Assembly (NCBI RefSeq): GCF_965283645.1
Contig: NZ_CBDIPG010000002.1
Location: forward strand, 124,113 to 188,112
Source of the DNA: Kordia sp.
Lineage (GTDB): Bacteria; Bacteroidota; Bacteroidia; Flavobacteriales; Flavobacteriaceae
Length of the DNA stretch: 64,000 bases
Reading direction: 5' to 3'
Shown here: piece by piece, positions 1-64,000 of the stretch
Position numbering within the stretch: position 1 is the stretch's first letter
Layout of the letters: the number at the start of each line of letters is the position of its first letter
Made by a program: the position numbers and the translations under genes
Notes under the pieces: model-generated
Databases searched by the model: none
What the model saw: only the letters and a program-made list of their open reading frames with translations
Told to the model about the DNA's origin: nothing

Positions 1-53
1 GTTATATCAAACTTACATTAAATTAGAAATTTCTAAATCAATTCATAAGACAT

Positions 54-350
54 ATGAAACATACGAAGCTTATTATTCCACTACTCATTTTATTTTTAGC
101 TATCAGTTGTAAAAATTATTACAATGAAATGCTAGATTGGATTGATACTATTGAAATTGGATTGAACATTGAAGATGTAAAAAATATGCAACCAGATTAT
201 TTAGAAATAGATTGGGAAGATCCACAAAATTTTGAAAATGAAAAATGGTATTTAATTACTAAAATAAAAGGAAATAATGATGTTTTAGGAATGTCTAATT
301 TTTTAGTCTTTATTGATGACAAGTATCAAGGAAGAGAAGTGAGAAAGTAA
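54..350 (+). CDS. Small hypothetical lipoprotein
   Basis: 98 aa ORF with signal peptide and lipobox (LAISC); no family recognised. Confidence 0.7.
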   Translation: MKHTKLIIPLLILFLAISCKNYYNEMLDWIDTIEIGLNIEDVKNMQPDYLEIDWEDPQNFENEKWYLITKIKGNNDVLGMSNFLVFIDDKYQGREVRK

Positions 351-407
351 AACCATCAAGCTTTTAAAAGCAAACTGATTGAAAAATTCGCAAAATTCGT
401 AACAACA

Positions 408-457
408 TCTCGATACAATTTTTCTTCATTCTAGCACGAAAAACCACTCGATGTGAC
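408..457. repeat. REP-like short repeat fragment between convergent genes
   Basis: Ends in CTCGATGTGAC, the same YTCGA-NN-TGAC ending seen at 41696-41705 and 59879-59889. Confidence 0.3.
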
Positions 458-503
458 GCGTAGAAAAACTAAAAATCGAGAACTGAAAACTGTCAACTGA
501 AAC

Positions 504-1997
504 CTACTCCAATCCTAAAACCTTTGTAACTTCTGCTAACTGCTCATCAAACAACTCTTTCGTCAATTCCTGTTTCCAAAAAGGAACTAATTCTTTTAAT
601 AGCTTTTTTCCGTGGTCGGAATGTACTTCTTCTGGAAATGCAATTTCTAACACTTCTAGCATAATCTGAACTGCAGTAGACGCACCAGGTGAAGCGCCTA
701 ACAATGCTGTAATACTTCCGTCTTTGCTATGAACGACTTCGGTTCCGAATTGTAATTTTCCGCCTTCAAATTCATCCTTTTTGATAATTTGCACGCGTTG
801 TCCTGCAATCATTAATTCCCAATCTTCGTTTTTTGCATTTTTGACAAACTTTCGTAATGAATCCATGCGATCTTCGTGCGACATCAAAACTTGTGCTACC
901 AAATATCTTGTCAAAGGTAAATTGTGCCAAAATGCTCCAAACATTGCAGAAACGTTATCAAACTTAATCGATTTCATCAGGTCTAAATTTGAGCCTTTTT
1001 TTAAGAACTTTGGACTGAATCCTGCAAAAGGACCAAATAACAATTCACGTTTTCCGTTAATATATCGCGTATCTAAATGCGGCGTTGACATTGGCGGATC
1101 GCCAACACCAGCTTTGCTATATACTTTTCCTAAGTGTTGCTCAATGAGCGCTTCATTTTTACAAACCAACCATTCGCCACTCACTGGAAAACCACCATAG
1201 CCGTCTTTTTCGTCAATTTCAACTTTTTGTAATAACAACAAACTTCCGCCGCCAGCACCAATAAATACATGTTTTGCATCTAAATGTTGAATTTCGTTCG
1301 TTGCTGTGTTCTTCACTTTTACAGACCATTCTACCTCATCATCTGGATCAATATCCAACACATCATGGTTGCATTGTACTTTGGTGTTGTATTCAGATTC
1401 TAAAATTTCAAATAGTTTTCGGGTTAAATTGCCATAATTCACGCCAGTTCCGCGTTCAATTTTTGTAGCCGCTAGTAGTTCATCTTCGTTTCTATCATTC
1501 GCGATAAGCGGAAACCATTCCTTCATTTTAGAAATATCATTGGTAAACTCCATCGAATTAAACATAAAATGTGCTTTCAATGCTTTGAAACGTTTTTCTA
1601 AATAGGCTGTGTTTTCTTCACCAGTTACCCAACTATAATGTGGCATTTTTTGAATAAATGCGCTTGGATCGTCAATCAAATTATTTTTTACCAAATAGGA
1701 CCAAAATTGTTTCGATATTTCAAATTGCTTACAGATTTTTAATGCTTTTGTAATATCTACAGCACCATCTTCGTTTTCTGGTGTATAATTTAACTCACAC
1801 AACGCAGAATGCCCAGTTCCAGCATTATTCCAAGCGGCAGAACTTTCCAAAGCAACTGTATCCAATCGCTCTAAAATTAAAATATTCAAGTTGGGTTGTA
1901 TCAATTTTGTCAATAAAGCTAAAGAAGCACTCATAATACCGCCACCAACGCAAATAAGGTCGTAATCGGTATTTACATCAATCTTTTGTGAAGTCAT
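504..1997 (-). CDS. mqo: Malate:quinone oxidoreductase (FAD-dependent)
   Basis: GGGIMSASL FAD motif, ESSAAWNNAGTGHSALCELNYTP, LLGASPGASTAV; 497 aa. Confidence 0.95.
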   Translation of the reverse strand: MTSQKIDVNTDYDLICVGGGIMSASLALLTKLIQPNLNILILERLDTVALESSAAWNNAGTGHSALCELNYTPENEDGAVDITKALKICKQFEISKQFWSYLVKNNLIDDPSAFIQKMPHYSWVTGEENTAYLEKRFKALKAHFMFNSMEFTNDISKMKEWFPLIANDRNEDELLAATKIERGTGVNYGNLTRKLFEILESEYNTKVQCNHDVLDIDPDDEVEWSVKVKNTATNEIQHLDAKHVFIGAGGGSLLLLQKVEIDEKDGYGGFPVSGEWLVCKNEALIEQHLGKVYSKAGVGDPPMSTPHLDTRYINGKRELLFGPFAGFSPKFLKKGSNLDLMKSIKFDNVSAMFGAFWHNLPLTRYLVAQVLMSHEDRMDSLRKFVKNAKNEDWELMIAGQRVQIIKKDEFEGGKLQFGTEVVHSKDGSITALLGASPGASTAVQIMLEVLEIAFPEEVHSDHGKKLLKELVPFWKQELTKELFDEQLAEVTKVLGLE

Positions 1998-2114
1998 AAT
2001 CTATGTTTACGAAAGTAAATAAGTCACAATATACTAAGAAGCATACGCTAACGCATACTTCTATCTCCTTTAACTAACTCAAAATTTATAATTATGGTAG
2101 GTATGTAATTCTAG

Positions 2115-2354
2115 TTAACAGTTAAAAAGTGTGTTTCCACAACCTCTTGGCGTACAACTCAGCGCCGCATCTGTAAGACACGTTGCATTGGTTCCGCCAC
2201 CAGTTCCTGTTCCTCCTGTGCCACACAAAGCGGCAATTGTATAAGGTGGACAGTCTGCAGTATTTCCAGTTCCTCCTTTTACATTTTGTTTACAAAACGT
2301 AGCAACTTTTTTCTTTTTAAAATTTAATTTTGTCGTAAGATTTTTCTTTTTCAT
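2115..2354 (-). CDS. Putative RiPP/bacteriocin precursor (Bacteroidota Lys-rich leader, GG cleavage, Cys/Thr/Gly-rich core)
   Basis: Leader MKKKNLTTKLNFKKKKVA...VKGG; core with 6 Cys and many Thr. Confidence 0.75.
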   Translation of the reverse strand: MKKKNLTTKLNFKKKKVATFCKQNVKGGTGNTADCPPYTIAALCGTGGTGTGGGTNATCLTDAALSCTPRGCGNTLFNC

Positions 2355-2371
2355 GACAACTATTTTACAAA

Positions 2372-2569
2372 TTATAATTTAATAGGATTTGTTTCCGTTA
2401 CTTCACATGTACATGATTCAATTGGGCATGTACTTTGCTTTCCTAATGAATTATTAGCTGTAGTCGGATCGTCAGAAGCTCCAATTCCTCCGTATACATA
2501 TAGCAAATCTAGAGAAGCAATTTTTTTCTTTTTAAAATGTAACTTGGTATTCAGATTTTTTTTCTTCAT
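2372..2569 (-). CDS. Putative RiPP/bacteriocin precursor, paralogous leader
   Basis: Leader MKKKNLNTKLHFKKKKIA...VYGG nearly identical to neighbour; core with 3 Cys and Ser/Thr. Confidence 0.75.
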   Translation of the reverse strand: MKKKNLNTKLHFKKKKIASLDLLYVYGGIGASDDPTTANNSLGKQSTCPIESCTCEVTETNPIKL

Positions 2570-2674
2570 GATTTAGACTTTTAGAGTTAACCCTATAAAC
2601 TTACTAATAATCAATTACTTGTGAATACACAGAAACATTACTTGAACTACGTTTTTACAATAAAATTATCGTTT

Positions 2675-2690
2675 TATACCGATTGGTATA
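2675..2690. promoter_or_regulatory. Palindromic operator, likely TetR autoregulatory site
   Basis: TATACC-GATT-GGTATA 23 bp upstream of the TetR ATG; second copy at 3332. Confidence 0.75.
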
Positions 2691-2713
2691 TTTTTTACAT
2701 ATCTTTGGAACAT

Positions 2714-3310
2714 ATGATAACAAAAGCTGAAAAAACAAAAGCATTTATTATTGAAACCGTAGCACCAATTTTTAACAAAAATGGCTATGCGGCTACTAGT
2801 ATTGCTGATCTTACCAAAGCTACAGGTTTGACAAAAGGTGCCATTTACGGTAATTTTGAAAACAAAGAACAATTGGCAATTGCCGCATTTAAATTCATGG
2901 TTAAGAGTTTAATGAAGGAAATTGTTAGACACATGGACAAAAGCGAGTCACCAATTGAAAAACTTTTACTGATCTCAGATTTTTACCGCAATTATTACAT
3001 GTATACCAACAAAATGGGCGGTTGTCCTATTTTAAATATTGGCGTAGACGCGAATAATCAAAATACGTTGTTGTTACAAAAAGTGCGTACTATTATTGAG
3101 CGTATTCAAGATCAACTAGCAAGCATTATTGAAGATGGAATTGAAATTGGAGAAATCTCTACAAAAATAAATGCCATGCATACTGCCAAACGCATTGACA
3201 CGTTGATTCAAGGTGCCATTTTTATGGCATATACTATGGATGATGATTTTTACATTAAAGATAGTATGAATCAGATTGACAAAATGATTAATGAAGAATT
3301 AAGAGCTTAA
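2714..3310 (+). CDS. TetR/AcrR family transcriptional regulator
   Basis: N-terminal HTH (IFNKNGYAATSIADLTKATGLTKGAIYGNF); start moved to ATG 2714 from the ORF-track GTG 2621. Confidence 0.93.
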   Translation: MITKAEKTKAFIIETVAPIFNKNGYAATSIADLTKATGLTKGAIYGNFENKEQLAIAAFKFMVKSLMKEIVRHMDKSESPIEKLLLISDFYRNYYMYTNKMGGCPILNIGVDANNQNTLLLQKVRTIIERIQDQLASIIEDGIEIGEISTKINAMHTAKRIDTLIQGAIFMAYTMDDDFYIKDSMNQIDKMINEELRA

Positions 3311-3331
3311 GACTATTTTTTTAACTTAAAA

Positions 3332-3347
3332 TATACCAATTGGTATA
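3332..3347. promoter_or_regulatory. Second copy of the TetR-type operator
   Basis: Perfect palindrome TATACCAATTGGTATA upstream of the thioesterase. Confidence 0.75.
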
Positions 3348-3366
3348 ATAATTAAAACAATTTACA

Positions 3367-3855
3367 ATGAAACAATTACCAAAAATTTTAGAAAGTAAAA
3401 CCAAAATCCGTTTTCAAGATTGTGATCCACTAAATCATTTGAATAACAGTAAATATTTAGATTATTTAATTAACGCTAGAGAAGATCAACTTATTGAAGC
3501 GTATGATTTAGACATATTTAAAAACGCAAAAAATACAGGAATAACTTGGGTTGTTGGTTCACATCAAATCGCTTACATTCGTCCAGCATTTGTAATGGAA
3601 ACAGTGACTATTGATTCACAATTAATTCAATTTGGTAATAAACAATTACTGGTTGAAATTCGCATGTGGAACGAAGATAAAACAGTATTAAAATCTGTAA
3701 TGTGGAGTTCGTTTATTCATTTCAATATCTTAAAAGGAAAAGCGCATGAACACAATGAAAATTTCATGAAATTATTTGCAAATGCTGTACTTCCAGTTGA
3801 AGAAACTAGTTTTGATGCACGTGTTAAAAGTTTACGTTTGGCAAAAGCTTCGTGA
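3367..3855 (+). CDS. Acyl-CoA thioesterase (hotdog fold, YbgC/FadM-like)
   Basis: IRFQDCDPLNHLNNSKYLDY motif. Confidence 0.9.
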   Translation: MKQLPKILESKTKIRFQDCDPLNHLNNSKYLDYLINAREDQLIEAYDLDIFKNAKNTGITWVVGSHQIAYIRPAFVMETVTIDSQLIQFGNKQLLVEIRMWNEDKTVLKSVMWSSFIHFNILKGKAHEHNENFMKLFANAVLPVEETSFDARVKSLRLAKAS

Positions 3856-3887
3856 TAATTATCACATTTCAACGATTATATTTTAAA

Positions 3888-3895
3888 TATATTTG
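3888..3895 (+). promoter_or_regulatory. Bacteroidota -7 promoter box for deoC-deoD
   Basis: TATATTTG matches TAnnTTTG. Confidence 0.55.
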
Positions 3896-3975
3896 ACCTA
3901 AATATGATATATTGGTTTTTAGAGTTCCTACACTGCGGAAAAATAAAAACCAACTAACGTTATTTAATATATACA

Positions 3976-4641
3976 ATGAAAATTAATCGATATATAGATC
4001 ACACCTTACTAAAACCAACGGCAACACTAAACGACATTGAACAACTTTGCAATGAAGCTATTACACATAATTTCTTTTCAGTTTGTGTACATAGTTGTCA
4101 TATAGTATTTGCAAAAAAATGTTTACAACATACTACTTCCGTTCACGTGTGTAGTGTTATTGGTTTTCCGCTTGGCGCGATGAGTACCAACGCTAAAGTA
4201 GCTGAGTTAACACAAGCAAAAGAAGATGGCGCAGACGAATTTGACATGGTGATGAATATTGGTTGGCTAAAATCGGGAAAGGATGAATTAATCTTAGAAG
4301 AAATCAAACAACTAAAATTAGCGGCTGGAAACAAGGTTTTGAAAGTAATTATTGAAACATGTTATCTTACCCATGAAGAAAAAGCAAAAGCTTCTGAACT
4401 CGCAGTAAAAGCTGGAGCTGATTTTGTAAAAACCTCAACCGGATTTGGTTCAGGTGGCGCGACATTAGAAGATATTGCCATCATGAAAAATGCAGTAAAC
4501 GGAAAAGCAAAATTGAAAGCTTCTGGCGGTATTCGCGATTATGAAACGGCTCAGCAGTATATTGACGTTGGCGTTTCGCGTTTGGGAACTTCTAACGGAA
4601 TTGCTATCATTACAGGAACAGCATCAAAAAACACCTATTAA
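3976..4641 (+). CDS. deoC: Deoxyribose-phosphate aldolase
   Basis: [30 protein letters not shown] motifs. Confidence 0.96.
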
Positions 4642-4642
4642 C

Positions 4643-5341
4643 ATGAGTATACACATCAACGCAAGAAAAGGCGAAATTGCACCAACGGTTTTATTGCCTG
4701 GCGATCCAATACGTGCCAAATGGATTGCAGAAACTTATTTTGAAAACCCAACGTTATACAACGACATTCGTGGAATGTTTGGCTATACAGGAACGTACAA
4801 AGGAAAACCTATTTCAGTACAAGGTACTGGTATGGGCGCGCCTTCTATTAGTATTTACGCGCATGAATTGATCAACGAATACGATGTGCAAAAATTAATC
4901 AGAGTTGGAAGCGCTGGTTCGTATCAAAAAGATGTAAACATTCGGGATATTGTGGTGGCAATGTCGTCTTCATCAAACAGTAGTATGAACGATTTACCAT
5001 TTCATGGAGAAACGTTTGCACCTACAGCAAATGCCGAATTATTCTTAAAAGCCATCAATGTTGCCAACGAAAAAAACATTCCTGTAAAAGCTGGAAATAT
5101 TTTAACAAGTGATATTTTTTATCAAGAAGATCCTGATTATTATAAAAAATGGGCAAATTATGGCGTTTTATGTGTAGAAATGGAAACAGCATCTTTATAT
5201 ACACTAGCCGCACGATTTAATGTAAAAGCACTATCTTTATTAACAATTTCTGATAGTTTGGTGACCCATGAAACAACAACTTCGGAAGAACGTGCACAAA
5301 CTTTTAAAGAAATGATTGAAATTGCACTCGCAATTATTTAA
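4643..5341 (+). CDS. deoD: Purine nucleoside phosphorylase, DeoD type
   Basis: [33 protein letters not shown]; start at ATG 4643. Confidence 0.95.
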
Positions 5342-5352
5342 ACAAAAAACGA

Positions 5353-5889
5353 ATGAAAAAAAACATTTTACTTCTATTAAGTCTATTCTTAGTAATGAAT
5401 TGCTTCGCGCAAGAATCAAAAGAAAAAAATACTAAATCAAGTGCTGTAGCGGCGAAAACTTCTGTGTATTACTTAATCCGTCATGCTGAGAAAGATCGTA
5501 GTGACAAATCAAACAAAGATCCTAAATTAACCAAAAAAGGTAATGATAGAGCCGCCTATTGGGCAGAAGTATTCAAAAATGTAAAGTTTGATGCTGTCTA
5601 TTCTACAAACTACAACAGAACATTAGAAACGGCAATGCCAATAGCAAAAGCGAATGAATTGGAAATTATTTCATACCATCCTTTTAAGATTAAAATGAAT
5701 AAGTTTTTAAAAGAAACCAAGGGAAAAACTGTTTTAATTGTTGGACATAGTAACACAACTCCTTCATTTGCAAATAAGCTCTTAAACAAAGAAATGTTTG
5801 AATCAATTGAGGACGATAACAACGGAAATGTATATATCGTAACTGTTACTGGCAATGTAAAAACTGTACAGTTATTGACCATTAATTAA
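5353..5889 (+). CDS. Secreted histidine phosphatase superfamily protein
   Basis: Signal peptide; LIRHAEK, RTLETA, IVGHSNT motifs. Confidence 0.88.
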   Translation: MKKNILLLLSLFLVMNCFAQESKEKNTKSSAVAAKTSVYYLIRHAEKDRSDKSNKDPKLTKKGNDRAAYWAEVFKNVKFDAVYSTNYNRTLETAMPIAKANELEIISYHPFKIKMNKFLKETKGKTVLIVGHSNTTPSFANKLLNKEMFESIEDDNNGNVYIVTVTGNVKTVQLLTIN

Positions 5890-5997
5890 ACTTTACCGAA
5901 AAAATAAATATACGAAAAGATTAATGTTGGCAAAACTAGCATTGATCTTTTTTTAGCTTAAAAAGGTAAAATACAGTACAAATTATAGTGGAATCCC

Positions 5998-6005
5998 TAT
6001 ATTTG
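5998..6005 (+). promoter_or_regulatory. -7 promoter box for smpB
   Basis: TATATTTG 9 bp upstream of ATG 6015. Confidence 0.65.
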
Positions 6006-6014
6006 CGCTCATTT

Positions 6015-6473
6015 ATGCAAAAAAATATCAACATACAAAACAAGAAGGCGCGCTTTCAATATGAAATCTTAGATAAGTATACGGCAGGAATTGTCTTAAC
6101 GGGAACTGAGATTAAATCTATTCGAATGAGCAAAGCTTCTATTGCCGAAAGTTTCTGCGAATTTAACGAGCAAGGAGAACTTTTTGTGGTGAATATGTAT
6201 ATTGAAGAATATGCTTTTGGCACGCATTACAATCACCAACCGCGAAGTACACGAAAGTTGTTGTTGAATAAAAAAGAATTGCGAAGCTTAGAAAAAAGTA
6301 TCAAAAACGCTGGATTAACCATTGTTCCGTTGCGTTTATTCTTAAATGAAAAAGGATTGGCAAAATTATCTATTGCGCTTGCAAAAGGTAAAAAGATTCA
6401 TGACAAACGTGAAACGATGAAAGATCGTGACAACAAACGTAACCTGGATCGTATTAAGAAAAATTTCCGTTAA
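6015..6473 (+). CDS. smpB: SsrA-binding protein
   Basis: [39 protein letters not shown]; start at ATG 6015. Confidence 0.97.
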
Positions 6474-6541
6474 GTTTCTACTAGTTATTTACTGTATAAA
6501 ATCACGTCATTACGAGAATTTGTTCGCTCTAATCACATAAT

Positions 6542-6569
6542 TGTCATTCCTGCGAAGATAGGATTCCAT
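6542..6569. repeat. Degenerate REP-like hairpin
   Basis: GTCATTCCTGCGAAGATAGGATTCC is an imperfect palindrome beginning with GTCA. Confidence 0.35.
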
Positions 6570-6617
6570 TTTACTAGTAATTCACGAATTACTTTGCTTG
6601 CATTACGGAAAACCGCA

Positions 6618-6648
6618 TTGTATATGTGTGCATTTTGTTTTACATTTA
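6618..6648 (+). promoter_or_regulatory. Candidate array promoter (Pc-like)
   Basis: TTG-N20-TACATTTA (one mismatch to TAnnTTTG), pointing into the cassette array. Confidence 0.4.
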
Positions 6649-6653
6649 GGGGA

Positions 6654-6742
6654 AATAACAGGAAGTTTCGATAAAAATACTTCCTGTTATTGACTAAATT
6701 TAGTATGAAAACGGGAATTCCTGTTATTCATACGTTAGCTGC
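6654..6742 (+). other. attI-like leader site of the cassette array
   Basis: TTCCTGTTATT at 6681 and 6718, inverted copy at 6654-6664, then GTTAGCT at 6734; no folded left arm, unlike the other sites. Confidence 0.5.
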
Positions 6743-6758
6743 AAGCTGAAAAAATCAA

Positions 6759-7046
6759 ATGGAACCTGAATTAAAAAAATACTTGCTCGAACAATGTCGA
6801 GATTGGATGCTTAAAGAAGAAATCAAAGTATTAAACAGATTAGGATTAACAGAACACGGAGAGACGGTTACACGAAAAAATGCTTTAGTTGAATATAAAA
6901 TGGAATTGTTTTATGGGTTTCAAGACAAAAAAGTAAATGATTTAGTTTCTTTAGAAAAAACTCTTGTGGAAGAAAGAATAGCAGAACGTATATTAAATGA
7001 TAACCCCGATATTCTGAATAATTGCTCAAATTGTGGAAAATTATGA
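6759..7046 (+). CDS. Cassette A hypothetical protein, ends in a lone CxxC
   Basis: 95 aa ORF 25 bp after the GTT site. Confidence 0.6.
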   Translation: MEPELKKYLLEQCRDWMLKEEIKVLNRLGLTEHGETVTRKNALVEYKMELFYGFQDKKVNDLVSLEKTLVEERIAERILNDNPDILNNCSNCGKL

Positions 7047-7447
7047 CTACAGAACCAAGAGGAAGATTATATCAAGATTCTGAATTTGAATTCAATGAGT
7101 TTAACGGATTAAAAATAGAAAAACTAATTGTCTGTGAAAATCCAGAGACTAAAGAGCCTATACTTATTTATATTAAAGTGGAAAATAGAAATTGGCATCA
7201 ATTCTTTTTGGACGCAGGAATAGGGTTTTGGGAAAACTGGGACGAAATTGACATTGAGGATGATTCTTATGATTTCATTGATTTTACTGACAAATTTGAT
7301 TTAAAAAACAAAGTTATTAATAGAATATTCTGTAAAAAAGATTTAAATAATAGCAGAATAATATTAGAACTGAAAAGCAACGAAAAGTTGATTTTAAAAT
7401 GCAAAGAGCCAAATATATTTGATTCTGATTGTGAATTAATAATGTAA
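7043..7447 (+). CDS. Cassette A second hypothetical protein
   Basis: ATG 7043 overlaps the upstream TGA (ATGA); acidic protein. Confidence 0.65.
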   Translation: MTTEPRGRLYQDSEFEFNEFNGLKIEKLIVCENPETKEPILIYIKVENRNWHQFFLDAGIGFWENWDEIDIEDDSYDFIDFTDKFDLKNKVINRIFCKKDLNNSRIILELKSNEKLILKCKEPNIFDSDCELIM

Positions 7448-7456
7448 AAAAGGCCA

Positions 7457-7655
7457 GCAGGTAACAAGGTATAAAAAACATAGGGCGCTTTAGGCTTATC
7501 CGAAAGATCTGTGTGTATTTGCAAAGTCACCGAATATAAAATTTGGCGTTTATGAGAAAAAAGATAAAAGCAAAATATTTATATTTGGCTTAGTACCAAC
7601 TCGAAACGTATCGCTTATTACCTGCCCTACGTTTCTTATACTAGCCGTTGTGCGT
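7457..7655 (+). repeat. attC-like site 1 (long class, about 200 bp)
   Basis: GGTAAC-AAG-GTATAA-N6-TAGGGC ... GCCCTA-N6-TTATAC-TAGCC-GTTGTGC. Confidence 0.8.
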
Positions 7656-7688
7656 CATTTAAGAACACTCGAATAAAAAAAGAAAATT

Positions 7689-7892
7689 ATGACAAATTAT
7701 ATTAACTGTGATAAACCTGAAAGTCCTTTCGGAAGAATTGAATGTAATAATTGCGGAGCGAAATATGATTTTGAATTTGACTCAATAAAAGCACCTTACA
7801 AAGAAACAGGAATTTTAAAATGTGCTTGTGGAGTTGACTTGGTAAGATGGAATAGTACGACTGAACCATATTTGGTAAGAGTTAATGAATAA
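7689..7892 (+). CDS. Cassette B small zinc-ribbon-like protein
   Basis: CNNC and CAC motifs; 67 aa; overlaps the next gene by 8 bp. Confidence 0.6.
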   Translation: MTNYINCDKPESPFGRIECNNCGAKYDFEFDSIKAPYKETGILKCACGVDLVRWNSTTEPYLVRVNE

Positions 7893-8277
7893 AACATACA
7901 AAATACATCTGAATGGAATTCTAATTGGGACTTCTGAATTAGAAAAAGCTGATGCACCAATGGGAGTTGCATTTGGACTGATTGTATTTAACCGAATTGA
8001 ATCGCCATACGAATTCTTTAAAGAATACTGTTTGAAAAACAATATTGTTATAAATACAGACGACCCAGAATTTGAATTTATCGACACTCAAGTGATATCT
8101 GGTTTAAAAGTATTTAGACAAGATGGACTGGAAATAAAAGGAGTTGCTGGAAATGCAATTACAGGAATGAAAAGAGATGGATATGAAATTTCAATTTTAG
8201 GAATCAATTATCCTTTTTACGAAGAAGAATTTCCACATCACGTAAAGGAATATGAAAATTTGTTCGGAAAAGAATAA
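7885..8277 (+). CDS. Cassette B hypothetical protein
   Basis: 130 aa ORF ending just before ACGCACAAC. Confidence 0.7.
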   Translation: MNKTYKIHLNGILIGTSELEKADAPMGVAFGLIVFNRIESPYEFFKEYCLKNNIVINTDDPEFEFIDTQVISGLKVFRQDGLEIKGVAGNAITGMKRDGYEISILGINYPFYEEEFPHHVKEYENLFGKE

Positions 8278-8283
8278 AAACGA

Positions 8284-8423
8284 ACGCACAACACCGTGTA
8301 TAATTAATTGCTTTGGTCGTTGCCTATTTGGAAAATTCCTTCGGAATTTTCTCGCGTTCGTTTTTGTTTACTAAATTAGTTGCTCAAACACGCAACTAAC
8401 CATACACATCAACGTTAGGCTTA
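8284..8423 (+). repeat. attC-like site 2 (medium class, about 140 bp)
   Basis: CACAAC-ACC-GTGTAT ... ATACAC-ATCAAC-GTTAGGC; internal hairpins GAAAATTCC/GGAATTTTC and TTAGTTGC/GCAACTAA. Confidence 0.85.
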
Positions 8424-8454
8424 ATTAGAAAAACCCGAGAGACCAATTCCATAA

Positions 8455-9024
8455 ATGAAAATATTCCTTAAAATTCTTGGACAAATAATAGCACTCGGAA
8501 TAGTAATCTTTTTAGGAATATTATTGACTTGGGAACAAATTCCTGGAAATAAAAATATTTGTGATGCTGGTCAAGGACTTTACGGATTAGCTTGGTTGAT
8601 TTTCATAATTATTTCAATCGCTTTGTTTATAAATTCTTGGATTTTTCTAAATAAAAATAATTGGAAAAAATACCGAATTACTGTTATGATAATCTGTGTA
8701 CTTATCGTTTTAATATCGTTAACTCTAAGGTCTGTGATTTTTCAAGTATCATATGGAAAAGAAAAACATAAAATTGAAAATACCGAAAATTACAATCAGT
8801 TAATTGAAGTAAAACTTTATGAAAATGGAAAATTCTATTCTTGGACTTATGATATGGGTTGTCAATTAGAAAATATCGGAACATATAAATTGAATGGAAA
8901 TAAAATAACATTGGAATTTGGAAATGAAAAATCTGAATATTTAGGAACAGAATATCTAATCGAAAATGATAAAGTTGTCTGTAATAAAGGTTGTGATTAC
9001 GAAAACGAATTGAAAATAGAATAA
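8455..9024 (+). CDS. Cassette C membrane protein (3 predicted TM plus soluble C-terminus)
   Basis: Three hydrophobic stretches in the N-terminal half. Confidence 0.75.
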   Translation: MKIFLKILGQIIALGIVIFLGILLTWEQIPGNKNICDAGQGLYGLAWLIFIIISIALFINSWIFLNKNNWKKYRITVMIICVLIVLISLTLRSVIFQVSYGKEKHKIENTENYNQLIEVKLYENGKFYSWTYDMGCQLENIGTYKLNGNKITLEFGNEKSEYLGTEYLIENDKVVCNKGCDYENELKIE

Positions 9025-9030
9025 AATAAC

Positions 9031-9170
9031 TAAGCCTAACACCGTGTATAATTAATTGCTTTGGTCGTTGCTTATTTGGAAAATTCCTTCGGAAGTTTCT
9101 TGCGTTCGTTTTTGTTTACTAAATTAGTTGCTTAAAGACGCAACTAACCATACACAATCACGTTAGGCAC
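9031..9170 (+). repeat. attC-like site 3 (medium class)
   Basis: Near-identical to site 2: GCCTAAC-ACC-GTGTAT ... ATACAC-AATCAC-GTTAGGC. Confidence 0.85.
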
Positions 9171-9206
9171 AAGCAAAAGAAACCAACATTAACCAACTAT
9201 ATTAGA

Positions 9207-9608
9207 ATGAGTTTAGTTCAAATTGACAAACAAAAACTAATCGATACAGGATTTACGGAATCTGGTGTAAAAAGGTATGAAAATACTATTACAGAATATT
9301 CCCAAATACTATTCGATAAGTCTAAAAAATTCGGAGAAGCGCGAAAGGCCAACGATTCTGCGGTAGAAATAAATTATGAAAATGTTCAAGGAGCTGTGAA
9401 GGTAATTTCTTCAACATTCGCAGATGAAAAAATACCGAAATGGAAATTATGGGCTCAATCTGGTGAATATCTGATAACCGCACTTTGTGGTTATTTAGGT
9501 TCTCAAGCGACACAAGATAATGCACCAAGTCACTTCACAATATTCTTTGTAATATCTGCAGTTGTCGGAGTAGGTTTGTTTATCGTTAGAAAAACTTCAA
9601 AAAACTAA
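9207..9608 (+). CDS. Cassette D protein 1: putative histone-fold domain plus 2 TM helices
   Basis: FTESGVKRY..EYSQILFDKSKKFGEARK..EINYENVQGA pattern; hydrophobic C-terminus. Confidence 0.6.
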   Translation: MSLVQIDKQKLIDTGFTESGVKRYENTITEYSQILFDKSKKFGEARKANDSAVEINYENVQGAVKVISSTFADEKIPKWKLWAQSGEYLITALCGYLGSQATQDNAPSHFTIFFVISAVVGVGLFIVRKTSKN

Positions 9609-9612
9609 AAAA

Positions 9613-10122
9613 ATGAAAAAGTCAATAAAATACACAGATTCGGCTTCAAAAAAACTTAATAGTGTTTTGGAGAAAGTCAAAGAACAAATTGCTGATGATA
9701 TCGTTAATTCTAAAAATTATCCTGGAGAAGAACTTATTGAAATAACAGCTTCAGATATTGAAGAAACTTATCGCAGATTAAGCATACGGAATAACAAGTC
9801 AACATTTTACAGAAAAAGTAAAATGATAAGAATGATAATTCCTGTTTATTTTATTTTGGGTATTATGCTAACACTTTTTGGCATTTTTAGAAAAGATATT
9901 ATGGAATTAATTAAAAATGACAAAGAGGGTCTTATGTATTCACTAACAGGTTTTGTGATATCTCTAACTTCTGCTGCTATATTTTATCTATACAAAAATA
10001 AAGAGAATGAAAGAAGACGTGAATATGAAAAAGAACGTAGAAATCTAAGTAAGTGGATATCTGAAATTGATTTAGAAAAATATGATACTGAATTTCTGAA
10101 AGATGAAAATGCCAGTGCCTAA
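9613..10122 (+). CDS. Cassette D protein 2: putative histone-fold domain plus 2 TM helices and charged tail
   Basis: YTDSASKKL..EITASDIEET pattern; stop codon lies inside GCCTAAC of site 4. Confidence 0.6.
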   Translation: MKKSIKYTDSASKKLNSVLEKVKEQIADDIVNSKNYPGEELIEITASDIEETYRRLSIRNNKSTFYRKSKMIRMIIPVYFILGIMLTLFGIFRKDIMELIKNDKEGLMYSLTGFVISLTSAAIFYLYKNKENERRREYEKERRNLSKWISEIDLEKYDTEFLKDENASA

Positions 10123-10318
10123 CATCGTATAAAAACAATAGGGCAATTGTAGCAAAACCGAATGGTTTGGGCGCATTTGCAAGGTCGCCAAATTTTTAAA
10201 TTTGGCTTATTGAGAAAGAAAAAATAATAAGAAAAATTTAAAAATTCAGCTTGTGGCTCAACCGAATAGATAGCGTGCAAATCTGCCCTACTGTTCTTAT
10301 ACACAACCGTTATATATA
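10115..10318 (+). repeat. attC-like site 4 (long class)
   Basis: GCCTAAC-ATC-GTATAA-N6-TAGGGC ... GCCCTA-N6-TTATAC-ACAACC-GTTATAT. Confidence 0.82.
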
Positions 10319-10703
10319 ATTCAAAAAAAGAATCGGAGACATCCGTTAGAAAAGAGATTTTGGAACGATTTTATGTAGTTTTTAAAATCAATAGGTTTTC
10401 ATTTAAGTTTTTGTCAGTTACACTGTGAAAGACAGTTCTTTCAAACATTGTTAATGTACTCAAAAACTTGATTTAAGGTAGTAGATTTATTTGACAAAAT
10501 CAACTCTTTATAAAAAACGATAAAATCTAACGTTGTAAATGCTAAAAAACAGCACACGCCTTATACAAATATAAAGCGCATCCTTTTTTTTATTTCAAAC
10601 GGATTTCAATGCTCATTTGGGCTCTTTTTTGAACTCCTGTTTTTTACTTGAATTTAAGTTGTATTTTAGTTCAATAAAGAACGCAAAAAAACATATATAT
10701 AAC
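10309..10703 (+). other. Cassette E: apparently non-coding cassette
   Basis: Bounded by GTTATATATA and TATATATAAC; no ORF of 60 aa or more in the track. Confidence 0.65.
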
Positions 10704-10751
10704 ATTGTGTAAACCTGCATTAAAACGCAGTTTACACTTAACGTTACCTGC
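10694..10751 (+). repeat. attC-like site 5 (short class, 58 bp)
   Basis: TATAAC-ATT-GTGTAAACCTGC-8 nt loop-GCAGTTTACAC-TTAAC-GTTACCT, with one unpaired C in the left arm. Confidence 0.8.
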
Positions 10752-10770
10752 AAGCTGAAAAAAATTGAGT

Positions 10771-11460
10771 ATGACAAAAAACATTACACTTCTGATTTTA
10801 ATATTTATTATTTCAAGTTGCTCTGCACAAGAAAATTTTAGAGATTATTATTATCAAATTGGAACAAAAAAGGAAATCAAAGTTTACAAATATGTTGACA
10901 AAAACAATCCAAGGAATATTGAATATTGGAAAGTTACTACAAACCCGAAAACAAATAAAATTCTAACCGAATCTTTCACAACTGATTTTAGACTTTACAA
11001 TATATTCGAGGAAGAGCTGAAAACAAATGGAGCGGAAATAATTCGTTATGCAGATTTTGAGGTTAATGACGAAAAACAGAATATACGGATTGACGGAACG
11101 ATTGTCGATAAAGATGTTTATAAATGGAATGACACAAACAAATATATTTATTCAGTCAAATACACGAGTCCAAAATATGGAAATGAACAATTCATAAAAG
11201 AACGAACTAAAAATAGCTTTGAAAAAATAACTATTAGCGGAACTGAATATTCAACATTAAAATTTAAGGATGAATACGAGATTAAATCACTCGAAAATGA
11301 CCAGAACTATGAATTTCATCAATTTACCTATTACGCAAAGGGAATTGGAATGGTAAAATACCAAAGGTATCATCCAGATGGAGCAACGATTGAATTAGAA
11401 TTAACCGAAATCCTAACTGAAAAAGAATTTGATGAACTGAAAGAAAAAGCCAGCAGGTAA
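10771..11460 (+). CDS. Cassette F lipoprotein
   Basis: Lipobox ISSC; stop codon inside GGTAAC of site 6; start at ATG 10771. Confidence 0.8.
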   Translation: MTKNITLLILIFIISSCSAQENFRDYYYQIGTKKEIKVYKYVDKNNPRNIEYWKVTTNPKTNKILTESFTTDFRLYNIFEEELKTNGAEIIRYADFEVNDEKQNIRIDGTIVDKDVYKWNDTNKYIYSVKYTSPKYGNEQFIKERTKNSFEKITISGTEYSTLKFKDEYEIKSLENDQNYEFHQFTYYAKGIGMVKYQRYHPDGATIELELTEILTEKEFDELKEKASR

Positions 11461-11589
11461 CACCGTATATAATTCATTGCTAGTTATAGCCAGTTTACGA
11501 AAGTCCTCGCGGACTTTATTTGTCCGTAATTTTTTATAAATTAGGTGCTTAAAACACGCAACAAACCATATACAACAACGTTGCCATTA
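11453..11589 (+). repeat. attC-like site 6 (medium class variant)
   Basis: GGTAAC-ACC-GTATAT-N6-TTGC ... GCAA-N6-ATATAC-AACAAC-GTTGCCA. Confidence 0.8.
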
Positions 11590-11599
11590 ATTAGAACCT

Positions 11600-12442
11600 A
11601 TGACCAGAAACATTCCGAAAAAGGTAAGAGAAGCTTTAAGAAAAGAAGTCAATTTTGGATGTCCAATTGATGGTTGTGGCAGTCCTTATTTGAGTTATCA
11701 TCATTTTGACCCACCTTGGCATATTGAAAATCATCATAGACCAGAGGGAATGATTGCATTATGCCTCGAACATCACAAGCAAGCCGATTATAATGCATTC
11801 ACAGATGACCAATTAAAAGAATTTAAAAAAAATCCGTTCCTATCTTCAGATGATTCAATACAAGGTCAAATAAATTGGAAAAGAGAGAATTTAGTTTTCT
11901 TAATTGGGGGAAATGTTTTCATTGGAGCTCAAAATATTTATCTCAATAAACAAGAACAATTGTTGTGGCTCACTACTGATGAACAAGGTAATTCACTTCT
12001 GAATTTAGATATGAAATCCGAAAAGGGAGAATTGATTTTTTCATTACGTGATAATGATTGGTTGGTTATGTCCAATTTTGATAATATTGAAAGTATTCCG
12101 AGCGGAAAAAAATTATTCTTCGAAAATAAAACAGAAGATTTAAAAATCGATATTGAATTTAATAACTATTCAAAAGTCGACTTTCAAAAGAAATATGCAG
12201 AAGATATTCCAGCGAGGTGGATAGAGATAATTACAAATAAAATTGTTGCTGAACCTATCACAGTCTGCGTAATCAATGGTCACTTAACTTATCCTTTTGA
12301 AATTAGAATGGAATCAACAGGCACTACAATAAACGGAGAAGGAAGCGAGATTACTGTAATGGGAAGTCTAACTCTAAAAAATGTCAAGGAACACATAATG
12401 CAAAGAGGATTAGTTGTCGGAAGTGGAGTACTGATAAAGTAA
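11600..12442 (+). CDS. Cassette G protein with N-terminal HNH-type nuclease domain
   Basis: RKEVNFGCPIDGC..YHHFDP..MIALCLEHH. Confidence 0.75.
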   Translation: MTRNIPKKVREALRKEVNFGCPIDGCGSPYLSYHHFDPPWHIENHHRPEGMIALCLEHHKQADYNAFTDDQLKEFKKNPFLSSDDSIQGQINWKRENLVFLIGGNVFIGAQNIYLNKQEQLLWLTTDEQGNSLLNLDMKSEKGELIFSLRDNDWLVMSNFDNIESIPSGKKLFFENKTEDLKIDIEFNNYSKVDFQKKYAEDIPARWIEIITNKIVAEPITVCVINGHLTYPFEIRMESTGTTINGEGSEITVMGSLTLKNVKEHIMQRGLVVGSGVLIK

Positions 12443-12443
12443 C

Positions 12444-12647
12444 TAATGGCAACAATGTATATAAAAAATAACGCAAGTCGTTGCTAAAACAAAGGCTTGG
12501 GCATTATTTGGAAGTCGCCAAATTTTTCAATTTGACAATTTCCTAAAAATAAAATAAATAGTAAAATTTAAAAATTCGGCTTGTGTATAATCTGAAAAGT
12601 ATCGCTTACAACTGCCCTACTTTTCTTATACGGAGACGTTGGCAGTA
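12444..12647 (+). repeat. attC-like site 7 (long class, mismatched left arm)
   Basis: GGCAAC-AAT-GTATAT ... GCCCTA-N6-TTATAC-GGAGAC-GTTGGCA; centre resembles site 4. Confidence 0.75.
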
Positions 12648-12655
12648 ATACCGAA

Positions 12656-13744
12656 ATGAACATAGAATTAGAAAACCTACAATCGACTATAAAAAGGAAG
12701 TACAGTTTTAAATATAAACCTGAATTTTCTGAATCTTTCAAGACAGATATAAAAGACAACCAAATAATCCCATTAACTATTGAAGTTTTTGAAAAATTAG
12801 AATGGCCAATTGTCTTTAGAGACAATAAGTCAGTTGAAGCTAAAAGGAAAGGCGACTGGAATAAACTGACCGAAAAAATAACAATTACCAAAAAGGCTTC
12901 TGGTCGAATTGAGGTTCATAGTAAAACAATTGAAGGTAATTTCATTGATTTCGGAAAAAACTCTAAAAGAACTGGTTTATTCATTATTCTTTTTCAAAAG
13001 TTAGCTAAAGAATACCAAGAAAGCGGAAAACTCTCTGAATTAGAAACGGAGTTTGAAAAAGAAAACAGTTGGGCAGATTATGAAATTCCTTCAGAATTAC
13101 CAAAACCAAAAGAATTTGGAAAACCAAATTTAGTTCTTTCAATAATTGGAGGTCTTATTATCGCAATTCTGTTTGGAATATTAATTGCGTTTTTAACTAC
13201 AAAATTTACCTATTTCATTGGAATCTATGAATTCGCAATTGGAATCGGTATTGGATACTTCTTTGGTCAAGTTTTAAAGAAAACTAATTACATTGAGTTT
13301 AGATCAATTCAATTTATCATTGGAGGAATCGTGATTGTAATGTTTATAACGAATCTATTCACACAATATCAATTAATAATCGCAGAGAATAACATTTCAG
13401 AACTTAGCTTTTTTGAATTTATGAAACTGCGTTTTGAAGGCGGGTTAACAATAAAGGATTTAAATACAGGTTGGATTGGACTTACTTTAAGTTGGGTTTT
13501 TCAAATGGTTTTCCCTTACTTTTTAGCTGTCGGTAAAGTTGCAGGAATTACAGCAAATTATATTATTGAAAAAATTCCTGAAAAAGTACTTGAATATACA
13601 ATTTATCTTTTCGAAATGGAAAAGTCAGAAAGTGAAGTTAGAGCTGAATTAGCACAAAAAGGATGGAATAAAAAGTCTGACCAAGATAATGTTTTTAAAG
13701 CTATTGTCGAGATAAGTGGATTTCATCAAATGAACAGAGAATAA
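12656..13744 (+). CDS. Cassette H membrane protein (soluble N-terminus, about 4 TM)
   Basis: 362 aa with Gly-rich hydrophobic helices in the C-terminal half. Confidence 0.78.
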   Translation: MNIELENLQSTIKRKYSFKYKPEFSESFKTDIKDNQIIPLTIEVFEKLEWPIVFRDNKSVEAKRKGDWNKLTEKITITKKASGRIEVHSKTIEGNFIDFGKNSKRTGLFIILFQKLAKEYQESGKLSELETEFEKENSWADYEIPSELPKPKEFGKPNLVLSIIGGLIIAILFGILIAFLTTKFTYFIGIYEFAIGIGIGYFFGQVLKKTNYIEFRSIQFIIGGIVIVMFITNLFTQYQLIIAENNISELSFFEFMKLRFEGGLTIKDLNTGWIGLTLSWVFQMVFPYFLAVGKVAGITANYIIEKIPEKVLEYTIYLFEMEKSESEVRAELAQKGWNKKSDQDNVFKAIVEISGFHQMNRE

Positions 13745-13750
13745 AAGTAC

Positions 13751-13880
13751 TACTTGGCAACACCGTAAATAATTAATTGCTATTTATAATATACTTATGA
13801 AAACCCTCGCAGATTCTCTATTCATTTTTATTCGCCAAATTATATTCTTAAACAAATAATACACAAAACCATTACCAATA
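13751..13880 (+). repeat. Eroded attC-like site 8 (medium class)
   Basis: GGCAAC-ACC-GTAAATAATTAATTGC left arm aligns to sites 2, 3 and 6; right end reads ATTACC instead of GTT. Confidence 0.55.
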
Positions 13881-13886
13881 ATTAAG

Positions 13887-14282
13887 ATGAAGAAAATAAT
13901 TTTCATATTAACTTTGATATGCATATCTACTATTGGATTCAGTCAAACAGATTCAATTAAAGGAAACCAATTTGAACTAACGGGAAAGATTATCAATGAA
14001 ATTTCTTTAACTCCTCATTGTGGAAATTTTGCTTTCGGAACGGTCGTTGAATTTGAAATTATCGAATTTTCTGACTCCAATTATAAAGGTAGTTCTATAG
14101 GTGTGATTTTTACTTGTCCTGAATTCTATAAAAGTGGATTTTTTGAGATTGGAAAGACTTATACAATTACCATTGCTGATGAAAATCAAGCAGACTTCAG
14201 TTGGATTATTCCTAATGAATATATATTGAATAAATACAAGTTGGACAAAAAACTGTGGGTCATTGAAGCGAATAAGAAATAA
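13887..14282 (+). CDS. Cassette I-like secreted hypothetical protein
   Basis: Signal peptide MKKIIFILTLICISTIGFSQ. Confidence 0.75.
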   Translation: MKKIIFILTLICISTIGFSQTDSIKGNQFELTGKIINEISLTPHCGNFAFGTVVEFEIIEFSDSNYKGSSIGVIFTCPEFYKSGFFEIGKTYTITIADENQADFSWIIPNEYILNKYKLDKKLWVIEANKK

Positions 14283-14412
14283 TAAAATATGAAATCATAG
14301 TTCACTACGGCTGTTATGTTATATATACTAAACGTTACAAATTCCAAATACACAAAACCAAGCACATTCAAGATTTCCCAAATGTGCTCAACTTAAAATA
14401 TAGTAGTGTTTT

Positions 14413-17400
14413 CTAAACAACAACTTCCTCAGAAGTTTTCGATGTCAACTTTGTGAACTCTTGATTATCTTTCTGAAAATCTACCAATCGTGCAAAAAAC
14501 CAAATAAAGGCTTCTACTTGTCCGTTTAGCACAAATCTTCCACTAGAAATATGATCCAATACAGCTTGTATATCTAACGTTTGTAACGCAGTAAATGCTT
14601 CTTGATGTTGAATCCATACAGCACAAGAAGGCAAATCTGTGATGACTTCTGTATTTTGTGCTATATTTCCATCTTGTATAACAATTGTAATTGGCGTACT
14701 CTTTTCAGAAATACGCATGGAAATCGCAAGATTCGGTGTTGGGCGCGTAATTTGTGTCAACCAACGCTGCAAATACGAAGCAAACGTAGTTACCCAATAT
14801 TGAAGTGCTTCCCGCGTTACATTCACTTTTTCCTGCTTTTGTTCTTCAATAAGCATTTGCGCATCTATTTCGCGTTCAGCTTCAATAAGTGCTTCCAGCG
14901 TTTTATCAATATCTTTTCGCGTATGCGCTGCCGAACAAATAAATCGTAAACGTCCACGCCCAATTTCAACAATTGGATAGGTTACCGCCAAGGTTTGAAC
15001 GCCACGTTTGTACAAACTTTGCACAATAGCATACAATTTATCTTTATCGCCAAAATGTGGTGTGATAATTGGTCCGTCACCTGTGCCTAAATCATAGCCA
15101 GCTTCTTCAAATCGTCGGCGCATGTATCGTGTTCTGTCCCATAATTGTTCGCGTAGTTTTTCATCAGCGCGAAGCATTCTCAATGAAGTCAACGCTGCAG
15201 CAATATCTGCCGGACTGATAGACGCCTGAAATATATACGCTCTTGAGGATGCTTTTAACAAACCTATATGTTCACGACTCGCGGCAATAATTCCACCGAT
15301 ACTTCCCAACGCTTTGCTCAGTGTTGTCATTAAGAAATCTACATCTGCGGTTGCACCTTGTTCGGCACAAATTCCAGCTCCATTTTTTCCATAAAAACCA
15401 AAAGAATGTGCTTCATCTACAAACGTAAGTGCATTGTATTTTTTTGCCATACGCACAACTTCTGCTACAGGCGCAGTTCCTTCTCCCATACTATACACAC
15501 TTTCCAACACTACCAAAACTGTGCGATACGGAGAAACTTCTGTCTGTAACACTGCTTCTAAATCGTTTGCATCATTGTGTTTAAATGTTCGTATTTCGGC
15601 ACCGCTCAAACGCGCGCCATCTACTATGGAAGCATGACACAATTGATCGATAATGACAACATCATTTTTTCCAAGAATTCCAGAAATGGCACCTACATTT
15701 GCCGTGTAACCTGTGGGAAACAAGCAAGCATCTTCTTTTCCGACCAAATCAGCAAACTCTCTTTCAAAAGCTACATGCTGATTCGTCATTCCAGATGCCG
15801 ATGCAGAAATCCCCATTCCTGTACCAAATTTTTCCAAAGCGGCTGTCGCTTCTTTGATCACGTTGGCATCTCTATTTAAACCAAAATACAAGTTCGTAGA
15901 CCAAATAATTGCTTCCTGTTCTTCATCATTAAATGCATCACCAACTACACCTGTGGCGGCACTTCCAGTTCGTAATACTTTCCCGTAAGGATTTCTACGA
16001 TTGTCATTTACCATACGCAACACTTCCTGCACAAGCTTGCTTTTATCATCCGCGCTCCAAGCTGTTGCGTTTGCCGCTTGAAACGTTGGAAAACTCGCTT
16101 GAATATCAAATTGAAATTTCGCCAGCGTATCACTCATCACCTTGCACGGTTGATGTGTAGGTTGTGCTTCCACTCCATTGGTTGTTATGTTGGCAATATA
16201 AGTTGCCAAAGCATTTGCTGTTGGATATTCAAAAACCGTTGGCGCTGTGATCTTTTTTCCTAACGATTTTGAAAGTCTACTGCTAAATTCCAACGTAGTT
16301 AACGAATCGAGTCCGAATGCATCAAACGGTTGATTGGGTAAGATTTCTTTTGGATCGTTTATATTAAGAATCGTAGCAATTCCGCTTTGAATAGTAGCTA
16401 AAATGGCTTCTTTTAAGGAGTTATTTGAATTTTTAAAGCTTTCCAGCAGATTTTCCTCAGTAGTTTGTTTTGTCGATGGAGTTTGTGACAAACGCATGAG
16501 TTGCTTTCGATCAAGCTTATCATTTGGTAACAATGGCAATTCATCTAAATAATTAACAACTTGCGGCACCATATATTTTGGCAATCGTTCCGAAATGTAT
16601 GATTTGATGTTTTCCGTTGTAATTGATGCATCTTTCTTTACAACGTATACAACCAACATTTGTTGACCAATGCCGCCTTCAACAGCCGCAGCCGCTACAG
16701 CATCAATGCCATTCATTGATTCAAGTGTAGATTCAATTTCTTCGAGTTCAATTCGGAAACCTCTAATTTTCACTTGTTGATCAACTCTTCCCAGAAATTC
16801 AATTTCCCCATTTTCTGTCCAACGGCATAAATCGCCTGTTTTATACAATCTGTTATCTGGAATAGCTTCCGAAGGTGTAATTTCAATAAAACGTTCCTTT
16901 GTTTTTACTTCATCATATAAATAACCACGCGCCAATTTCGTTCCCGCAAGGTGTAATTCTCCAGCATCTCCATTAGATACAGGTTGTAAATTATCATTTA
17001 AAATATACGCTCGTGAGTTTGGAACTGACTTTCCAATTGTAATAACTTTTGCATCACGAGCAACTTCTGAAATCGTTGAATATACGGTATCTTCAGTAGG
17101 TCCGTATGCGTTTAAGACTCTTTCAACTGAATCATGTGCATACACTTGCTGCACCAATGAACGCTTTAGAGCTTCTCCTCCAAAAACAACACACTTTATA
17201 TTTTCAGGTAATATTTCTGTTGCCAATAATGCTTGTACTGACGACGGAACCATTACAAATGTTCGTACTTCATCTAACGCTGGAATTTTAGTCAATTCTA
17301 AAGCATTTTTTACTAATATTATTTTTCCACCAAGTGATAATGTTCCCATGATTTCCATCACAGACGTATCAAAACAAACAGATGCTGCAGCAAGCATTCC

Positions 17401-17985
17401 GTTCAATTCTTCATCACTAAATATTTCGCGTACGGAAGCACGCATTTCCACTATATTTTTATGCTCAACCGCTACACCTTTTGGTTTTCCTGTAGAACCT
17501 GAGGTATAAATTACATATGCCAATTCATTTTTAGATGCATGTATTTTTTCGTCTGAATGATTTCCGAGTTTGTCAATCCACAATACATTTTCAACTTCAT
17601 TACACAAATCCGCAGTAGCTTTTGTATCAACAATTGCAGCTTTCGATTTCGAATTTGTCAACATATATTTAATACGATCTTTCGGATATGCAGGATCTAA
17701 CGGAACATACGCGCAACCTGCTTGCATTACGCCTAGTAATGTTGCTACTAATTCCCAAGAACGATTCATACAAACACCAACTAATGATCTGGCTGTTACA
17801 CCACGATTTTTGAGTTCTCCAGCTACTTCATTGGCTTTTTTCATCAACCGTTGATACTCAATATTGAGTTCTCCGTCAATGATTGCTATTCGTTCTGGAT
17901 GTGCCAGCATTTGTTTTTTGATCAATCCACAAATTGTTATTTCTGGATTGTCTTCAATCTGTTGCATTAATGTATCCATTTTCAT
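14413..17985 (-). CDS. Standalone NRPS-like enzyme: adenylation - ACP - PLP-dependent alpha-oxoamine synthase - SCP2-like C-terminus
   Basis: YTSGSTGKPKG, NAYGPTE, YKTGDL and KIRGFRIEL (A domain); FGLDSL (ACP); DQLCHASIVDG, VDEAHS and TLSKALG (AOS); SGRFVLNGQ (SCP2-like). Confidence 0.88.
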   Translation of the reverse strand: MKMDTLMQQIEDNPEITICGLIKKQMLAHPERIAIIDGELNIEYQRLMKKANEVAGELKNRGVTARSLVGVCMNRSWELVATLLGVMQAGCAYVPLDPAYPKDRIKYMLTNSKSKAAIVDTKATADLCNEVENVLWIDKLGNHSDEKIHASKNELAYVIYTSGSTGKPKGVAVEHKNIVEMRASVREIFSDEELNGMLAAASVCFDTSVMEIMGTLSLGGKIILVKNALELTKIPALDEVRTFVMVPSSVQALLATEILPENIKCVVFGGEALKRSLVQQVYAHDSVERVLNAYGPTEDTVYSTISEVARDAKVITIGKSVPNSRAYILNDNLQPVSNGDAGELHLAGTKLARGYLYDEVKTKERFIEITPSEAIPDNRLYKTGDLCRWTENGEIEFLGRVDQQVKIRGFRIELEEIESTLESMNGIDAVAAAAVEGGIGQQMLVVYVVKKDASITTENIKSYISERLPKYMVPQVVNYLDELPLLPNDKLDRKQLMRLSQTPSTKQTTEENLLESFKNSNNSLKEAILATIQSGIATILNINDPKEILPNQPFDAFGLDSLTTLEFSSRLSKSLGKKITAPTVFEYPTANALATYIANITTNGVEAQPTHQPCKVMSDTLAKFQFDIQASFPTFQAANATAWSADDKSKLVQEVLRMVNDNRRNPYGKVLRTGSAATGVVGDAFNDEEQEAIIWSTNLYFGLNRDANVIKEATAALEKFGTGMGISASASGMTNQHVAFEREFADLVGKEDACLFPTGYTANVGAISGILGKNDVVIIDQLCHASIVDGARLSGAEIRTFKHNDANDLEAVLQTEVSPYRTVLVVLESVYSMGEGTAPVAEVVRMAKKYNALTFVDEAHSFGFYGKNGAGICAEQGATADVDFLMTTLSKALGSIGGIIAASREHIGLLKASSRAYIFQASISPADIAAALTSLRMLRADEKLREQLWDRTRYMRRRFEEAGYDLGTGDGPIITPHFGDKDKLYAIVQSLYKRGVQTLAVTYPIVEIGRGRLRFICSAAHTRKDIDKTLEALIEAEREIDAQMLIEEQKQEKVNVTREALQYWVTTFASYLQRWLTQITRPTPNLAISMRISEKSTPITIVIQDGNIAQNTEVITDLPSCAVWIQHQEAFTALQTLDIQAVLDHISSGRFVLNGQVEAFIWFFARLVDFQKDNQEFTKLTSKTSEEVVV

Positions 17986-18248
17986 TTTTCTTTTAGTAGT
18001 TATTAATTAAGTTAATTTCTTAAAAGTCAAATGGATTAGGGAAGTCCAATACTAGTTAGTTATTCACTAAATAATCATTGTAATTTTGAAAATATTAATT
18101 TCGATAGTGCGAATACAGTTATTATATCGATTGTGAATAAAGCTATGATTTAATTACTCAAATTCAAAATAAACGGTGGAATTTTTGAATCGTATAAAAG
18201 TTTATGAATGCTAGAAAGTTAGTAGGGATTCAGTTATAAGTTAATTTT

Positions 18249-18890
18249 TTAATTTTTATTCTCTAACATTGGAACAAAACGGAATTCGCCGAATTCTTTT
18301 TTTGTAAATTCTTTTTCAGAAGTACGCACAAATAAAGTCATAATTTGCGCTTTATCACCTACAGGAATCACAAGCTTTCCTCCTATTTTTAGTTGTGCCA
18401 ATAACGGTTTTGGTACAAACGGTGCGCCAGCTGTAACGACAATTCCGTCAAATGGTGCTTCTTCAGGCAATCCTTTATAGCCGTCACCAAAAATGAGTCG
18501 TTTTGCTCGGTAACCAAGTTTTGGTAGGAATAGACTTGTACGTTTAAATAATTCTTTTTGACGTTCTATACTGTATACTTTTGCGCCCAACTCAAGTAGC
18601 ATAGCCGTTTGATAACCACTTCCTGTACCAATTTCAAGAATTTTAGCACCTTTTGTCACTTCTAATAATTGTGATTGAAAAGCAACCGTAAATGGTTGTG
18701 AAATTGTTTGATCCGCTCCAATAGGAAACGCTTTGTCTTGATACGCATGTGCTTCAAAACTAGAATCCATAAACAAATGACGTGGAATGTTTCGAATTCC
18801 ATTCAGCACATTTTCATCTGTAATTCCTTTAACAGCAACAACTTGTGCTAACTGATTTCGCATTCCTTTATGTTTAAACGTATCTTTCAT
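18249..18890 (-). CDS. pcm: Protein-L-isoaspartate O-methyltransferase
   Basis: QTISQP, LEIGTGSGYQTA, APFDGIVVTA, FRFVPML. Confidence 0.96.
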   Translation of the reverse strand: MKDTFKHKGMRNQLAQVVAVKGITDENVLNGIRNIPRHLFMDSSFEAHAYQDKAFPIGADQTISQPFTVAFQSQLLEVTKGAKILEIGTGSGYQTAMLLELGAKVYSIERQKELFKRTSLFLPKLGYRAKRLIFGDGYKGLPEEAPFDGIVVTAGAPFVPKPLLAQLKIGGKLVIPVGDKAQIMTLFVRTSEKEFTKKEFGEFRFVPMLENKN

Positions 18891-18897
18891 ACCGTCA

Positions 18898-18905
18898 CAA
18901 AAGTA
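18898..18905 (-). promoter_or_regulatory. -7 promoter box for pcm
   Basis: CAAAAGTA reads TACTTTTG on the minus strand. Confidence 0.6.
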
Positions 18906-19021
18906 GGTTTATTTTTTATGTAATTCTCAAAAATAATACAAGTTCGATTCAAAAAGATCTTAGATTTTAGCTAACAAACTCTTTTTCTGAAATGTAACAT
19001 GTTTATTTTAAAAAGTAAATT

Positions 19022-19137
19022 CTAGTGTCCGAATAAAAGAGTAAGACTGCTACACTAGAAGAATAAAGAATCTAGATTTGATGGTAACTATTTGAGAGCC
19101 TTCTAATTCTTACATATAAAGTATTTATCGAACACTA
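19022..19137. mobile_element. Possible MITE/IS scar
   Basis: Imperfect terminal inverted repeats GTGTCCGAATAAA / TTTATCGAACAC, each flanked by TA. Confidence 0.3.
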
Positions 19138-19274
19138 CTAAAAGTGAAAAAACAATTTTATACTTAGAAAAAAGCATTCCATTTAAAAGATTAAAGCATT
19201 CGCAGAAAAGTTTAATTATACAAACACATCAAAGACCATTTGCGTAAATTTGTCGTACTAGAAATTCAATATCC

Positions 19275-20030
19275 ATGAAAAAAACAGAAATTATACTAAC
19301 TTTTGTTTTCGCAACTATTCTTATTGGTTGTAATACTGATACATCAAAACGTACAATTGAAAATGCCGAAAGTGATTACACAGAAAAGAAAACTGATACA
19401 CTTACAAAACATTTAAAACCTTTTAAAGAAGAATTACCTACTATTGGTCTTTTAATGTATAATGGCGTTTTACAAAGTGAAGTTGTAGCAACATCTGATG
19501 TTTTCGCAAAACCTACCGAAGATGGCACACAACTTTTTAATGTGGTTACCATTGCCGAAACTGAAAACCCGATTACCACAGAAGAAGGAATGCGTTTTCT
19601 TCCAGATTACACCTTTGAAAATTGTCCGAAATTAACGGCTCTCTTTGTGCCAAGTGCTTATGATATGTATGCACAAGTTCATAATAAAGAAATTGTAGAT
19701 TTTATTAAAACTAAAAATAAGGAAACCACGTATACTGTGAGCAATTGTGCTGGCGCGCAACTTATTGGAGCCTCTGGAATTGCGGATGGATACAAAATTG
19801 TAACGTGGATTGGTGGTGGTTTACAATTACAAAAGGACTATCCTAACTTGAAGGTTCAGAATGATAGTTTGGTGACTTTTGTAGAAGACGGGAAATTCAG
19901 CTCATCAAACGGGAATTTGGCAAGTTATATTACTGCACTGAATTTATTAGAAAAAATGACAAGCTTAGAACATAGAAAATTCGTAGAAAGCTATTTGTAT
20001 TTAGATCGATTGCAACATTGGAAGAATTAA
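19275..20030 (+). CDS. DJ-1/PfpI family lipoprotein
   Basis: Lipobox LIGC; FENCPKLTALFVP, SNCAGA nucleophile motif. Confidence 0.85.
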   Translation: MKKTEIILTFVFATILIGCNTDTSKRTIENAESDYTEKKTDTLTKHLKPFKEELPTIGLLMYNGVLQSEVVATSDVFAKPTEDGTQLFNVVTIAETENPITTEEGMRFLPDYTFENCPKLTALFVPSAYDMYAQVHNKEIVDFIKTKNKETTYTVSNCAGAQLIGASGIADGYKIVTWIGGGLQLQKDYPNLKVQNDSLVTFVEDGKFSSSNGNLASYITALNLLEKMTSLEHRKFVESYLYLDRLQHWKN

Positions 20031-20177
20031 GACTATTGCCAAACTACCTACGTGTATTTTAAAATATAGCATAATTCGTAAAAATTAGTGGTGAAAAATA
20101 TAAATAATATATAATTGTTGATGATAAGTCCGAAGGTTTTCGAAAAATAAATTATTTTTGTGGAAAACACTTTTTTT

Positions 20178-21143
20178 ATGCTAAAAGCTGGAGTTTTAGG
20201 TGCTGGACACTTAGGAAAAATTCACCTTCGATTATTACAACAATCTTCACAATACGAACTTATTGGTTTTTATGATGCAAATCCTGAATATGCAAAAAAA
20301 ATAGCCAAAGAATTTGGGTATACGTATTTTGATTCAATTGATGCATTAATTGACGCTGTAGATGTGGTAGATATTGTAACTCCAACGCTTTCACATCACG
20401 AATGTGCTAAAAAAGTAATTACAAAAGGAAAGCATGTTTTTATTGAAAAACCAATTACGAATACGGTTGCTGAAGCTGAGGAATTAATTAAACTTGCAAA
20501 CGAACACAACGTAAAAGGACAAGTTGGACATGTAGAACGTTTCAATCCTGCATTTAAAGCGGTAAAAGATCAGATCAATTCGCCAATGTTTATTGAAACA
20601 CATCGTTTGGCAGAATTTAATCCGCGCGGAACTGATGTTCCTGTAGTTTTAGATTTAATGATTCATGATATTGATGCAATTTTAAGTGTTGTAAATTCTA
20701 AAGTAAAAGACATTCACGCTAGTGGTGTTTCGGTAATTAGTAATTCGCCAGACATTGCCAACGCACGTTTGGAGTTTGAAAATGGTTGTGTTGCCAATCT
20801 GACTTCAAGTCGAATTTCCATGAAAAACATGCGTAAAAGTCGTTTCTTTCAACGTGATGCATACATTGCTGTAGATTTCTTAGAAAAGAAAGTTGAAGTT
20901 GTAAAAATGAAAGACGCACCGAAAAAAGAAGATGAATATGCTATGATTCTTCAAAATGCAGAAGGTGTAAAAAAACAAATCTATTTTGAAAATCCAGAAA
21001 TTGACGAAAACAATGCTATTTTGGAAGAATTAGAAACGTTTGCAGACGCAATTAACAATGACACAACGCCAATAGTTTCGTTAGAACAAGGAACCGAAGC
21101 ATTGCGTATTGCGATTCAAATCATTGAAAAATTCAACAAATAA
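20178..21143 (+). CDS. Gfo/Idh/MocA family oxidoreductase
   Basis: GVLGAGHLG, HVFIEKP, GHVERFNP, DLMIHD; TATTTTTG box at 20153 supports ATG 20178. Confidence 0.92.
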   Translation: MLKAGVLGAGHLGKIHLRLLQQSSQYELIGFYDANPEYAKKIAKEFGYTYFDSIDALIDAVDVVDIVTPTLSHHECAKKVITKGKHVFIEKPITNTVAEAEELIKLANEHNVKGQVGHVERFNPAFKAVKDQINSPMFIETHRLAEFNPRGTDVPVVLDLMIHDIDAILSVVNSKVKDIHASGVSVISNSPDIANARLEFENGCVANLTSSRISMKNMRKSRFFQRDAYIAVDFLEKKVEVVKMKDAPKKEDEYAMILQNAEGVKKQIYFENPEIDENNAILEELETFADAINNDTTPIVSLEQGTEALRIAIQIIEKFNK

Positions 21144-21151
21144 TTCTATTC

Positions 21152-21844
21152 ATGTCAAGTATCAAAAAAATAATACATCTTCTTACCCTTTTTACGATAA
21201 CGTTTTCGTTTGGACAGGAAATTATAGAAATTAAAAATATTGATCAAATTAACGTTTCTGACTTGACAAAAGATATTCAAATTGTCAAAAAGGATAAAGA
21301 TAATTTCAAAATGGTATGGTGGATTCCTACGCAATATTGGCAAGTAGTGATGAACGGAAGCTCCATTGTAAATTCAAGTGAAATAGATCAATTTGTAGAA
21401 ATATTAGACGAATATATTTTGGTGGCAACTATGAATTCTGAACTTACAATTACAGGAAATTTTAAACCAAAGTATTCAAAAATTCAACTGAAAGACGAAA
21501 AAGGAAATATGTATGAAGAACTGAAAGGTTCAGAAATTTCGGGAGAATATCTTCAAGTACTTTCTACACTCAAGCCTTCTATGACACAAACTTTGGGCCA
21601 ATTGGGCAAACAATTGAAATTTCACGTATTCAAAAAAACAGGGGAAAACGGAAAACTTATTACACCAATGGCAAAGTTCAGTGAATTTTCATTTATTATG
21701 AATGAAAAATCAAAATTCAGTTTCAAATTACCTTTAGCAAGCATGGTAGAAGAAAAAGTATGTCCTAAAGATAATGAATTGGTAAACGGAAACTGGAAAT
21801 ACTGTCCATGGCATGGAAAAAAACTAAAATTACAGACTAAATAA
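21152..21844 (+). CDS. Secreted hypothetical protein with C-terminal CP..CPWHG zinc-ribbon-like motif
   Basis: Signal peptide; VCPKD..YCPWHG. Confidence 0.7.
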   Translation: MSSIKKIIHLLTLFTITFSFGQEIIEIKNIDQINVSDLTKDIQIVKKDKDNFKMVWWIPTQYWQVVMNGSSIVNSSEIDQFVEILDEYILVATMNSELTITGNFKPKYSKIQLKDEKGNMYEELKGSEISGEYLQVLSTLKPSMTQTLGQLGKQLKFHVFKKTGENGKLITPMAKFSEFSFIMNEKSKFSFKLPLASMVEEKVCPKDNELVNGNWKYCPWHGKKLKLQTK

Positions 21845-21854
21845 ACTATATATT

Positions 21855-22742
21855 ATGAAAAATGTAGCTGTCATCGGAGCAGGAACAATGGGCAACGGAA
21901 TTGCACATACATTTGCTCAATTTGGCTTTAAAGTTCAATTGATAGATATCTCTCAAGCATCTTTAGATAAAGGAATTGCAACAATTACGAAAAACTTAGA
22001 TCGTATGGTTGCAAAAGAAAGAATTTCTGAAGAAGACAAACAAAATACGTTAAACAATATTACAACACATACTTCAATTAAAGAAGGTGTAGAATATGCT
22101 AGTTTAGTAGTAGAAGCTGCAACTGAAAATGTAAATCTGAAACTGAAAATATTTAAAGATTTAGACGAATTATGTCCAGAAGATACCATTTTGGCAACAA
22201 ATACGTCTTCAATTTCAATCACACAAATTGCAGCCGTAACTTCACGTCCAGAAATGGTGATAGGAATGCACTTTATGAATCCAGTGCCCATTATGAAATT
22301 GGTTGAAATCATTCGTGGATATAACACTTCGGATGAAGTTACGAATACCATTATGGAGCTTTCGAAGCAATTGAACAAAGTTCCTACAGAAGTGAACGAT
22401 TACCCTGGATTTGTAGCAAACAGAATTTTAATGCCAATGATCAATGAATCAATTGAAACATTGTATAATGGTGTTGCTGGCGTTGCGGAAATTGATACCG
22501 TAATGAAATTAGGAATGGCGCATCCGATGGGACCATTACAACTAGCTGATTTTATTGGGTTAGATGTTTGTTTATCTATCTTAAATGTAATGTATGAAGG
22601 ATTCAAAAATCCAAAATATGCACCTTGCCCACTATTAGTAAACATGGTAAACGCTGGAAAATTAGGTGTAAAATCTGGAGAAGGATTCTATGATTATTCA
22701 GAAAGTAGAAGAGCCGAAAAAGTAGCAAAAATGTTCAACTAA
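21855..22742 (+). CDS. hbd: 3-hydroxybutyryl-CoA dehydrogenase
   Basis: VIGAGTMGNGIA, ATNTSS, GMHFMNP, GFVANRIL, MAHPMGP. Confidence 0.93.
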   Translation: MKNVAVIGAGTMGNGIAHTFAQFGFKVQLIDISQASLDKGIATITKNLDRMVAKERISEEDKQNTLNNITTHTSIKEGVEYASLVVEAATENVNLKLKIFKDLDELCPEDTILATNTSSISITQIAAVTSRPEMVIGMHFMNPVPIMKLVEIIRGYNTSDEVTNTIMELSKQLNKVPTEVNDYPGFVANRILMPMINESIETLYNGVAGVAEIDTVMKLGMAHPMGPLQLADFIGLDVCLSILNVMYEGFKNPKYAPCPLLVNMVNAGKLGVKSGEGFYDYSESRRAEKVAKMFN

Positions 22743-23182
22743 TGATCGATACAAAACGGTATCAATTGACAAAAAAAGAATACAGAAATGTAGTCTTTAA
22801 TACGTTTCGTAAAAATGTATTAAAATTGATTCCTTTTGTACTCATTTGGAGTTTATTACTAGGTTGGACAGTCAGTTTGCACGTATTGCTTTTTACGCTT
22901 TTGACAATATTTCTATTGAGTATAAAGTTGCTATACTGGCTATCTGTAAAGAATTTAAAACCATTTTTTGCGGAAACACATCTGCAGTTTGACGAAAAGT
23001 TTTTATACCTATCTAAAAGTAATGATACTTCTAAATGGTACTTTAGTCGTCTGAAAAAAGTAGTTGCTGAGCAAAACTATTGGTTGGTATATATTACAAA
23101 TACACAGTATATATATGTGCCAAAACATATATTTTTGACTGAAAAAGATCAAATTGCATTCAAATCTTATCTAAAAGTTTGA
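22742..23182 (+). CDS. YcxB-like membrane protein
   Basis: 2 TM then a YIYVPK-type C-terminal domain. Confidence 0.65.
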   Translation: MIDTKRYQLTKKEYRNVVFNTFRKNVLKLIPFVLIWSLLLGWTVSLHVLLFTLLTIFLLSIKLLYWLSVKNLKPFFAETHLQFDEKFLYLSKSNDTSKWYFSRLKKVVAEQNYWLVYITNTQYIYVPKHIFLTEKDQIAFKSYLKV

Positions 23183-23796
23183 AGCAATTAATTCTGATAC
23201 TATGCGTATGCTTAGTAGGTTGCCAACAAACAACCCACACTAAAAGTACGCCAAAACAACAACAAGAAAAGGCAAACGTAACTAAAAATATGTTTGCCTT
23301 TTTTGATTCACTATTTACAAAACAACCAACGTATATGGCTTCTGGCTTCGATTTTCCTGTTGGAAAACCAAATGCCGACGGTTATTACAATGCGCAAAAG
23401 TTTACCGTAAACAATCATTTAGGTGACGATTGGAATGGAAAAGGTGGCGGCAATACAGATTTGGGCGATCCAATCTACACCATTGGAAACGGATATGTCA
23501 ACTTTGCCGAAGATGTTGGCGGCGGTTGGGGAAATGTGATCAGAATTATTCATAAATATAAAAATAACTATTATGAATCCTTGTATGCGCATTGTGATAC
23601 AATTTCCGTAAAAAAGGGTAGTTTTGTAACCAAAGGCATGCAAATAGGTACTATCGGAAACGCAAATGGCGCTTATTATGCACATGTACACTTAGAAATT
23701 CGCGATAAAATTCTTATGGAAGTTGGTGGCGGATATAGTAACAATACGGAAGGATTTGTTAATCCGACTGAATTTATAACCTCAAACAGAAACTAA
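23179..23796 (+). CDS. M23 family metallopeptidase lipoprotein
   Basis: HLGDD, SLYAHC, HVHLEIR; lipobox LVGC. Confidence 0.88.
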   Translation: MKQLILILCVCLVGCQQTTHTKSTPKQQQEKANVTKNMFAFFDSLFTKQPTYMASGFDFPVGKPNADGYYNAQKFTVNNHLGDDWNGKGGGNTDLGDPIYTIGNGYVNFAEDVGGGWGNVIRIIHKYKNNYYESLYAHCDTISVKKGSFVTKGMQIGTIGNANGAYYAHVHLEIRDKILMEVGGGYSNNTEGFVNPTEFITSNRN

Positions 23797-23797
23797 G

Positions 23798-25036
23798 GTG
23801 GCAACTATAAAACCATTCAAAGCAGTTCGTCCTACACGAGACAAAGTAAGCTTAGTAGCGTCACGCTCATATCAAAGTTATACGCAAGACGAACGTGAAG
23901 CGCGATTGGATTACAATCCGTTTTCATTTTTACATATTGTCAATCCAGGATATAAATATCACAAAGAAATTTCTGGAAAAGACAGATATACGTTGGTTCG
24001 AAATCGTTATTTAGAATTTAAAGAAGATGATGTTTTTACACAAGATGAAACACCTTGTTTTTATATCTACCGAATTGTCAATCGCGAAAAGCAAACCTTT
24101 ACAGGAATTGTTGCCGCCGCAAGCAATGAAGATTATAAAAATAATATCATCAAAAAACATGAAGATACTATTGAATACCGAGAACAAGTTTTTAAAGAAT
24201 ACCTAAAAACTGTCGGATTTAACGCCGAACCTGTACTCCTAACCTATCCAGATTCTAGTACAATTAATGCCATTCTAGAAAAATACACCAACTTGCGTTC
24301 AGAATATGAATTTACAACAACCTACAGAGATACACATTATCTTTGGAAAGTTGAAAATACTGAAGATATTCAAGTAATTCAGCAGGAGTTTGAACACATG
24401 GGCGAAATTTATATTGCGGACGGACATCATCGTTCTGCATCTTCATTCTTATTAGGAGAAGATTTAAAAAATTCGAACCCAAAACATACAGGACAAGAAG
24501 CATACAATGCATTTATGAGTTATTTAATTCCTGAATCTGAATTGCGTATTTACGAATTTAATCGGTTGGTAAAAGATTTAAATGGACTCACAAAAGAACA
24601 TTTTTTACTAAAGCTTGATCAATGTTTCCGAATTGAAAATCGTGGTGTAGAATTATATAAACCAACTAATAAACATCACTTTAGCATGTATTTGGATGGC
24701 GAATTTTATTCACTGTATTTACGTAAAACACATTATGAGTTTACAGATTCTTTAAGTGAACTTGACACCCATATTTTGTACATAACCATTTTAAAGCCAA
24801 TTTTAGGAATTACCGATTTACGCAACGATCAACGAATTGATTATGGATACGACAAACACAATGTTATTGAAATGAAAAACCGTATTGATCAAAAAGAATT
24901 TGCTGTTGGTTTTGGCTTGGTTCCTGCAAATGTTGATGAAATGAAACGTATTGCAGATGAAGGCTTAACAATGCCGCCAAAAAGTACCTACATAGAACCA
25001 AAATTACGAAGCGGCGTTACAATTTATGAGTTTTAG
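23798..25036 (+). CDS. DUF1015 family protein
   Basis: IKKHEDT, YIADGHHR, MPPKSTYIEPKLRSG. Confidence 0.9.
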   Translation: MATIKPFKAVRPTRDKVSLVASRSYQSYTQDEREARLDYNPFSFLHIVNPGYKYHKEISGKDRYTLVRNRYLEFKEDDVFTQDETPCFYIYRIVNREKQTFTGIVAAASNEDYKNNIIKKHEDTIEYREQVFKEYLKTVGFNAEPVLLTYPDSSTINAILEKYTNLRSEYEFTTTYRDTHYLWKVENTEDIQVIQQEFEHMGEIYIADGHHRSASSFLLGEDLKNSNPKHTGQEAYNAFMSYLIPESELRIYEFNRLVKDLNGLTKEHFLLKLDQCFRIENRGVELYKPTNKHHFSMYLDGEFYSLYLRKTHYEFTDSLSELDTHILYITILKPILGITDLRNDQRIDYGYDKHNVIEMKNRIDQKEFAVGFGLVPANVDEMKRIADEGLTMPPKSTYIEPKLRSGVTIYEF

Positions 25037-25111
25037 CTTCAACTTCGCTCAATTAAGTCTTGGTTTTGGCTTAAATTTAATATTTAGCATTCAAAATTTA
25101 TACATAAAAAA

Positions 25112-25792
25112 ATGTCTATTTCAGAAAAAATAAAAGAATTACATACAACTTTACCCAAACATGTAACACTAGTTGCTGTTTCCAAAACAAAACCTGTAGC
25201 TGACTTGCAAGAAGCATATGACGCAGGACAACGTGTATTTGGAGAAAATAAAATTCAGGAAATGGCAGAAAAATGGGAAGTTTTGCCCAAAGACATTTCT
25301 TGGCATATGATTGGTCATGTACAACGGAACAAAGTTAAATATATGGCTGCATTTGTAGATTTGATTCACGGTGTTGATAGTTTAAAATTGTTGAAAGAAA
25401 TTGACAAACAAGCAAAAAAACACCATCGAATTATCAAATGTTTACTTCAAATTAAAATTGCCGAAGAAGATTCAAAATTTGGCATGAGTTCCGCTGATGC
25501 ATCTAGTTTGCTCGCTTCCGCAGAATGTACTCAGTTAGAAAACATACAAATTGTTGGTGTTATGGGCATGGCAACTTTTACAGATGATACAACGCAAGTT
25601 CAAAAAGAATTCAACAACTTAAAAACTACTTTTGATCATTTGCAAGCACAACATGCTTCGTTGGAAATCATTTCAATGGGCATGAGTGGCGATTACGAAT
25701 TGGCAATAAAAGAAGGCAGTACTATGGTAAGAATTGGAAGCAGTATTTTTGGCGCTCGAAATTATACGTCAGCAAGCCAAGTAAATCCTTAG
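25112..25792 (+). CDS. yggS: YggS family PLP homeostasis protein
   Basis: LVAVSKTKP, FGENKIQE, WHMIGHVQ, SMGMSGDY, VRIGSSIFG. Confidence 0.95.
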   Translation: MSISEKIKELHTTLPKHVTLVAVSKTKPVADLQEAYDAGQRVFGENKIQEMAEKWEVLPKDISWHMIGHVQRNKVKYMAAFVDLIHGVDSLKLLKEIDKQAKKHHRIIKCLLQIKIAEEDSKFGMSSADASSLLASAECTQLENIQIVGVMGMATFTDDTTQVQKEFNNLKTTFDHLQAQHASLEIISMGMSGDYELAIKEGSTMVRIGSSIFGARNYTSASQVNP

Positions 25793-25838
25793 GATATTTT
25801 TATATTTATACCCTAAACCTAAAACGAAAACGCATAGC

Positions 25839-27203
25839 TTGTACGCAATAGTAGACATAGAAACAACTGGTGGAAAGTACAATGAAGAAGGAATTACAGA
25901 AATTGCAATCTATAAATTTGATGGTCATGAAGTTGTAGATCAGTTTATAAGCTTGGTAAATCCTGAACGTGACATCCAACCTTTTGTAGTAAATTTGACA
26001 GGAATTAATAGCAAAATGCTTCGTGATGCTCCAAAATTTTACGAAGTTGCCAAACGCATTGTAGAAATTACAGAAGACTGTATCATTGTAGCGCACAATG
26101 CAAATTTTGATTACCGCATCTTACAATTAGAATTCAAACGCTTAGGCTTCCCATTCAAACGAAAAACTTTATGTACAGTAGAATTGTCCAAAAAGTTAAT
26201 TCCAGAAATGGAATCATACAAACTTGGAAAACTAGTACGTGCTTTGGGTATTCCGATGAGTGATAGACATAGAGCTTCCGGCGACGCTTTGGCCACTGTA
26301 AAACTCTTTAAGTTATTACTTGATAAAGATTCCGATAAAAACATCATTCAGCAAGCTGTAAAGACAGAAATTCGTAAAAAAGTAGCTACACGCCTACTCG
26401 ATATTATTGAAAGTTTGCCTTCTGCAACAGGCGTTTATTATATGCACAATGCGAAAAGTGAAATTATTTATATCGGGAAAAGTAAAAATATTAAAAAGCG
26501 TGTCAATCAGCATTTTACAGGAACAAATAATAAATCTAAAAAGATTCAGAAACAAGTTGCTACGGTAACTTTTGAACGTACAGGAAGTGAGTTGGTAGCA
26601 CTTTTGAAAGAAAGTGAAGAAATAAAACGTAACAAACCAATTTATAACAGAGCGCAACGCAAAACCATTTTTCAATATGCAATGGCTTCTTACAAAGATG
26701 AAAACGGCTATATTGGATTAAAAATTGAAAAAGCTGACGGACGTAAAAAGCACATTACTACTTTTACCAACATATCTCAAGCAAAACACGTCATGTTTAA
26801 GCTGACGGAAGAGTTTGGTTTGTGTCAAAAAATTAATGAATTATACCGTTCAAAATCACATTGTTTTCAATACACAATTAAAGAATGTGCTGGCGCTTGT
26901 ATTAATGAAGAAGACGTTGCTAATTACAACAAACGTGTACAAGAAGCAATAACAAAATACAGCTATCAAAATCAAAATATGTTGATTATCGACAAAGGTC
27001 GTGCGCATGATGAACGCAGTGCTATTCTTATTGAAGACGGCGTTTACAAAGGGTTTGGTTATTACAGCTTAAACTACCAAGTAACCAACATTGAAGTTTT
27101 AAAATCAATTATTACTCCAATGCAAAATAACAGAGACGTACAACATATTATTCAGAGTCATCTTCGTCGAAAAAATAAATTTAAAATTATCCCATTACAG
27201 TAG
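25839..27203 (+). CDS. DEDDh 3'-5' exonuclease (DnaQ-like) fused to GIY-YIG (UvrC-like) domain
   Basis: VDIETTG, AHNANFD, HRASGDA, GVYYM..YIGKS. Confidence 0.9.
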   Translation: MYAIVDIETTGGKYNEEGITEIAIYKFDGHEVVDQFISLVNPERDIQPFVVNLTGINSKMLRDAPKFYEVAKRIVEITEDCIIVAHNANFDYRILQLEFKRLGFPFKRKTLCTVELSKKLIPEMESYKLGKLVRALGIPMSDRHRASGDALATVKLFKLLLDKDSDKNIIQQAVKTEIRKKVATRLLDIIESLPSATGVYYMHNAKSEIIYIGKSKNIKKRVNQHFTGTNNKSKKIQKQVATVTFERTGSELVALLKESEEIKRNKPIYNRAQRKTIFQYAMASYKDENGYIGLKIEKADGRKKHITTFTNISQAKHVMFKLTEEFGLCQKINELYRSKSHCFQYTIKECAGACINEEDVANYNKRVQEAITKYSYQNQNMLIIDKGRAHDERSAILIEDGVYKGFGYYSLNYQVTNIEVLKSIITPMQNNRDVQHIIQSHLRRKNKFKIIPLQ

Positions 27204-27206
27204 CTT

Positions 27207-29168
27207 ATGAAATTATATTACTTGTTTTTTGTATTCCTAATCACATGTATGTGTTACGGACAAAATCCATTGAGTGAGAAGTTTGGCAACGTTTCTCAGA
27301 AGGAATTAGATATGCGTACGTACGAAAAAGATACAACTGCACACGCTGTTGTGTTAGAAGAATATGGCGATGTTTCTTTTCAATTAATTAAAGATCGAAT
27401 CCTTTTAGTAAAACAATATTATACTAAAATTAAGATTTTAGATAAACAAGGAGTTGATGAAGCTATTATTCAAATTCCGTATTATCGAACTAGAAAATCT
27501 GAAGAGACTATTAAAAACATTAAAGCTGTTACCTATAATACAGGTGAAACAAATACGCTTGCGACAGATCAAATTTTCACAGTAGATCATTCTGAAAATT
27601 GGTCTGAAAAACGATTTACATTTCCGAACGTAAAAGTGGGAAGCGTTTTAGAATATCAATATACATTGGAAACGCCTTTTGTGTACAATTTTGAAGGTTG
27701 GGAATTTCAAAGTGATATTCCAAAAGTGTATAGTGAATTTAGCGCGAAAATTCCTGGAAACTATCGATATAACAGAGTTTTAAAAGGTTTCTTAAAATTA
27801 GCCATTAACAAATCTGATGTAAAAAAAAGGTGTTTTTACGTTCCTGGACTTGTTGATAAAGCTGATTGCGAAGTTTTTAAATATGCCATGAGAGACATTC
27901 CTGCTTTTAAAGAAGAAGCCTATATGCTTTCTAAAAACAACTACTTGTCAAGAATACATTTTGAAATGTCGGAATACTATCGTTTTGACGGTGGAAAAGA
28001 TGTGTATACCAAAACATGGAAAGCGGTGGACAAAGAAATGCGAAATGATAAAGATGTTGGTGGACAAGTAAAACGTAATAAGTTCTTTAAAAATCAACTC
28101 TCGGATGCTATTTTAAATGAAAAATCCGATTATAAACGCGCTCAAAAAGTATTCAACTTTATCAAAGAGCATTACACTTGGAATGGTGAATACCGTCTTT
28201 TTAATAACGCAAATGTGCGACAAGCATTTATAAACAAAACTGGAAGTATTGCCGAAATCAACTTATCATTAATCAATAGTTTATTGGCGGCTAATATAAA
28301 AACAGAAACAGTCATGCTTTCCACACGATCGAAAGGAATACCAACGCAAATTCATCCGGTTATGTCCGATTTTAATTATTTGGTTGCAAAAGTTACCATA
28401 GGACAAGAAGTGTTTTTACTTGATGCTACTGACAAATTGCTTTCGTTTGGATTGATACAAACACGTGCGTTAAACTATACAGGACGCGTCATGGATTTTA
28501 AAAAACCTAGTTATTGGAATCCTATAAATCCGTATGCAGAAAATCGTCAAAATACATTAATTAATATTGCTGTAGATGAAGAAGGAACTGCAAAAGGTAA
28601 AATTTCGCAAGTAAATTCAGGTTACTTAGCATATGAAAAACGAAAAGAATTAGCAGACACAGACGAAGACAGTTATTTGGATGATATTGAAAAACGGATT
28701 CCATTTGTAGAAGTTGAAAAATATGAAATTAAAGACCGAGAAGAAACTCAGAAACCCACAAAAGAATTTTTCTTTTTGGAGTTTAACGATGCCTTTTCAA
28801 GTGAAAAAACCTATTTAGATCCCTTCTTTTTCAAGCTATTTCCATCAACGCCTTTTCGATTGGAAGAACGAAAATATCCTGTAGATTTTGCGTATCCGCG
28901 AATCTACACGACACGTTTCATTATGTCAATTCCTGATTCGTATGAATATGTAAATATTCCAGAAGACAAAACCTATAAATTAGCAGGTACAAAAGCTATT
29001 TGTGGTTTAAAAACTGTTGCACAAAACGGACAATTAAACATGACATTTAAGCTTGTTATCAATGATTTTCATTTTACAGCGGCGGAATATCAAGAACTAA
29101 AAACATTTTTCAGCAACCTAGCTACACTAGAAAGTAAAACACGCTTAACCATTACGAAGAAGAATTGA
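27207..29168 (+). CDS. DUF3857/transglutaminase-like domain protein
   Basis: Signal peptide; FTFPNVKVGSVLEYQY; FLLDAT. Confidence 0.8.
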   Translation: MKLYYLFFVFLITCMCYGQNPLSEKFGNVSQKELDMRTYEKDTTAHAVVLEEYGDVSFQLIKDRILLVKQYYTKIKILDKQGVDEAIIQIPYYRTRKSEETIKNIKAVTYNTGETNTLATDQIFTVDHSENWSEKRFTFPNVKVGSVLEYQYTLETPFVYNFEGWEFQSDIPKVYSEFSAKIPGNYRYNRVLKGFLKLAINKSDVKKRCFYVPGLVDKADCEVFKYAMRDIPAFKEEAYMLSKNNYLSRIHFEMSEYYRFDGGKDVYTKTWKAVDKEMRNDKDVGGQVKRNKFFKNQLSDAILNEKSDYKRAQKVFNFIKEHYTWNGEYRLFNNANVRQAFINKTGSIAEINLSLINSLLAANIKTETVMLSTRSKGIPTQIHPVMSDFNYLVAKVTIGQEVFLLDATDKLLSFGLIQTRALNYTGRVMDFKKPSYWNPINPYAENRQNTLINIAVDEEGTAKGKISQVNSGYLAYEKRKELADTDEDSYLDDIEKRIPFVEVEKYEIKDREETQKPTKEFFFLEFNDAFSSEKTYLDPFFFKLFPSTPFRLEERKYPVDFAYPRIYTTRFIMSIPDSYEYVNIPEDKTYKLAGTKAICGLKTVAQNGQLNMTFKLVINDFHFTAAEYQELKTFFSNLATLESKTRLTITKKN

Positions 29169-29192
29169 TAAATAAATAGTAAATTAGCAACT

Positions 29193-30024
29193 ATGGCAAA
29201 AAACTGGAAAGCTAAAATTCACGAAGTCATTTATGAAGCTGATACACCTGCTGGAAAACTGTTTGATGTAGTTTTACTGATACTTATTTTGGCAAGTATT
29301 GTATTGGTCATGCTCGAAAGTGTTAATGAATTTGCTGACAAGCATGGAAAATTTCTAAACATTGCCGAATGGGTAATTACTATTTTATTTACGATTGAAT
29401 ATTTTGCCAGAATCATTTCTATAAAAAAACCAAAACAATATATTTTTAGTTTTTACGGAATTATAGATTTACTTTCTACTATTCCAAAATATTTATCCTT
29501 ATTCTTAGTCGGTTCACATTCATTAGTAGCGCTTAGGGCTTTACGATTGATGCGTGTTTTTCGTATTTTAAAATTAGCACGATTTGTTGGAGAATCAAAT
29601 AATTTAATGCGTGCTTTAAAAGCCAGTAGAGTCAAAATTGCTGTATTTATAATGTTTATTTTGATTTTATGCACCATTTTAGGTTCAATAATGTATTTGG
29701 TTGAAAGTGGTCAAGATAGCGGCTTTACGAGCATTCCAAGAAGTATTTATTGGGCAATTGTTACCTTAACAACTGTTGGTTATGGTGATATTGCGCCGCT
29801 TACCGCTTTGGGGCAATCCATTGCTTCTATTATCATGATTTTAGGTTATGGAATTATTGCCGTTCCTACGGGAATTGTTTCTGCCGAATTAGTCTCTATG
29901 GATAAAAACGATGTTCATTTAAACACACAATCCTGCCCCAAATTGTAGTGCAGAAGGACATCGGAATAATGCTGAATATTGTTATGATTGTGGTGAAAGT
30001 TTAAATCCTGAAGAAACCGATTAA
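29193..30024 (+). CDS. Voltage-gated-type potassium channel (Ion_trans); frameshift near 29940
   Basis: RALRLMRVFRILKLAR S4 segment, TVGYGD filter; ORF stops at 29948 but the shifted frame continues CPNC..CYDCG to 30024. Confidence 0.8.
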
Positions 30025-30031
30025 ATTACAC

Positions 30032-30937
30032 ATGTCTAACTATCTTATTTCAATCGTTGGCGCAACTGCCATTGGAAAAACTGCATTGAGCATTCAATTG
30101 GCACAACATTTCAATACGGAAATCATTTCGTGTGATTCACGTCAGTTTTTTAAAGAAATGGCAATCGGAACTGCGGTTCCTTCCGAAGAAGAGCAAAATG
30201 CCGCACCACATCATTTTATTCAACACATTAGCATTTTTGATAATTATAATGTTGGACAGTTTGAAAAAGATGCTATTGCCAAACTTGACGACTTGTTTCA
30301 AACAAACAAAGTTGTCATTATGGTTGGCGGAAGTGGTTTGTATGTAGATGCCGTTTTGAAAGGTTTAGACGATTTTCCAAAGGTAGATCCTAAAATTAGA
30401 GAAACGTTAAATCAACAGTTAGAAACCGAAGGTATTACTTCTCTTCAAGATAAATTACAGGAACTCGATCCTGTTTATTATAAAAAAGTAGCATTGGAAA
30501 ACCCACATCGATTGATTCGTGCTTTAGAGATTTGTATTGGAAGTGGAAAACCATATTCGAGCTTTTTGAAATCTGAAACGACACAGCGTAATTTTACTTC
30601 GATTAAAATTGGGCTCACCGCAGACAGAGAAATTATATACGATCGTATTAACAGACGCGTTGAAATTATGATGCAAGAAGGTCTGTTGGAAGAAGCAAAA
30701 ACACTATATCCACATAAAACGTTGAATGCTTTACAAACCGTTGGTTACCGTGAATTGTTCAATTATTTTGATGGAAATTTCACGTTGGATGTTGCTATTC
30801 ATGAAATTAAGAAGAATACACGCCGATTTGCCAAACGACAAGGAACTTGGTTTCGAAGAGATGAAAACACGAATTGGTTTGATTATGAAGAAGATATTAA
30901 ACGTATTATTGAGAAAATTGAAAGTTTGATTTGTTGA
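30032..30937 (+). CDS. miaA: tRNA dimethylallyltransferase
   Basis: GATAIGKT, DSRQF, VGGSGLY, TRRFAKRQ.TWF. Confidence 0.96.
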   Translation: MSNYLISIVGATAIGKTALSIQLAQHFNTEIISCDSRQFFKEMAIGTAVPSEEEQNAAPHHFIQHISIFDNYNVGQFEKDAIAKLDDLFQTNKVVIMVGGSGLYVDAVLKGLDDFPKVDPKIRETLNQQLETEGITSLQDKLQELDPVYYKKVALENPHRLIRALEICIGSGKPYSSFLKSETTQRNFTSIKIGLTADREIIYDRINRRVEIMMQEGLLEEAKTLYPHKTLNALQTVGYRELFNYFDGNFTLDVAIHEIKKNTRRFAKRQGTWFRRDENTNWFDYEEDIKRIIEKIESLIC

Positions 30938-31134
30938 TTTGTGTATTTATTTATTTATTTGAAAATATATACTTTATTCAGAGTTTTGAATTTCTCGTAA
31001 TGACATTTTATTAGATTTTCAGCACGTAAATTCGAATGATTTTTTTTTAAATTTCACTCAGACTGACGGTTTGTATATTGAAGCACTCAACTACCAAAAT
31101 ACCAACAGTAAAACTAATACCAAAACCAAAAAAA

Positions 31135-31641
31135 ATGACCCAAGAAGTACAAAACCTCGTAGAAAACCTAAAATTATTACCACATCCTGAAGGTGGATTT
31201 TATAAAGAAGTATATAGAAGCGCACATATGATTTCGAAAGAAGCGTTGCAGGCTAATTTTTCGGGCGATCGTAGTTATTGTACAAGTATTTATTTTTTAT
31301 TGACTTCTGAGAATTTTTCTGCTTTTCACAGAATTAAGCAAGATGAAATTTGGCATTTTTATGGCGGAAGTTCCTTGTCTGTTCATGTTATTGATGAAAA
31401 CGGACTGTATACAGAACATAAAGTTGGAATGGATTTTAGAAATGGAGAACAGCCACAATTAGTTGTTCCCGCAGGTTGTTGGTTCGCGTCAAGCGTTCCA
31501 AAAAAAGATTCATACGCATTTGTAGGTTGTACAGTAGCACCAGGATTTGACTTTGATGATTTTGAATTGGCTACACGTGCGGAGTTGACAAAAACATATC
31601 CAACCTATAAAAATATTATCTATAGACTTACTAGAGATTAA
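31135..31641 (+). CDS. Cupin domain protein (DUF985 type)
   Basis: LLPHPEGGFYKE, TSIYFLL, FHRIKQDEIWHFY, CTVAPGFDF; start at ATG 31135. Confidence 0.88.
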   Translation: MTQEVQNLVENLKLLPHPEGGFYKEVYRSAHMISKEALQANFSGDRSYCTSIYFLLTSENFSAFHRIKQDEIWHFYGGSSLSVHVIDENGLYTEHKVGMDFRNGEQPQLVVPAGCWFASSVPKKDSYAFVGCTVAPGFDFDDFELATRAELTKTYPTYKNIIYRLTRD

Positions 31642-31716
31642 TGATAACTGAAAAAGTCGACATTCGGGAGCCGACTATATTTCAATTGTTTAGGGGAAAA
31701 CGTATATTTTGAGTTG

Positions 31717-32430
31717 TTACTCTGCTTTATTTTTTACAACCAATCTAAATCCTTCTCCGTGAATATTTAGAATTTCTACGTCTTCATCTCTTTTCAGATA
31801 TTTACGTAGTTTCGCAATATACACATCCATTGATCTTGATGTGAAGTAGTTATCATCTCTCCAGATTTTCGTTAATGCAAGTTCTCTTGGCATTAAGTCA
31901 TTTTCATGTAAAGCTAATAAGCGCAATAATTCGTTTTCTTTTGGAGACAGTTTGATAGGTTCTTCCGTATCAAATGTTAAGAATCTTAATTTAGAATTTA
32001 GGCTAAATCTTCCAATTACGAATTCGAATTGTTTGCTGTCTGCAACAGAATCAGATGTTTTGCGTTGCATTATTGCTTTGATTTTCATCAATAATACTTC
32101 CGAATCAAAAGGCTTGTTTAAGTAGTCGTCTGCGCCTACTTTGTATCCTTTCATTACATCTTCTTTTAATGCTTTAGCAGTTAAGAAAATGATTGGAACT
32201 TCTGTATTTTTCTCGCGAATTTCTTTCGCAAGCGTAAAACCATCTTTGTACGGCATCATTACGTCAAGTATGCAAAGGTCGTAATTGTCTTTTTTGAATT
32301 TTTCAAATCCTTCCATTCCGTTCTTTGCATGAACAACGTCATAATCGTTCATTGATAGATAGTCTTTTAATACAGTCCCAAAATTCGGATCATCTTCTAC
32401 TAATAAAATTTTTTTGTTTTGAATCTCCAT
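31717..32430 (-). CDS. OmpR-family response regulator
   Basis: LLVEDD, LDVMMP, FLTAK, SRSMDVYIAKLRK. Confidence 0.95.
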   Translation of the reverse strand: MEIQNKKILLVEDDPNFGTVLKDYLSMNDYDVVHAKNGMEGFEKFKKDNYDLCILDVMMPYKDGFTLAKEIREKNTEVPIIFLTAKALKEDVMKGYKVGADDYLNKPFDSEVLLMKIKAIMQRKTSDSVADSKQFEFVIGRFSLNSKLRFLTFDTEEPIKLSPKENELLRLLALHENDLMPRELALTKIWRDDNYFTSRSMDVYIAKLRKYLKRDEDVEILNIHGEGFRLVVKNKAE

Positions 32431-32434
32431 GTGG

Positions 32435-34018
32435 TTACGATATTAATGGTAATTTGATAATGAAGGTAGTTCCTTTGCTTTTCTCACTTTCAACCGAAAC
32501 TTGACCTTGATGGTCGTCTACGATTTTTTTTACGTAAGCTAAGCCTAGTCCGTGGCCTTTTACATTATGTATGTCACCGGTATGTTCTCTATAAAATTTT
32601 TCAAATATTCTTTTTTGTACTGATTTGGACATTCCTTGTCCTTGATCTTTCACTTTTATTACAATGTTGTCTTTCACCACTTCAGTGTGAACGTCAATTT
32701 TTGGTTCACCTTCTGTGTATTTTATTGCGTTGTCCAACACATTAACCAATACGTTGGTAAAGTGCGTATCATTTGCCATTACCATAGAATCGGTTGCTCC
32801 CAAATGCATTTTCACATAGCCATTTCTGTCTTCAACAATCAATTCTATGTGAGACATTGCATCTTCAATTAGGTCGTGAACATCAACTTCTTCTTTACTT
32901 ATATCTAATTGGTTTTTCTCCAATTTAGATATTTGTAATACATTTTCTACTTGTGCATGCATTCGTTTGTTTTCTTCACGAATCATTCGCAAATAGCGTT
33001 TTACCTTGTCTTTATCATCAATGATTTTCGGATTCTGAACAGCATCTAGCGCTAAATTTATAGTCGCAATTGGTGTTTTGAATTCGTGTGTCATGTTGTT
33101 GATGAAATCAGTTTTTATTTCTGAAATCTGCTTTTGTTTTATTAATTGATATAATGCACTTGAATATGCAATTATTATAATTAGTGTAAAAACAATAGAC
33201 ATGATTGCCATTCCTATGATTGACGATAGTACGTATTTGTTTCGCTTTGGAAAACTTAAAAATAATGTAAATCCACTTCCGCCTTCATAGTCGTCAAATA
33301 ATGGAACATCATACATTCCACCATCTGTAATTTTGAACTTTTTAGATTTTATTTTTGTTGCCAATCCATCATCATATACACCAAATTCGTATTCTAAATC
33401 AAGATCTAGCTTATCTAAGTTTTCTTGGATTACAAATTCTAAAAATTCGCTAGAAACACGTTTATGAATTGGAATTTGCTTCGTAAATTCGTTTATATCA
33501 TCTTTGTATTGCTCCATTTTCCTAGAAATGTTGTCCACTTCTCGCATTCGCTCTACAAAAGAGATACTACTCACGTTCGCATCATCTAGTAAATCTTCTT
33601 TATAAACAGTACGTGTTGTATACCGTTTGAAGTTTTTTAGACTTGTACTATCATCTTCGTTAATATTATCAATGAACGTAGGAAATATATTGTAATCTTC
33701 TTCAATAATTCCTCTAGTATAAATACTAGTTTCGTTATTTTTATCATTTCTACTTGTTATTTGTAATACACTGATTATTTGTGAATTTTCAGGTTCTTCA
33801 ATGCTGTCAATTAACTTTTGAAATTTTGAGTAATATTTAAAATGTTCTGATTGGCTTGCGCTTTCAGAAACATTGGTTAGAATTTGATTTGCATTAAGGG
33901 TGAAAGATTCCTGCTTTTCCTTTACAGCAGAAGCAATCCAATATCCTTGGACAAATATAATTCCGATAAGCGATAAACTCATCAAAATGACTAGAACAAT
34001 AAATAATCGTTTACTCAT
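32435..34018 (-). CDS. Membrane sensor histidine kinase
   Basis: NNMTHEFKTP, NVLDNAIKY, DQGQG, GHGLGL. Confidence 0.95.
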   Translation of the reverse strand: MSKRLFIVLVILMSLSLIGIIFVQGYWIASAVKEKQESFTLNANQILTNVSESASQSEHFKYYSKFQKLIDSIEEPENSQIISVLQITSRNDKNNETSIYTRGIIEEDYNIFPTFIDNINEDDSTSLKNFKRYTTRTVYKEDLLDDANVSSISFVERMREVDNISRKMEQYKDDINEFTKQIPIHKRVSSEFLEFVIQENLDKLDLDLEYEFGVYDDGLATKIKSKKFKITDGGMYDVPLFDDYEGGSGFTLFLSFPKRNKYVLSSIIGMAIMSIVFTLIIIIAYSSALYQLIKQKQISEIKTDFINNMTHEFKTPIATINLALDAVQNPKIIDDKDKVKRYLRMIREENKRMHAQVENVLQISKLEKNQLDISKEEVDVHDLIEDAMSHIELIVEDRNGYVKMHLGATDSMVMANDTHFTNVLVNVLDNAIKYTEGEPKIDVHTEVVKDNIVIKVKDQGQGMSKSVQKRIFEKFYREHTGDIHNVKGHGLGLAYVKKIVDDHQGQVSVESEKSKGTTFIIKLPLIS

Positions 34019-34099
34019 TTGATCAAAATTAACGCTTAATCTCGGTTATTATAACTTTTTAACCAAACCTTAACAAATATGTTAATTTTGTCAGATTTT

Positions 34100-34684
34100 C
34101 TAGCAAAATACTAATATTTCTTGATGGATTTTTGCCACCTGTGCTTTCGATTTTGTGAGGTCTTCATTATGAATAATATAGTCAGAGCGTGCTATTTTTT
34201 GTTCATCACTCCATTGATTATTCATTCTATTTTGCACAGCTTCTCGTGTTGTGTTATCTCTTAGTAAGATACGACGAAAACGTTCTTCAATTGGCGCAAT
34301 AACCGTTATTATTTTATCACATTGCTTGTATGAATCATTTTCAAATAATATAGCAACTTCCTTAATGATGTATTTTTCATTGCTACGCTCGGCATACCAA
34401 TCTTTAAAATGTTGTCTAACTCGTGGATGTACGATGGAATTTATTTTTTTTAATTCCTCTGGTTGCTTGAATACGATGTTGGATAAATAACTTCTGTTGA
34501 GTTCTCCATTTTTATAGGTTTCTTCTCCAAATGCTTCAATAAGTTCTTTTTGTATGACTTCAGAAGTATGCATCAATTTTTTCGCCTCAATATCTGCAAT
34601 ATAGATAGAAACGCCCAATTCATGAAACATTTTAGCTATGGTGGTTTTTCCACTTCCAATTCCGCCTGTAAGTCCTACAATCAT
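34100..34684 (-). CDS. coaE: Dephospho-CoA kinase
   Basis: VGLTGGIGSGKTT, IVHPRV. Confidence 0.95.
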   Translation of the reverse strand: MIVGLTGGIGSGKTTIAKMFHELGVSIYIADIEAKKLMHTSEVIQKELIEAFGEETYKNGELNRSYLSNIVFKQPEELKKINSIVHPRVRQHFKDWYAERSNEKYIIKEVAILFENDSYKQCDKIITVIAPIEERFRRILLRDNTTREAVQNRMNNQWSDEQKIARSDYIIHNEDLTKSKAQVAKIHQEILVFC

Positions 34685-35643
34685 TTTTTTATTAAGAAGT
34701 TTATTTTTTGGTTATCAATTCGGTATGATTTTACTTTTTTTGGTCGTTTTCCCAGTTTGGGAATAAAGAAGGAAGCATTTGTCTTTTCAATATCTTTGTA
34801 ATCACATAGAATTGAAAAGTCATTTGCCGAAATTTCGTTAAAATCGGACACATTTGCCGTAAAGATGATGTTTACTTCTTTCGGAAATAGTTTGATGGAA
34901 TATCCGCTTGGCAAATTAACAATACGCAACGGAATGCTTAGTTTTCCTTCCGTAAATTTATCTACTTTGGCTATTGCTTTTACTTTTGAAGTACTATACG
35001 TTAAGCGTTTTAGTGAATCGTTTTTTAATAGTTTTACTTCTAAATTTATATCTTTATTTATTCCTTCTATTTGTTTGATTTCGGTGTATACTACTTTTTG
35101 AGCATCTATTACATCTTCTGGTCCTGATATTTTTATCGTTTTTGGTTCAATTTTCAATGAATCGTATAGATTATAACCGTTTTCAAATGTAAAAGCTAAT
35201 TGATGAATTACTGGAACTTCTTTGGTTTTGTTTTTCCCAAGTTTTAGAAATAAAGTGTCTGGTGATACTTTTAAAATTTCAATTTCCCTATATAAATGCT
35301 TATCAATGGTATTGTCTGTTAGTACATAAAATGTTTCAGCCGCTTTGAGTTTGTTTACTTTTTTTAGATCGACTTCTACTGTGCTTTTGAAGAATTTTTG
35401 GCGTAACATCCGAAAACCTGTTGTTTTTACTTGCGCTTCGATAATGTTTTCTTGGCTTCCTAATAAAATTTTATCATCCGATAAGTTGGTGTATTCAACA
35501 TTCATTTTAATCGTATCCGTATACGTGTTGGATAGTTTGATAAGCGTCCATATCATGAAAGATACAATGAAAAAAATCAAGAATGTATTGATTTTTCGTC
35601 CTTTGTATAATTCGGCAAATACACTTTTAATTCCTTTAATCAT
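34681..35643 (-). CDS. YbbR-like (CdaR family) domain protein
   Basis: Single N-terminal TM; IEPKTIKISGP, LFPKEV; conserved position beside coaE. Confidence 0.75.
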   Translation of the reverse strand: MIKGIKSVFAELYKGRKINTFLIFFIVSFMIWTLIKLSNTYTDTIKMNVEYTNLSDDKILLGSQENIIEAQVKTTGFRMLRQKFFKSTVEVDLKKVNKLKAAETFYVLTDNTIDKHLYREIEILKVSPDTLFLKLGKNKTKEVPVIHQLAFTFENGYNLYDSLKIEPKTIKISGPEDVIDAQKVVYTEIKQIEGINKDINLEVKLLKNDSLKRLTYSTSKVKAIAKVDKFTEGKLSIPLRIVNLPSGYSIKLFPKEVNIIFTANVSDFNEISANDFSILCDYKDIEKTNASFFIPKLGKRPKKVKSYRIDNQKINFLIKK

Positions 35644-35645
35644 AG

Positions 35646-36653
35646 TTATTTTTTAAAGAATAATTTAGGAAATCTTTCTTCTGGATTGTGTTTAAAAATT
35701 TTTAAAGCTATTGTCGATTTTAAAAAACCTATTCCATATCCGTAAAATTGTATACAAACTGCAAGCATTGCCAATAGTGCAATTTTGATACTTTTTGTAC
35801 TTCGTAATGCATCTAACAATATGGCTATAAAATATACGCCATATGCATATGAAAACCAATGAAATTTAAAAAATATACTCGCAATTACTGAAATTAGGAA
35901 TCCTACACAGAATAGTGTTGGAAACCAATAGGTAAGTTTTGCTGTTTTTGGATGCCATCGATTTAAAATTGGACGCACCATTCCAAATTTATTGACTTGC
36001 ATATGAAATTTTTCCCATGAAATTCTTCGTTTATGATATACGTATGCTTCTGGCAACAATGTAGTTTTGTAACCTGCTTTCCAGATTCGGATTGTTAAAT
36101 CGGGATCTTCTCCTGGATGAATTTGACCAAAACCTTGTGTTTTTTCAAATACTTCTTTAGAGATTCCCATGTTGAAACTTCTCGGTTGAAATTTATCGAC
36201 TGCTTTTTTTCCGCCTCTTATTCCACCTGTGGTTAAAAACGCTGTCATTGCATAACTAATTGCTTTTTGTATGGTTGTAAATGAACTATGTGCGGCATCT
36301 GGACCACCAAAACAATCGTAGTATGTATTTTTTAAAGCTTTGTCAACCTCGCTCAAATATTGTGCTGGAAGAATACAATCGGAATCAAATATTAAGAAGT
36401 AGTTTCCTTTGGCACGTTGCATTCCGTAGTTACGTGAATCGCCAGGTCCTGAATTTTGTTTGAAATAATAACTTATGTCAAGTTGATCTTGATACGCATC
36501 AATTACATCTTTTGCAGGAATTGTAGAACCATCTTCAACAATTACAACTTCAAAATTTTCTTGAAACGTTTGTTTCGTTATACTTTCAAGTAGTTCATTT
36601 ACCTCATCAGGTCTGTTATATACAGGAACAATAATTGAGAATTTTAGTTGCAT
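35646..36653 (-). CDS. Glycosyltransferase family 2
   Basis: SIIVPVYNR, IFDSDC, GEDPDL. Confidence 0.92.
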   Translation of the reverse strand: MQLKFSIIVPVYNRPDEVNELLESITKQTFQENFEVVIVEDGSTIPAKDVIDAYQDQLDISYYFKQNSGPGDSRNYGMQRAKGNYFLIFDSDCILPAQYLSEVDKALKNTYYDCFGGPDAAHSSFTTIQKAISYAMTAFLTTGGIRGGKKAVDKFQPRSFNMGISKEVFEKTQGFGQIHPGEDPDLTIRIWKAGYKTTLLPEAYVYHKRRISWEKFHMQVNKFGMVRPILNRWHPKTAKLTYWFPTLFCVGFLISVIASIFFKFHWFSYAYGVYFIAILLDALRSTKSIKIALLAMLAVCIQFYGYGIGFLKSTIALKIFKHNPEERFPKLFFKK

Positions 36654-36681
36654 GTAGCAAATGTAAATTAATCACATAAAA

Positions 36682-36705
36682 AAAGCCACCGATTGGTGGC
36701 TTTTC
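36682..36705 (-). terminator. Rho-independent terminator
   Basis: AAAAGCCACC-GATT-GGTGGCTTTT hairpin with U-tract downstream of the T9SS gene. Confidence 0.85.
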
Positions 36706-36726
36706 TTAATGATCTCTGAAAAAAGA

Positions 36727-39700
36727 TTATTGTTTGATAATTTTGATAGTATTAGTGGCATTATCCACAGTTACTTTTACAAAATAAGTTCCAGCTTTTA
36801 ATGAAGCTGTATTAATTTCTTTGCTTATTGCATTAGGTGAAACTGATAATACCTCTTGACCTAGCATATTGTAGAATACTGCATTTTGGATATTCTTTTG
36901 TGCTTTTAATGTCAACGTATTTTTTACTGGATTCGGGTAGTATTTGAATCCTTCAATACTAATATCATTTGTTGATAATGTTGACGTTTCTAATACACTG
37001 AATTTTCCAACATGGAAATCATAATCTTCTGTGTTATCAATAGCACCATCACTTGCCCATAAAGCAAATTGCACGTTTCCTGTTACAGTTATATTATGAA
37101 TATATCTAGTACCAGTAACTAATGGCTGATTGGCAGCATTCCATGTCGTAATATTTGTCCAAGTCACTCCTCCATCAACAGATTGTAAAAGCTGAACTTC
37201 ATCATCACTACCCATAGTATCAGTATCAGTAGCATCACTAGTTCCTGAAAATGAATAATCAGTAACGGCTACTTCTAAATCTAAGCTGTAAGAAGTTCCC
37301 ATTGGAATATCATAAACAGTTGAAATTAACCATTCTCTATCAACATTTTGGAATAAATTAATGACATTACTATTTACTACAGTAGTATCATCATTTGTAT
37401 AAGCTCTACCTGATTTCCAATCTGAAGTTGTCCCAGTTGGTCCATCAGCTACTTCTCCTGCTCCAGCCTCTGCCCAACAAGTTGCTGGATTTGACGAAAA
37501 GTCAGTTGTAGCTGGAAAGGCAGTTACAGAACCACAAATAGTTGAGAAAGTAAATGGTCCAGCCCATACAGATGTTCCATTAGCACCACCACAATCTGCT
37601 CTTACGTAAAAATCGTATGCTGTGTTATCTGTTAATGACATAGCGCTATAAGGGTTTGTTGTTACACCCGCGTTTGTAGGAGTTCCTGTTGGAGTAAATC
37701 CTGAAGTACCTATTTCTAAATCCCACATCGTAGCTGTTCCTGCTTCTGTCCACCCTAAATCAGCAGTAGTTGCCATGATATTCGTAGCAGTTAGAGCAGT
37801 TGGCTCAACACATGTTGGAATTTCTCTTACTTGAAACTTACTTACGTGAAAATATATATCTTCTGGATCATCTACAGCACCTTCTTGTGCTAGAAAAGCA
37901 AATTGTACTGTTCCTGTTTGTGCAGTTAAATCATATGTAATTTCTTCTCCTATATCAGTTGGCACATTACCTTGAACCCATGCTTGTAATCCAGACCAAG
38001 TTGCACCTCCGTCAGTAGTCATTAATAAACTTACTCTATCATCTGAACCTAAATCTGCTCCTGATCCGCTTGTACCACCTTCTGTTAATGCTACGTATAC
38101 TTTTAATTCACTTGGCGCTGCCATAGATAAATCAAATTCTGGAGAAACAATCCAATCACTTCTTCCTGATATAAAAAGATTAAACCTGTTACTTGGTGTT
38201 CCGTTGTGGTTAGAAGCAGCCCAAGCAGAACTACCTAAATCCATAGGCCCAGTAGATGAATCTCCGTTATCAGCTTCTACCCAACAAGTCGGTACGTTTA
38301 CAGACATATCTGCATCGTAATCTGGTGTAAAAGGATTACAGGCAGTTGTAAAAGCAAATGGTCCAATCCAATCACTTGTATCACCTCCACCACAGTCAGC
38401 TTGTACATAAAATTGATATTCATTACTTGCAGTTAATCCTGTAGCATTAAATGGGTTCATAACTCCTGAGTTAGTAGCCATTCCCGTAGCCATTCCTCCT
38501 GTAGTAACATTAACTATTTCTACATTCCATGAAGCTGCCGTTCCATTTTCTGTCCAACCTAACGTAGCTCCTGTCGTTGTTATAGCCGAAGCTGTCAATG
38601 TAGAAGGGTTAGGGCAGATAATTGTTTCTAAACAAATATCTGTAGTACCTGATATAGCACCATCTTTCCAAACAGCCAATTGATATGTTGATCCAGCTGT
38701 TAAGCCAATAACTTCTCCTTGGTTGGTAGCTGTATTAACACATACTAATTGCATTCCACAACCATCAAATACAGCATATTCTGCTGTTTCCCCTTGAAGG
38801 TTAATTACAACACTTCCTGTTGGTGGCGCTACAAACTCATACCATGATCCTGCATTTACTCCAAACGTATCACAAGAAAGATCTGTTGTTCCTAAATCAA
38901 AAGATGAAGAATAATCTAATGTGGTAGGTGTAGCAGTAGAACAATCAGCTTCCACAGTTAACCCAATAGGTAAACTACATAATTCTCCTAAAGATGGCTG
39001 TGTCCATGTCAATGAAACATATATACTATCATCTCCACCGCAATTAGCTTGGACGTAGATATCGTAAGTTTCTCCTTCTGTTAATCCCGTTAGATCTAAT
39101 GAAGGTGTTGTCATTACAGTTCCAGACGTTCCTCCGCCTCCTTGTGCGTAAGGTGAAACACCATATTCATAAGTCCAGTTTGTTTCAGAACCTCCAGCTG
39201 TCCAATTGATTGTCGCTTCTGTTGTTGAAGTTATTGTTTCACTTAAGGCTGTTACCTCTGGACATGATGGCGTTGTATCATTTACTACGTTATCTACGTA
39301 TAATTCAAATTCATCAGTCCCTGTTGCTCTTATTGCCACATAAACTGTTTGACCGACATAAGAATTTAAGAAATATTCAATTTTTGTCCATGCTGCTGCT
39401 GCAGTGGTTTCAGCTTGCAATACTACTGTAAATGAAGACGCCATTGCATCTGTGGTTGATAATAAAACCTCATATGACTCTAGAAATGTACTACTTCTTG
39501 ATTTGATGTAAAAAGAAAATCTATCATTAAGCCCTGCTGTAACAGCAATTGCCGGAGAAATGAGAAAATCATCGTGAGCATTTGAGCCATAAACAATACC
39601 AGCTACAGCTGATCCATCTTGAGCTCCTCCTGACGGTGCATCGTCAAAAACCCAGCCATTGGTGCTTCCGTTATTGATAACCGTCCAAGATGCTGGAATT

Positions 39701-39786
39701 TCTGTTTCGAAACTTTCGGTAAATTGTGCATTAGCCTGCCAACAATATGCGATTAATGTTATGCATAATAGTGTAATTTTTTTCAT
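36727..39786 (-). CDS. T9SS-secreted adhesin-like protein (cleaved-adhesin/choice-of-anchor J-like, FN3 repeats, type A CTD)
   Basis: DDFLISP; three FN3-like W-containing repeats; YYPNPVK..YNMLGQ..GTYFV CTD. Confidence 0.85.
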   Translation of the reverse strand: MKKITLLCITLIAYCWQANAQFTESFETEIPASWTVINNGSTNGWVFDDAPSGGAQDGSAVAGIVYGSNAHDDFLISPAIAVTAGLNDRFSFYIKSRSSTFLESYEVLLSTTDAMASSFTVVLQAETTAAAAWTKIEYFLNSYVGQTVYVAIRATGTDEFELYVDNVVNDTTPSCPEVTALSETITSTTEATINWTAGGSETNWTYEYGVSPYAQGGGGTSGTVMTTPSLDLTGLTEGETYDIYVQANCGGDDSIYVSLTWTQPSLGELCSLPIGLTVEADCSTATPTTLDYSSSFDLGTTDLSCDTFGVNAGSWYEFVAPPTGSVVINLQGETAEYAVFDGCGMQLVCVNTATNQGEVIGLTAGSTYQLAVWKDGAISGTTDICLETIICPNPSTLTASAITTTGATLGWTENGTAASWNVEIVNVTTGGMATGMATNSGVMNPFNATGLTASNEYQFYVQADCGGGDTSDWIGPFAFTTACNPFTPDYDADMSVNVPTCWVEADNGDSSTGPMDLGSSAWAASNHNGTPSNRFNLFISGRSDWIVSPEFDLSMAAPSELKVYVALTEGGTSGSGADLGSDDRVSLLMTTDGGATWSGLQAWVQGNVPTDIGEEITYDLTAQTGTVQFAFLAQEGAVDDPEDIYFHVSKFQVREIPTCVEPTALTATNIMATTADLGWTEAGTATMWDLEIGTSGFTPTGTPTNAGVTTNPYSAMSLTDNTAYDFYVRADCGGANGTSVWAGPFTFSTICGSVTAFPATTDFSSNPATCWAEAGAGEVADGPTGTTSDWKSGRAYTNDDTTVVNSNVINLFQNVDREWLISTVYDIPMGTSYSLDLEVAVTDYSFSGTSDATDTDTMGSDDEVQLLQSVDGGVTWTNITTWNAANQPLVTGTRYIHNITVTGNVQFALWASDGAIDNTEDYDFHVGKFSVLETSTLSTNDISIEGFKYYPNPVKNTLTLKAQKNIQNAVFYNMLGQEVLSVSPNAISKEINTASLKAGTYFVKVTVDNATNTIKIIKQ

Positions 39787-39931
39787 AAAATTATTTGATT
39801 TTTGTTAGTTAGTTGAATTCCAGCAGAAATTACAACATTTTTTTTGGTTTCACCATGTTAATATCGATAAAACGACATTTTTTGCCGACAAAACACTAAA
39901 AAAGCAGTATTTCCTCTATATGATTTTTAGA

Positions 39932-41662
39932 TTATTTTAACATTATATTTTTATTAAATATTCTTTTCTTCCCTATGATTTTAAGAATATAATAACCAGA
40001 AGATAAACTAGAAATATCAATTGATTTATGCAGGTCTATTTTACCATATTTTAAAAGTGCACCTTTAGCATCAAATATCTTGTATGTAAAATCATCATTT
40101 ACAGTTGATTTTACCCAAATAATTCCTTTAGTAGGGTTTGGATATACTTGTAATGAATTTGTTGATTTGTATTCATCAATACTTAATGGACTGCTTCCTT
40201 CTAGTATATTTAGCGTCTGATTTGGTGTTACATTGTATAGTATGTCTTGTGCGCCACCTAACCACGTTATTTTTACGTATTCTATTGTTGTGTTTCCTAC
40301 GAGTCCAAAAAATTCTGATCCAGAGTTTTGCCCTAGATATCCTTCTCCACAAACAGTGTAACGATATTGCGAAACTCCTCCTGCTTTTACTTCAATAGTT
40401 GCTCCAATACCTTGCTTGTTACTCACCACACCTTCCAGGTTTACTTTTAACCAGTTGTTCGTGCTTGTGGTTTCATTTTTCCAAAGAAATATGTTTTCAT
40501 CTCCTGAGTTACTCACTACTATTTCGGGAAAACCATCATTATCGGTATCACCAATAGCGTTGGAATAACTTTGTCTGGCATCATTTACAAATCCTGAACT
40601 AGTTTCTGTACTGAATGTGTTGTTACCATTATTTGTGTAAAATGCAGCTGGCAGAAAAATTGGATTGCTTGAGTCAAACGATCCACTTACATATAAATCT
40701 AAATCACCATCGTTTTCAGCATCTAAAAATACAGATCCCCAAGCGATACTATTAAACATTGTTCCAGTTCCGGAAGCTATGTTGGTAAATGTACCATCGC
40801 CATTGTTTCTTAAAAAGTAATTTCCTTCCGTTCCATTTGTTACATATATGTCAAACCAAGTGTCTTTGTTGTAATCGGCAATTGTAACAGACATAGCGTC
40901 GATTGCCAAGTTTGTTCCAGATTCTACACTTACATCTGTAAATGTACCATCGCCATTGTTTTTGTAGAGAATGTTAGTCGTGTTTACTTTGTCATTTGCC
41001 ATGTAAATATCTTGCCAACCATCATTGTTGTAATCAAAAAATGCTGAGCAAAATGATAAGTGACTTCCTGTACTTATTCCAGCCGCATTGCTAACATTGG
41101 TAAACGTTCCGTCACCGTTATTTTTGTAGAGATAGTTTTGTTGTGGCGTGGTTAATCCTCTATTGCATAGAAATACATCTAAATTACCATCATTATTGTA
41201 ATCGCCCCATGAAGCTCCAAAGTTATCCATAGCCGCAGGTGGCAAACCAGCAGTGACAGTAATATCAACAAGTGCCGTTGTATCATTTCTGTATAAGCGA
41301 CTTCCGTCTATATCTCCAGATATATATAAGTCATTGTCTCCATCATTGTCAAAATCAACCCATATGACTTGTTTTTGTTGCGTATTATTGTTCGGATTTA
41401 GTATTGTTTCTAATGAAAATGTTCCATCTCCATTATTTTTGTAAATTTTTAGTGGATCTCCAGCTTGTGTAGCTATCGTAACATCATCCCAACCGTCATT
41501 ATTGAAATCGTAAAAAGAGATTCCTCCGCCTAAGTAAATAGTTCCACACATATCGCCAACACCTAGCGCTGTAGCTTGGTCTTCAAAAAATATTTGCGCA
41601 TGAAATGTAGTTGAAGAAATACATATATATACAATAAGAAAGAAACGTAATAGTTTTTTCAT
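39932..41662 (-). CDS. FG-GAP/VCBS repeat protein with ASPIC/UnbV domain and T9SS CTD
   Basis: Repeated D(F/Y)NNDGxxD and NNGDGTF; GYLGQNS; VYPNPTK CTD. Confidence 0.88.
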   Translation of the reverse strand: MKKLLRFFLIVYICISSTTFHAQIFFEDQATALGVGDMCGTIYLGGGISFYDFNNDGWDDVTIATQAGDPLKIYKNNGDGTFSLETILNPNNNTQQKQVIWVDFDNDGDNDLYISGDIDGSRLYRNDTTALVDITVTAGLPPAAMDNFGASWGDYNNDGNLDVFLCNRGLTTPQQNYLYKNNGDGTFTNVSNAAGISTGSHLSFCSAFFDYNNDGWQDIYMANDKVNTTNILYKNNGDGTFTDVSVESGTNLAIDAMSVTIADYNKDTWFDIYVTNGTEGNYFLRNNGDGTFTNIASGTGTMFNSIAWGSVFLDAENDGDLDLYVSGSFDSSNPIFLPAAFYTNNGNNTFSTETSSGFVNDARQSYSNAIGDTDNDGFPEIVVSNSGDENIFLWKNETTSTNNWLKVNLEGVVSNKQGIGATIEVKAGGVSQYRYTVCGEGYLGQNSGSEFFGLVGNTTIEYVKITWLGGAQDILYNVTPNQTLNILEGSSPLSIDEYKSTNSLQVYPNPTKGIIWVKSTVNDDFTYKIFDAKGALLKYGKIDLHKSIDISSLSSGYYILKIIGKKRIFNKNIMLK

Positions 41663-41953
41663 AGTCGGTTTTTAGTTTCTTGAAAAGATCGAGGTTCGAG
41701 ATGACTAAACTATAAAAACATATGATCTTATACAAATATTAATTGCGTGTATGTGTCTGAATATCAATTGTCAATTTACATTTCAAGAATGACACTTCTC
41801 TTATTTCAAAATTATTTTTACTATTGAAATACATGCAAAACCTTATGAATACAGGAAAAAGACTAAATATATTTTTAACATTTGCTACGGTTTTTACCAA
41901 AAAAAATGTCTCTAATACGTAGAGACATTTTTATAGTATATATGTATTATTTT

Positions 41954-42769
41954 TTATTCTTCTGTAAATCTTTCAATTACTTCTTGACTTACTCCTGTGT
42001 TAGAGAATCCACCATCATTGTATAGATTTTGCATGGTTACTCTCTTCGTAAGGTCTGAGAATAATGTTACCGTATAGTTTGCACAGTCTAATGCTGTTGC
42101 GTTTCCAAGTGGCGACATTTTTTCTGCATATGAAATAAATCCGTCAAATCCTTTTACACCTTGTCCAGCTGTTGTTGGCGTTGGTGATTGAGATATTGTA
42201 TTGACACGAACTTTTCTGTCTTTTCCAAAGAAATATCCAAAACTACGTGCAATTGATTCTAGGTATGATTTGTTATCAGCCATATCATTGTAATCAGGAA
42301 ATGTACGTTGCGCCGCCATGTATGTTAAGGCTACAATACTTCCCCATTCGCTCATTGCGTCAGATTTGTATAGTGTTTGCATTACTTTATGGAAAGATAC
42401 CGCAGAAACATCCCAACCTTTTGTCATCCAATCGTAGTTTAGGTCTGTGTAGTGTCTTCCTTTTCTAACATTTACAGACATTCCTATTGAGTGTAATACG
42501 AAGTCAATTTTTCCACCTAAAATCTCCATTGATTTATCAACTAAATTTTGAAGATCTTCTGTACTTGTTGCATCGGCAGGAATGATTTCAGAACCCGTTT
42601 TTTCTGCTAAATCTCTAATTTTTCCCATACGCATTGCTATTGGCGCATTTGTTAATACAAACGTTCCTCCTTCTTCATGCACACGTTCAGCAGTTTTCCA
42701 TGCAATAGAGTTTTCGTCTAACGCACCAAATATGATTCCTCGTTTTCCTTTTAATAAGTTATATGACAT
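41954..42769 (-). CDS. fabI: Enoyl-ACP reductase
   Basis: GALDENSIAW, LHSIGMS, YNDMADNKSYLES, RVNTISQSP. Confidence 0.93.
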   Translation of the reverse strand: MSYNLLKGKRGIIFGALDENSIAWKTAERVHEEGGTFVLTNAPIAMRMGKIRDLAEKTGSEIIPADATSTEDLQNLVDKSMEILGGKIDFVLHSIGMSVNVRKGRHYTDLNYDWMTKGWDVSAVSFHKVMQTLYKSDAMSEWGSIVALTYMAAQRTFPDYNDMADNKSYLESIARSFGYFFGKDRKVRVNTISQSPTPTTAGQGVKGFDGFISYAEKMSPLGNATALDCANYTVTLFSDLTKRVTMQNLYNDGGFSNTGVSQEVIERFTEE

Positions 42770-42863
42770 GCTTGTTAATTTTAGTCGTTTTTAGTTGTTT
42801 TGGTAGTTCAAATATATGGTAAAAGATTGAATTGATCGATTTCTACGGATTGAATATTGTGTT

Positions 42864-44519
42864 TTACGATTCTAGTAATTCTTTTGCATTGGCTAATGCC
42901 GAATCTAATATTTTTGCGCCGCTTAACATTTGTGCTATTTCTCGAACGCGTTCGTCACCTTGAAGCTGTTTTAAATGTGTCGTAGTTACTTCATTTATAT
43001 CTTCTTTGTATACTTTGAAATGTTGTTTACCTTTTGCCGCAATTTGTGGTAAGTGTGTGATGGAGAATACTTGCATACTTTTCCCCATATGCTGCATTAT
43101 TTTCGCCATTTTATTAGCAACTTCACCAGAAACTCCTGTGTCAATTTCATCAAACATTATAGTTGGCAATTGCATGTATTTTGATAGAATTGCTTTGATA
43201 CACAACATTACTCGTGATAATTCTCCACCAGAAGCCGCTTTTTTCAATTCGCTAAAGTTGCCACCTTTGTTTGCCGCAAATAGAAATTGTAAATCGTCCA
43301 TTCCGTTTGCATACAATTGATCGGTTTGCGTTACTTTGATATTGAATCGTGCATTTGGCATTCCCAACGTTGCTAACATGGTTTCCAGTTGCTCTGTTAG
43401 GATCGGAATTCCGGCAACACGTTTTTTACGAATTGAAGTCGCAATCGTTTGTAATTCTTTTTGTAATTGTTGTAAAACTGCTTCTTTCTCCTTAATTACA
43501 TCTTCAATGTTTTCAGATGTTTGCGCTTTATCTGCTAAGGTGTTTTGTATATTTCGCAATTCTTCAACCGTTAATACATTGTGCTTTTTTTGTAGATCGA
43601 ATATTTTTTGAAGCTTCTCTCCTATTTGCGCCAATAATTCAGGATCAAACTCTGCATCAGCTTGTAAATTAATGACTTCATTATAGATGTCATCCAATTC
43701 AATATATACACTTTTGATACGTTCTGAAAGGTTTAAAAATTCAGGAGCAATGTCCGAGAGCTTTCCCGAAGTTGTTTGCAATTCTGAAATCAAATGCAAC
43801 ACGCCAACTTGCTCATCTGAAAGTAGTTGTTCAGAAGCACTCAAATTGGTTTTTATATCTTCTGCATTGTTTAAGCGTTCGTATTGTGCTTCTAAATCTT
43901 CAACAATTAAACCTTCTAATTTAGCTTCTTCTAATTCTTTAAGCAAGAACATATTATAATCGTGTTCTTTTTCTAAATCTGCTTGTTCTTGACGTATTTT
44001 TTGAAGTTCTTTTTGTGCTTTTTGATAAGTATTTAAGCGTGTTTGATACGAAATAACTTCATCCGTAACATTCGCCAATGTATCAATAACTTGAAACTGA
44101 AATTGATTGTCGGTAAGTTGTAATGTTTGATGTTGCGAATGTATATCTATCAACTGATCGCCAAGTGAATTTAATACACCCAAACGTACAGGAACGTCGT
44201 TTATAAATGCTCTTGATTTGCCAGAAGGTAGTATTTCGCGTCTTATGATGGTGTCATGATCGTAATCAAGATCATTGGTTTCAAAGAAGTTTTTGAGCTT
44301 GTATTTTTTAATCGAAAATTCGGCTTCAATCACACATTTTCGCGTGGTATCTTTTAGCGAAGACAAATCTGCACGTTTTCCTAATATTAAAGCCAATCCA
44401 CCGAGCAGAATTGATTTTCCAGCACCAGTTTCTCCTGTAATTATAGTTAATCCTTTATCAAATTCAACTTGTAAAGAATCAATTAACGCGAAGTTTTTTA
44501 TAGATAGTTGTGTGAGCAA
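42864..44519 (-). CDS. recN: DNA repair protein RecN
   Basis: GETGAGKS, IDIHSQH, ASGGELSR, FDEIDTG, THLPQIAA. Confidence 0.97.
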   Translation of the reverse strand: MLTQLSIKNFALIDSLQVEFDKGLTIITGETGAGKSILLGGLALILGKRADLSSLKDTTRKCVIEAEFSIKKYKLKNFFETNDLDYDHDTIIRREILPSGKSRAFINDVPVRLGVLNSLGDQLIDIHSQHQTLQLTDNQFQFQVIDTLANVTDEVISYQTRLNTYQKAQKELQKIRQEQADLEKEHDYNMFLLKELEEAKLEGLIVEDLEAQYERLNNAEDIKTNLSASEQLLSDEQVGVLHLISELQTTSGKLSDIAPEFLNLSERIKSVYIELDDIYNEVINLQADAEFDPELLAQIGEKLQKIFDLQKKHNVLTVEELRNIQNTLADKAQTSENIEDVIKEKEAVLQQLQKELQTIATSIRKKRVAGIPILTEQLETMLATLGMPNARFNIKVTQTDQLYANGMDDLQFLFAANKGGNFSELKKAASGGELSRVMLCIKAILSKYMQLPTIMFDEIDTGVSGEVANKMAKIMQHMGKSMQVFSITHLPQIAAKGKQHFKVYKEDINEVTTTHLKQLQGDERVREIAQMLSGAKILDSALANAKELLES

Positions 44520-44577
44520 TGCAACAGTATTTTATTGAGTTACAAAAATAGACTATTGCATTAAATATTTGCTAGAA

Positions 44578-45468
44578 TCAGAATTTAATTTTTTCCCACT
44601 TTGTTGCGTGAAATGGCGCTACTCTATTTAGGGTTTCTACCAAGCGTACCACGTTTACTTTTGGTCCACCAGAGTAAATACTTTGAATTTCTTCTGCTTT
44701 TGCATCAAAAAATGTTTGTAATAGAAAAGAATTTGGACGTCTGTTGTTTAACGCTTTAAATATTTCTAAACTTTTTGCAATTGTACTTTTGGCGGCGCGT
44801 GCATCATCAGCCATTAAATCCATGCCAACTCTGTGGTAATTGTACATTACCGTTCTGTATTCTTTGTGTGTATTGTTTAATAAATTATCTAACAATAACC
44901 AACGTGTACGGTTTCCGTCTGCTTCTTTCCAACCTAAAAATGGCGTAGGTTGTGCTAAGTTTACAATTTGTTGTGCTTGTGCAAAGTATTCCGATCCGCC
45001 ACGTAGTTTGAAACTATCAGCATCTATTCCTAAAATTACATATGCATAATAAGCTACGACTGCTACCAAGTTGGTTGTAAATGCGTTTGGATTGTATACT
45101 ATTGGTTGAAATTCTTGATAGATGAATCTGAATTGCTTGTCGTTGAAGTTAAATACTGGCGACTCAAAAGACGAGTTGTATATTGGTCGTGACGATTGCA
45201 CTTGAATGGTAGCTACAAATTCATCCGAATTGTATTGTGAAACATTAATTACAAAACTACAATTGATACGCTCAGAAGCCTTATACTTCTTGTTTGTCCA
45301 TTGTGTTTTGTTTACAAAATCCGTTAATGAACGTTCTAATGTTTTAAAAATTTGCTGATTTGTCTGATTGACTTGCTGTGCATCAATTGTGATTTGACAG
45401 TTCAATTCTTGTGCCGTAGAAAAACATACTGCACCAAATACTAAGATACTTAAAACAAGATTACGCAT
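44578..45468 (-). CDS. DUF4835 family protein (PorD-like)
   Basis: AQELNC, FVNKTQWT, VQSSRP; conserved position between coaBC and recN. Confidence 0.8.
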   Translation of the reverse strand: MRNLVLSILVFGAVCFSTAQELNCQITIDAQQVNQTNQQIFKTLERSLTDFVNKTQWTNKKYKASERINCSFVINVSQYNSDEFVATIQVQSSRPIYNSSFESPVFNFNDKQFRFIYQEFQPIVYNPNAFTTNLVAVVAYYAYVILGIDADSFKLRGGSEYFAQAQQIVNLAQPTPFLGWKEADGNRTRWLLLDNLLNNTHKEYRTVMYNYHRVGMDLMADDARAAKSTIAKSLEIFKALNNRRPNSFLLQTFFDAKAEEIQSIYSGGPKVNVVRLVETLNRVAPFHATKWEKIKF

Positions 45469-46672
45469 TGATTCGCTTTAAAATTTCACTAAATATATCG
45501 TTGGCTACTTCAGCTTTCGATTTTAATCCAAAAGCGAAGGTATTCATTTTTTTGTCAATTATCGTTACTTTATTTGTTGGTTTTCCAAAACCTGCACCTG
45601 TATCATTGAGTGAATTTAGCACAATCATGTCTAAATTTTTCTTGGTGAGTTTTCCTTTTGCATTTTCCAATTCATTATTCGTTTCCAATGCAAACCCAAC
45701 TAAAAATTGATCTTTTTTTATCGTTCCTAACGAAGCTAGGATATCTTTTGTTTTGATCAATTCTATAGTTAACGATGAAGCTGCCTTTTTTATTTTCTGA
45801 GAGGCAACATCTTTTGGTTTATAATCAGCTACAGCCGCAGCTAATATTGCAATAGTAGCCGTTGGAAAATCGTGATGAGCCGCATTATACATATCTTCAG
45901 CACTAATTACATCAACTACTTTTACTGAAGAGTGTTGCATGCTTTGATTATTTGGTCCTGCAATTAATACAACCTCAGCACCTAAGTTTGCGGCAGTTCG
46001 TGCCAATGCAAAGCCCATTTTCCCTGAAGAATGATTTCCAATAAAACGCACAGGATCAATTGCTTCATAGGTTGGACCAGCCGTAATTACTACTTTTTTT
46101 CCTTTCAGCGGAAGCTTGCCTAAGATATCTTGTTCAATAAACGAAATGATGTCTTCAGGTTCTGCCATTCTACCTTCTCCAACCAAACCACTAGCCAATT
46201 CGCCGCTTGTAGCAGGAATCATGATGTTTCCAAAACTAGTTAATTTTTCAAAGGAGTTTTTAGTAGAATTGTGTTTGTACATATCCAAATCCATTGCTGG
46301 CGCAAAATATACAGGACATTTTGCTGATAGATATGTAGCAAGCAATAAGTTATCACTATTTCCTGTCGCCATTTTAGACATTGTATTTGCTGTTGCTGGT
46401 GCAATTAGCATAAAGTCTGCCCACAAACCAAGTTCTACATGGTTTGTCCACATGTCGTTTTCGTCTGATTCATTGATGAAAGACGAATGTACAGGGTTTT
46501 TAGAAAGCGTAGATAGTGTTAACGGTGTAATGAAGTCTTTAGCAGCAGGCGTCATCATCACTTTGATTTCTGCGCCTGCTTTTATAAATAACCGTACAAG
46601 AGAAGCTGTTTTATAAGCGGCAATTCCGGCAGTAACACCTAACAATACTTTTTTGCCTCTTATTATTGACAT
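45461..46672 (-). CDS. coaBC: Phosphopantothenoylcysteine decarboxylase/ligase
   Basis: GIAAYK, APATANT, PAMDLDM, DPVRFIGNHSSGKMG, GFALET. Confidence 0.96.
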   Translation of the reverse strand: MSIIRGKKVLLGVTAGIAAYKTASLVRLFIKAGAEIKVMMTPAAKDFITPLTLSTLSKNPVHSSFINESDENDMWTNHVELGLWADFMLIAPATANTMSKMATGNSDNLLLATYLSAKCPVYFAPAMDLDMYKHNSTKNSFEKLTSFGNIMIPATSGELASGLVGEGRMAEPEDIISFIEQDILGKLPLKGKKVVITAGPTYEAIDPVRFIGNHSSGKMGFALARTAANLGAEVVLIAGPNNQSMQHSSVKVVDVISAEDMYNAAHHDFPTATIAILAAAVADYKPKDVASQKIKKAASSLTIELIKTKDILASLGTIKKDQFLVGFALETNNELENAKGKLTKKNLDMIVLNSLNDTGAGFGKPTNKVTIIDKKMNTFAFGLKSKAEVANDIFSEILKRINA

Positions 46673-46675
46673 ATA

Positions 46676-47002
46676 CTATGCTTCTTCTTTAGTGTTACGG
46701 TAGTATATTTTTTCTTCCAACCATTCTTGTACTGCAATAGCATGTGGTTTTGGAAGTTTTTCATAGAATTTAGATACTTCAATTTGCTCTTTGTTTTCGA
46801 AGATTTCTTCTAAACTATCGTTGTGTGTAGCAAATTCGTCTAACTTCTCGATTAATTCTTTTTTAATTTCTGAATTGATTTGTATTGCTCTTTTTGCAAC
46901 TACAGAAATCGCTTCATAAATGTTGTCTGTCGGCGCATCAAATTGATTTCGTTCAACTGTTGTTGTGCTAATTGGAGCGTCTAAATTTTTAATATCAACC
47001 AT
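46676..47002 (-). CDS. rpoZ: RNA polymerase omega subunit (Bacteroidota type)
   Basis: NIYEAISVVAKRA, EQIEVSKFYEKLPKP; bamD-rpoZ-coaBC synteny. Confidence 0.88.
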   Translation of the reverse strand: MVDIKNLDAPISTTTVERNQFDAPTDNIYEAISVVAKRAIQINSEIKKELIEKLDEFATHNDSLEEIFENKEQIEVSKFYEKLPKPHAIAVQEWLEEKIYYRNTKEEA

Positions 47003-47011
47003 AATTCAGGG

Positions 47012-47806
47012 TTATTTTGAAATTTTTTCTAATTCTTGTGTAATTGAAGCCATCATTTCGTCAGCTTCTTCTTTGTATTTTGATTCTGGATAGAATTTCA
47101 CCAACGTTCGATACGCTGCTGAAGCTTCTTTAAAACGTTCTTCCATCAAAGAAATAAAACTCTTTGAAGCAAGTCTGTACATGGAATCTAATTTTAAAAA
47201 CATTGCGTCTTCACGAAATGTAGTTCCAGGAAAATCTGAAAGGAAATTCTCTGTTGCTTTGATAGCCGCTTTGTAATCAGCTATTCTGTTGTATTGTTTT
47301 GCAATTTCGTATGCTTTTTTCTCTATTTTCGTAGTTAACTCACTTACCATTTTGTTTGCTTCTGGCATGTCTGGTGAGTCTGCATAGTTATTGATGAAAG
47401 CTTGCAATTTGTTGATTGCTTTTTTTGTCTCTGTTTGATCTATGCTGTAACGAGGCGATTCCATGTAATAGCTTTTTGCTTCATAGAATAAAGCCTTTTG
47501 TACGCTGTCACTTTTTGGATATGATTTGGCAAAACGCTCAAATTGATATGCTGATACGAAATATTGTTCTATTTCAAATAATGTGCGTCCGTACATAAAT
47601 GTAACACGTTCTCCTTGTGGTTTTCCACGATATCTTGGAACAACTTGCTCAAAAAGTCTGCTCGATTTTTTGTATTTTCCTTCTTTGTATAAGCGCTCAG
47701 CTAATTCATATTTAACCTTTATATCTTCTGACTTTAACGCCTTTTGATATTCGCTACACGAAGCTAATGTAATTGTTACTAATAGTATGTAAAGAAAGTT
47801 CTTCAT
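47012..47806 (-). CDS. bamD: Outer membrane assembly lipoprotein BamD
   Basis: Lipobox LASC, TPR repeats; TACTTTTG box at 47823-47830 favours ATG 47806. Confidence 0.9.
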   Translation of the reverse strand: MKNFLYILLVTITLASCSEYQKALKSEDIKVKYELAERLYKEGKYKKSSRLFEQVVPRYRGKPQGERVTFMYGRTLFEIEQYFVSAYQFERFAKSYPKSDSVQKALFYEAKSYYMESPRYSIDQTETKKAINKLQAFINNYADSPDMPEANKMVSELTTKIEKKAYEIAKQYNRIADYKAAIKATENFLSDFPGTTFREDAMFLKLDSMYRLASKSFISLMEERFKEASAAYRTLVKFYPESKYKEEADEMMASITQELEKISK

Positions 47807-48047
47807 ATTTTTAAACATCTTGCAAAAGTATGTATTTATTATGTATTAAAAAAACATTTTTAAAGCGCTAAATTAAGTTTAGATATTTGTTTTTAATAGT
47901 CTTTATCATAGTTTTAACTTTTTAGACCAGACTTCTTTGATTTTTGGACTTACTTTGCTGTTTACTTGGTTATCCGTTTTTTGCTATTCTGTTGATTTGA
48001 AGATTTACTAACGAAGCAACAAATACATAAGACAAGTCAATGTACTA

Positions 48048-48968
48048 CTACAACTTCTCCGTATTGCTTAGTTTACGATGATCTAAAATGGTGTATCCTT
48101 CTTCATCAAAATAGAATGCTTTTTCAAAGGTAACATCCATCAAGAGTTCTTGAAATGTGTATGAGTGTAATTTGTAGACTTCTTCATTGAACGCTTCATC
48201 ATAATAAGTAATCATGATGAGGAATTCTCCATTTAAAGTTTTCAATGCTTCTTTTGAGAATTTTGCCAAAGGTGAATCTTCCGTAATTTCGTGTACCAAC
48301 GTCCACGTAGTTGGCAAATAGGTAATGTGATCTCTTTCTAACTCTAATTGATAAAAATTACGTTTGTATCCATGTGTTGCATCTTCTTCCGTAATAGCAA
48401 GCGTAACTACGATTCGCGGATTGATCATGACATCCGTTTTACTATTGATTAAACGAAACATTAATGCTTGTCCGTCATTAAAATCTCTGTAAATGATGTT
48501 ATTACTGAATTCAATAGAAGCTTTCGGCTTTGAAAAACGTCCATACAAAAGCCCAGTTACGAATGAAAAGCTTAACAGTCCGATCAATGCGTGACAACTT
48601 GAAACAATTCCTGCTAAAATACCTTTTGGCGCCATGGCTCCGTACCCAAGTGTTGTAACTGTTTGAGACGAAAAGAAAAATGCTTTTACAAAATCGTGAA
48701 GGAATGATATTGGTTGTACTCCAATAAACTCAACTCCTATGATTACATATATTGTTGCAAAAAATATGTTTAATACAAAGTATGCTAAGAATACAAAACA
48801 GAAAAAACGTATCCAACTTATATCTACTAAATACGCATATAAAGCTGAGATACCTGATTTTCTATTTAAGTGCTTTATGTTAAACGAACCATCTTTGTTT
48901 ACGATTCGTTTTGCGCTTGTAACTGTCGATTCGCCAAGTCCTGGATCTTTTACCTTGTTTGTCGCCAT
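48048..48968 (-). CDS. Inward-rectifier potassium channel (KirBac-like)
   Basis: FFSSQTVTTLGYG filter, GRFSKP, WTLVHEITEDSPL. Confidence 0.9.
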   Translation of the reverse strand: MATNKVKDPGLGESTVTSAKRIVNKDGSFNIKHLNRKSGISALYAYLVDISWIRFFCFVFLAYFVLNIFFATIYVIIGVEFIGVQPISFLHDFVKAFFFSSQTVTTLGYGAMAPKGILAGIVSSCHALIGLLSFSFVTGLLYGRFSKPKASIEFSNNIIYRDFNDGQALMFRLINSKTDVMINPRIVVTLAITEEDATHGYKRNFYQLELERDHITYLPTTWTLVHEITEDSPLAKFSKEALKTLNGEFLIMITYYDEAFNEEVYKLHSYTFQELLMDVTFEKAFYFDEEGYTILDHRKLSNTEKL

Positions 48969-48975
48969 TCCATCT

Positions 48976-49857
48976 TTATGAATTCAATTGATCCGTAAAC
49001 GTGTTTAATTTTTCTTTCAGTGCTTGTGAAGCTTCAACTAAAGGCAACCGAACTGTCGCCGTTGCTAATCCAAGTTTTTCAAATACAGCTTTGATTCCTG
49101 CCGGATTTCCTTCTTCAAAAATATAATCAATAGAAGGCATTATTTTGTAATGTAATTTGTTTGCCTCCACTACATTTCCTTCCAATCCAAAACGAACCAT
49201 TTGCGAGAATTCTTTCGGATATCCTTGGCCTATTACAGATATTACGCCTGCTCCACCAGCAAATACCATTGGCAACGTAACCATATCGTCACCTGAAATT
49301 ACTAAGAAATCTTTTGGCGCATGTTGAATCAATCGCATGGCCTGTACCATATCGCCTGCGGCTTCTTTTACGGCAATAATATTGTCAAAATCTGTTGCCA
49401 AACGAATCACCGTTTCTGGTAACATATTACTTGCCGTACGACCTGGCACATTGTATAAAACTATCGGTTTTGGACTTGCCGCAGCAATTGCTTTGAAATG
49501 CTGATAAATTCCTTCCTGTGTTGGTTTGTTGTAAAATGGAGATACTGATAATATGGCATCAATATGTTGTAAATCTGTTGTTTTTAGTTCCTGTACAACT
49601 GCAGCTGTGTTGTTTCCGCCAACACCCAAAATGATTGGCAAACGTTTATTAGTTGCTTTTACAATTGTATTTACAACCAATTGTTTTTCAGCTGTTGTTA
49701 ATACTGCGCTTTCTGCTGTTGTTCCCAAAACAACTAAGTAATCTATTCCGCCTTTAATAACATGTTCTACGATGTTTGTAAGTGCTGTAACGTCTACCGA
49801 ATGATCTGCATTAAAAGGTGTAACTAATGCAACTCCAGTTCCTATGAATTTCTTCAT
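48976..49857 (-). CDS. dapA: 4-hydroxy-tetrahydrodipicolinate synthase
   Basis: ALVTPF, GTTAES, YNVPGRT, VKEA, SGDD, NPAGIK. Confidence 0.96.
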
Positions 49858-50369
49858 TATGATAGTTTATTAAGTATGTGTAAATATTTGTGTAGCTCTT
49901 TTGCAAAAACTTTTGTTTCTGTTATGTTGGTTTGAATAATCATATCATGAATTTCTTGATCTGTTCCTGCTATTCCAACTTTCAAGTTTGCCGTATGCAA
50001 GCCTGAAACTAGTTGCAATGGTACTGAGTCAGAATTGTAATAACTAATTAACAAATCGAATGGTGTTTTTAGAAATTGTTGCAAGCTTTCGGCTTTCGGT
50101 TTTCCTTTCCAACCAAAATCTTTTTCATAAAAAACAGGATAGCGAATTGAACGTGTTTTTTTAACATCTTTATGATAACATAATACGTGTATTTTAGCAT
50201 TAATTTCAATACTTGCAATAATTTCCTCAATAGTATGTGTTTCATCCGCATTGATAAGAATTCCAATGCTTGAAATTGGTTTCGTATTTACTTCTTTAGC
50301 AATTGTTTTTGCTAATTTTTTCGTTAATACTTTTTTGGAGGATTTGTATTGTAATGCTTTTAAAAACAT
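49857..50369 (-). CDS. Conserved hypothetical protein upstream of dapA (DUF6913-like)
   Basis: [12 protein letters not shown]; TACTTTTG box at 50390-50397 supports ATG 50369. Confidence 0.7.
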
Positions 50370-50673
50370 GTATTCTGTTTGATTCTTCACAAAAGTACAT
50401 TTTTTAAACAAAAAAATGAGATGTATGAAAAATGTATACACCTCATTTAATTTAACCTAAATCTAACTTTTACCCCTAAAAACGTAAGTTATACCGCAAA
50501 TTACATGGAACTTTTGAAAGATTAAAAAATAGTTCATAAGCGTCGAATTTTAACAACGAACGTTAATTTTTACCTTAGAATCACAAAAAAACTGTGTGTG
50601 TTTACAATTTTTTAGTGTACACAGCACTAATTGTATCTACGATTTTTCATAATTTGCCACATATTTTATTTTT

Positions 50674-51423
50674 ATGAAGAGATTTATTCCACTACTCGCT
50701 CTTTTTTTAGCGTTTTCATGTGCTAAAGAAAAGCAAGATGTTTCCCGAATTGAAGGAAAACGTATCAATATTAATGATTCTATTACTGCCAATCAAGAAA
50801 TTGAAGATTATATTCAACCGTTTCGCGATCGTATACAAGAAGACATGGAAAAAGTGTTGAGTTACGCACCAAAAGATATGCACAAAGGCGATGGTGAACT
50901 TGAAACTACTATTGGAAATTTGATGGCTGATTTTGTAAAATCGCAATCAGAACCTGTCTATAAAAAACGTACTGGAAAAAGTATTGATATCTGTTTACTA
51001 AATCATGGTGGAATTCGTGCGCCAATTGCAAAAGGACCAATTACAACTAAAACTGCTTTTAATGTCATGCCTTTTGAGAATTCTATTGTCGTTGCCGAAT
51101 TGACTTCTGAGAATATACATGCACTCGTTGCCTATCTCGCGGAAGCAAAAAGAGCACATCCTATTGCGGGTTTAACAATTAAATTGAATAGTGATTTTAC
51201 CGTAAATGAAGCGTTAATTGGTGGAAAACCTATTGAAGACGGAAAAACATATACTGTGGTGACTTCTGATTATTTACAACATGGCGGCGATCGTATGTAT
51301 TTCCTGCAAGATCCTGTGTCGTTAGATGTTTTAGATTATAAAATTAGAAACGCAATGATTGATTATTTTAAAACTGTAGACACAATTCCTGCACGACTTG
51401 ATGGCAGATTTGTAAAACTATAA
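50674..51423 (+). CDS. 5'-nucleotidase C-terminal domain lipoprotein
   Basis: Lipobox AFSC; NHGGIRA, MPFENS, YTVVTSDYL. Confidence 0.9.
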   Translation: MKRFIPLLALFLAFSCAKEKQDVSRIEGKRININDSITANQEIEDYIQPFRDRIQEDMEKVLSYAPKDMHKGDGELETTIGNLMADFVKSQSEPVYKKRTGKSIDICLLNHGGIRAPIAKGPITTKTAFNVMPFENSIVVAELTSENIHALVAYLAEAKRAHPIAGLTIKLNSDFTVNEALIGGKPIEDGKTYTVVTSDYLQHGGDRMYFLQDPVSLDVLDYKIRNAMIDYFKTVDTIPARLDGRFVKL

Positions 51424-51433
51424 ACCTATTATT

Positions 51434-52351
51434 ATGAAGAGAAGAGATTTTATACAACATTCGTTAGCAACTAGTGCTTTTGTAACTTTAGGTGGTTTGT
51501 CTTTACAAAGTTTTACCGCAAGTTCAGCAAAGAAACATATTACTATTTTACATACAAACGACGTTCACAGTCATATTGATCCTTTTGGAGCAAGTCATCC
51601 ACGAAATCCAAATCAAGGTGGCGCAGCACGAAGAGCAACGTTGGTTTCTAAAATTCGAAAAGAAAACCCAAATACATTGTTATTAGATGCAGGAGATATT
51701 TTCCAAGGAACACCTTATTTTAACTATTATGGTGGCGAATTGGAGTTTAAGTTAATGAGTATGATGAAATACGATTTAGCAACAATTGGAAACCACGATT
51801 TTGACAATGGAATTGACGGATTGTACAAGCAACTACCAAATGCAAATTTTGACTTCGTTTCTGCAAATTATGATTTCAAAAATACGGTGATGGATACACA
51901 TGTGAAACCGTATAAGATTTTTATGAAAGATGGAATTAAAATTGGAATCTTTGGACTTGGTGTAAAATTAGAAGGTTTGGTTGATAAACGTATGTATAAA
52001 GAAACTGTTTACAACGATCCTATTGAATCTGCACAAGATATGAGTCGTATATTGAAAGAAGAAGAACAATGCGATTTGGTCATTTGTTTATCACATATTG
52101 GCTATAATTACAAGAAAAACCCAGAAAGACCTTCAGATTTAGTTTTAGCTAGAAAAACAAAAGATATTGATTTAATTATTGGTGGACATACACATACATT
52201 TTTACGTAAACCAACCATTGAAAAAAATCTAAATGGAGATTCTGTTTTGGTGAATCAAGTTGGTGCGTATGGTATTTATGTGGGAAGAATTGACTTTTAT
52301 TTTGATGATGAAAAAAATGTAATTGCCAACGGAAAGTCGATTATAGTGTAA
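51434..52351 (+). CDS. 5'-nucleotidase N-terminal metallophosphoesterase with Tat signal
   Basis: MKRRDF; HTNDVHS, LDAGD, GNHDFD, LSHIG, GGHTH. Confidence 0.92.
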   Translation: MKRRDFIQHSLATSAFVTLGGLSLQSFTASSAKKHITILHTNDVHSHIDPFGASHPRNPNQGGAARRATLVSKIRKENPNTLLLDAGDIFQGTPYFNYYGGELEFKLMSMMKYDLATIGNHDFDNGIDGLYKQLPNANFDFVSANYDFKNTVMDTHVKPYKIFMKDGIKIGIFGLGVKLEGLVDKRMYKETVYNDPIESAQDMSRILKEEEQCDLVICLSHIGYNYKKNPERPSDLVLARKTKDIDLIIGGHTHTFLRKPTIEKNLNGDSVLVNQVGAYGIYVGRIDFYFDDEKNVIANGKSIIV

Positions 52352-53066
52352 ACATATCGTCGTTTTCTTTCTTCATTGTATCTTTTATCATCATATAACG
52401 CCACATGGAATAATTTGAAATCATAAAAAACATATTTGCACCAATTCCAACAATTCTATTGGTAAACACAAATAGATAAATTCCGTAAAGCATGCCCATT
52501 CCTATGGTGCTGACGCCTGCTATTAGCAACTTTTTTGTTATTAAACTAGGTTTGCTAACGTAGGTAAGTATTGTTAAAAACGAAAAATAACCAACTACAA
52601 ATGTGTACGATACAATTTGACTAAAGGCATAGTCAGGTATTTTATCAATAAAAAATATAAACGGAATCATATATATTGCCAAGAATGGTACTGTACTAAC
52701 TAAAATTCTTCTCGTAGAAATGTAGTGTGATTTTATCAATACAATAACGCCATACAATCCTATTCCGATAGTTGTAGCAATAACGCCTTCAATAAATTGT
52801 TCTCCGCCAATACGAAAAAAATAATCTGCCGTCATAAATGCTGCTAAAGCTACTAAGTATAGGATACTTTTTGTTTCTTTTTGTAAAAAATAAAAAAGTA
52901 CCAATACAGGTATAGGCAACAACATTGTGTAGCGCCTAAACGTCAAATCTGAATAGAAAAACCAAATAATATCTATGCTTGCAATACAGATTAATATGGT
53001 TTTAAGTATCGTATTTGTTTTTTTCATCTGCATCACAAAGTAAATTGTTTCTGTTTTGAATTCCAA
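52341..53066 (-). CDS. Multi-pass membrane protein (YhhN-like family, tentative)
   Basis: About 7-8 TM; paralogous to 53121-53762 (VPFLxIYxxP). Confidence 0.7.
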   Translation of the reverse strand: MEFKTETIYFVMQMKKTNTILKTILICIASIDIIWFFYSDLTFRRYTMLLPIPVLVLFYFLQKETKSILYLVALAAFMTADYFFRIGGEQFIEGVIATTIGIGLYGVIVLIKSHYISTRRILVSTVPFLAIYMIPFIFFIDKIPDYAFSQIVSYTFVVGYFSFLTILTYVSKPSLITKKLLIAGVSTIGMGMLYGIYLFVFTNRIVGIGANMFFMISNYSMWRYMMIKDTMKKENDDMFTL

Positions 53067-53120
53067 TGATTTTTATTTTTATTGAGGAGCAATTACACTA
53101 AATAATTGTTTACTAATTAC

Positions 53121-53762
53121 TTACTGTTTGCTAACGTATTTATACATAGCAAAATGCATTAGTAAAAATGTTAATACGACACCAACTCGTATTGAAACTA
53201 GATATTCAAAAAACATATTGTATCCGTGAATAATTGTAGAAATCAAAAATAAAATTCCCGAACATAACAACCACAAGTTAAGTGTATTTTGATCATTTAT
53301 ATAGACAAGTGTGGAAACAAAAAAGAACAATCCTACAAAGAATACATAAAAAATTATATAATTAAATATGTCCATTTGCACTGCATCCGAATAGAAAATT
53401 AACGGAACTAAATATATAATTAGAAACGGAACAGCGGCAATGGCAATACTTTTTATCGGAATTACTTTTGCCGTTTTTAAACTCACAATCACGTACATGC
53501 ACACACCTAGTCCATAAAAAATTAATGCCAATTTAAAATATGCTTTTGTATTAAATAGTATGATCCCTAAAAATGTAGCAATCAGTCCAAAAAAGTACAA
53601 CCAATTGATGTTCTTTACAGAATGTATATACAATAATATTAAAATTGGAAATGGTAAAAAGGTTATGTATTTTCTATTAATCCATTCAGGAAATAGTACG
53701 CCTAGCACATCTAGAAAAATAGCAGTAAAATACAGTAATAAGAGGATTTTTCGTTTCGGCAT
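53121..53762 (-). CDS. Multi-pass membrane protein, paralogue
   Basis: About 8 TM; shared motifs with both neighbours. Confidence 0.7.
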   Translation of the reverse strand: MPKRKILLLLYFTAIFLDVLGVLFPEWINRKYITFLPFPILILLYIHSVKNINWLYFFGLIATFLGIILFNTKAYFKLALIFYGLGVCMYVIVSLKTAKVIPIKSIAIAAVPFLIIYLVPLIFYSDAVQMDIFNYIIFYVFFVGLFFFVSTLVYINDQNTLNLWLLCSGILFLISTIIHGYNMFFEYLVSIRVGVVLTFLLMHFAMYKYVSKQ

Positions 53763-53891
53763 GCACTAAAAAATTAAGTACATATAAGTTACAAAATATT
53801 TTTGATAATTTATGCGATTTATGTTTGTTCTGTAAGCTATAATTTTTTTCATCGACTACTTTTTCAACTAAACACTAAAAACCAACACTTT

Positions 53892-54290
53892 ATGAAAAAA
53901 TACATTCCATTTATCATCCGATTAGCCATTGCTATTATATTGATTCAAACCTTACGATTTAAATTAACTGCGGCTCCTGATAGTGTTTATATTTTTGAAC
54001 AAGTAGGTTTAGAACCAGTTGGACGTATCGGAATTGGTATTGCTGAATTGATTGCAGGGATTTTAATTTTAATTCCAAAAACTGCTTGGATTGGCGCAGC
54101 CCTAACACTTGGAATTATTGGTGGTGCGATTATGATGCATTTGACAAAATTGGGCATTGAAGTTCCGTTTGAAGGAAAACCAGATGGTGGCGCATTATTT
54201 ATAACTGCTGTTGTTGTATTTATATTGAGTGCAATTACGCTTTGGTTGCAACGCAAAAACATTCCTATAATCGGGAAAAAGTTTAGCTAA
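53892..54290 (+). CDS. DoxX-like membrane protein
   Basis: QTLRFKLT, EPVGRIGIGIAEL, GAIMMHLTKLG; start at ATG 53892. Confidence 0.82.
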   Translation: MKKYIPFIIRLAIAIILIQTLRFKLTAAPDSVYIFEQVGLEPVGRIGIGIAELIAGILILIPKTAWIGAALTLGIIGGAIMMHLTKLGIEVPFEGKPDGGALFITAVVVFILSAITLWLQRKNIPIIGKKFS

Positions 54291-54306
54291 CATTTGAAAG
54301 TTTTAT

Positions 54307-54586
54307 TTATTCTTCTAAAACATCTAAAACACTCATACCATCATTTTCAAGAATAAATTTGAAAGAGAAAAATAGCATAAAATTGCTATAAAATATTGCA
54401 ATTATCATAAACATTCGTTCATACATATACAGTTCGTTACTAGTGACTGTAATGTTCATGATACCCAAATTTACAGCCGTAATAAGCATCCTATAATAAA
54501 TCTATTTTTTCTAGAAATAAAGCGACCAGCAATGAAATAAAAGCTATTGCGAAAAAGGCAATATGTATCAGTTTTCTAAAGTCCAC
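54307..54586 (-). pseudogene. Internally deleted paralogue of 54602-55285
   Basis: GTG 54586 gives VDFRKLIHIAF..LVALFLEK (matches the neighbour's N-terminus), joined out of frame to MLITAVNLG..NELY (matches its C-terminus). Confidence 0.75.
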
Positions 54587-54601
54587 GTATAATTTAGATC
54601 C

Positions 54602-55285
54602 TCAAAAATCAATTGCTTCATCGGTATCATCCAACATAAATTTTAATACAAAAAATTGAATACACAAACTACAAAACACAACAATTACCGTAAATATAGT
54701 TTCGTACACATACAATTCATTCAAGCCAATAATAATGTTCATAAAGCCTAAATTTATAGCCGCAATTAACATCCAAAGGTTGGGTTGATTTTTATCTTTA
54801 AGGTAATAATACAAGGCGGTAAATATATAACTCAACATAAAAAACATTAAGAAACTAAAATATACAGCCGCCTCCGCAAGTTCCGATGAAATTATACTTA
54901 TTACATTATAATAGATGTACAATACTGGTATTGAAATTACTATTACATATAAATAAATAGTAACTTCTGTTTTTTTCATCACATTGCGTACATACATCAA
55001 ACGTAAATAGATAATATAAAATAGTGAGAATAATACAGAAACTGCTTCTAAATAGTTCCGTAAACCTAGTATTAACAATATTCCGCCAGCCAATCCAATT
55101 ATTTGTGAAATGATATATAACACACTTGTTGGTGTTGTTTTTTCTGTGAAATAAATTATTAAAATTGTAAACACCGTAAACGGTTGCACATAAATTAAAC
55201 TAAACTTTTCAAAAAGTATAGCTACAAGTATCGCCACTACTGCGGAAATTAAGAAAGCTATATGTGTCGGTTTCGTTATATTCAT
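54602..55285 (-). CDS. Multi-pass membrane protein
   Basis: About 8 TM, 227 aa. Confidence 0.72.
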   Translation of the reverse strand: MNITKPTHIAFLISAVVAILVAILFEKFSLIYVQPFTVFTILIIYFTEKTTPTSVLYIISQIIGLAGGILLILGLRNYLEAVSVLFSLFYIIYLRLMYVRNVMKKTEVTIYLYVIVISIPVLYIYYNVISIISSELAEAAVYFSFLMFFMLSYIFTALYYYLKDKNQPNLWMLIAAINLGFMNIIIGLNELYVYETIFTVIVVFCSLCIQFFVLKFMLDDTDEAIDF

Positions 55286-57286
<2,001 letters not shown>

Positions 57287-57318
57287 CTATACTAAAATCG
57301 ATGATTATTTATTTCTTT

Positions 57319-58635
57319 TTATGCTACTACTTTTTTTCTTCGCTTTACAAAACCATATATCATAATATATGTGTAACAAGCTAATACTAAAACAAATGCA
57401 GTTTTAAATCCTATATTGTCTGTTAACAGTCCGTATAATGGTGGAATAACCGCGCCACCAACAATCATGGTGCATAAAATTCCGGAAGCTTGTGGTTTCA
57501 AATCATCCAATCCTCCGAGCGCTAAAGTAAATATTGTTGGGAACATAATAGAATTAAATAGACCAACTGCCAAAATACTCCACATAGAGATAAATCCTAC
57601 AGTGTTTATAGAAATTATTATCATTAACAACGCACCAATTGCAAAACCGATCAATACTTTTGCAGGATCAATAATTTTGGTTAAATACGCTCCGATAAAA
57701 CGTCCAATCATGGCACCAGACCAATAAAACGTTACAAATGCACCAACAATAGCTTTTGGATCTAAGGTTGACAAATCGGCACTGACAATCCATTCTGAAA
57801 TACTTTTCATAGTTGGATTGTTTACAATGGCTTCCGCCAGATTCATATCGACAAAATAACTAGTTAAGTAACTTCCGATGGCAACTTCTGCGCCAACATA
57901 CACAAAAATTCCAATAGCTCCCATAACTAATGATGGTTTTTCTAGCAAAGTTAAATAACCGCCTTTTGGAGCTTTTTGAAGTATTTTTGGCAGTTTTACA
58001 TATACAAATATGATTGCTAATACTAATGTGAATAAGCCAATAGCAACAAACGGTATTTGCACATTGGAAGCTTCTGCGGCATAATACATTTCTTTTTGAA
58101 GACTATTTAACCCTTCAATTTCGTCACCTGTTTTTATCTTATCGCTCAAAATAAACATAGCTCCAACGGCTGGTGCAATTGCTGTTCCTAATGAGTTAAA
58201 TGCTTGTGATAAATTCAATCGGCTACTCGCGCCTTCTTCCGAACCTAACGCCGCTACATACGGATTGGCGGCAACTTGCAAAATGGTCATTCCGCTTGCC
58301 AATACAAATACTGCTAATAGAAATACGATGAAAATTCTTGAAGAAGCGGCTGGATAAAAAAGTAAACAACCCGATCCCATGATCACTAAACCTAGAATGA
58401 TTCCTTTTTTATAGCCAATTTTAGACAATAGAAATCCTGCGGGAATTGATAGTAATAAATATGCTCCAAAAAATGCAAATTGAATCAATCCAGATTCAAA
58501 GTACGAAATTTCAAATACTTCTTTGAGTCGTGGAATTAACGGATCGACTAAAACCGTGATAAATCCCCAAAGGAAAAATAATGAGGTTAAAAATATAAAA
58601 GCACTTTTATAAGAGTTTTTGGTTGTTGATGACAT
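57319..58635 (-). CDS. Sugar MFS transporter (FucP/GluP family)
   Basis: LFFLWGF, LQVAANPY, RLNLSQAFNSLG, SIMFPTIF. Confidence 0.92.
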   Translation of the reverse strand: MSSTTKNSYKSAFIFLTSLFFLWGFITVLVDPLIPRLKEVFEISYFESGLIQFAFFGAYLLLSIPAGFLLSKIGYKKGIILGLVIMGSGCLLFYPAASSRIFIVFLLAVFVLASGMTILQVAANPYVAALGSEEGASSRLNLSQAFNSLGTAIAPAVGAMFILSDKIKTGDEIEGLNSLQKEMYYAAEASNVQIPFVAIGLFTLVLAIIFVYVKLPKILQKAPKGGYLTLLEKPSLVMGAIGIFVYVGAEVAIGSYLTSYFVDMNLAEAIVNNPTMKSISEWIVSADLSTLDPKAIVGAFVTFYWSGAMIGRFIGAYLTKIIDPAKVLIGFAIGALLMIIISINTVGFISMWSILAVGLFNSIMFPTIFTLALGGLDDLKPQASGILCTMIVGGAVIPPLYGLLTDNIGFKTAFVLVLACYTYIMIYGFVKRRKKVVA

Positions 58636-58760
58636 GCTGGTTAGTTAAGTTATTTGTTGTGTATTGTGTTGTGTTGTGTGCTAGTTATTCACTTTCTATT
58701 TGTTTTCAAAGTATAAACTATTAGACTCCTAAACTTGATTTTTTATTAATTCGTTTTTCG

Positions 58761-58784
58761 TTCACACTGAGCTTGTCGAAGTGA
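58761..58784. repeat. REP-like fragment
   Basis: TTCACACTGAGCTTGTCGAAGTGA, related to the fragment at 59868. Confidence 0.35.
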
Positions 58785-58832
58785 TGATTCGTTTATTTAC
58801 TTTTTACGTCACTCAAAACTCATAACTAGTTT

Positions 58833-59852
58833 CTATTTTGTTTTGTTGTAAAAATCTGATTGAATATTTTTGTTTTCACCTTCTTTGTATAGGTTGTAAC
58901 TAAACCACTCATGAATGGAATATGCACCAGTTTCACCTTGTTTGTTTACAGCAATATATCCTACTTGAAAGTTTTTAAAATTACTGTTTGGCTTCTCCAC
59001 AATTCTTCTAATGGCTTCTTCACATGCTTCTTGTGGTGATTTCCCTTGTCGCATGAGTTCAACGATTAGGAAGCTTCCAACGGTTTTTAGCACTTCTTCT
59101 CCTAAACCAGTTGCAGAAGCGCCACCAATTTCATTATCGACAAATAATCCGCCACCAATTATTGGTGAATCTCCTACTCTACCTGCCATTTTATACGCCA
59201 ATCCACTTGTGGTACAGGCACCTGAGATATCTCCGTTTTTGTCTATCGCCAACATTCCAATAGTATCATGATTTTCGATGTTGATAATAGGTTTGTATTC
59301 AGATTTTATTTTCCACTCTTCCCAAGCTTTTTTGGATGCTTCTGTTAATAAATTTTCTTTTTTGAATCCTTTTTCATAGGCAAATTTTTCAGCGCCTTTT
59401 CCTATCAACATTACATGTGGCGTATCTTCCATTACTTTTCTTGCCAAAGAAATTACATGCATGATATTTTGCACGCCAAGTACAGCGCCATAGTTTCCAT
59501 GTGTATCCATGATGCACGCATCTAAGGTTACATTTCCGTCTCTATCGGGCAAACCGCCTTTTCCTACTGATTGTCCTTTTTCGTTTGCTTCCTCAATTTT
59601 ACAGCCTTCTTCAACAGCATCTACTACCGAACCGCCTTTTTCCAATACTTTTGCTGCAGTTTCTACTGCTAAAGGTGTATTCCAAGTTGCAATTACTAAA
59701 GGTCGTACAGGTTTTGTGTTTGTTGTTGTAGCTTTTGCAGTTGCAACTCCAGTTTCAGTGTTTTTTTCGTCAGCGCAAGACGCTAACGCGGTTCCTACGG
59801 TTAAACCTAATCCTGTTAAAGCGGCACTTTGTATAAATTTTCTTCTTTTCAA
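58833..59852 (-). CDS. N(4)-(beta-N-acetylglucosaminyl)-L-asparaginase (glycosylasparaginase), Tat-exported
   Basis: MKRRKF signal; IATWN, HDTIG autocleavage site, GRVGDSPIIG. Confidence 0.92.
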   Translation of the reverse strand: MKRRKFIQSAALTGLGLTVGTALASCADEKNTETGVATAKATTTNTKPVRPLVIATWNTPLAVETAAKVLEKGGSVVDAVEEGCKIEEANEKGQSVGKGGLPDRDGNVTLDACIMDTHGNYGAVLGVQNIMHVISLARKVMEDTPHVMLIGKGAEKFAYEKGFKKENLLTEASKKAWEEWKIKSEYKPIINIENHDTIGMLAIDKNGDISGACTTSGLAYKMAGRVGDSPIIGGGLFVDNEIGGASATGLGEEVLKTVGSFLIVELMRQGKSPQEACEEAIRRIVEKPNSNFKNFQVGYIAVNKQGETGAYSIHEWFSYNLYKEGENKNIQSDFYNKTK

Positions 59853-59867
59853 ATTGATTAATTTTTA

Positions 59868-59889
59868 TCTCGACTGCGCTCGATATGAC
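59868..59889. repeat. REP-like fragment
   Basis: TCTCGACTGCGCTCGATATGAC (TCGA-N6-TCGA). Confidence 0.35.
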
Positions 59890-59937
59890 AATAGTACAAA
59901 TTGTATTTTAGCATATAAAACTGCACGTGTCGAAGCG

Positions 59938-62868
59938 TTATTTTATTTCTATTTCATCCACAAATAACCAGGAACGTCCATCATGTTCGTAACCTAAATG
60001 CCATTCTGGAAGTACGCCCAATTTCTTAGCAACTACTTTTACATAGCGTGCTTTTTTGCCTTTAAAAGCAAATGTAAATTTTTTAACCTTTGGTTTTTCA
60101 ACGGCTACTAATTCTCCAAAATCACCTTTATGTATAGATTTGAAGTTCTTTCCATCGGTAGAAACTAAAAATTCAACTTCTGTTGGTAAAAATATCCAAG
60201 ATTTCTGGTCTTGCAAGAAATTTAAGGTGATTTCACTGATGTCTTTTTCACTTCCCAAATCAACGGTTGCAATCAGGTCTTTATCAAAATATCCTTGCCA
60301 CGTTCCTGTACGGAAATCTTCGGTTCCAAAAATACCATCAATTAGTGCATTTTCTCCACCAGCATTGTATTGATTGGCGTATTCAGTTCCAAGACTAATT
60401 TTTAAATTTGGATCAATTTTAAAGAATTCTGTCGTGATGTTGGCACTTTTTTGATCGCCACGTTGTGCATACGTTTTCAATACACTTTTTTCTGAAATCG
60501 TAAAAGGTTTAGTGTACTCAATGTGCTTATCTCCAAAACTATAATAAACTTTAGCTTCTTTATCAACCGTTTGTAATGTAACTTCCGTTTCTCCTTTAAA
60601 CGCAATATCACCTTTGGCAATAAATGGCGGCGGTACAATTTTGTATTCTGTAATTGCTGTAACAGGAATATTTTCATCTTGCGTTCCCCAATCTGTAGCT
60701 TCGTTTGTCATTTCGAACACTAAATTTCCACCATTCATAATGTCTTGATGATTGATGAACGTTTTTGGATGATTCTCTCCGTTTAAGCTTACTGATTTGA
60801 TATAGATATTCTCTTTCGAACTATTATTAGCTGTAATTGTAAACGTTTTTCCGTTTTCCAGATTGATTGTTGCTTTGTCAAATAATGGCGTTCCGATGAT
60901 ATATTCATTCGTTCCTGGAGTTACGGAGTAAAATCCTAAACTGCTCAAAACGTACCACGCGCTCATTTGTCCGCAATCTTCATTTCCAGAAACACCATCA
61001 GGTTCGTTTTTGTATAATGTTGTTAAGATTTGATGTACATATTCCTGTGTTTTTGACGGTTTATTGATGAAGTTGTACAAATATGCCATGTGATGACTTG
61101 GCTCGTTTCCGTGCGCATATTGACCAATTAAACCGGTAATATCTGCCTGATTGCGTCCAGAAGTTTCTTGATGTGCCGTAAATAACTTGTCCAATTGTGC
61201 TTCTAACTTGTCTTTTCCACCTAACAAATCTATGAATCCGGAAACATCTTGTGGCACGTAAAAACTGTATTGCCATGAGTTGGCTTCTGTGTAGTTAAAG
61301 TTTACTTCATACGGATCAAACGGTGCAAACCACGTATTTCTAAAACGTCCGCGCATAAATTGCGTTTCTGGATCAAATACGTTTTTATAGTATTGTGCAC
61401 GTTTGGTAAATTCTTCATAATCTGTAGTATTTCCTATTGCTTTTGCCATTTGGGCAATTGTCCAATCGTCATAGGCATATTCTAAAGTTTTAGACACGGA
61501 TTCTGATTCTTTTTCTACAGGAATGTATCCTAATTTTTTATAGTAATCCAAGCCAAGTTTATCACGTGTAGCACTGTGTTTCATTGCTTCAAATGCTTTG
61601 TCAACATCATACTCGCGAATTCCTTTCATGTACGCATCTGCAATAACAGGAACCGCGTGATACCCAATCATACAACCTGTATAGTTGGCAGATAAATCCC
61701 AAATGGGCATAATACCGCCAGATTCATATTTTTTGATAAACGTTTTAATGAAATCGTTTGTACGCTCTTGCTCAATAATTGTGTACAGTGGATGTGCCGC
61801 ACGATACGTATCCCACAAAGAGAAAACTGTGTAATGTGTATGATTGTCCGATTGGTAAATTTCTAAATCCATATCGCGGTAACGCCCATCTACATCTTGG
61901 TATAAGTTTGGTGCTAACATTGTATGATACAATGCTGTGTAAAAGTTTGTCTTGTAATCTACATCATCACTTTCAATCACAATCTTTTCTAATTGTTTTT
62001 CCCAAGTTTCTTGTGCTATTTGTTTCACTTCATCAAACGACTTCGCTCCTATTTCTTGTTCCAGGTTTTTCTTCGCGCCTTCCACATCAACCGCCGAAAT
62101 TCCAATTTTTATAACAATTGGTTCGTTGTTTGGGTTTATAAATGTCAAAGCTGATCGTCTTGCGCCTGGCATTCCTTGTTTTGGTGGCGATTGCAACATG
62201 TCATTGAAAGGATGTGACGTTTGTATTACATAGAATAAACGTTGATCACTTGCCCAAGCTTCCGAAAAACGGTATCCAACAATTTCCGTATCAGAAATCT
62301 TTTCAATTTTTGCATCTAATACTTTATCACGATGTACCAAATCTAACATCACAACTTGATTTTCTGCTGAAGGAAATGTGTATTTATGCATTCCGCTTCG
62401 TTCCGAAACTGTTAATTCTACATTAATATTGGTACTGTCTAAATGTACTTTGTAATAACCTGGCTCTGCAACTTCATTGTCATGAGAAAAGTGTGCACGA
62501 TAGCCTTTTTTACCATCAGCGCCGTTATTGAAATTAATTTCGTTGGTTGGCATTAACAAAATATCTCCATAATCGGAAACACCTGTTCCACTTAAATGTG
62601 TATGTGAAAAACCATAAATATAACTGTCTGAATAATGGTAACCAGAACAACCGTCCCAGCCATCCAAGCGTGTGTCTGGACTGAGTTGCATCATACCAAA
62701 TGGCATGGTTGCGCCTGGATATGTATGTCCATGTCCGCCAGTTCCAATAAAAGGGTTTACATAGGAAATGAGAGTTTTGTCTTTTTGAGCTATTTCAACT
62801 TTAGGAGTTTTGTTACATCCTAGAAATAGTAATGTAATAATAAAAATAGAGGTTAGTTGGAGTTTCAT
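59938..62868 (-). CDS. GH92 alpha-mannosidase lipoprotein with C-terminal accessory domains
   Basis: YVNPFIGTGGHGHT, SLWDTYRA, QYAHGNEPSHH, GNEDCGQMSAWY. Confidence 0.95.
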   Translation of the reverse strand: MKLQLTSIFIITLLFLGCNKTPKVEIAQKDKTLISYVNPFIGTGGHGHTYPGATMPFGMMQLSPDTRLDGWDGCSGYHYSDSYIYGFSHTHLSGTGVSDYGDILLMPTNEINFNNGADGKKGYRAHFSHDNEVAEPGYYKVHLDSTNINVELTVSERSGMHKYTFPSAENQVVMLDLVHRDKVLDAKIEKISDTEIVGYRFSEAWASDQRLFYVIQTSHPFNDMLQSPPKQGMPGARRSALTFINPNNEPIVIKIGISAVDVEGAKKNLEQEIGAKSFDEVKQIAQETWEKQLEKIVIESDDVDYKTNFYTALYHTMLAPNLYQDVDGRYRDMDLEIYQSDNHTHYTVFSLWDTYRAAHPLYTIIEQERTNDFIKTFIKKYESGGIMPIWDLSANYTGCMIGYHAVPVIADAYMKGIREYDVDKAFEAMKHSATRDKLGLDYYKKLGYIPVEKESESVSKTLEYAYDDWTIAQMAKAIGNTTDYEEFTKRAQYYKNVFDPETQFMRGRFRNTWFAPFDPYEVNFNYTEANSWQYSFYVPQDVSGFIDLLGGKDKLEAQLDKLFTAHQETSGRNQADITGLIGQYAHGNEPSHHMAYLYNFINKPSKTQEYVHQILTTLYKNEPDGVSGNEDCGQMSAWYVLSSLGFYSVTPGTNEYIIGTPLFDKATINLENGKTFTITANNSSKENIYIKSVSLNGENHPKTFINHQDIMNGGNLVFEMTNEATDWGTQDENIPVTAITEYKIVPPPFIAKGDIAFKGETEVTLQTVDKEAKVYYSFGDKHIEYTKPFTISEKSVLKTYAQRGDQKSANITTEFFKIDPNLKISLGTEYANQYNAGGENALIDGIFGTEDFRTGTWQGYFDKDLIATVDLGSEKDISEITLNFLQDQKSWIFLPTEVEFLVSTDGKNFKSIHKGDFGELVAVEKPKVKKFTFAFKGKKARYVKVVAKKLGVLPEWHLGYEHDGRSWLFVDEIEIK

Positions 62869-62907
62869 TAAATAGATTGCTAAATTTATGGCATCTAATA
62901 TACTAAA

Positions 62908-64000
62908 ATGAGAAGCAATATTTTTTTCAAATTCATAATTTTCCTGTGTTTTATTGGTTGCTCAAAACCACAATCTGCACTTAGACCGCATATCATACCG
63001 ATTCCCAATGAATTTAACATGCAAGAAGGTGTTTTTATATTGGATGAAAAAGTTTCGCTTCACGCAGATGATAAATTACAGTCCGTTGCAAATTTCTTTA
63101 ATACATATTTAAAAGAAAAATTAGGCTATAGCCTGAAAACACAAAGCAGTTCAACTACAAAAAACATTGTATTTCAACTTGATGAAACAATTGAAAATGA
63201 TGAAGGATATGAATTGATTGTTGATACTTCTCAGATCATCATCAAAGCAAAAACTGAAAAAGGTGCTTTTTATGCGTTTCAAACTTTTCGCCAATTGTTA
63301 CCAACAACTATTGAAAGTGATCAAATTGCCATTCGGAATTTAGCCATAAAAGATGCGCCGCGTTTTGTGTACAGAGGAATGCATTTAGATGTTTCACGTC
63401 ATCTATTTTCTGTAGATTTTATCAAGAAATATATTGACATGATTGCCATGTTGAAGATGAATACGTTTCATTGGCACTTAACCGACGATCAAGGTTGGCG
63501 AATTGAAATTAAACAATATCCTGAATTACAGAAAGTTGCCGCGTATCGTGATGAAACATTGATTGGTCATTATAACGATTCACCTCAACAGTTTGATGGA
63601 AAAAAATATGGTGGATTTTACACACAGGACGACGTAAAATCGATTGTAGCATATGCTTCTGAACGATATGTTACAGTTATTCCTGAAATAGAAATGCCCG
63701 GACATTCCCAAGCGGCAATTGCGGCGTATCCAAATTTAGGTTGTACAGGCGAGAACACGAAAGTTGCAACAAAATGGGGCGTTTTTGAGGATATTTATTG
63801 TCCAAAAGAAGAAACTTTCACGTTTTTAGAACATGTATTGGATGAAGTTATGCCGTTGTTTCCAGGAAATTACATTCATATTGGTGGTGATGAAGCGCCA
63901 AAAACACGTTGGAAAGCTTGTGAGCATTGTCAGGCATTGATCAAAAAGGAAGATTTAAAAGACGAACATGGACTGCAAAGTTATTTTATTGCTCGCATGG
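62908..64000 (+). CDS. GH20 beta-N-acetylhexosaminidase lipoprotein (runs off the window; absent from the ORF track)
   Basis: MRSNIFF..FIGC lipobox; YRGMHLDVSRH, FHWHLTDDQGWR, PEIEMPGH, HIGGDEAP. Confidence 0.93.
   Translation, partial: MRSNIFFKFIIFLCFIGCSKPQSALRPHIIPIPNEFNMQEGVFILDEKVSLHADDKLQSVANFFNTYLKEKLGYSLKTQSSSTTKNIVFQLDETIENDEGYELIVDTSQIIIKAKTEKGAFYAFQTFRQLLPTTIESDQIAIRNLAIKDAPRFVYRGMHLDVSRHLFSVDFIKKYIDMIAMLKMNTFHWHLTDDQGWRIEIKQYPELQKVAAYRDETLIGHYNDSPQQFDGKKYGGFYTQDDVKSIVAYASERYVTVIPEIEMPGHSQAAIAAYPNLGCTGENTKVATKWGVFEDIYCPKEETFTFLEHVLDEVMPLFPGNYIHIGGDEAPKTRWKACEHCQALIKKEDLKDEHGLQSYFIARM

What the first reader, a model, noticed from the sequence alone, without database searches (positions are those of the whole stretch)
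9207..10122. Cassette D: tandem pair of putative membrane-anchored histone-fold proteins
Seen: both proteins have an N-terminal pattern resembling histone-fold alpha2-L2-alpha3 (F/Y-T-x-S-G/A-x-K-x-Y/L, a long amphipathic helix, then EINYENVQGA or EITASDIEET, compare archaeal histone TIxxxDIxxA), followed by two hydrophobic helices. They are 4 bp apart and move as one cassette. Established: histone folds dimerise, and transmembrane histone-fold proteins of unknown function have been noted in prokaryote surveys. Inference: a heterodimeric membrane-tethered histone-fold complex on a mobile cassette, possibly a defence or abortive-infection effector or a DNA-sensing module.
Basis: inference. Interest (0 to 1): 0.74.

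Follow-up and report, generated by a model that had tools for sequence, protein, structure and literature searches.

The report
Paired membrane-anchored histone-fold-like proteins on cassette
Two adjacent genes on a mobile gene cassette encode related small membrane proteins whose inner ends resemble the histone fold, a conserved but undescribed pair that travels on integron cassettes, genomic islands and a phage; its function is untested.

Summary
Genes A (9207-9608, 133 aa) and B (9613-10122, 169 aa) are real, 4 nt apart, and lie in one attC-bounded cassette. The same cassette occurs in other Bacteroidota arrays.

- **Paralogy:** the two N-terminal domains are paralogous (hhalign 82-88%, P about 1e-5).
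- **Conservation:** A is followed by B in all 18 distinct loci examined. No third gene recurs.
- **Size and spread:** family A has about 120 clusters at 50% identity. It matches no Pfam, NCBIfam, PADLOC or PHROG model and is rare (2 of 401 genomes of the phylum).
- **Histone fold:** moderately supported. Profile-profile probability is 72-82% in the L1-alpha2-L2-alpha3 register, and 0 of 300 shuffles reach the real score. A divergent member pair gives only histone-clan families as its top Pfam hits. The predicted alpha2 is 32 residues long.
- **Not shown:** no search passes a curated threshold, Foldseek found nothing, and the handshake dimer could not be modelled.
- **DNA binding unlikely:** a near-invariant Glu replaces the DNA-contacting Thr, and the domains are not basic.
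- **Neighbours:** often defence or mobile genes (Shedu, Mrr-nSTAND3, HEPN, toxin-antitoxin, prophage).

Best reading: a self-contained heterodimeric membrane module, probably a conflict or defence effector.

The parts
9034..9168 (+). attC-like site of the preceding cassette. Inverted ends GCCTAAC (R'', RYYYAAC) and GTTAGGC (R', GTTRRRY). The presumed crossover G|TT at 9162/9163 marks the start of the cassette studied here.
   Evidence: Sequence read directly. Repeat families D1/D2/D5 recur along the array. The ends pair in the centroid fold. Pattern scan.
9163..10309 (+). Cassette D (about 1147 bp): two genes plus their own attC. The start TTAGGC is the reverse complement of the end GCCTAA.
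   Evidence: The same ends flank the homologous pair in L009 (Dokdonia). L007 (Fluviicola) has different self-complementary ends (GTTGTGTGCT...AGCACACAAC).
9207..9608 (+). Gene A, 133 aa: cytoplasmic N-domain followed by a membrane hairpin.
   Evidence: ORF. 15 close homologues and 123 clusters at 50% identity. AF2 secondary structure H8-13, H18-49, H57-70, H78-101, H108-130.
9207..9434 (+). A N-domain (residues 1-76), histone-fold-like: short alpha1 (8-13), L1 GFTES (15-19), long alpha2 (18-49), L2 with near-invariant E54, alpha3 (57-70).
   Evidence: hhalign against a histone alignment: 52%, 72% with P 3.3e-5, 82% for the merged A+B profile. 0 of 300 column shuffles reach the real score, and the reversed profile scores 13.5 against 27.6. 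Conserved columns.
9441..9509 (+). A helix 79-101: semi-polar membrane helix carrying near-invariant Glu87 (and Gln84 in close relatives).
   Evidence: Kyte-Doolittle maximum 0.62. E87 is at least 90% conserved in 74 diverse members. Predicted as a helix by AF2.
9528..9596 (+). A transmembrane helix 108-130, followed by the basic C-terminus RKTSKN.
   Evidence: Kyte-Doolittle 2.4. R128 is near-invariant.
9613..10122 (+). Gene B, 169 aa: paralogous N-domain (no alpha1), membrane hairpin and a charged cytoplasmic tail.
   Evidence: ORF. Homologues. Lies directly downstream of A in 18 of 18 distinct loci.
9613..9786 (+). B N-domain (residues 1-58): short strand KSIKYT, helix 9-32, loop with PGEE, then IEITASDIEE (L2-alpha3).
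   Evidence: hhalign to A at 82-88%. hhalign to histones at 10-20%, P 1e-3 to 3e-3, in the same register. AF2 secondary structure.
9826..9993 (+). B membrane hairpin: TM 72-92 (Kyte-Doolittle 2.4), a 14-residue charged loop, and a second helix 106-127 (Kyte-Doolittle 1.57).
   Evidence: Y79, G83 and G113 are invariant in the B alignment.
9994..10119 (+). B C-terminal charged helical tail (128-169). This is the variable part of the family: replaced by TPR repeats in L018, extended by a HEPN-like region in L012, and by a 120-aa extension in P0023.
10117..10315 (+). attC-like site of cassette D. R'' GCCTAAC overlaps the stop codon of B. R' is GTTATAT (imperfect GTTRRRY).
   Evidence: Repeat families D3, D6 and D7.

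Best explanation
The cassette carries a self-contained two-gene operon for two paralogous small inner-membrane proteins.

Each protein has a cytoplasmic N-terminal helix-strand-helix domain of the histone-fold type. In A this is alpha1-L1-long alpha2-L2-alpha3. In B it is the same without alpha1. A two-helix membrane hairpin follows.

Inferred mechanism:
- Close spacing of the genes (4 nt here, overlapping in some loci) suggests both proteins are made together in similar amounts.
- The two N-domains pair as a histone-like heterodimer on the inner face of the membrane. This brings the two hairpins together into a four-helix (or larger) bundle that contains a conserved buried glutamate (A Glu87).
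- The histone-like domain serves as a dimerisation or partner-binding module, not as a DNA binder.
- The variable cytoplasmic tail of B (coiled coil, TPR, HEPN-like) is the input or output end.
- Because the module is rare, mobile (integron cassettes, islands, a phage) and repeatedly next to defence and toxin-antitoxin genes, its most likely role is in conflict. The candidate is a compact abortive-infection or superinfection-exclusion effector that perturbs the membrane when triggered.

Shown: real genes, paralogy, strict pairing, mobility, membrane segments, histone-like register, loss of DNA-contact residues.

Inferred: handshake heterodimer, topology, pore or ion function, defence role.
For: - **Paralogy of the N-domains:** hhalign 87.6%, P 3.5e-6; 82% with larger profiles; HMM cross-hits.
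- **Strict A-then-B order:** seen in 18 of 18 distinct loci from Bacteroidota to high-GC metagenomic contigs and a viral contig. Spacing is 4 nt or overlapping.
- **No third gene:** none recurs within 4 kb in 15 loci.
- **Histone-fold likeness by profile:** A N-domain profile against a histone alignment gives 72%, P 3.3e-5. Merged A+B gives 82%, P 1.1e-5. The register is the same in all comparisons.
- **Controls:** 0 of 300 column shuffles reach the real score, and the reversed control scores far lower. Three of 10 histone sequences fall in the top 30 of 4385 when ranked with the genome's own proteins.
- **Divergent member pair L012:** its only top Pfam hits are in the histone clan. A gives CBFD_NFYB_HMF 0.015, TAFII28 0.021 and TFIID-31kDa 0.051. 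B gives TFIID_20kDa 0.0015.
- **Helix length:** AF2 predicts alpha2 of 32 residues in A. The S-to-I spacing is 35-37 residues against 35 in HMfB, read from the sequences.
- **Small-residue positions kept:** A24, A43 and A63 of histones correspond to G20, S39 and A63 in A.
- **Mobility:** the cassette ends are shared with L009 and L007. One pair lies between a primase and a terminase on an IMG/VR contig. One lies in an integrase island in Dysgonomonas.
- **Rarity:** 2 true hits in 401 genomes of the phylum.
- **Neighbours:** Shedu SduA_C, Mrr_cat-nSTAND3, MNT-HEPN, DpnII/SLFN-helicase/HNH, HigB/HigA-like pair.
- **Background:** integron cassettes are known to be rich in defence systems (bioRxiv 10.1101/2024.07.02.601686).
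- **Variable B tails:** TPR and HEPN-like.
Against: - No match to any histone family passes a curated or database-level threshold. This holds for Pfam, NCBIfam and PDB sequence and profile searches.
- B alone scores only 10-20% against histones, and B has no alpha1.
- Two A members hit Cdc6_lid (0.024). That is the other fold containing the same helix-strand-helix motif.
- The AF2 monomers are of modest confidence (pLDDT 69). Foldseek against the PDB gave nothing below E = 1.
- No multimer model could be made.
- PADLOC and PHROGs give no hit.
- Some loci have only housekeeping neighbours (L014).
- The first membrane helix of A is weakly hydrophobic, so the topology is inferred from the positive-inside rule only.
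Confidence: 0.5

Rival explanations
1. The N-domain is a generic helix-strand-helix or helical-hairpin domain, closer to an AAA+ lid (Cdc6-lid type) or an unrelated fold, and does not form a histone handshake. The two proteins still form a membrane complex, but the histone likeness is only motif-level convergence or very deep shared ancestry.
For: - Nothing passes a threshold for histone families.
- Two A members hit Cdc6_lid at 0.024, and B hits AAA_lid_6 at 0.09.
- B lacks alpha1.
- Foldseek found no histone.
- hhalign probabilities of 52-82% are not decisive.
Against: - The central helix plus L2 is about 32-35 residues, as in histones (29-34), not about 21 as I recall for Cdc6 lids. That Cdc6 figure comes from memory and was not tested here.
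- No P-loop domain precedes it.
- The genome's own AAA+ proteins do not outrank histones in the HH ranking.
- The top Pfam hits of the L012 pair are four different histone-clan families.
- Encoding as a conserved paralogous pair is typical of obligate histone-fold heterodimers.
Confidence: 0.25
2. The pair is an addiction, toxin-antitoxin or holin-antiholin-like membrane pair. One small membrane protein damages the membrane and its paralogue restrains it. The pair is selected because it stabilises cassette arrays or times phage lysis, not because it defends against phages.
For: - Cassette arrays commonly carry toxin-antitoxin cassettes. A HigB/HigA-like pair sits in the same array as one homologue.
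- One pair is phage-borne.
- The proteins are small membrane hairpins with a conserved polar residue.
Against: - Both partners share the same architecture and are equally conserved.
- The phage copy lies between a primase and a terminase, not beside lysis genes.
- B carries sensor-like fusions (TPR) that are unusual for an antitoxin.
- There is no DNA-binding autoregulator.
Confidence: 0.13
3. On this reading the pair has no activity of its own and recruits or activates STAND, HEPN or nuclease partners encoded elsewhere or next door.
For: - Mrr_cat-nSTAND3 lies 170 nt downstream in L001.
- An MNT-HEPN gene lies directly upstream in Dysgonomonas.
- There is a HEPN-like extension on B in L012 and a TPR fusion in L018.
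- The earlier notes e1-2612567 and e1-2612568 are leads only.
Against: - No partner recurs in 15 loci.
- The window's cassette, L009 and L007 carry the pair alone.
- The L001 adjacency looks like two neighbouring decayed cassettes.
Confidence: 0.08
4. The pair is a true membrane-tethered histone that binds DNA, for example to tether the chromosome, a plasmid or incoming phage DNA to the membrane, or to sense DNA.
For: The domain is histone-fold-like and lies on the cytoplasmic side. Some A members have basic N-domains (net charge up to +8).
Against: - Near-invariant Glu (A E54, B E43) sits at the position of the DNA-contacting Thr54 of HMfB. Arg52 is not conserved, and L1 has no Arg19 equivalent.
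- Mean net charge is -0.5 for A and -1.6 for B, against +3 for histone cores.
- Schwab et al. 2024 also note that transmembrane histones lack DNA-binding residues (PMC11390915).
Confidence: 0.04

Closest known systems
'Transmembrane histone' category of prokaryotic histone-fold proteins (Schwab et al. 2024, Nat Commun 15:7950, PMC11390915; example A0A1F9E2M1)
   Same: Both have an N-terminal histone-fold-like domain followed by transmembrane helices. Both lack the conventional DNA-binding residues, have no known function and are found in bacteria.
   Different: That category was listed as single proteins modelled as homodimers, with low ipTM (0.46) for the two entries seen. Here the unit is a conserved operon of two paralogues, implying a heterodimer, and it is carried on integron cassettes and a phage. 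Sequence membership could not be tested. The one UniProt member of this family that I found (A0A1C3J575, Vibrio atlanticus) is not in the held part of their tables.
Archaeal and eukaryotic histone-fold pairs (HMfA/HMfB, NF-YB/NF-YC, TAF pairs; Pfam clan CL0012, e.g. PF00808)
   Same: The L1-alpha2-L2-alpha3 register, the long alpha2 and the conserved small residues at the A24, A43 and A63 equivalents all match. The D/N-I/V motif in alpha3 is kept. Like NF-Y and TAF heterodimers, the unit is encoded as two paralogues.
   Different: Similarity is sub-threshold only. B lacks alpha1. Thr54 is replaced by Glu and Arg52 is lost. The domains are not basic, they are fused to membrane hairpins, and no DNA-related context is present.
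Helix-strand-helix motif of AAA+ lid domains (Pfam Cdc6_lid PF22703, AAA_lid_6 PF17866)
   Same: It shares the ...x-I/V-T-x-x-D/H-V-x-x-A strand-helix signature. There are weak hits in two A members and in B. From my own knowledge, this motif has been proposed as the evolutionary link between lids and histones (Alva and colleagues, 2007).
   Different: There is no ATPase domain, the central helix is about 10 residues longer, and the domain stands alone at the N-terminus of a membrane protein.
Two-gene membrane abortive-infection modules such as RexAB, and the integron cassette system Sucellos (bioRxiv 10.1101/2024.07.02.601686)
   Same: These are compact two-gene units on mobile DNA or integron cassettes with a membrane component thought to collapse membrane potential.
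   Different: No sequence relation was seen. Here both partners are membrane proteins and paralogues of each other, and no phage-protection data exist.
Integron gene cassettes in arrays without an integrase (CALIN)
   Same: attC-like sites have RYYYAAC/GTTRRRY ends. Each cassette start is complementary to its own end. The same cassette occurs in different arrays, and the neighbouring cassettes encode small unknown genes and one has no ORF.
   Different: No integron integrase scores above the TIGR02249 cut-off anywhere in the genome (best 112 bits against 265). The attC sites are long (135-200 nt), and the R' of this cassette is imperfect (GTTATAT).

Membership tests
Histone fold (Pfam clan CL0012; CBFD_NFYB_HMF PF00808 and relatives) | Significant sequence or profile match to a histone-fold family | tested here: inconclusive
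   - The window's proteins give no hit, and the family profiles give none against the PDB.
- hhalign gives 52-82% for A or A+B and 10-20% for B, above all 300 shuffles.
- The divergent member pair L012 has four histone-clan families as its top hits, but all are below the cut-offs.
Histone fold (Pfam clan CL0012; CBFD_NFYB_HMF PF00808 and relatives) | alpha1-L1-alpha2-L2-alpha3 with a long central helix of about 28-30 residues | tested here: inconclusive
   A: AF2 helices 8-13, 18-49 (32 aa) and 57-70 fit. B: helix 9-32, a loop, then a helix from 46, with no alpha1. Model confidence is modest (pLDDT 50-80 in these parts).
Histone fold (Pfam clan CL0012; CBFD_NFYB_HMF PF00808 and relatives) | Head-to-tail 'handshake' dimer with L1-L2 strand pairing | not testable with these tools
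The conserved A+B operon is indirect support.
Histone fold (Pfam clan CL0012; CBFD_NFYB_HMF PF00808 and relatives) | DNA-contact residues (HMfB Arg19 in L1, Arg52/Lys53/Thr54 in L2) and a basic surface | tested here: not met
   Glu sits at the Thr54 position in both families (at least 90% conserved). The Arg52 and Arg19 equivalents are not kept. Mean net charge is -0.5 and -1.6.
Transmembrane histones (Schwab et al. 2024) | Histone-fold domain fused to transmembrane helices, without conventional DNA-binding residues | tested here: inconclusive
   The architecture and the loss of DNA-contact residues fit. The fold itself is only moderately supported.
Transmembrane histones (Schwab et al. 2024) | Sequence relation to the catalogued members (e.g. 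A0A1F9E2M1, A0A0Q0VIG5, A0A7X7ZL04, A0A7Y5J1Q7) | not testable with these tools
   Their sequences cannot be fetched by accession here. A0A1C3J575 of this family is absent from the held, truncated tables.
Integron gene cassette | Bounded by attC sites with R''/R' core sites (RYYYAAC / GTTRRRY) and an imperfect palindrome | tested here: met
   The upstream site has GCCTAAC...GTTAGGC and its ends pair in the fold. The cassette's own attC has GCCTAAC...GTTATAT, which is an imperfect R'. The neighbouring ORF-less cassette has a compact 52-nt palindromic attC.
Integron gene cassette | The same cassette found in different arrays or contexts | tested here: met
   L009 (Dokdonia) has the same ends with other neighbours. 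L007 (Fluviicola) has other ends that are again self-complementary.
Integron gene cassette | Integron integrase (IntI) and attI next to the array | tested here: not met
   No match above the TIGR02249 cut-off in the genome. The array lies between smpB and an AMP-binding/aminotransferase gene. It is therefore a CALIN-type array.
AAA+ lid domain (Cdc6_lid / AAA_lid_6) | Follows a P-loop AAA+ ATPase core in the same protein | tested here: not met
   The domain starts at residue 1 of a 133 or 169 aa membrane protein. There are no ATPase hits.
Known anti-phage defence systems (PADLOC-DB 2.0) | Match to a model of a described defence protein | tested here: not met
   No PADLOC hit for either protein, even at E up to 10.

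The most novel reading that the evidence does not exclude
This is a previously undescribed class of bacterial and phage immunity or conflict effector. An obligate heterodimer of two membrane-anchored histone-fold proteins would use the histone handshake as a cytoplasmic sensor or gate for a four-helix membrane pore with a buried glutamate. It would be small enough to travel as a single integron cassette. If so, the histone fold has been recruited in bacteria for membrane signalling rather than DNA packaging, and the catalogued 'transmembrane histones' would gain a function.
Probability: 0.25. Interest if true: 0.8.

Novelty: new variant of a known kind. Interest (0 to 1): 0.55.

Why it matters
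Membrane-anchored histone-fold proteins have been catalogued in prokaryotes, but they have no known partner, stoichiometry or function. This locus gives them a concrete, testable form.

- It is a strictly conserved operon of two paralogues, about 300 residues in total.
- It needs no other conserved gene.
- It moves on integron cassettes, islands and a phage, and it sits among defence genes.

That makes it cheap to clone and to challenge with phages, and its soluble N-domains are easy to crystallise. A positive result would extend the histone fold to membrane-linked conflict systems and add a very compact system to the defence repertoire of integrons. A negative result would still define a family of about 120 clusters that has no Pfam, NCBIfam, PADLOC or PHROG model.

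Tried and rejected
- **Single-sequence and profile HMM searches** of A and B against Pfam, NCBIfam, PADLOC, PHROGs and PDB sequences gave nothing significant. The weak hits were to membrane-composition families (DUF2207_C, CyanoTRADDas_TM).
- **AF2 monomer models:** pLDDT 69. Foldseek against the PDB gave no match below E = 1 for either model, so it was uninformative rather than negative.
- **First hhalign with shallow alignments (A1 vs A2)** found no relation. It appeared only after the families were widened.
- **The search for related loci with the wide alignment** failed for lack of a conserved stretch.
- **tblastn against plasmids and phages:** no match.
- **Link to the Schwab et al. accession lists** through cluster look-ups: almost all members are metagenomic, and the one UniProt accession is not in the held tables.
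- **Search for a recurrent third gene:** none.
- **Coupling to STAND or ROCO-type NTPases:** rejected as a general rule, because it occurs in only one locus and looks like neighbouring cassettes.
- **L013** turned out to be a TetR regulator and so a false positive.
- **Rfam:** no hit in the array.
- **SLATT or holin membership** was considered, but no such Pfam hit appeared.
Full report
**1. What is there**

The two ORFs are as described: A at 9207-9608 (133 aa) and B at 9613-10122 (169 aa), on the + strand and 4 nt apart.

They sit in an array of repeat-bounded units that runs from just after smpB (5988-6473) to about 14.4 kb. The repeats are attC-like.
- Upstream of A lies GCCTAAC (9034-9040) ... 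GTTAGGC (9162-9168). These fit the RYYYAAC/GTTRRRY core sites, and the ends pair in the centroid fold.
- The cassette's own site begins with GCCTAAC, which overlaps the stop codon of B (10117-10123), and ends at GTTATAT (10309-10315).
- The cassette start (TTAGGC) is the reverse complement of its own end (GCCTAA), as expected for a unit that has been circular.
- The next unit (10310-10743) has no ORF of 60 aa or more. It shows the same rule (TTATAT ... ATATAAC) and has a compact 52-nt palindromic attC.

No integron integrase above the TIGR02249 cut-off exists in the 5.77-Mb genome, so this is an integrase-less (CALIN-type) array.

**2. The genes are real and form a family**

A has 15 close homologues at 62-85% identity. 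A profile search of 1.8 billion representatives found 123 clusters with E of 0.001 or below. All are 100-180 aa with the same architecture.

B has 8 close homologues, and more were recovered from loci.

Neither protein, nor 74 diverse A members, matches any Pfam, NCBIfam, PADLOC or PHROG model or any PDB sequence significantly.

**3. The pair is the unit**

In all 18 distinct loci that I could read, an A gene is followed directly by a B gene, either overlapping or within about 12 nt. These loci are:
- the window and contigs from Fluviicola, Saprospiraceae, Dokdonia, Dysgonomonas and Bacteroidetes bacterium GWF2_41_31;
- genome G083 of the same class;
- several high-GC metagenomic contigs;
- an IMG/VR viral contig.

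An all-against-all comparison of neighbours within 4 kb in 15 loci found no recurrent third gene.

The family is rare. There are 2 true hits among 401 genomes of the phylum; a third hit is a TetR false positive. A member also exists in Vibrio (A0A1C3J575).

**4. Mobility**

- The Dokdonia contig carries the pair with the same cassette ends (GTTAGGCACAAGC ... GCCAGTGCCTAAC) but other neighbours.
- The Fluviicola contig has different, again self-complementary ends.
- GWF2_41_31 keeps decayed ends.
- In Dysgonomonas the pair lies in an island with an integrase and a Fic protein.
- In IMG/VR contig L032 it lies between a primase and a large terminase.
- tblastn found none on plasmids or in deposited phages.

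**5. The two N-domains are paralogous**

With shallow alignments no relation was seen. With wider ones, hhalign aligns A 16-68 to B 7-57 at 87.6%, P 3.5e-6. The figure is 82% with independent rebuilds. Plain HMMs cross-hit at about 1e-4.

**6. Is it a histone fold?**

I built a histone alignment from HMfB, HMfA, HPhA and an archaeal histone A, all checked against PDB entries.

Evidence in favour:
- hhalign of the A family against this alignment gives 52%. A 103-sequence N-domain profile gives 72%, P 3.3e-5. The merged A+B profile gives 82%, P 1.1e-5. B alone gives 10-20%.
- All these alignments use the same register:

| HMfB (histone) | Family A | Family B |
|---|---|---|
| Ser21 | Thr17 | Thr8 |
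| Ala24 | Gly20 | Ala11 |
| Ala43 | Ser39 | Ile30 (not small) |
| Thr54 | Glu54 | Glu43 |
| Ile55 | Ile55 | Ile44 |
| Asp59 | Asn59 | Asp48 |
| Ile60 | Val60 | Ile49 |
| Ala63 | Ala63 | Thr52 (not kept) |

- In controls, the reversed histone profile scores 13.5 against 27.6, and 0 of 300 column shuffles reach the real score for A, B or A+B.
- When 10 histone sequences are mixed with 4375 ORFs of this genome, 3 of them rank in the top 30 for the A profile. In the reverse search, B ranks 6th among the decoys. Neither result is individually significant.
- The divergent but secure member pair in G083 (L012; A-HMM 1e-17, B-HMM 4.5e-27) has only histone-clan families as its top Pfam hits. For A these are CBFD_NFYB_HMF 0.015, TAFII28 0.021 and TFIID-31kDa 0.051. 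For B it is TFIID_20kDa 0.0015. All are below the cut-offs.
- AF2 predicts helices 8-13, 18-49 and 57-70 in A. That is a 32-residue central helix, as in histones.

Evidence against:
- No search passes a threshold.
- Two A members hit Cdc6_lid and B hits AAA_lid_6 weakly. These lids hold the same helix-strand-helix motif.
- B lacks alpha1.
- The AF2 models are of modest confidence, and Foldseek found nothing.

I put about 65% on a histone-type fold. The handshake dimer could not be tested, because only monomer prediction was available.

**7. Probably not a DNA binder**

The residue aligned with the DNA-contacting Thr54 of HMfB is a near-invariant Glu in both families. Arg52 and Arg19 have no conserved equivalents. 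The N-domains are on average slightly acidic, at -0.5 and -1.6, against +3 for histone cores. This agrees with the remark of Schwab et al. 2024 that their 'transmembrane histones' lack DNA-binding residues (PMC11390915).

**8. Membrane part**

- Each protein has one strongly hydrophobic helix (A 108-128, B 72-92) and one weaker helix (A 81-99 at 0.62, B 106-124 at 1.57).
- The weak helix of A carries Glu87, conserved in at least 90% of 74 diverse members. Arg128 closes the hairpin.
- Basic residues flank the cytoplasmic sides, and B has +8 before its first transmembrane helix. This fits an N-in, C-in hairpin, so both N-domains and the tail of B face the cytoplasm.
- The tail of B is the variable part: a charged coil here, TPR repeats in L018, a HEPN-like region (RiboL-PSP HEPN, E 0.0012, sub-threshold) in L012, and a 120-aa extension in P0023.

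**9. Context**

Neighbours include:
- Shedu SduA_C;
- Mrr_cat-nSTAND3;
- a fused MNT-HEPN protein;
- DpnII-like, SLFN-type helicase and HNH genes;
- a HigB/HigA-like pair and a Bro-N protein.

One locus has only housekeeping neighbours. Integron cassettes are documented reservoirs of compact defence systems (bioRxiv 10.1101/2024.07.02.601686). This is association only; PADLOC has no model for these proteins.

**10. Reading**

The best-supported picture is a self-contained heterodimeric membrane module. Its cytoplasmic face is a histone-like pair used for protein-protein pairing, and its membrane face is a small helical bundle with a buried acidic residue.

A conflict role (abortive infection or superinfection exclusion by membrane perturbation) is the most likely function, at about 35-40%. 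It fits the mobility, rarity, neighbours and sensor- or effector-like fusions on B. The rivals are a non-histone helical domain, a toxin-antitoxin or holin-like pair, an adaptor for other immune proteins, and a DNA tether. They are listed with their tests.

**11. Relation to known things and to this scan**

The closest known kind is the 'transmembrane histone' category of Schwab et al. 2024. Membership by sequence could not be tested.

Earlier notes of this scan (e1-2612567 and e1-2612568) describe single transmembrane histones coupled to ROCO GTPases on other DNA. Here there is no conserved NTPase partner, and the unit is a paralogous pair.

What looks new is the obligate two-paralogue operon, its size as a family without any model, and its carriage on integron cassettes and a phage.

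**12. Limits**

- There is no multimer model, no HHpred against full databases and no expression data.
- hhalign P-values are pairwise. At the size of Pfam they would correspond to E of about 0.2-0.7.

Noticed in passing
window 10310-10743: A cassette with no ORF of 60 aa or more. It starts TTATAT and ends with a compact, nearly perfect 52-nt palindromic attC (about 10698-10749, ATATAAC...GTTACCT). It may carry a small RNA, a promoter or a tiny peptide. A weak, chance-level Rfam hit (MIR396, E 0.12) falls inside it.
   Followed up: partly
window about 6500-14400: The whole cassette array lies between smpB and an AMP-binding/PP-binding/aminotransferase gene, with no integrase. The genome has no IntI above the cut-off. 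Two identical 432-aa tyrosine recombinases (G000 C1:1265044 and C1:5513047) give partial IntI-like matches (112 bits against a cut-off of 265). Which enzyme moves these cassettes is open.
   Followed up: partly
L012 (G083:C1) 1874-2887: The B-family protein is extended to 337 aa. Its C-terminal region gives a sub-threshold RiboL-PSP HEPN hit (E 0.0012) and a DnaJ-C11-like end. In Dysgonomonas (L005 5061-5948) a fused MNT-HEPN protein is encoded directly upstream of the pair. This hints at a possible HEPN link.
   Followed up: partly
L018 5973-7163: A B-family protein fused to about six TPR repeats (396 aa). A sensor-type domain is attached to the cytoplasmic tail.
   Followed up: no
L032 (IMGVR_UViG_3300036780_000113) 5001-5830: An A+B pair lies on a 38-kb viral contig between a primase-like gene and the large terminase, so at least one copy is phage-borne.
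   Followed up: partly
L001 6878-7027: The called 49-aa gene between the pair and Mrr_cat-nSTAND3 covers what looks like a decayed attC (GCCAGCGCCTATGC...). It is probably not a gene, and the two flanking units look like former neighbouring cassettes.
   Followed up: partly
window 2258-2356 and 2473-2571: Two 99-nt direct repeats (74% identical, 215 nt apart) lie upstream of the TetR-family gene. Each ends in ...TTTTTCATGA, so they may be the starts of two small paralogous minus-strand ORFs.
   Followed up: no
window 8455-9024 and 12656-13744: Other cassettes in the array also encode unannotated membrane proteins (189 aa and 362 aa) with no Pfam match above the curated cut-off (the 189-aa protein has one weak sub-threshold hit, DUF3112 at E 3e-4).
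   Followed up: no

Follow-up and report, generated by a model that had tools for sequence, protein, structure and literature searches.

The window analysed here is a 64,000-nucleotide stretch of Kordia sp. DNA, in which an open reading frame of 1190 codons occupies 14413..17985 of the (-) strand (stop codon included; open reading frame list and translation) without interruption. Its 1190-aa product carries four domains in one chain, an NRPS-type adenylation (A) domain, a carrier with a GLDSL motif, an alpha-oxoamine synthase (AOS) domain and a C-terminal domain with the SCP2 fold, and the order A - ACP - AOS - SCP2-like proposed in a preliminary description of this DNA was recovered by Pfam, NCBIfam and fold analysis. 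An identical protein is on record (P0002), and full-length relatives at 60-83% identity also exist. The genes around the synthetase are housekeeping genes or without assignment: pcm lies upstream, with a DJ-1/PfpI gene, a Gfo/Idh/MocA oxidoreductase and small ORFs without a family match nearby, and SmpB farther out. As the preliminary description had stated, no tailoring or transport gene adjoined the synthetase among the neighbour genes inspected.

A pattern scan placed a hairpin with a U-rich tail, resembling a terminator, at 14355..14394 (-), 19 nt past the stop codon; this is a consensus match only, with an RNA fold of -18.7 kcal/mol (z = -2.9). On the other side, an AT-rich intergenic region of 263 bp (17986..18248, (-)) separates pcm from the synthetase and presumably holds the gene's own promoter, with a single weak sigma-70-like match at 18104-18077 from a scan whose consensus does not cover Bacteroidota promoters. 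The G+C content of the synthetase gene is ~38%, that of the flanks ~30-32%; recent transfer on the basis of composition was set aside, because other conserved genes of the window reach 36-37%.

Adenylation, carrier and alpha-oxoamine synthase domains

The A domain covers residues 24-497 (16495..17916, (-)), with matches to AMP-binding (PF00501, residues 24-356, E 5e-71) and AMP-binding_C (PF13193, residues 416-490), and the domain search of the 1190-aa protein found no C domain, as had been read from the sequence before. The NCBIfam model for amino acid adenylation domains, TIGR01733, was passed with 381.6 bits against a cutoff of 317.4 (residues 44-431). In contrast, the models for long-chain fatty-acid ligases failed at 140-200 bits against cutoffs of 476-650, and fatty-acid and aryl-acid ligase models in general stayed below half their cutoffs on this domain. 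The Stachelhaus positions, counted by hand against GrsA numbering, gave the code DTMMVGAVYK (D206, T207, M210, M245, V267, G269, A293, V301, Y302 and K490), identical to the code derived earlier. The code is nearly fixed, with the pattern D-[TPVA]-M-M-V-G-[AV]-V-[YF]-K in most of 76 relatives; D206 (equivalent to Asp235) and K490 (equivalent to Lys517 of motif A10) were invariant in a set of 26 as well as in the 76. Asp235 of amino-acid A domains pairs with the alpha-amine of the substrate. The remaining eight pocket residues (T/M/M/V/G/A/V/Y) are uncharged and small at positions 301 and 322, and the pocket is deep and lined by Met. To our knowledge, no textbook Stachelhaus code matches DTMMVGAVYK at more than ~5-6 of the 10 positions, and the code was absent from the text of the PARAS supplement and from the literature searched. 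Glycine specificity, suggested by a PDB match to LgrA (484 bits), was dropped because that score merely sums two A domains (233 + 252 bits). Between the aminoacyl and acyl origins of the product that had both been left open, the score above the TIGR01733 cutoff and the invariant Asp235 favour an aminoacyl origin.

The carrier domain (residues 532-597; 16195..16392, (-)) matched PF00550 with an E value of 3.7e-13. Its predicted phosphopantetheine site, Ser561 (codon 16303-16305), lies inside FGLDSL, an ACP-type GLDSL motif, in keeping with the PKS-style carrier reported earlier. Ser561 was found in 76/76 relatives, and G558, D560 and L562 are likewise invariant. Elsewhere in the Kordia genome, four PF01648 matches provide candidate PPTases.

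The PLP-dependent AOS domain, together with its conserved N-terminal helices, spans residues 612-1044 (14854..16152, (-)). Its assignment to the AONS/SPT family in the preliminary description was borne out by a match to Aminotran_1_2 (PF00155, residues 693-1033, E 5e-45) and by an invariant catalytic set: His784, Asp857, His860 and the PLP lysine Lys891 (codon 15313-15315) were present in 76/76 relatives. Arg1014 is also invariant and aligns with the carboxylate-binding Arg390 of SPT, which speaks for the PLP substrate being a free amino acid. In PDB the best match of this part was SPT (3a2b, 232 bits), followed by ALAS, ThAOS and KBL, and SPT was also the best NCBIfam match. The domain shares the fold family and catalytic residues of the stand-alone AOS enzymes (SPT, BioF/AONS, KBL, ALAS and ThAOS) at ~33-38% identity, but it fell below every equivalog cutoff: all SPT models failed with 254-320 bits against 500-670 (best 320 against 500), BioF scored 319.8 against 426, KBL 315.6 against 460, ALAS 266.9 against 338.6 and the CqsA type 198.8 against 428. 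The residue preceding a loop Arg differs among these enzymes, being Val in the Gly-specific KBL, Thr in ALAS and Ser in SPT and AONS (PMC11906848). At this selectivity position (ThAOS-V79) the Kordia protein has Ser727, which is invariant and aligned to the Ser of SPT, as also found in AONS. Unlike the stand-alone enzymes, it has Ala728 in place of the loop Arg conserved in most AOS enzymes, and its donor would be an in-cis carrier and not CoA.

The SCP2-fold domain and a probable release cassette

The last ~115 residues (1055-1170) gave no Pfam match, SCP2 included, even at E<=10. The SCP2-like pattern seen earlier in this region (residues ~1055-1170; 14476..14823, (-)) was nevertheless recovered at the level of structure, as an AlphaFold2 model (pLDDT 88, pTM 0.79) adopted the SCP2 alpha/beta fold. 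Foldseek against PDB returned UbiJ-SCP2 (6h6o) as the best match (E 3e-5, probability 1.0, TM 0.5-0.6), ahead of SCP2, SCP2-like and alkylsulfatase C-terminal domains, and the top 38 PDB matches were all SCP2 or SCP2-like. A model of the AOS+SCP2 didomain reached pLDDT 85 and pTM 0.78. Invariant residues of the domain are W1064, P1084, L1086, C1121, L1143, G1155, E1158, F1160 and W1162. The same fold occurs in SCPx thiolase-SCP2, MFE-2 and UbiJ/UbiT, where, as in the Kordia protein, it has a C-terminal position on an enzyme acting on thioesters; the Kordia domain differs in lacking a Pfam SCP2 match and in having Cys1121 and Glu1158, for which there is no known counterpart.

This SCP2 subtype is rare, with only 27 matches in 1.84 billion representative proteins, and it is fused to AOS wherever domains could be assigned. 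Specifically, all five matches bearing Pfam domains were AOS fusions, three others that were scanned showed no domain and the rest were short pieces. One of the fusions is found in a PKS protein with the order AT-DH-KR-ACP-AOS-SCP2 (P0137), which is 40% identical to the Kordia protein across ACP-AOS-SCP2 and shares Cys1121 and Glu1158. Because the subtype is tied to AOS, including behind a PKS module, the ACP-AOS-SCP2 cassette is probably a carrier-dependent release unit, and the sharing of Cys1121 and Glu1158 with the PKS variant indicates a role at the level of the cassette.

Distribution, gene autonomy and known systems

The Kordia protein belongs to a widespread and horizontally spread family: relatives with 53-83% identity occur in 276 species genomes from at least five phyla, and phyla are intermixed in the tree of these relatives. 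Intact copies were present in 15 of 18 other Kordia species. Although the gene was found in 0/200 sampled Flavobacteriaceae genera (one genome per genus), species of Aquimarina, Tenacibaculum and Dokdonia carry it, so that this count reflects patchiness and not family-wide absence. Among the organisms with the gene are algicidal Kordia, Aquimarina and Microbulbifer associated with sponges and corals, Tenacibaculum, a genus associated with fish, as well as Pseudoalteromonas luteoviolacea and Lysobacteraceae. An all-against-all ORF comparison of 80 loci revealed no conserved partner gene beyond within-genus synteny, and the most widely shared neighbour occurred at no more than 6 of 76 loci. The lack of a conserved neighbour at 76 loci points to a one-gene system; to judge from gene content, the synthetase would work without partner genes, apart from a PPTase.

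No characterised enzyme with the A-T-AOS-SCP2 architecture, nor any mention of one, was found in the literature searched (by architecture, AOS + SCP2 and code), in line with the earlier remark that this architecture was not recognised. Microscilla marina A1ZVW4 is listed by Milano et al. 2013 as 'A-CP-PLP2 (AOS)' without substrate, cluster type or product (PMC3870968). The M. marina homologue in our set (P0072), 66% identical to the Kordia protein, is presumably A1ZVW4, as organism and architecture are the same; A-CP-PLP is common to both, and the SCP2 domain went unrecognised in that survey (PMC3870968).

By architecture only, SxtA (saxitoxin) and PigH/HapH and RedL (prodiginines) also place a carrier directly before an AOS domain in one polypeptide, and the Lys/His/Asp/His/Arg set is present in the Kordia protein. 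AOS domains of the SxtA/PigH/RedL type condense the carrier-bound thioester with an amino acid under decarboxylation and so release it. However, their carriers are loaded by PKS or GNAT domains, whereas that of the Kordia protein is preceded by an NRPS-type A domain as its loader, and the Kordia protein further differs by its lack of partner genes and by the SCP2 fold after the AOS domain. AasR/AcpR/Spt of Caulobacter and other Rhodobacteria are reported to act as one functional unit of ATP-dependent loader, dedicated carrier and AOS enzyme (PMC9386255). In that system the functions reside in three proteins and the loader is a fatty-acid enzyme of the acyl-CoA-synthetase type, in contrast to the single Kordia chain with its amino-acid A domain and additional SCP2 domain.

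Candidate chemistry and its meaning

Taken together with the domain order, these features make it moderately probable that the protein is a self-contained, single-polypeptide amino-ketone synthetase joining a hydrophobic aminoacyl group to a small free amino acid to give an alpha,alpha'-diaminoketone; what we infer here are the two substrates, the product and the part played by the SCP2 domain. After priming of the carrier by one of the PPTases of the genome, the A domain would activate an alpha-amino acid whose side chain is large, uncharged and hydrophobic (Leu/Ile/Met/Phe/Tyr class) and load it as a thioester on its own carrier Ser561. At the PLP domain, another L-amino acid, small and free, would be bound at Lys891 as an external aldimine, with an Ala- or Ser-like substrate favoured over a strict requirement for glycine. 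Deprotonation of this amino acid would lead to a Claisen-type attack on the carrier thioester, decarboxylation and release of an alpha-aminoketone that keeps the amine of the first amino acid, i.e. an alpha,alpha'-diaminoketone. The SCP2 domain would belong to the carrier-AOS release cassette as an integral accessory and would most likely offer the thioester-borne group, or the product, a hydrophobic pocket or lid, comparable to SCP2 domains beside thiolases. Free alpha,alpha'-diaminoketones are reactive, so the final molecule may be other than the one released.

Against this reading, it is not obvious why a polar diaminoketone would call for a lipid-carrier-like domain, and the SCP2 fold together with the ACP-type GLDSL would fit better with a lipophilic acyl group. 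The limited agreement of DTMMVGAVYK with textbook codes and Ala728 at the place of the loop Arg also count against it. It is conceivable, if rather unlikely, that the carrier holds a lipophilic group (an unusual long-chain amino acid or a trans-N-acylated aminoacyl group) from which AOS-SCP2 would form a sphingoid-like base or lipid head group while SCP2 holds the chain. The closest structures to the SCP2 fold, UbiJ and fatty-acid-binding SCP2 proteins, agree with such a product, as do the carrier motif, the deep Met-lined pocket of the A domain and the occurrence of the same cassette at the end of a reducing PKS module, whose chain is lipophilic. However, no acyltransferase, starter C domain or fatty-acid gene was conserved at the 76 loci, and the polar and invariant Cys1121 and Glu1158, being common to the PKS variant, speak for a role that is not specific to the chain.

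We consider it improbable that the protein is a fatty-acid loader fused to an SPT, with the A domain activating a fatty acid and a 3-keto-sphinganine-like base formed from serine. A combination of adenylating enzyme, dedicated carrier and AOS enzyme has a reported precedent (PMC9386255), and SPT as the top PDB and NCBIfam match, Ser727 and the C-terminal SCP2 fold would agree with it; the amino-acid-type adenylation score, the failed fatty-acid ligase models, the invariant amine-pairing Asp235 and the failure of all SPT equivalog models stand against it. About as improbable are reversed roles, with the carrier-bound amino acid as the PLP-activated nucleophile and an SCP2-held acyl-CoA or acyl-ACP as the electrophile: SCP2 domains beside thiolases present acyl-CoA, and the SCP2 domain would thus gain a direct job, but the invariant Arg1014 is in keeping with a free PLP-bound amino acid, the carrier of the PKS relative can deliver only the electrophile and we know of no precedent for such a reversal.

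If the diaminoketone reading is true, one gene and a PPTase would suffice to build an amino-ketone scaffold from two common amino acids, a very compact unit. AOS enzymes are in demand as biocatalysts for C-C bond formation, and a self-loading one without a need for acyl-CoA would be useful. The pairing of AOS with SCP2, which recurs behind a PKS module, suggests that PLP-dependent chain release has an accessory domain not described before. Since one-gene 'NRPS-like' regions are usually ignored, the product could have escaped notice and could be an overlooked signal or bioactive compound of ecological relevance. More tentatively, the family may represent a horizontally traded one-gene synthase for a new class of small molecules, either a diffusible signal or bioactive compound (e.g. 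a heterocycle derived from the diaminoketone) or an amino-lipid base. The producers would be surface-associated, algicidal and predatory bacteria of marine and soil habitats, and the AOS-fused SCP2 domain would serve thiotemplated chain release as an element, so far unrecognised, for catalysis or product handling.

Domain architecture and conservation of the synthetase

The A-T-AOS-SCP2 synthetase gene (14413-17985, reverse strand) is real, intact and well conserved, forming an uninterrupted ORF of 1190 codons with exactly the limits given in the preliminary description. Pfam assigned AMP-binding (residues 24-356, E 5e-71), AMP-binding_C (residues 416-490), a PP-binding carrier (residues 532-597) with the ACP-like motif FGLDSL and Ser561, and Aminotran_1_2 (residues 693-1033, E 5e-45). 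The order A - carrier - PLP domain and the GLDSL carrier, both read earlier from the sequence, were confirmed by Pfam and NCBIfam, and the domain scan of all 1190 aa found no condensation domain, as had been stated. The A domain passed the curated NCBIfam amino-acid adenylation model TIGR01733 (381.6 bits vs a cutoff of 317.4). The PLP part reached about 320 bits with the SPT, BioF and KBL models, below cutoff in every case, and the synthetase falls outside every curated alpha-oxoamine synthase (AOS) equivalog family of NCBIfam. An independent recount of the Stachelhaus code from the FD(235)xS, xPxx, GG(E/S)A and NAYGPTE anchors again gave DTMMVGAVYK.

A word-indexed protein search returned >100 full-length relatives (1160-1370 residues, 60-83% identity) from Bacteroidota (Kordia, Aquimarina, Tenacibaculum, Dokdonia, Fulvivirga, Microscilla and Xanthovirga), Gammaproteobacteria (Microbulbifer and Pleionea) and Acidobacteriota (Sulfidibacter), the closest being from K. 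jejudonensis (83% identity). Scanning one genome per species gave 276 loci, with Pseudoalteromonas luteoviolacea, Lysobacteraceae, Chitinophaga japonensis, an Archangiaceae MAG, Gemmatimonadota and Acanthopleuribacter as further carriers of the gene. All 76 relatives compared had the carrier Ser and the AOS His/Asp/His/Lys, and their code was almost fixed as D-[TPVA]-M-M-V-G-[AV]-V-[YF]-K; the AOS is the most conserved portion of the protein, with a column majority >90%.

The C-terminal domain and the carrier-AOS-SCP2 cassette

Residues 1045-1190 had no Pfam match, even at E<=10. An alignment of 49 C-termini from the window and related loci showed moderate conservation, with W1064, P1084, L1086, C1121, L1143, G1155, E1158, F1160 and W1162 invariant. 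From this alignment AlphaFold2 produced a model (pLDDT 88, pTM 0.79) with the topology helix, four strands, two helices, strand and long helix, whose best Foldseek match in the PDB was UbiJ-SCP2 6h6o (E 3e-5, probability 1.0, TM 0.5-0.6), followed by mosquito, human and rabbit SCP2, the SCP2-like domain of MFE-2 and the SCP2-like C-termini of alkylsulfatases. On the basis of this model and these matches, the domain is predicted to be a genuine SCP2 fold outside the Pfam family at the sequence level, and the SCP2-like pattern first noticed by eye was thereby borne out. An AlphaFold2 model of the AOS+SCP2 didomain (pLDDT 85, pTM 0.78) would allow the two domains a fixed mutual arrangement. By analogy with thiolase-adjacent SCP2 domains and UbiJ, the SCP2 domain would act as a hydrophobic pocket or lid, which is the weakest point of the proposed mechanism; with an invariant Cys and Glu, the domain may even take a more active part.

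Searching 1.84 billion representative proteins with an SCP2-domain profile yielded only 27 matches. Pfam scanning of eight of these placed an AOS directly N-terminal of the match in five and found no domain in the other three; the remaining matches were short pieces. Protein P0137 (1667 residues, N-terminally cut) read AT-DH-KR-ACP-AOS-SCP2 by Pfam and the SCP2 profile, an uncharacterised PKS line terminating in the cassette. It shared 40% identity with the window protein over the full length from ACP through AOS to SCP2, and the two have in common the unusual GTGMGTS loop, the YPxVE...GRxRFIC motif and the invariant SCP2 Cys and Glu. Since the alignment spans all three domains, and what lies upstream can be an NRPS A domain or a reducing PKS module, carrier-AOS-SCP2 appears from sequence to be a chain-release cassette evolving as one piece. 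Its occurrence behind both types of module also supports an AOS that would draw its electrophile from the in-cis carrier.

Predicted substrates and mechanism

The invariance of Asp235 (GrsA numbering; D206 here), together with the TIGR01733 score, would argue for an alpha-amino acid as A-domain substrate. The residues T, M, M, V, G, A, V and Y/F leave the pocket uncharged, and those at positions 301 and 322 are small, as in pockets for long or bulky side chains. The closest codes of the published table, of the Leu, Ile and Tyr types, share about 5-6 of 10 positions, so the predicted specificity is committed no closer than "large hydrophobic"; the code was not found in a literature search. A lipid-type product is unlikely. 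A fatty-acid-loading SPT fusion is highly improbable, the A domain scoring far under the cutoffs of the NCBIfam fatty-acid ligase models.

In a structure-guided study of ThAOS, the residue before the loop Arg lay 3.5 A from the substrate C-alpha, Gly-specific KBL having Val at this position and ALAS Thr; SPT and E. coli AONS have Ser there, and Alb29, which uses Glu, has Leu (PMC11906848). A phmmer alignment to S. paucimobilis SPT placed the invariant Ser727 at this position, with Ala728 at that of the loop Arg. Because Ser727 occupies the ThAOS selectivity position, the alignment makes a small L-amino acid bearing a side chain (Ala or Ser type) more likely at the AOS than strict glycine use. 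Arg1014, also invariant, aligns with the carboxylate-binding Arg390 of SPT, which would fit a free amino acid on PLP; a reversal of roles between the carrier-bound and PLP-bound partners is slightly less probable still than the SPT fusion.

With a hydrophobic amino acid on the carrier and a small one on PLP, the synthetase is proposed to work like the carrier-fused AOS release domains of SxtA, PigH and RedL, with a logic similar to that of the three-protein AasR/AcpR/Spt system. A PPTase would prime the carrier, and the hydrophobic amino acid would be adenylated and loaded onto it; the free small amino acid would be activated by PLP for Claisen condensation on the carrier thioester, and decarboxylation would lead to release of an alpha,alpha'-diaminoketone. 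Given the reactivity of diaminoketones of this kind, which may cyclise or dimerise, the accumulating molecule is possibly a derived heterocycle. This mechanism is an extrapolation of known chemistry, and the overall interpretation in the preliminary description is supported at the sequence level. A characterised enzyme of A-T-AOS-SCP2 architecture, a match that would count against that description, was sought in the literature and none was found. Microscilla marina A1ZVW4 was catalogued in 2013 as 'A-CP-PLP2', in an entry giving no substrate, cluster type or product and not including the SCP2 domain (PMC3870968). Thiotemplated AOS release is already known; the synthetase adds to it a previously unrecognised SCP2-fold accessory domain.

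Genomic context and proposed horizontal transfer

The gene is surrounded by pcm, a DJ-1/PfpI protein, a Gfo/Idh/MocA oxidoreductase, small ORFs without assignment and smpB; annotation of the flanking genes in the window found no tailoring or transport gene, in agreement with the earlier reading. A 263 bp AT-rich spacer separates pcm from the synthetase gene, and a terminator-like hairpin of 18 pairs with a U-rich tail (14355-14394, reverse strand) lies 19 nt past the stop codon, at the edge of the adjoining cassette array. When ORFs were called in 80 loci and clustered, no neighbour family was shared by over 6 of the 76 loci, and the shared cases reflect within-genus synteny. Given the lack of conserved neighbours and four PF01648 phosphopantetheinyl-transferase matches in the genome, all away from the locus, the enzyme should require nothing beyond a PPTase and common metabolites. 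Elsewhere in this genome, contig C1 holds two large NRPS regions, both multimodular and rich in A domains, with ORFs of up to 3074 aa (~617-680 kb, adjoined by a PPTase match at 608870-609136, and 4.50-4.78 Mb). The match to a stand-alone AOS homologue (C1:3352028-3353098, 33% identity to the AOS domain) is interrupted by one in-frame TAA; this may represent either a disrupted gene or two separate ones.

The smpB side of the window (6474-14412) was compared with loci L014, L026, L055, L046, L001 and L005. Four Kordia-clade relatives (three Kordia and one Bacteroidota MAG) have the order pcm - synthetase - (0-1 ORF) - smpB. Variable small ORFs intervene in the window, in K. jejudonensis and in one further Kordia; those of the window form an integron-like cassette array of ~7.9 kb of small unrelated ORFs, and those of the other two differ from it. 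Being short in four relatives and filled differently in three Kordia, this junction is an insertion hot spot with the synthetase as its fixed boundary.

Intact copies of the gene were found in 15 of the 18 other Kordia species, and 200 other genera of Flavobacteriaceae, represented by one genome each, gave no match at E<=1e-120. In a FastTree phylogeny of 75 full-length proteins, phyla were intermixed with high local support: Wenzhouxiangella (Gammaproteobacteria) clustered with Fulvivirga, Chitinophaga japonensis was nested in Sinomicrobium, a Cellvibrionaceae sequence was nested in Aquimarina, and a Lysobacteraceae clade contained Archangiaceae, Gemmatimonadota and Thermoanaerobaculia sequences. 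Part of the tree consists of MAGs, where binning error is possible in single cases; the mixing was seen among isolate genomes too. Kordia sequences themselves split into two clades, the minority clade corresponding to a different locus: two copies (L003:7746-11513 and L021:7872-11480) have neither pcm nor smpB adjoining and group separately, beside Aquimarina and Dokdonia. This difference in locus and clade suggests a second, independent acquisition within Kordia, and the distribution of the family as a whole may be read as recurrent horizontal transfer, with the gene retained for long afterwards.
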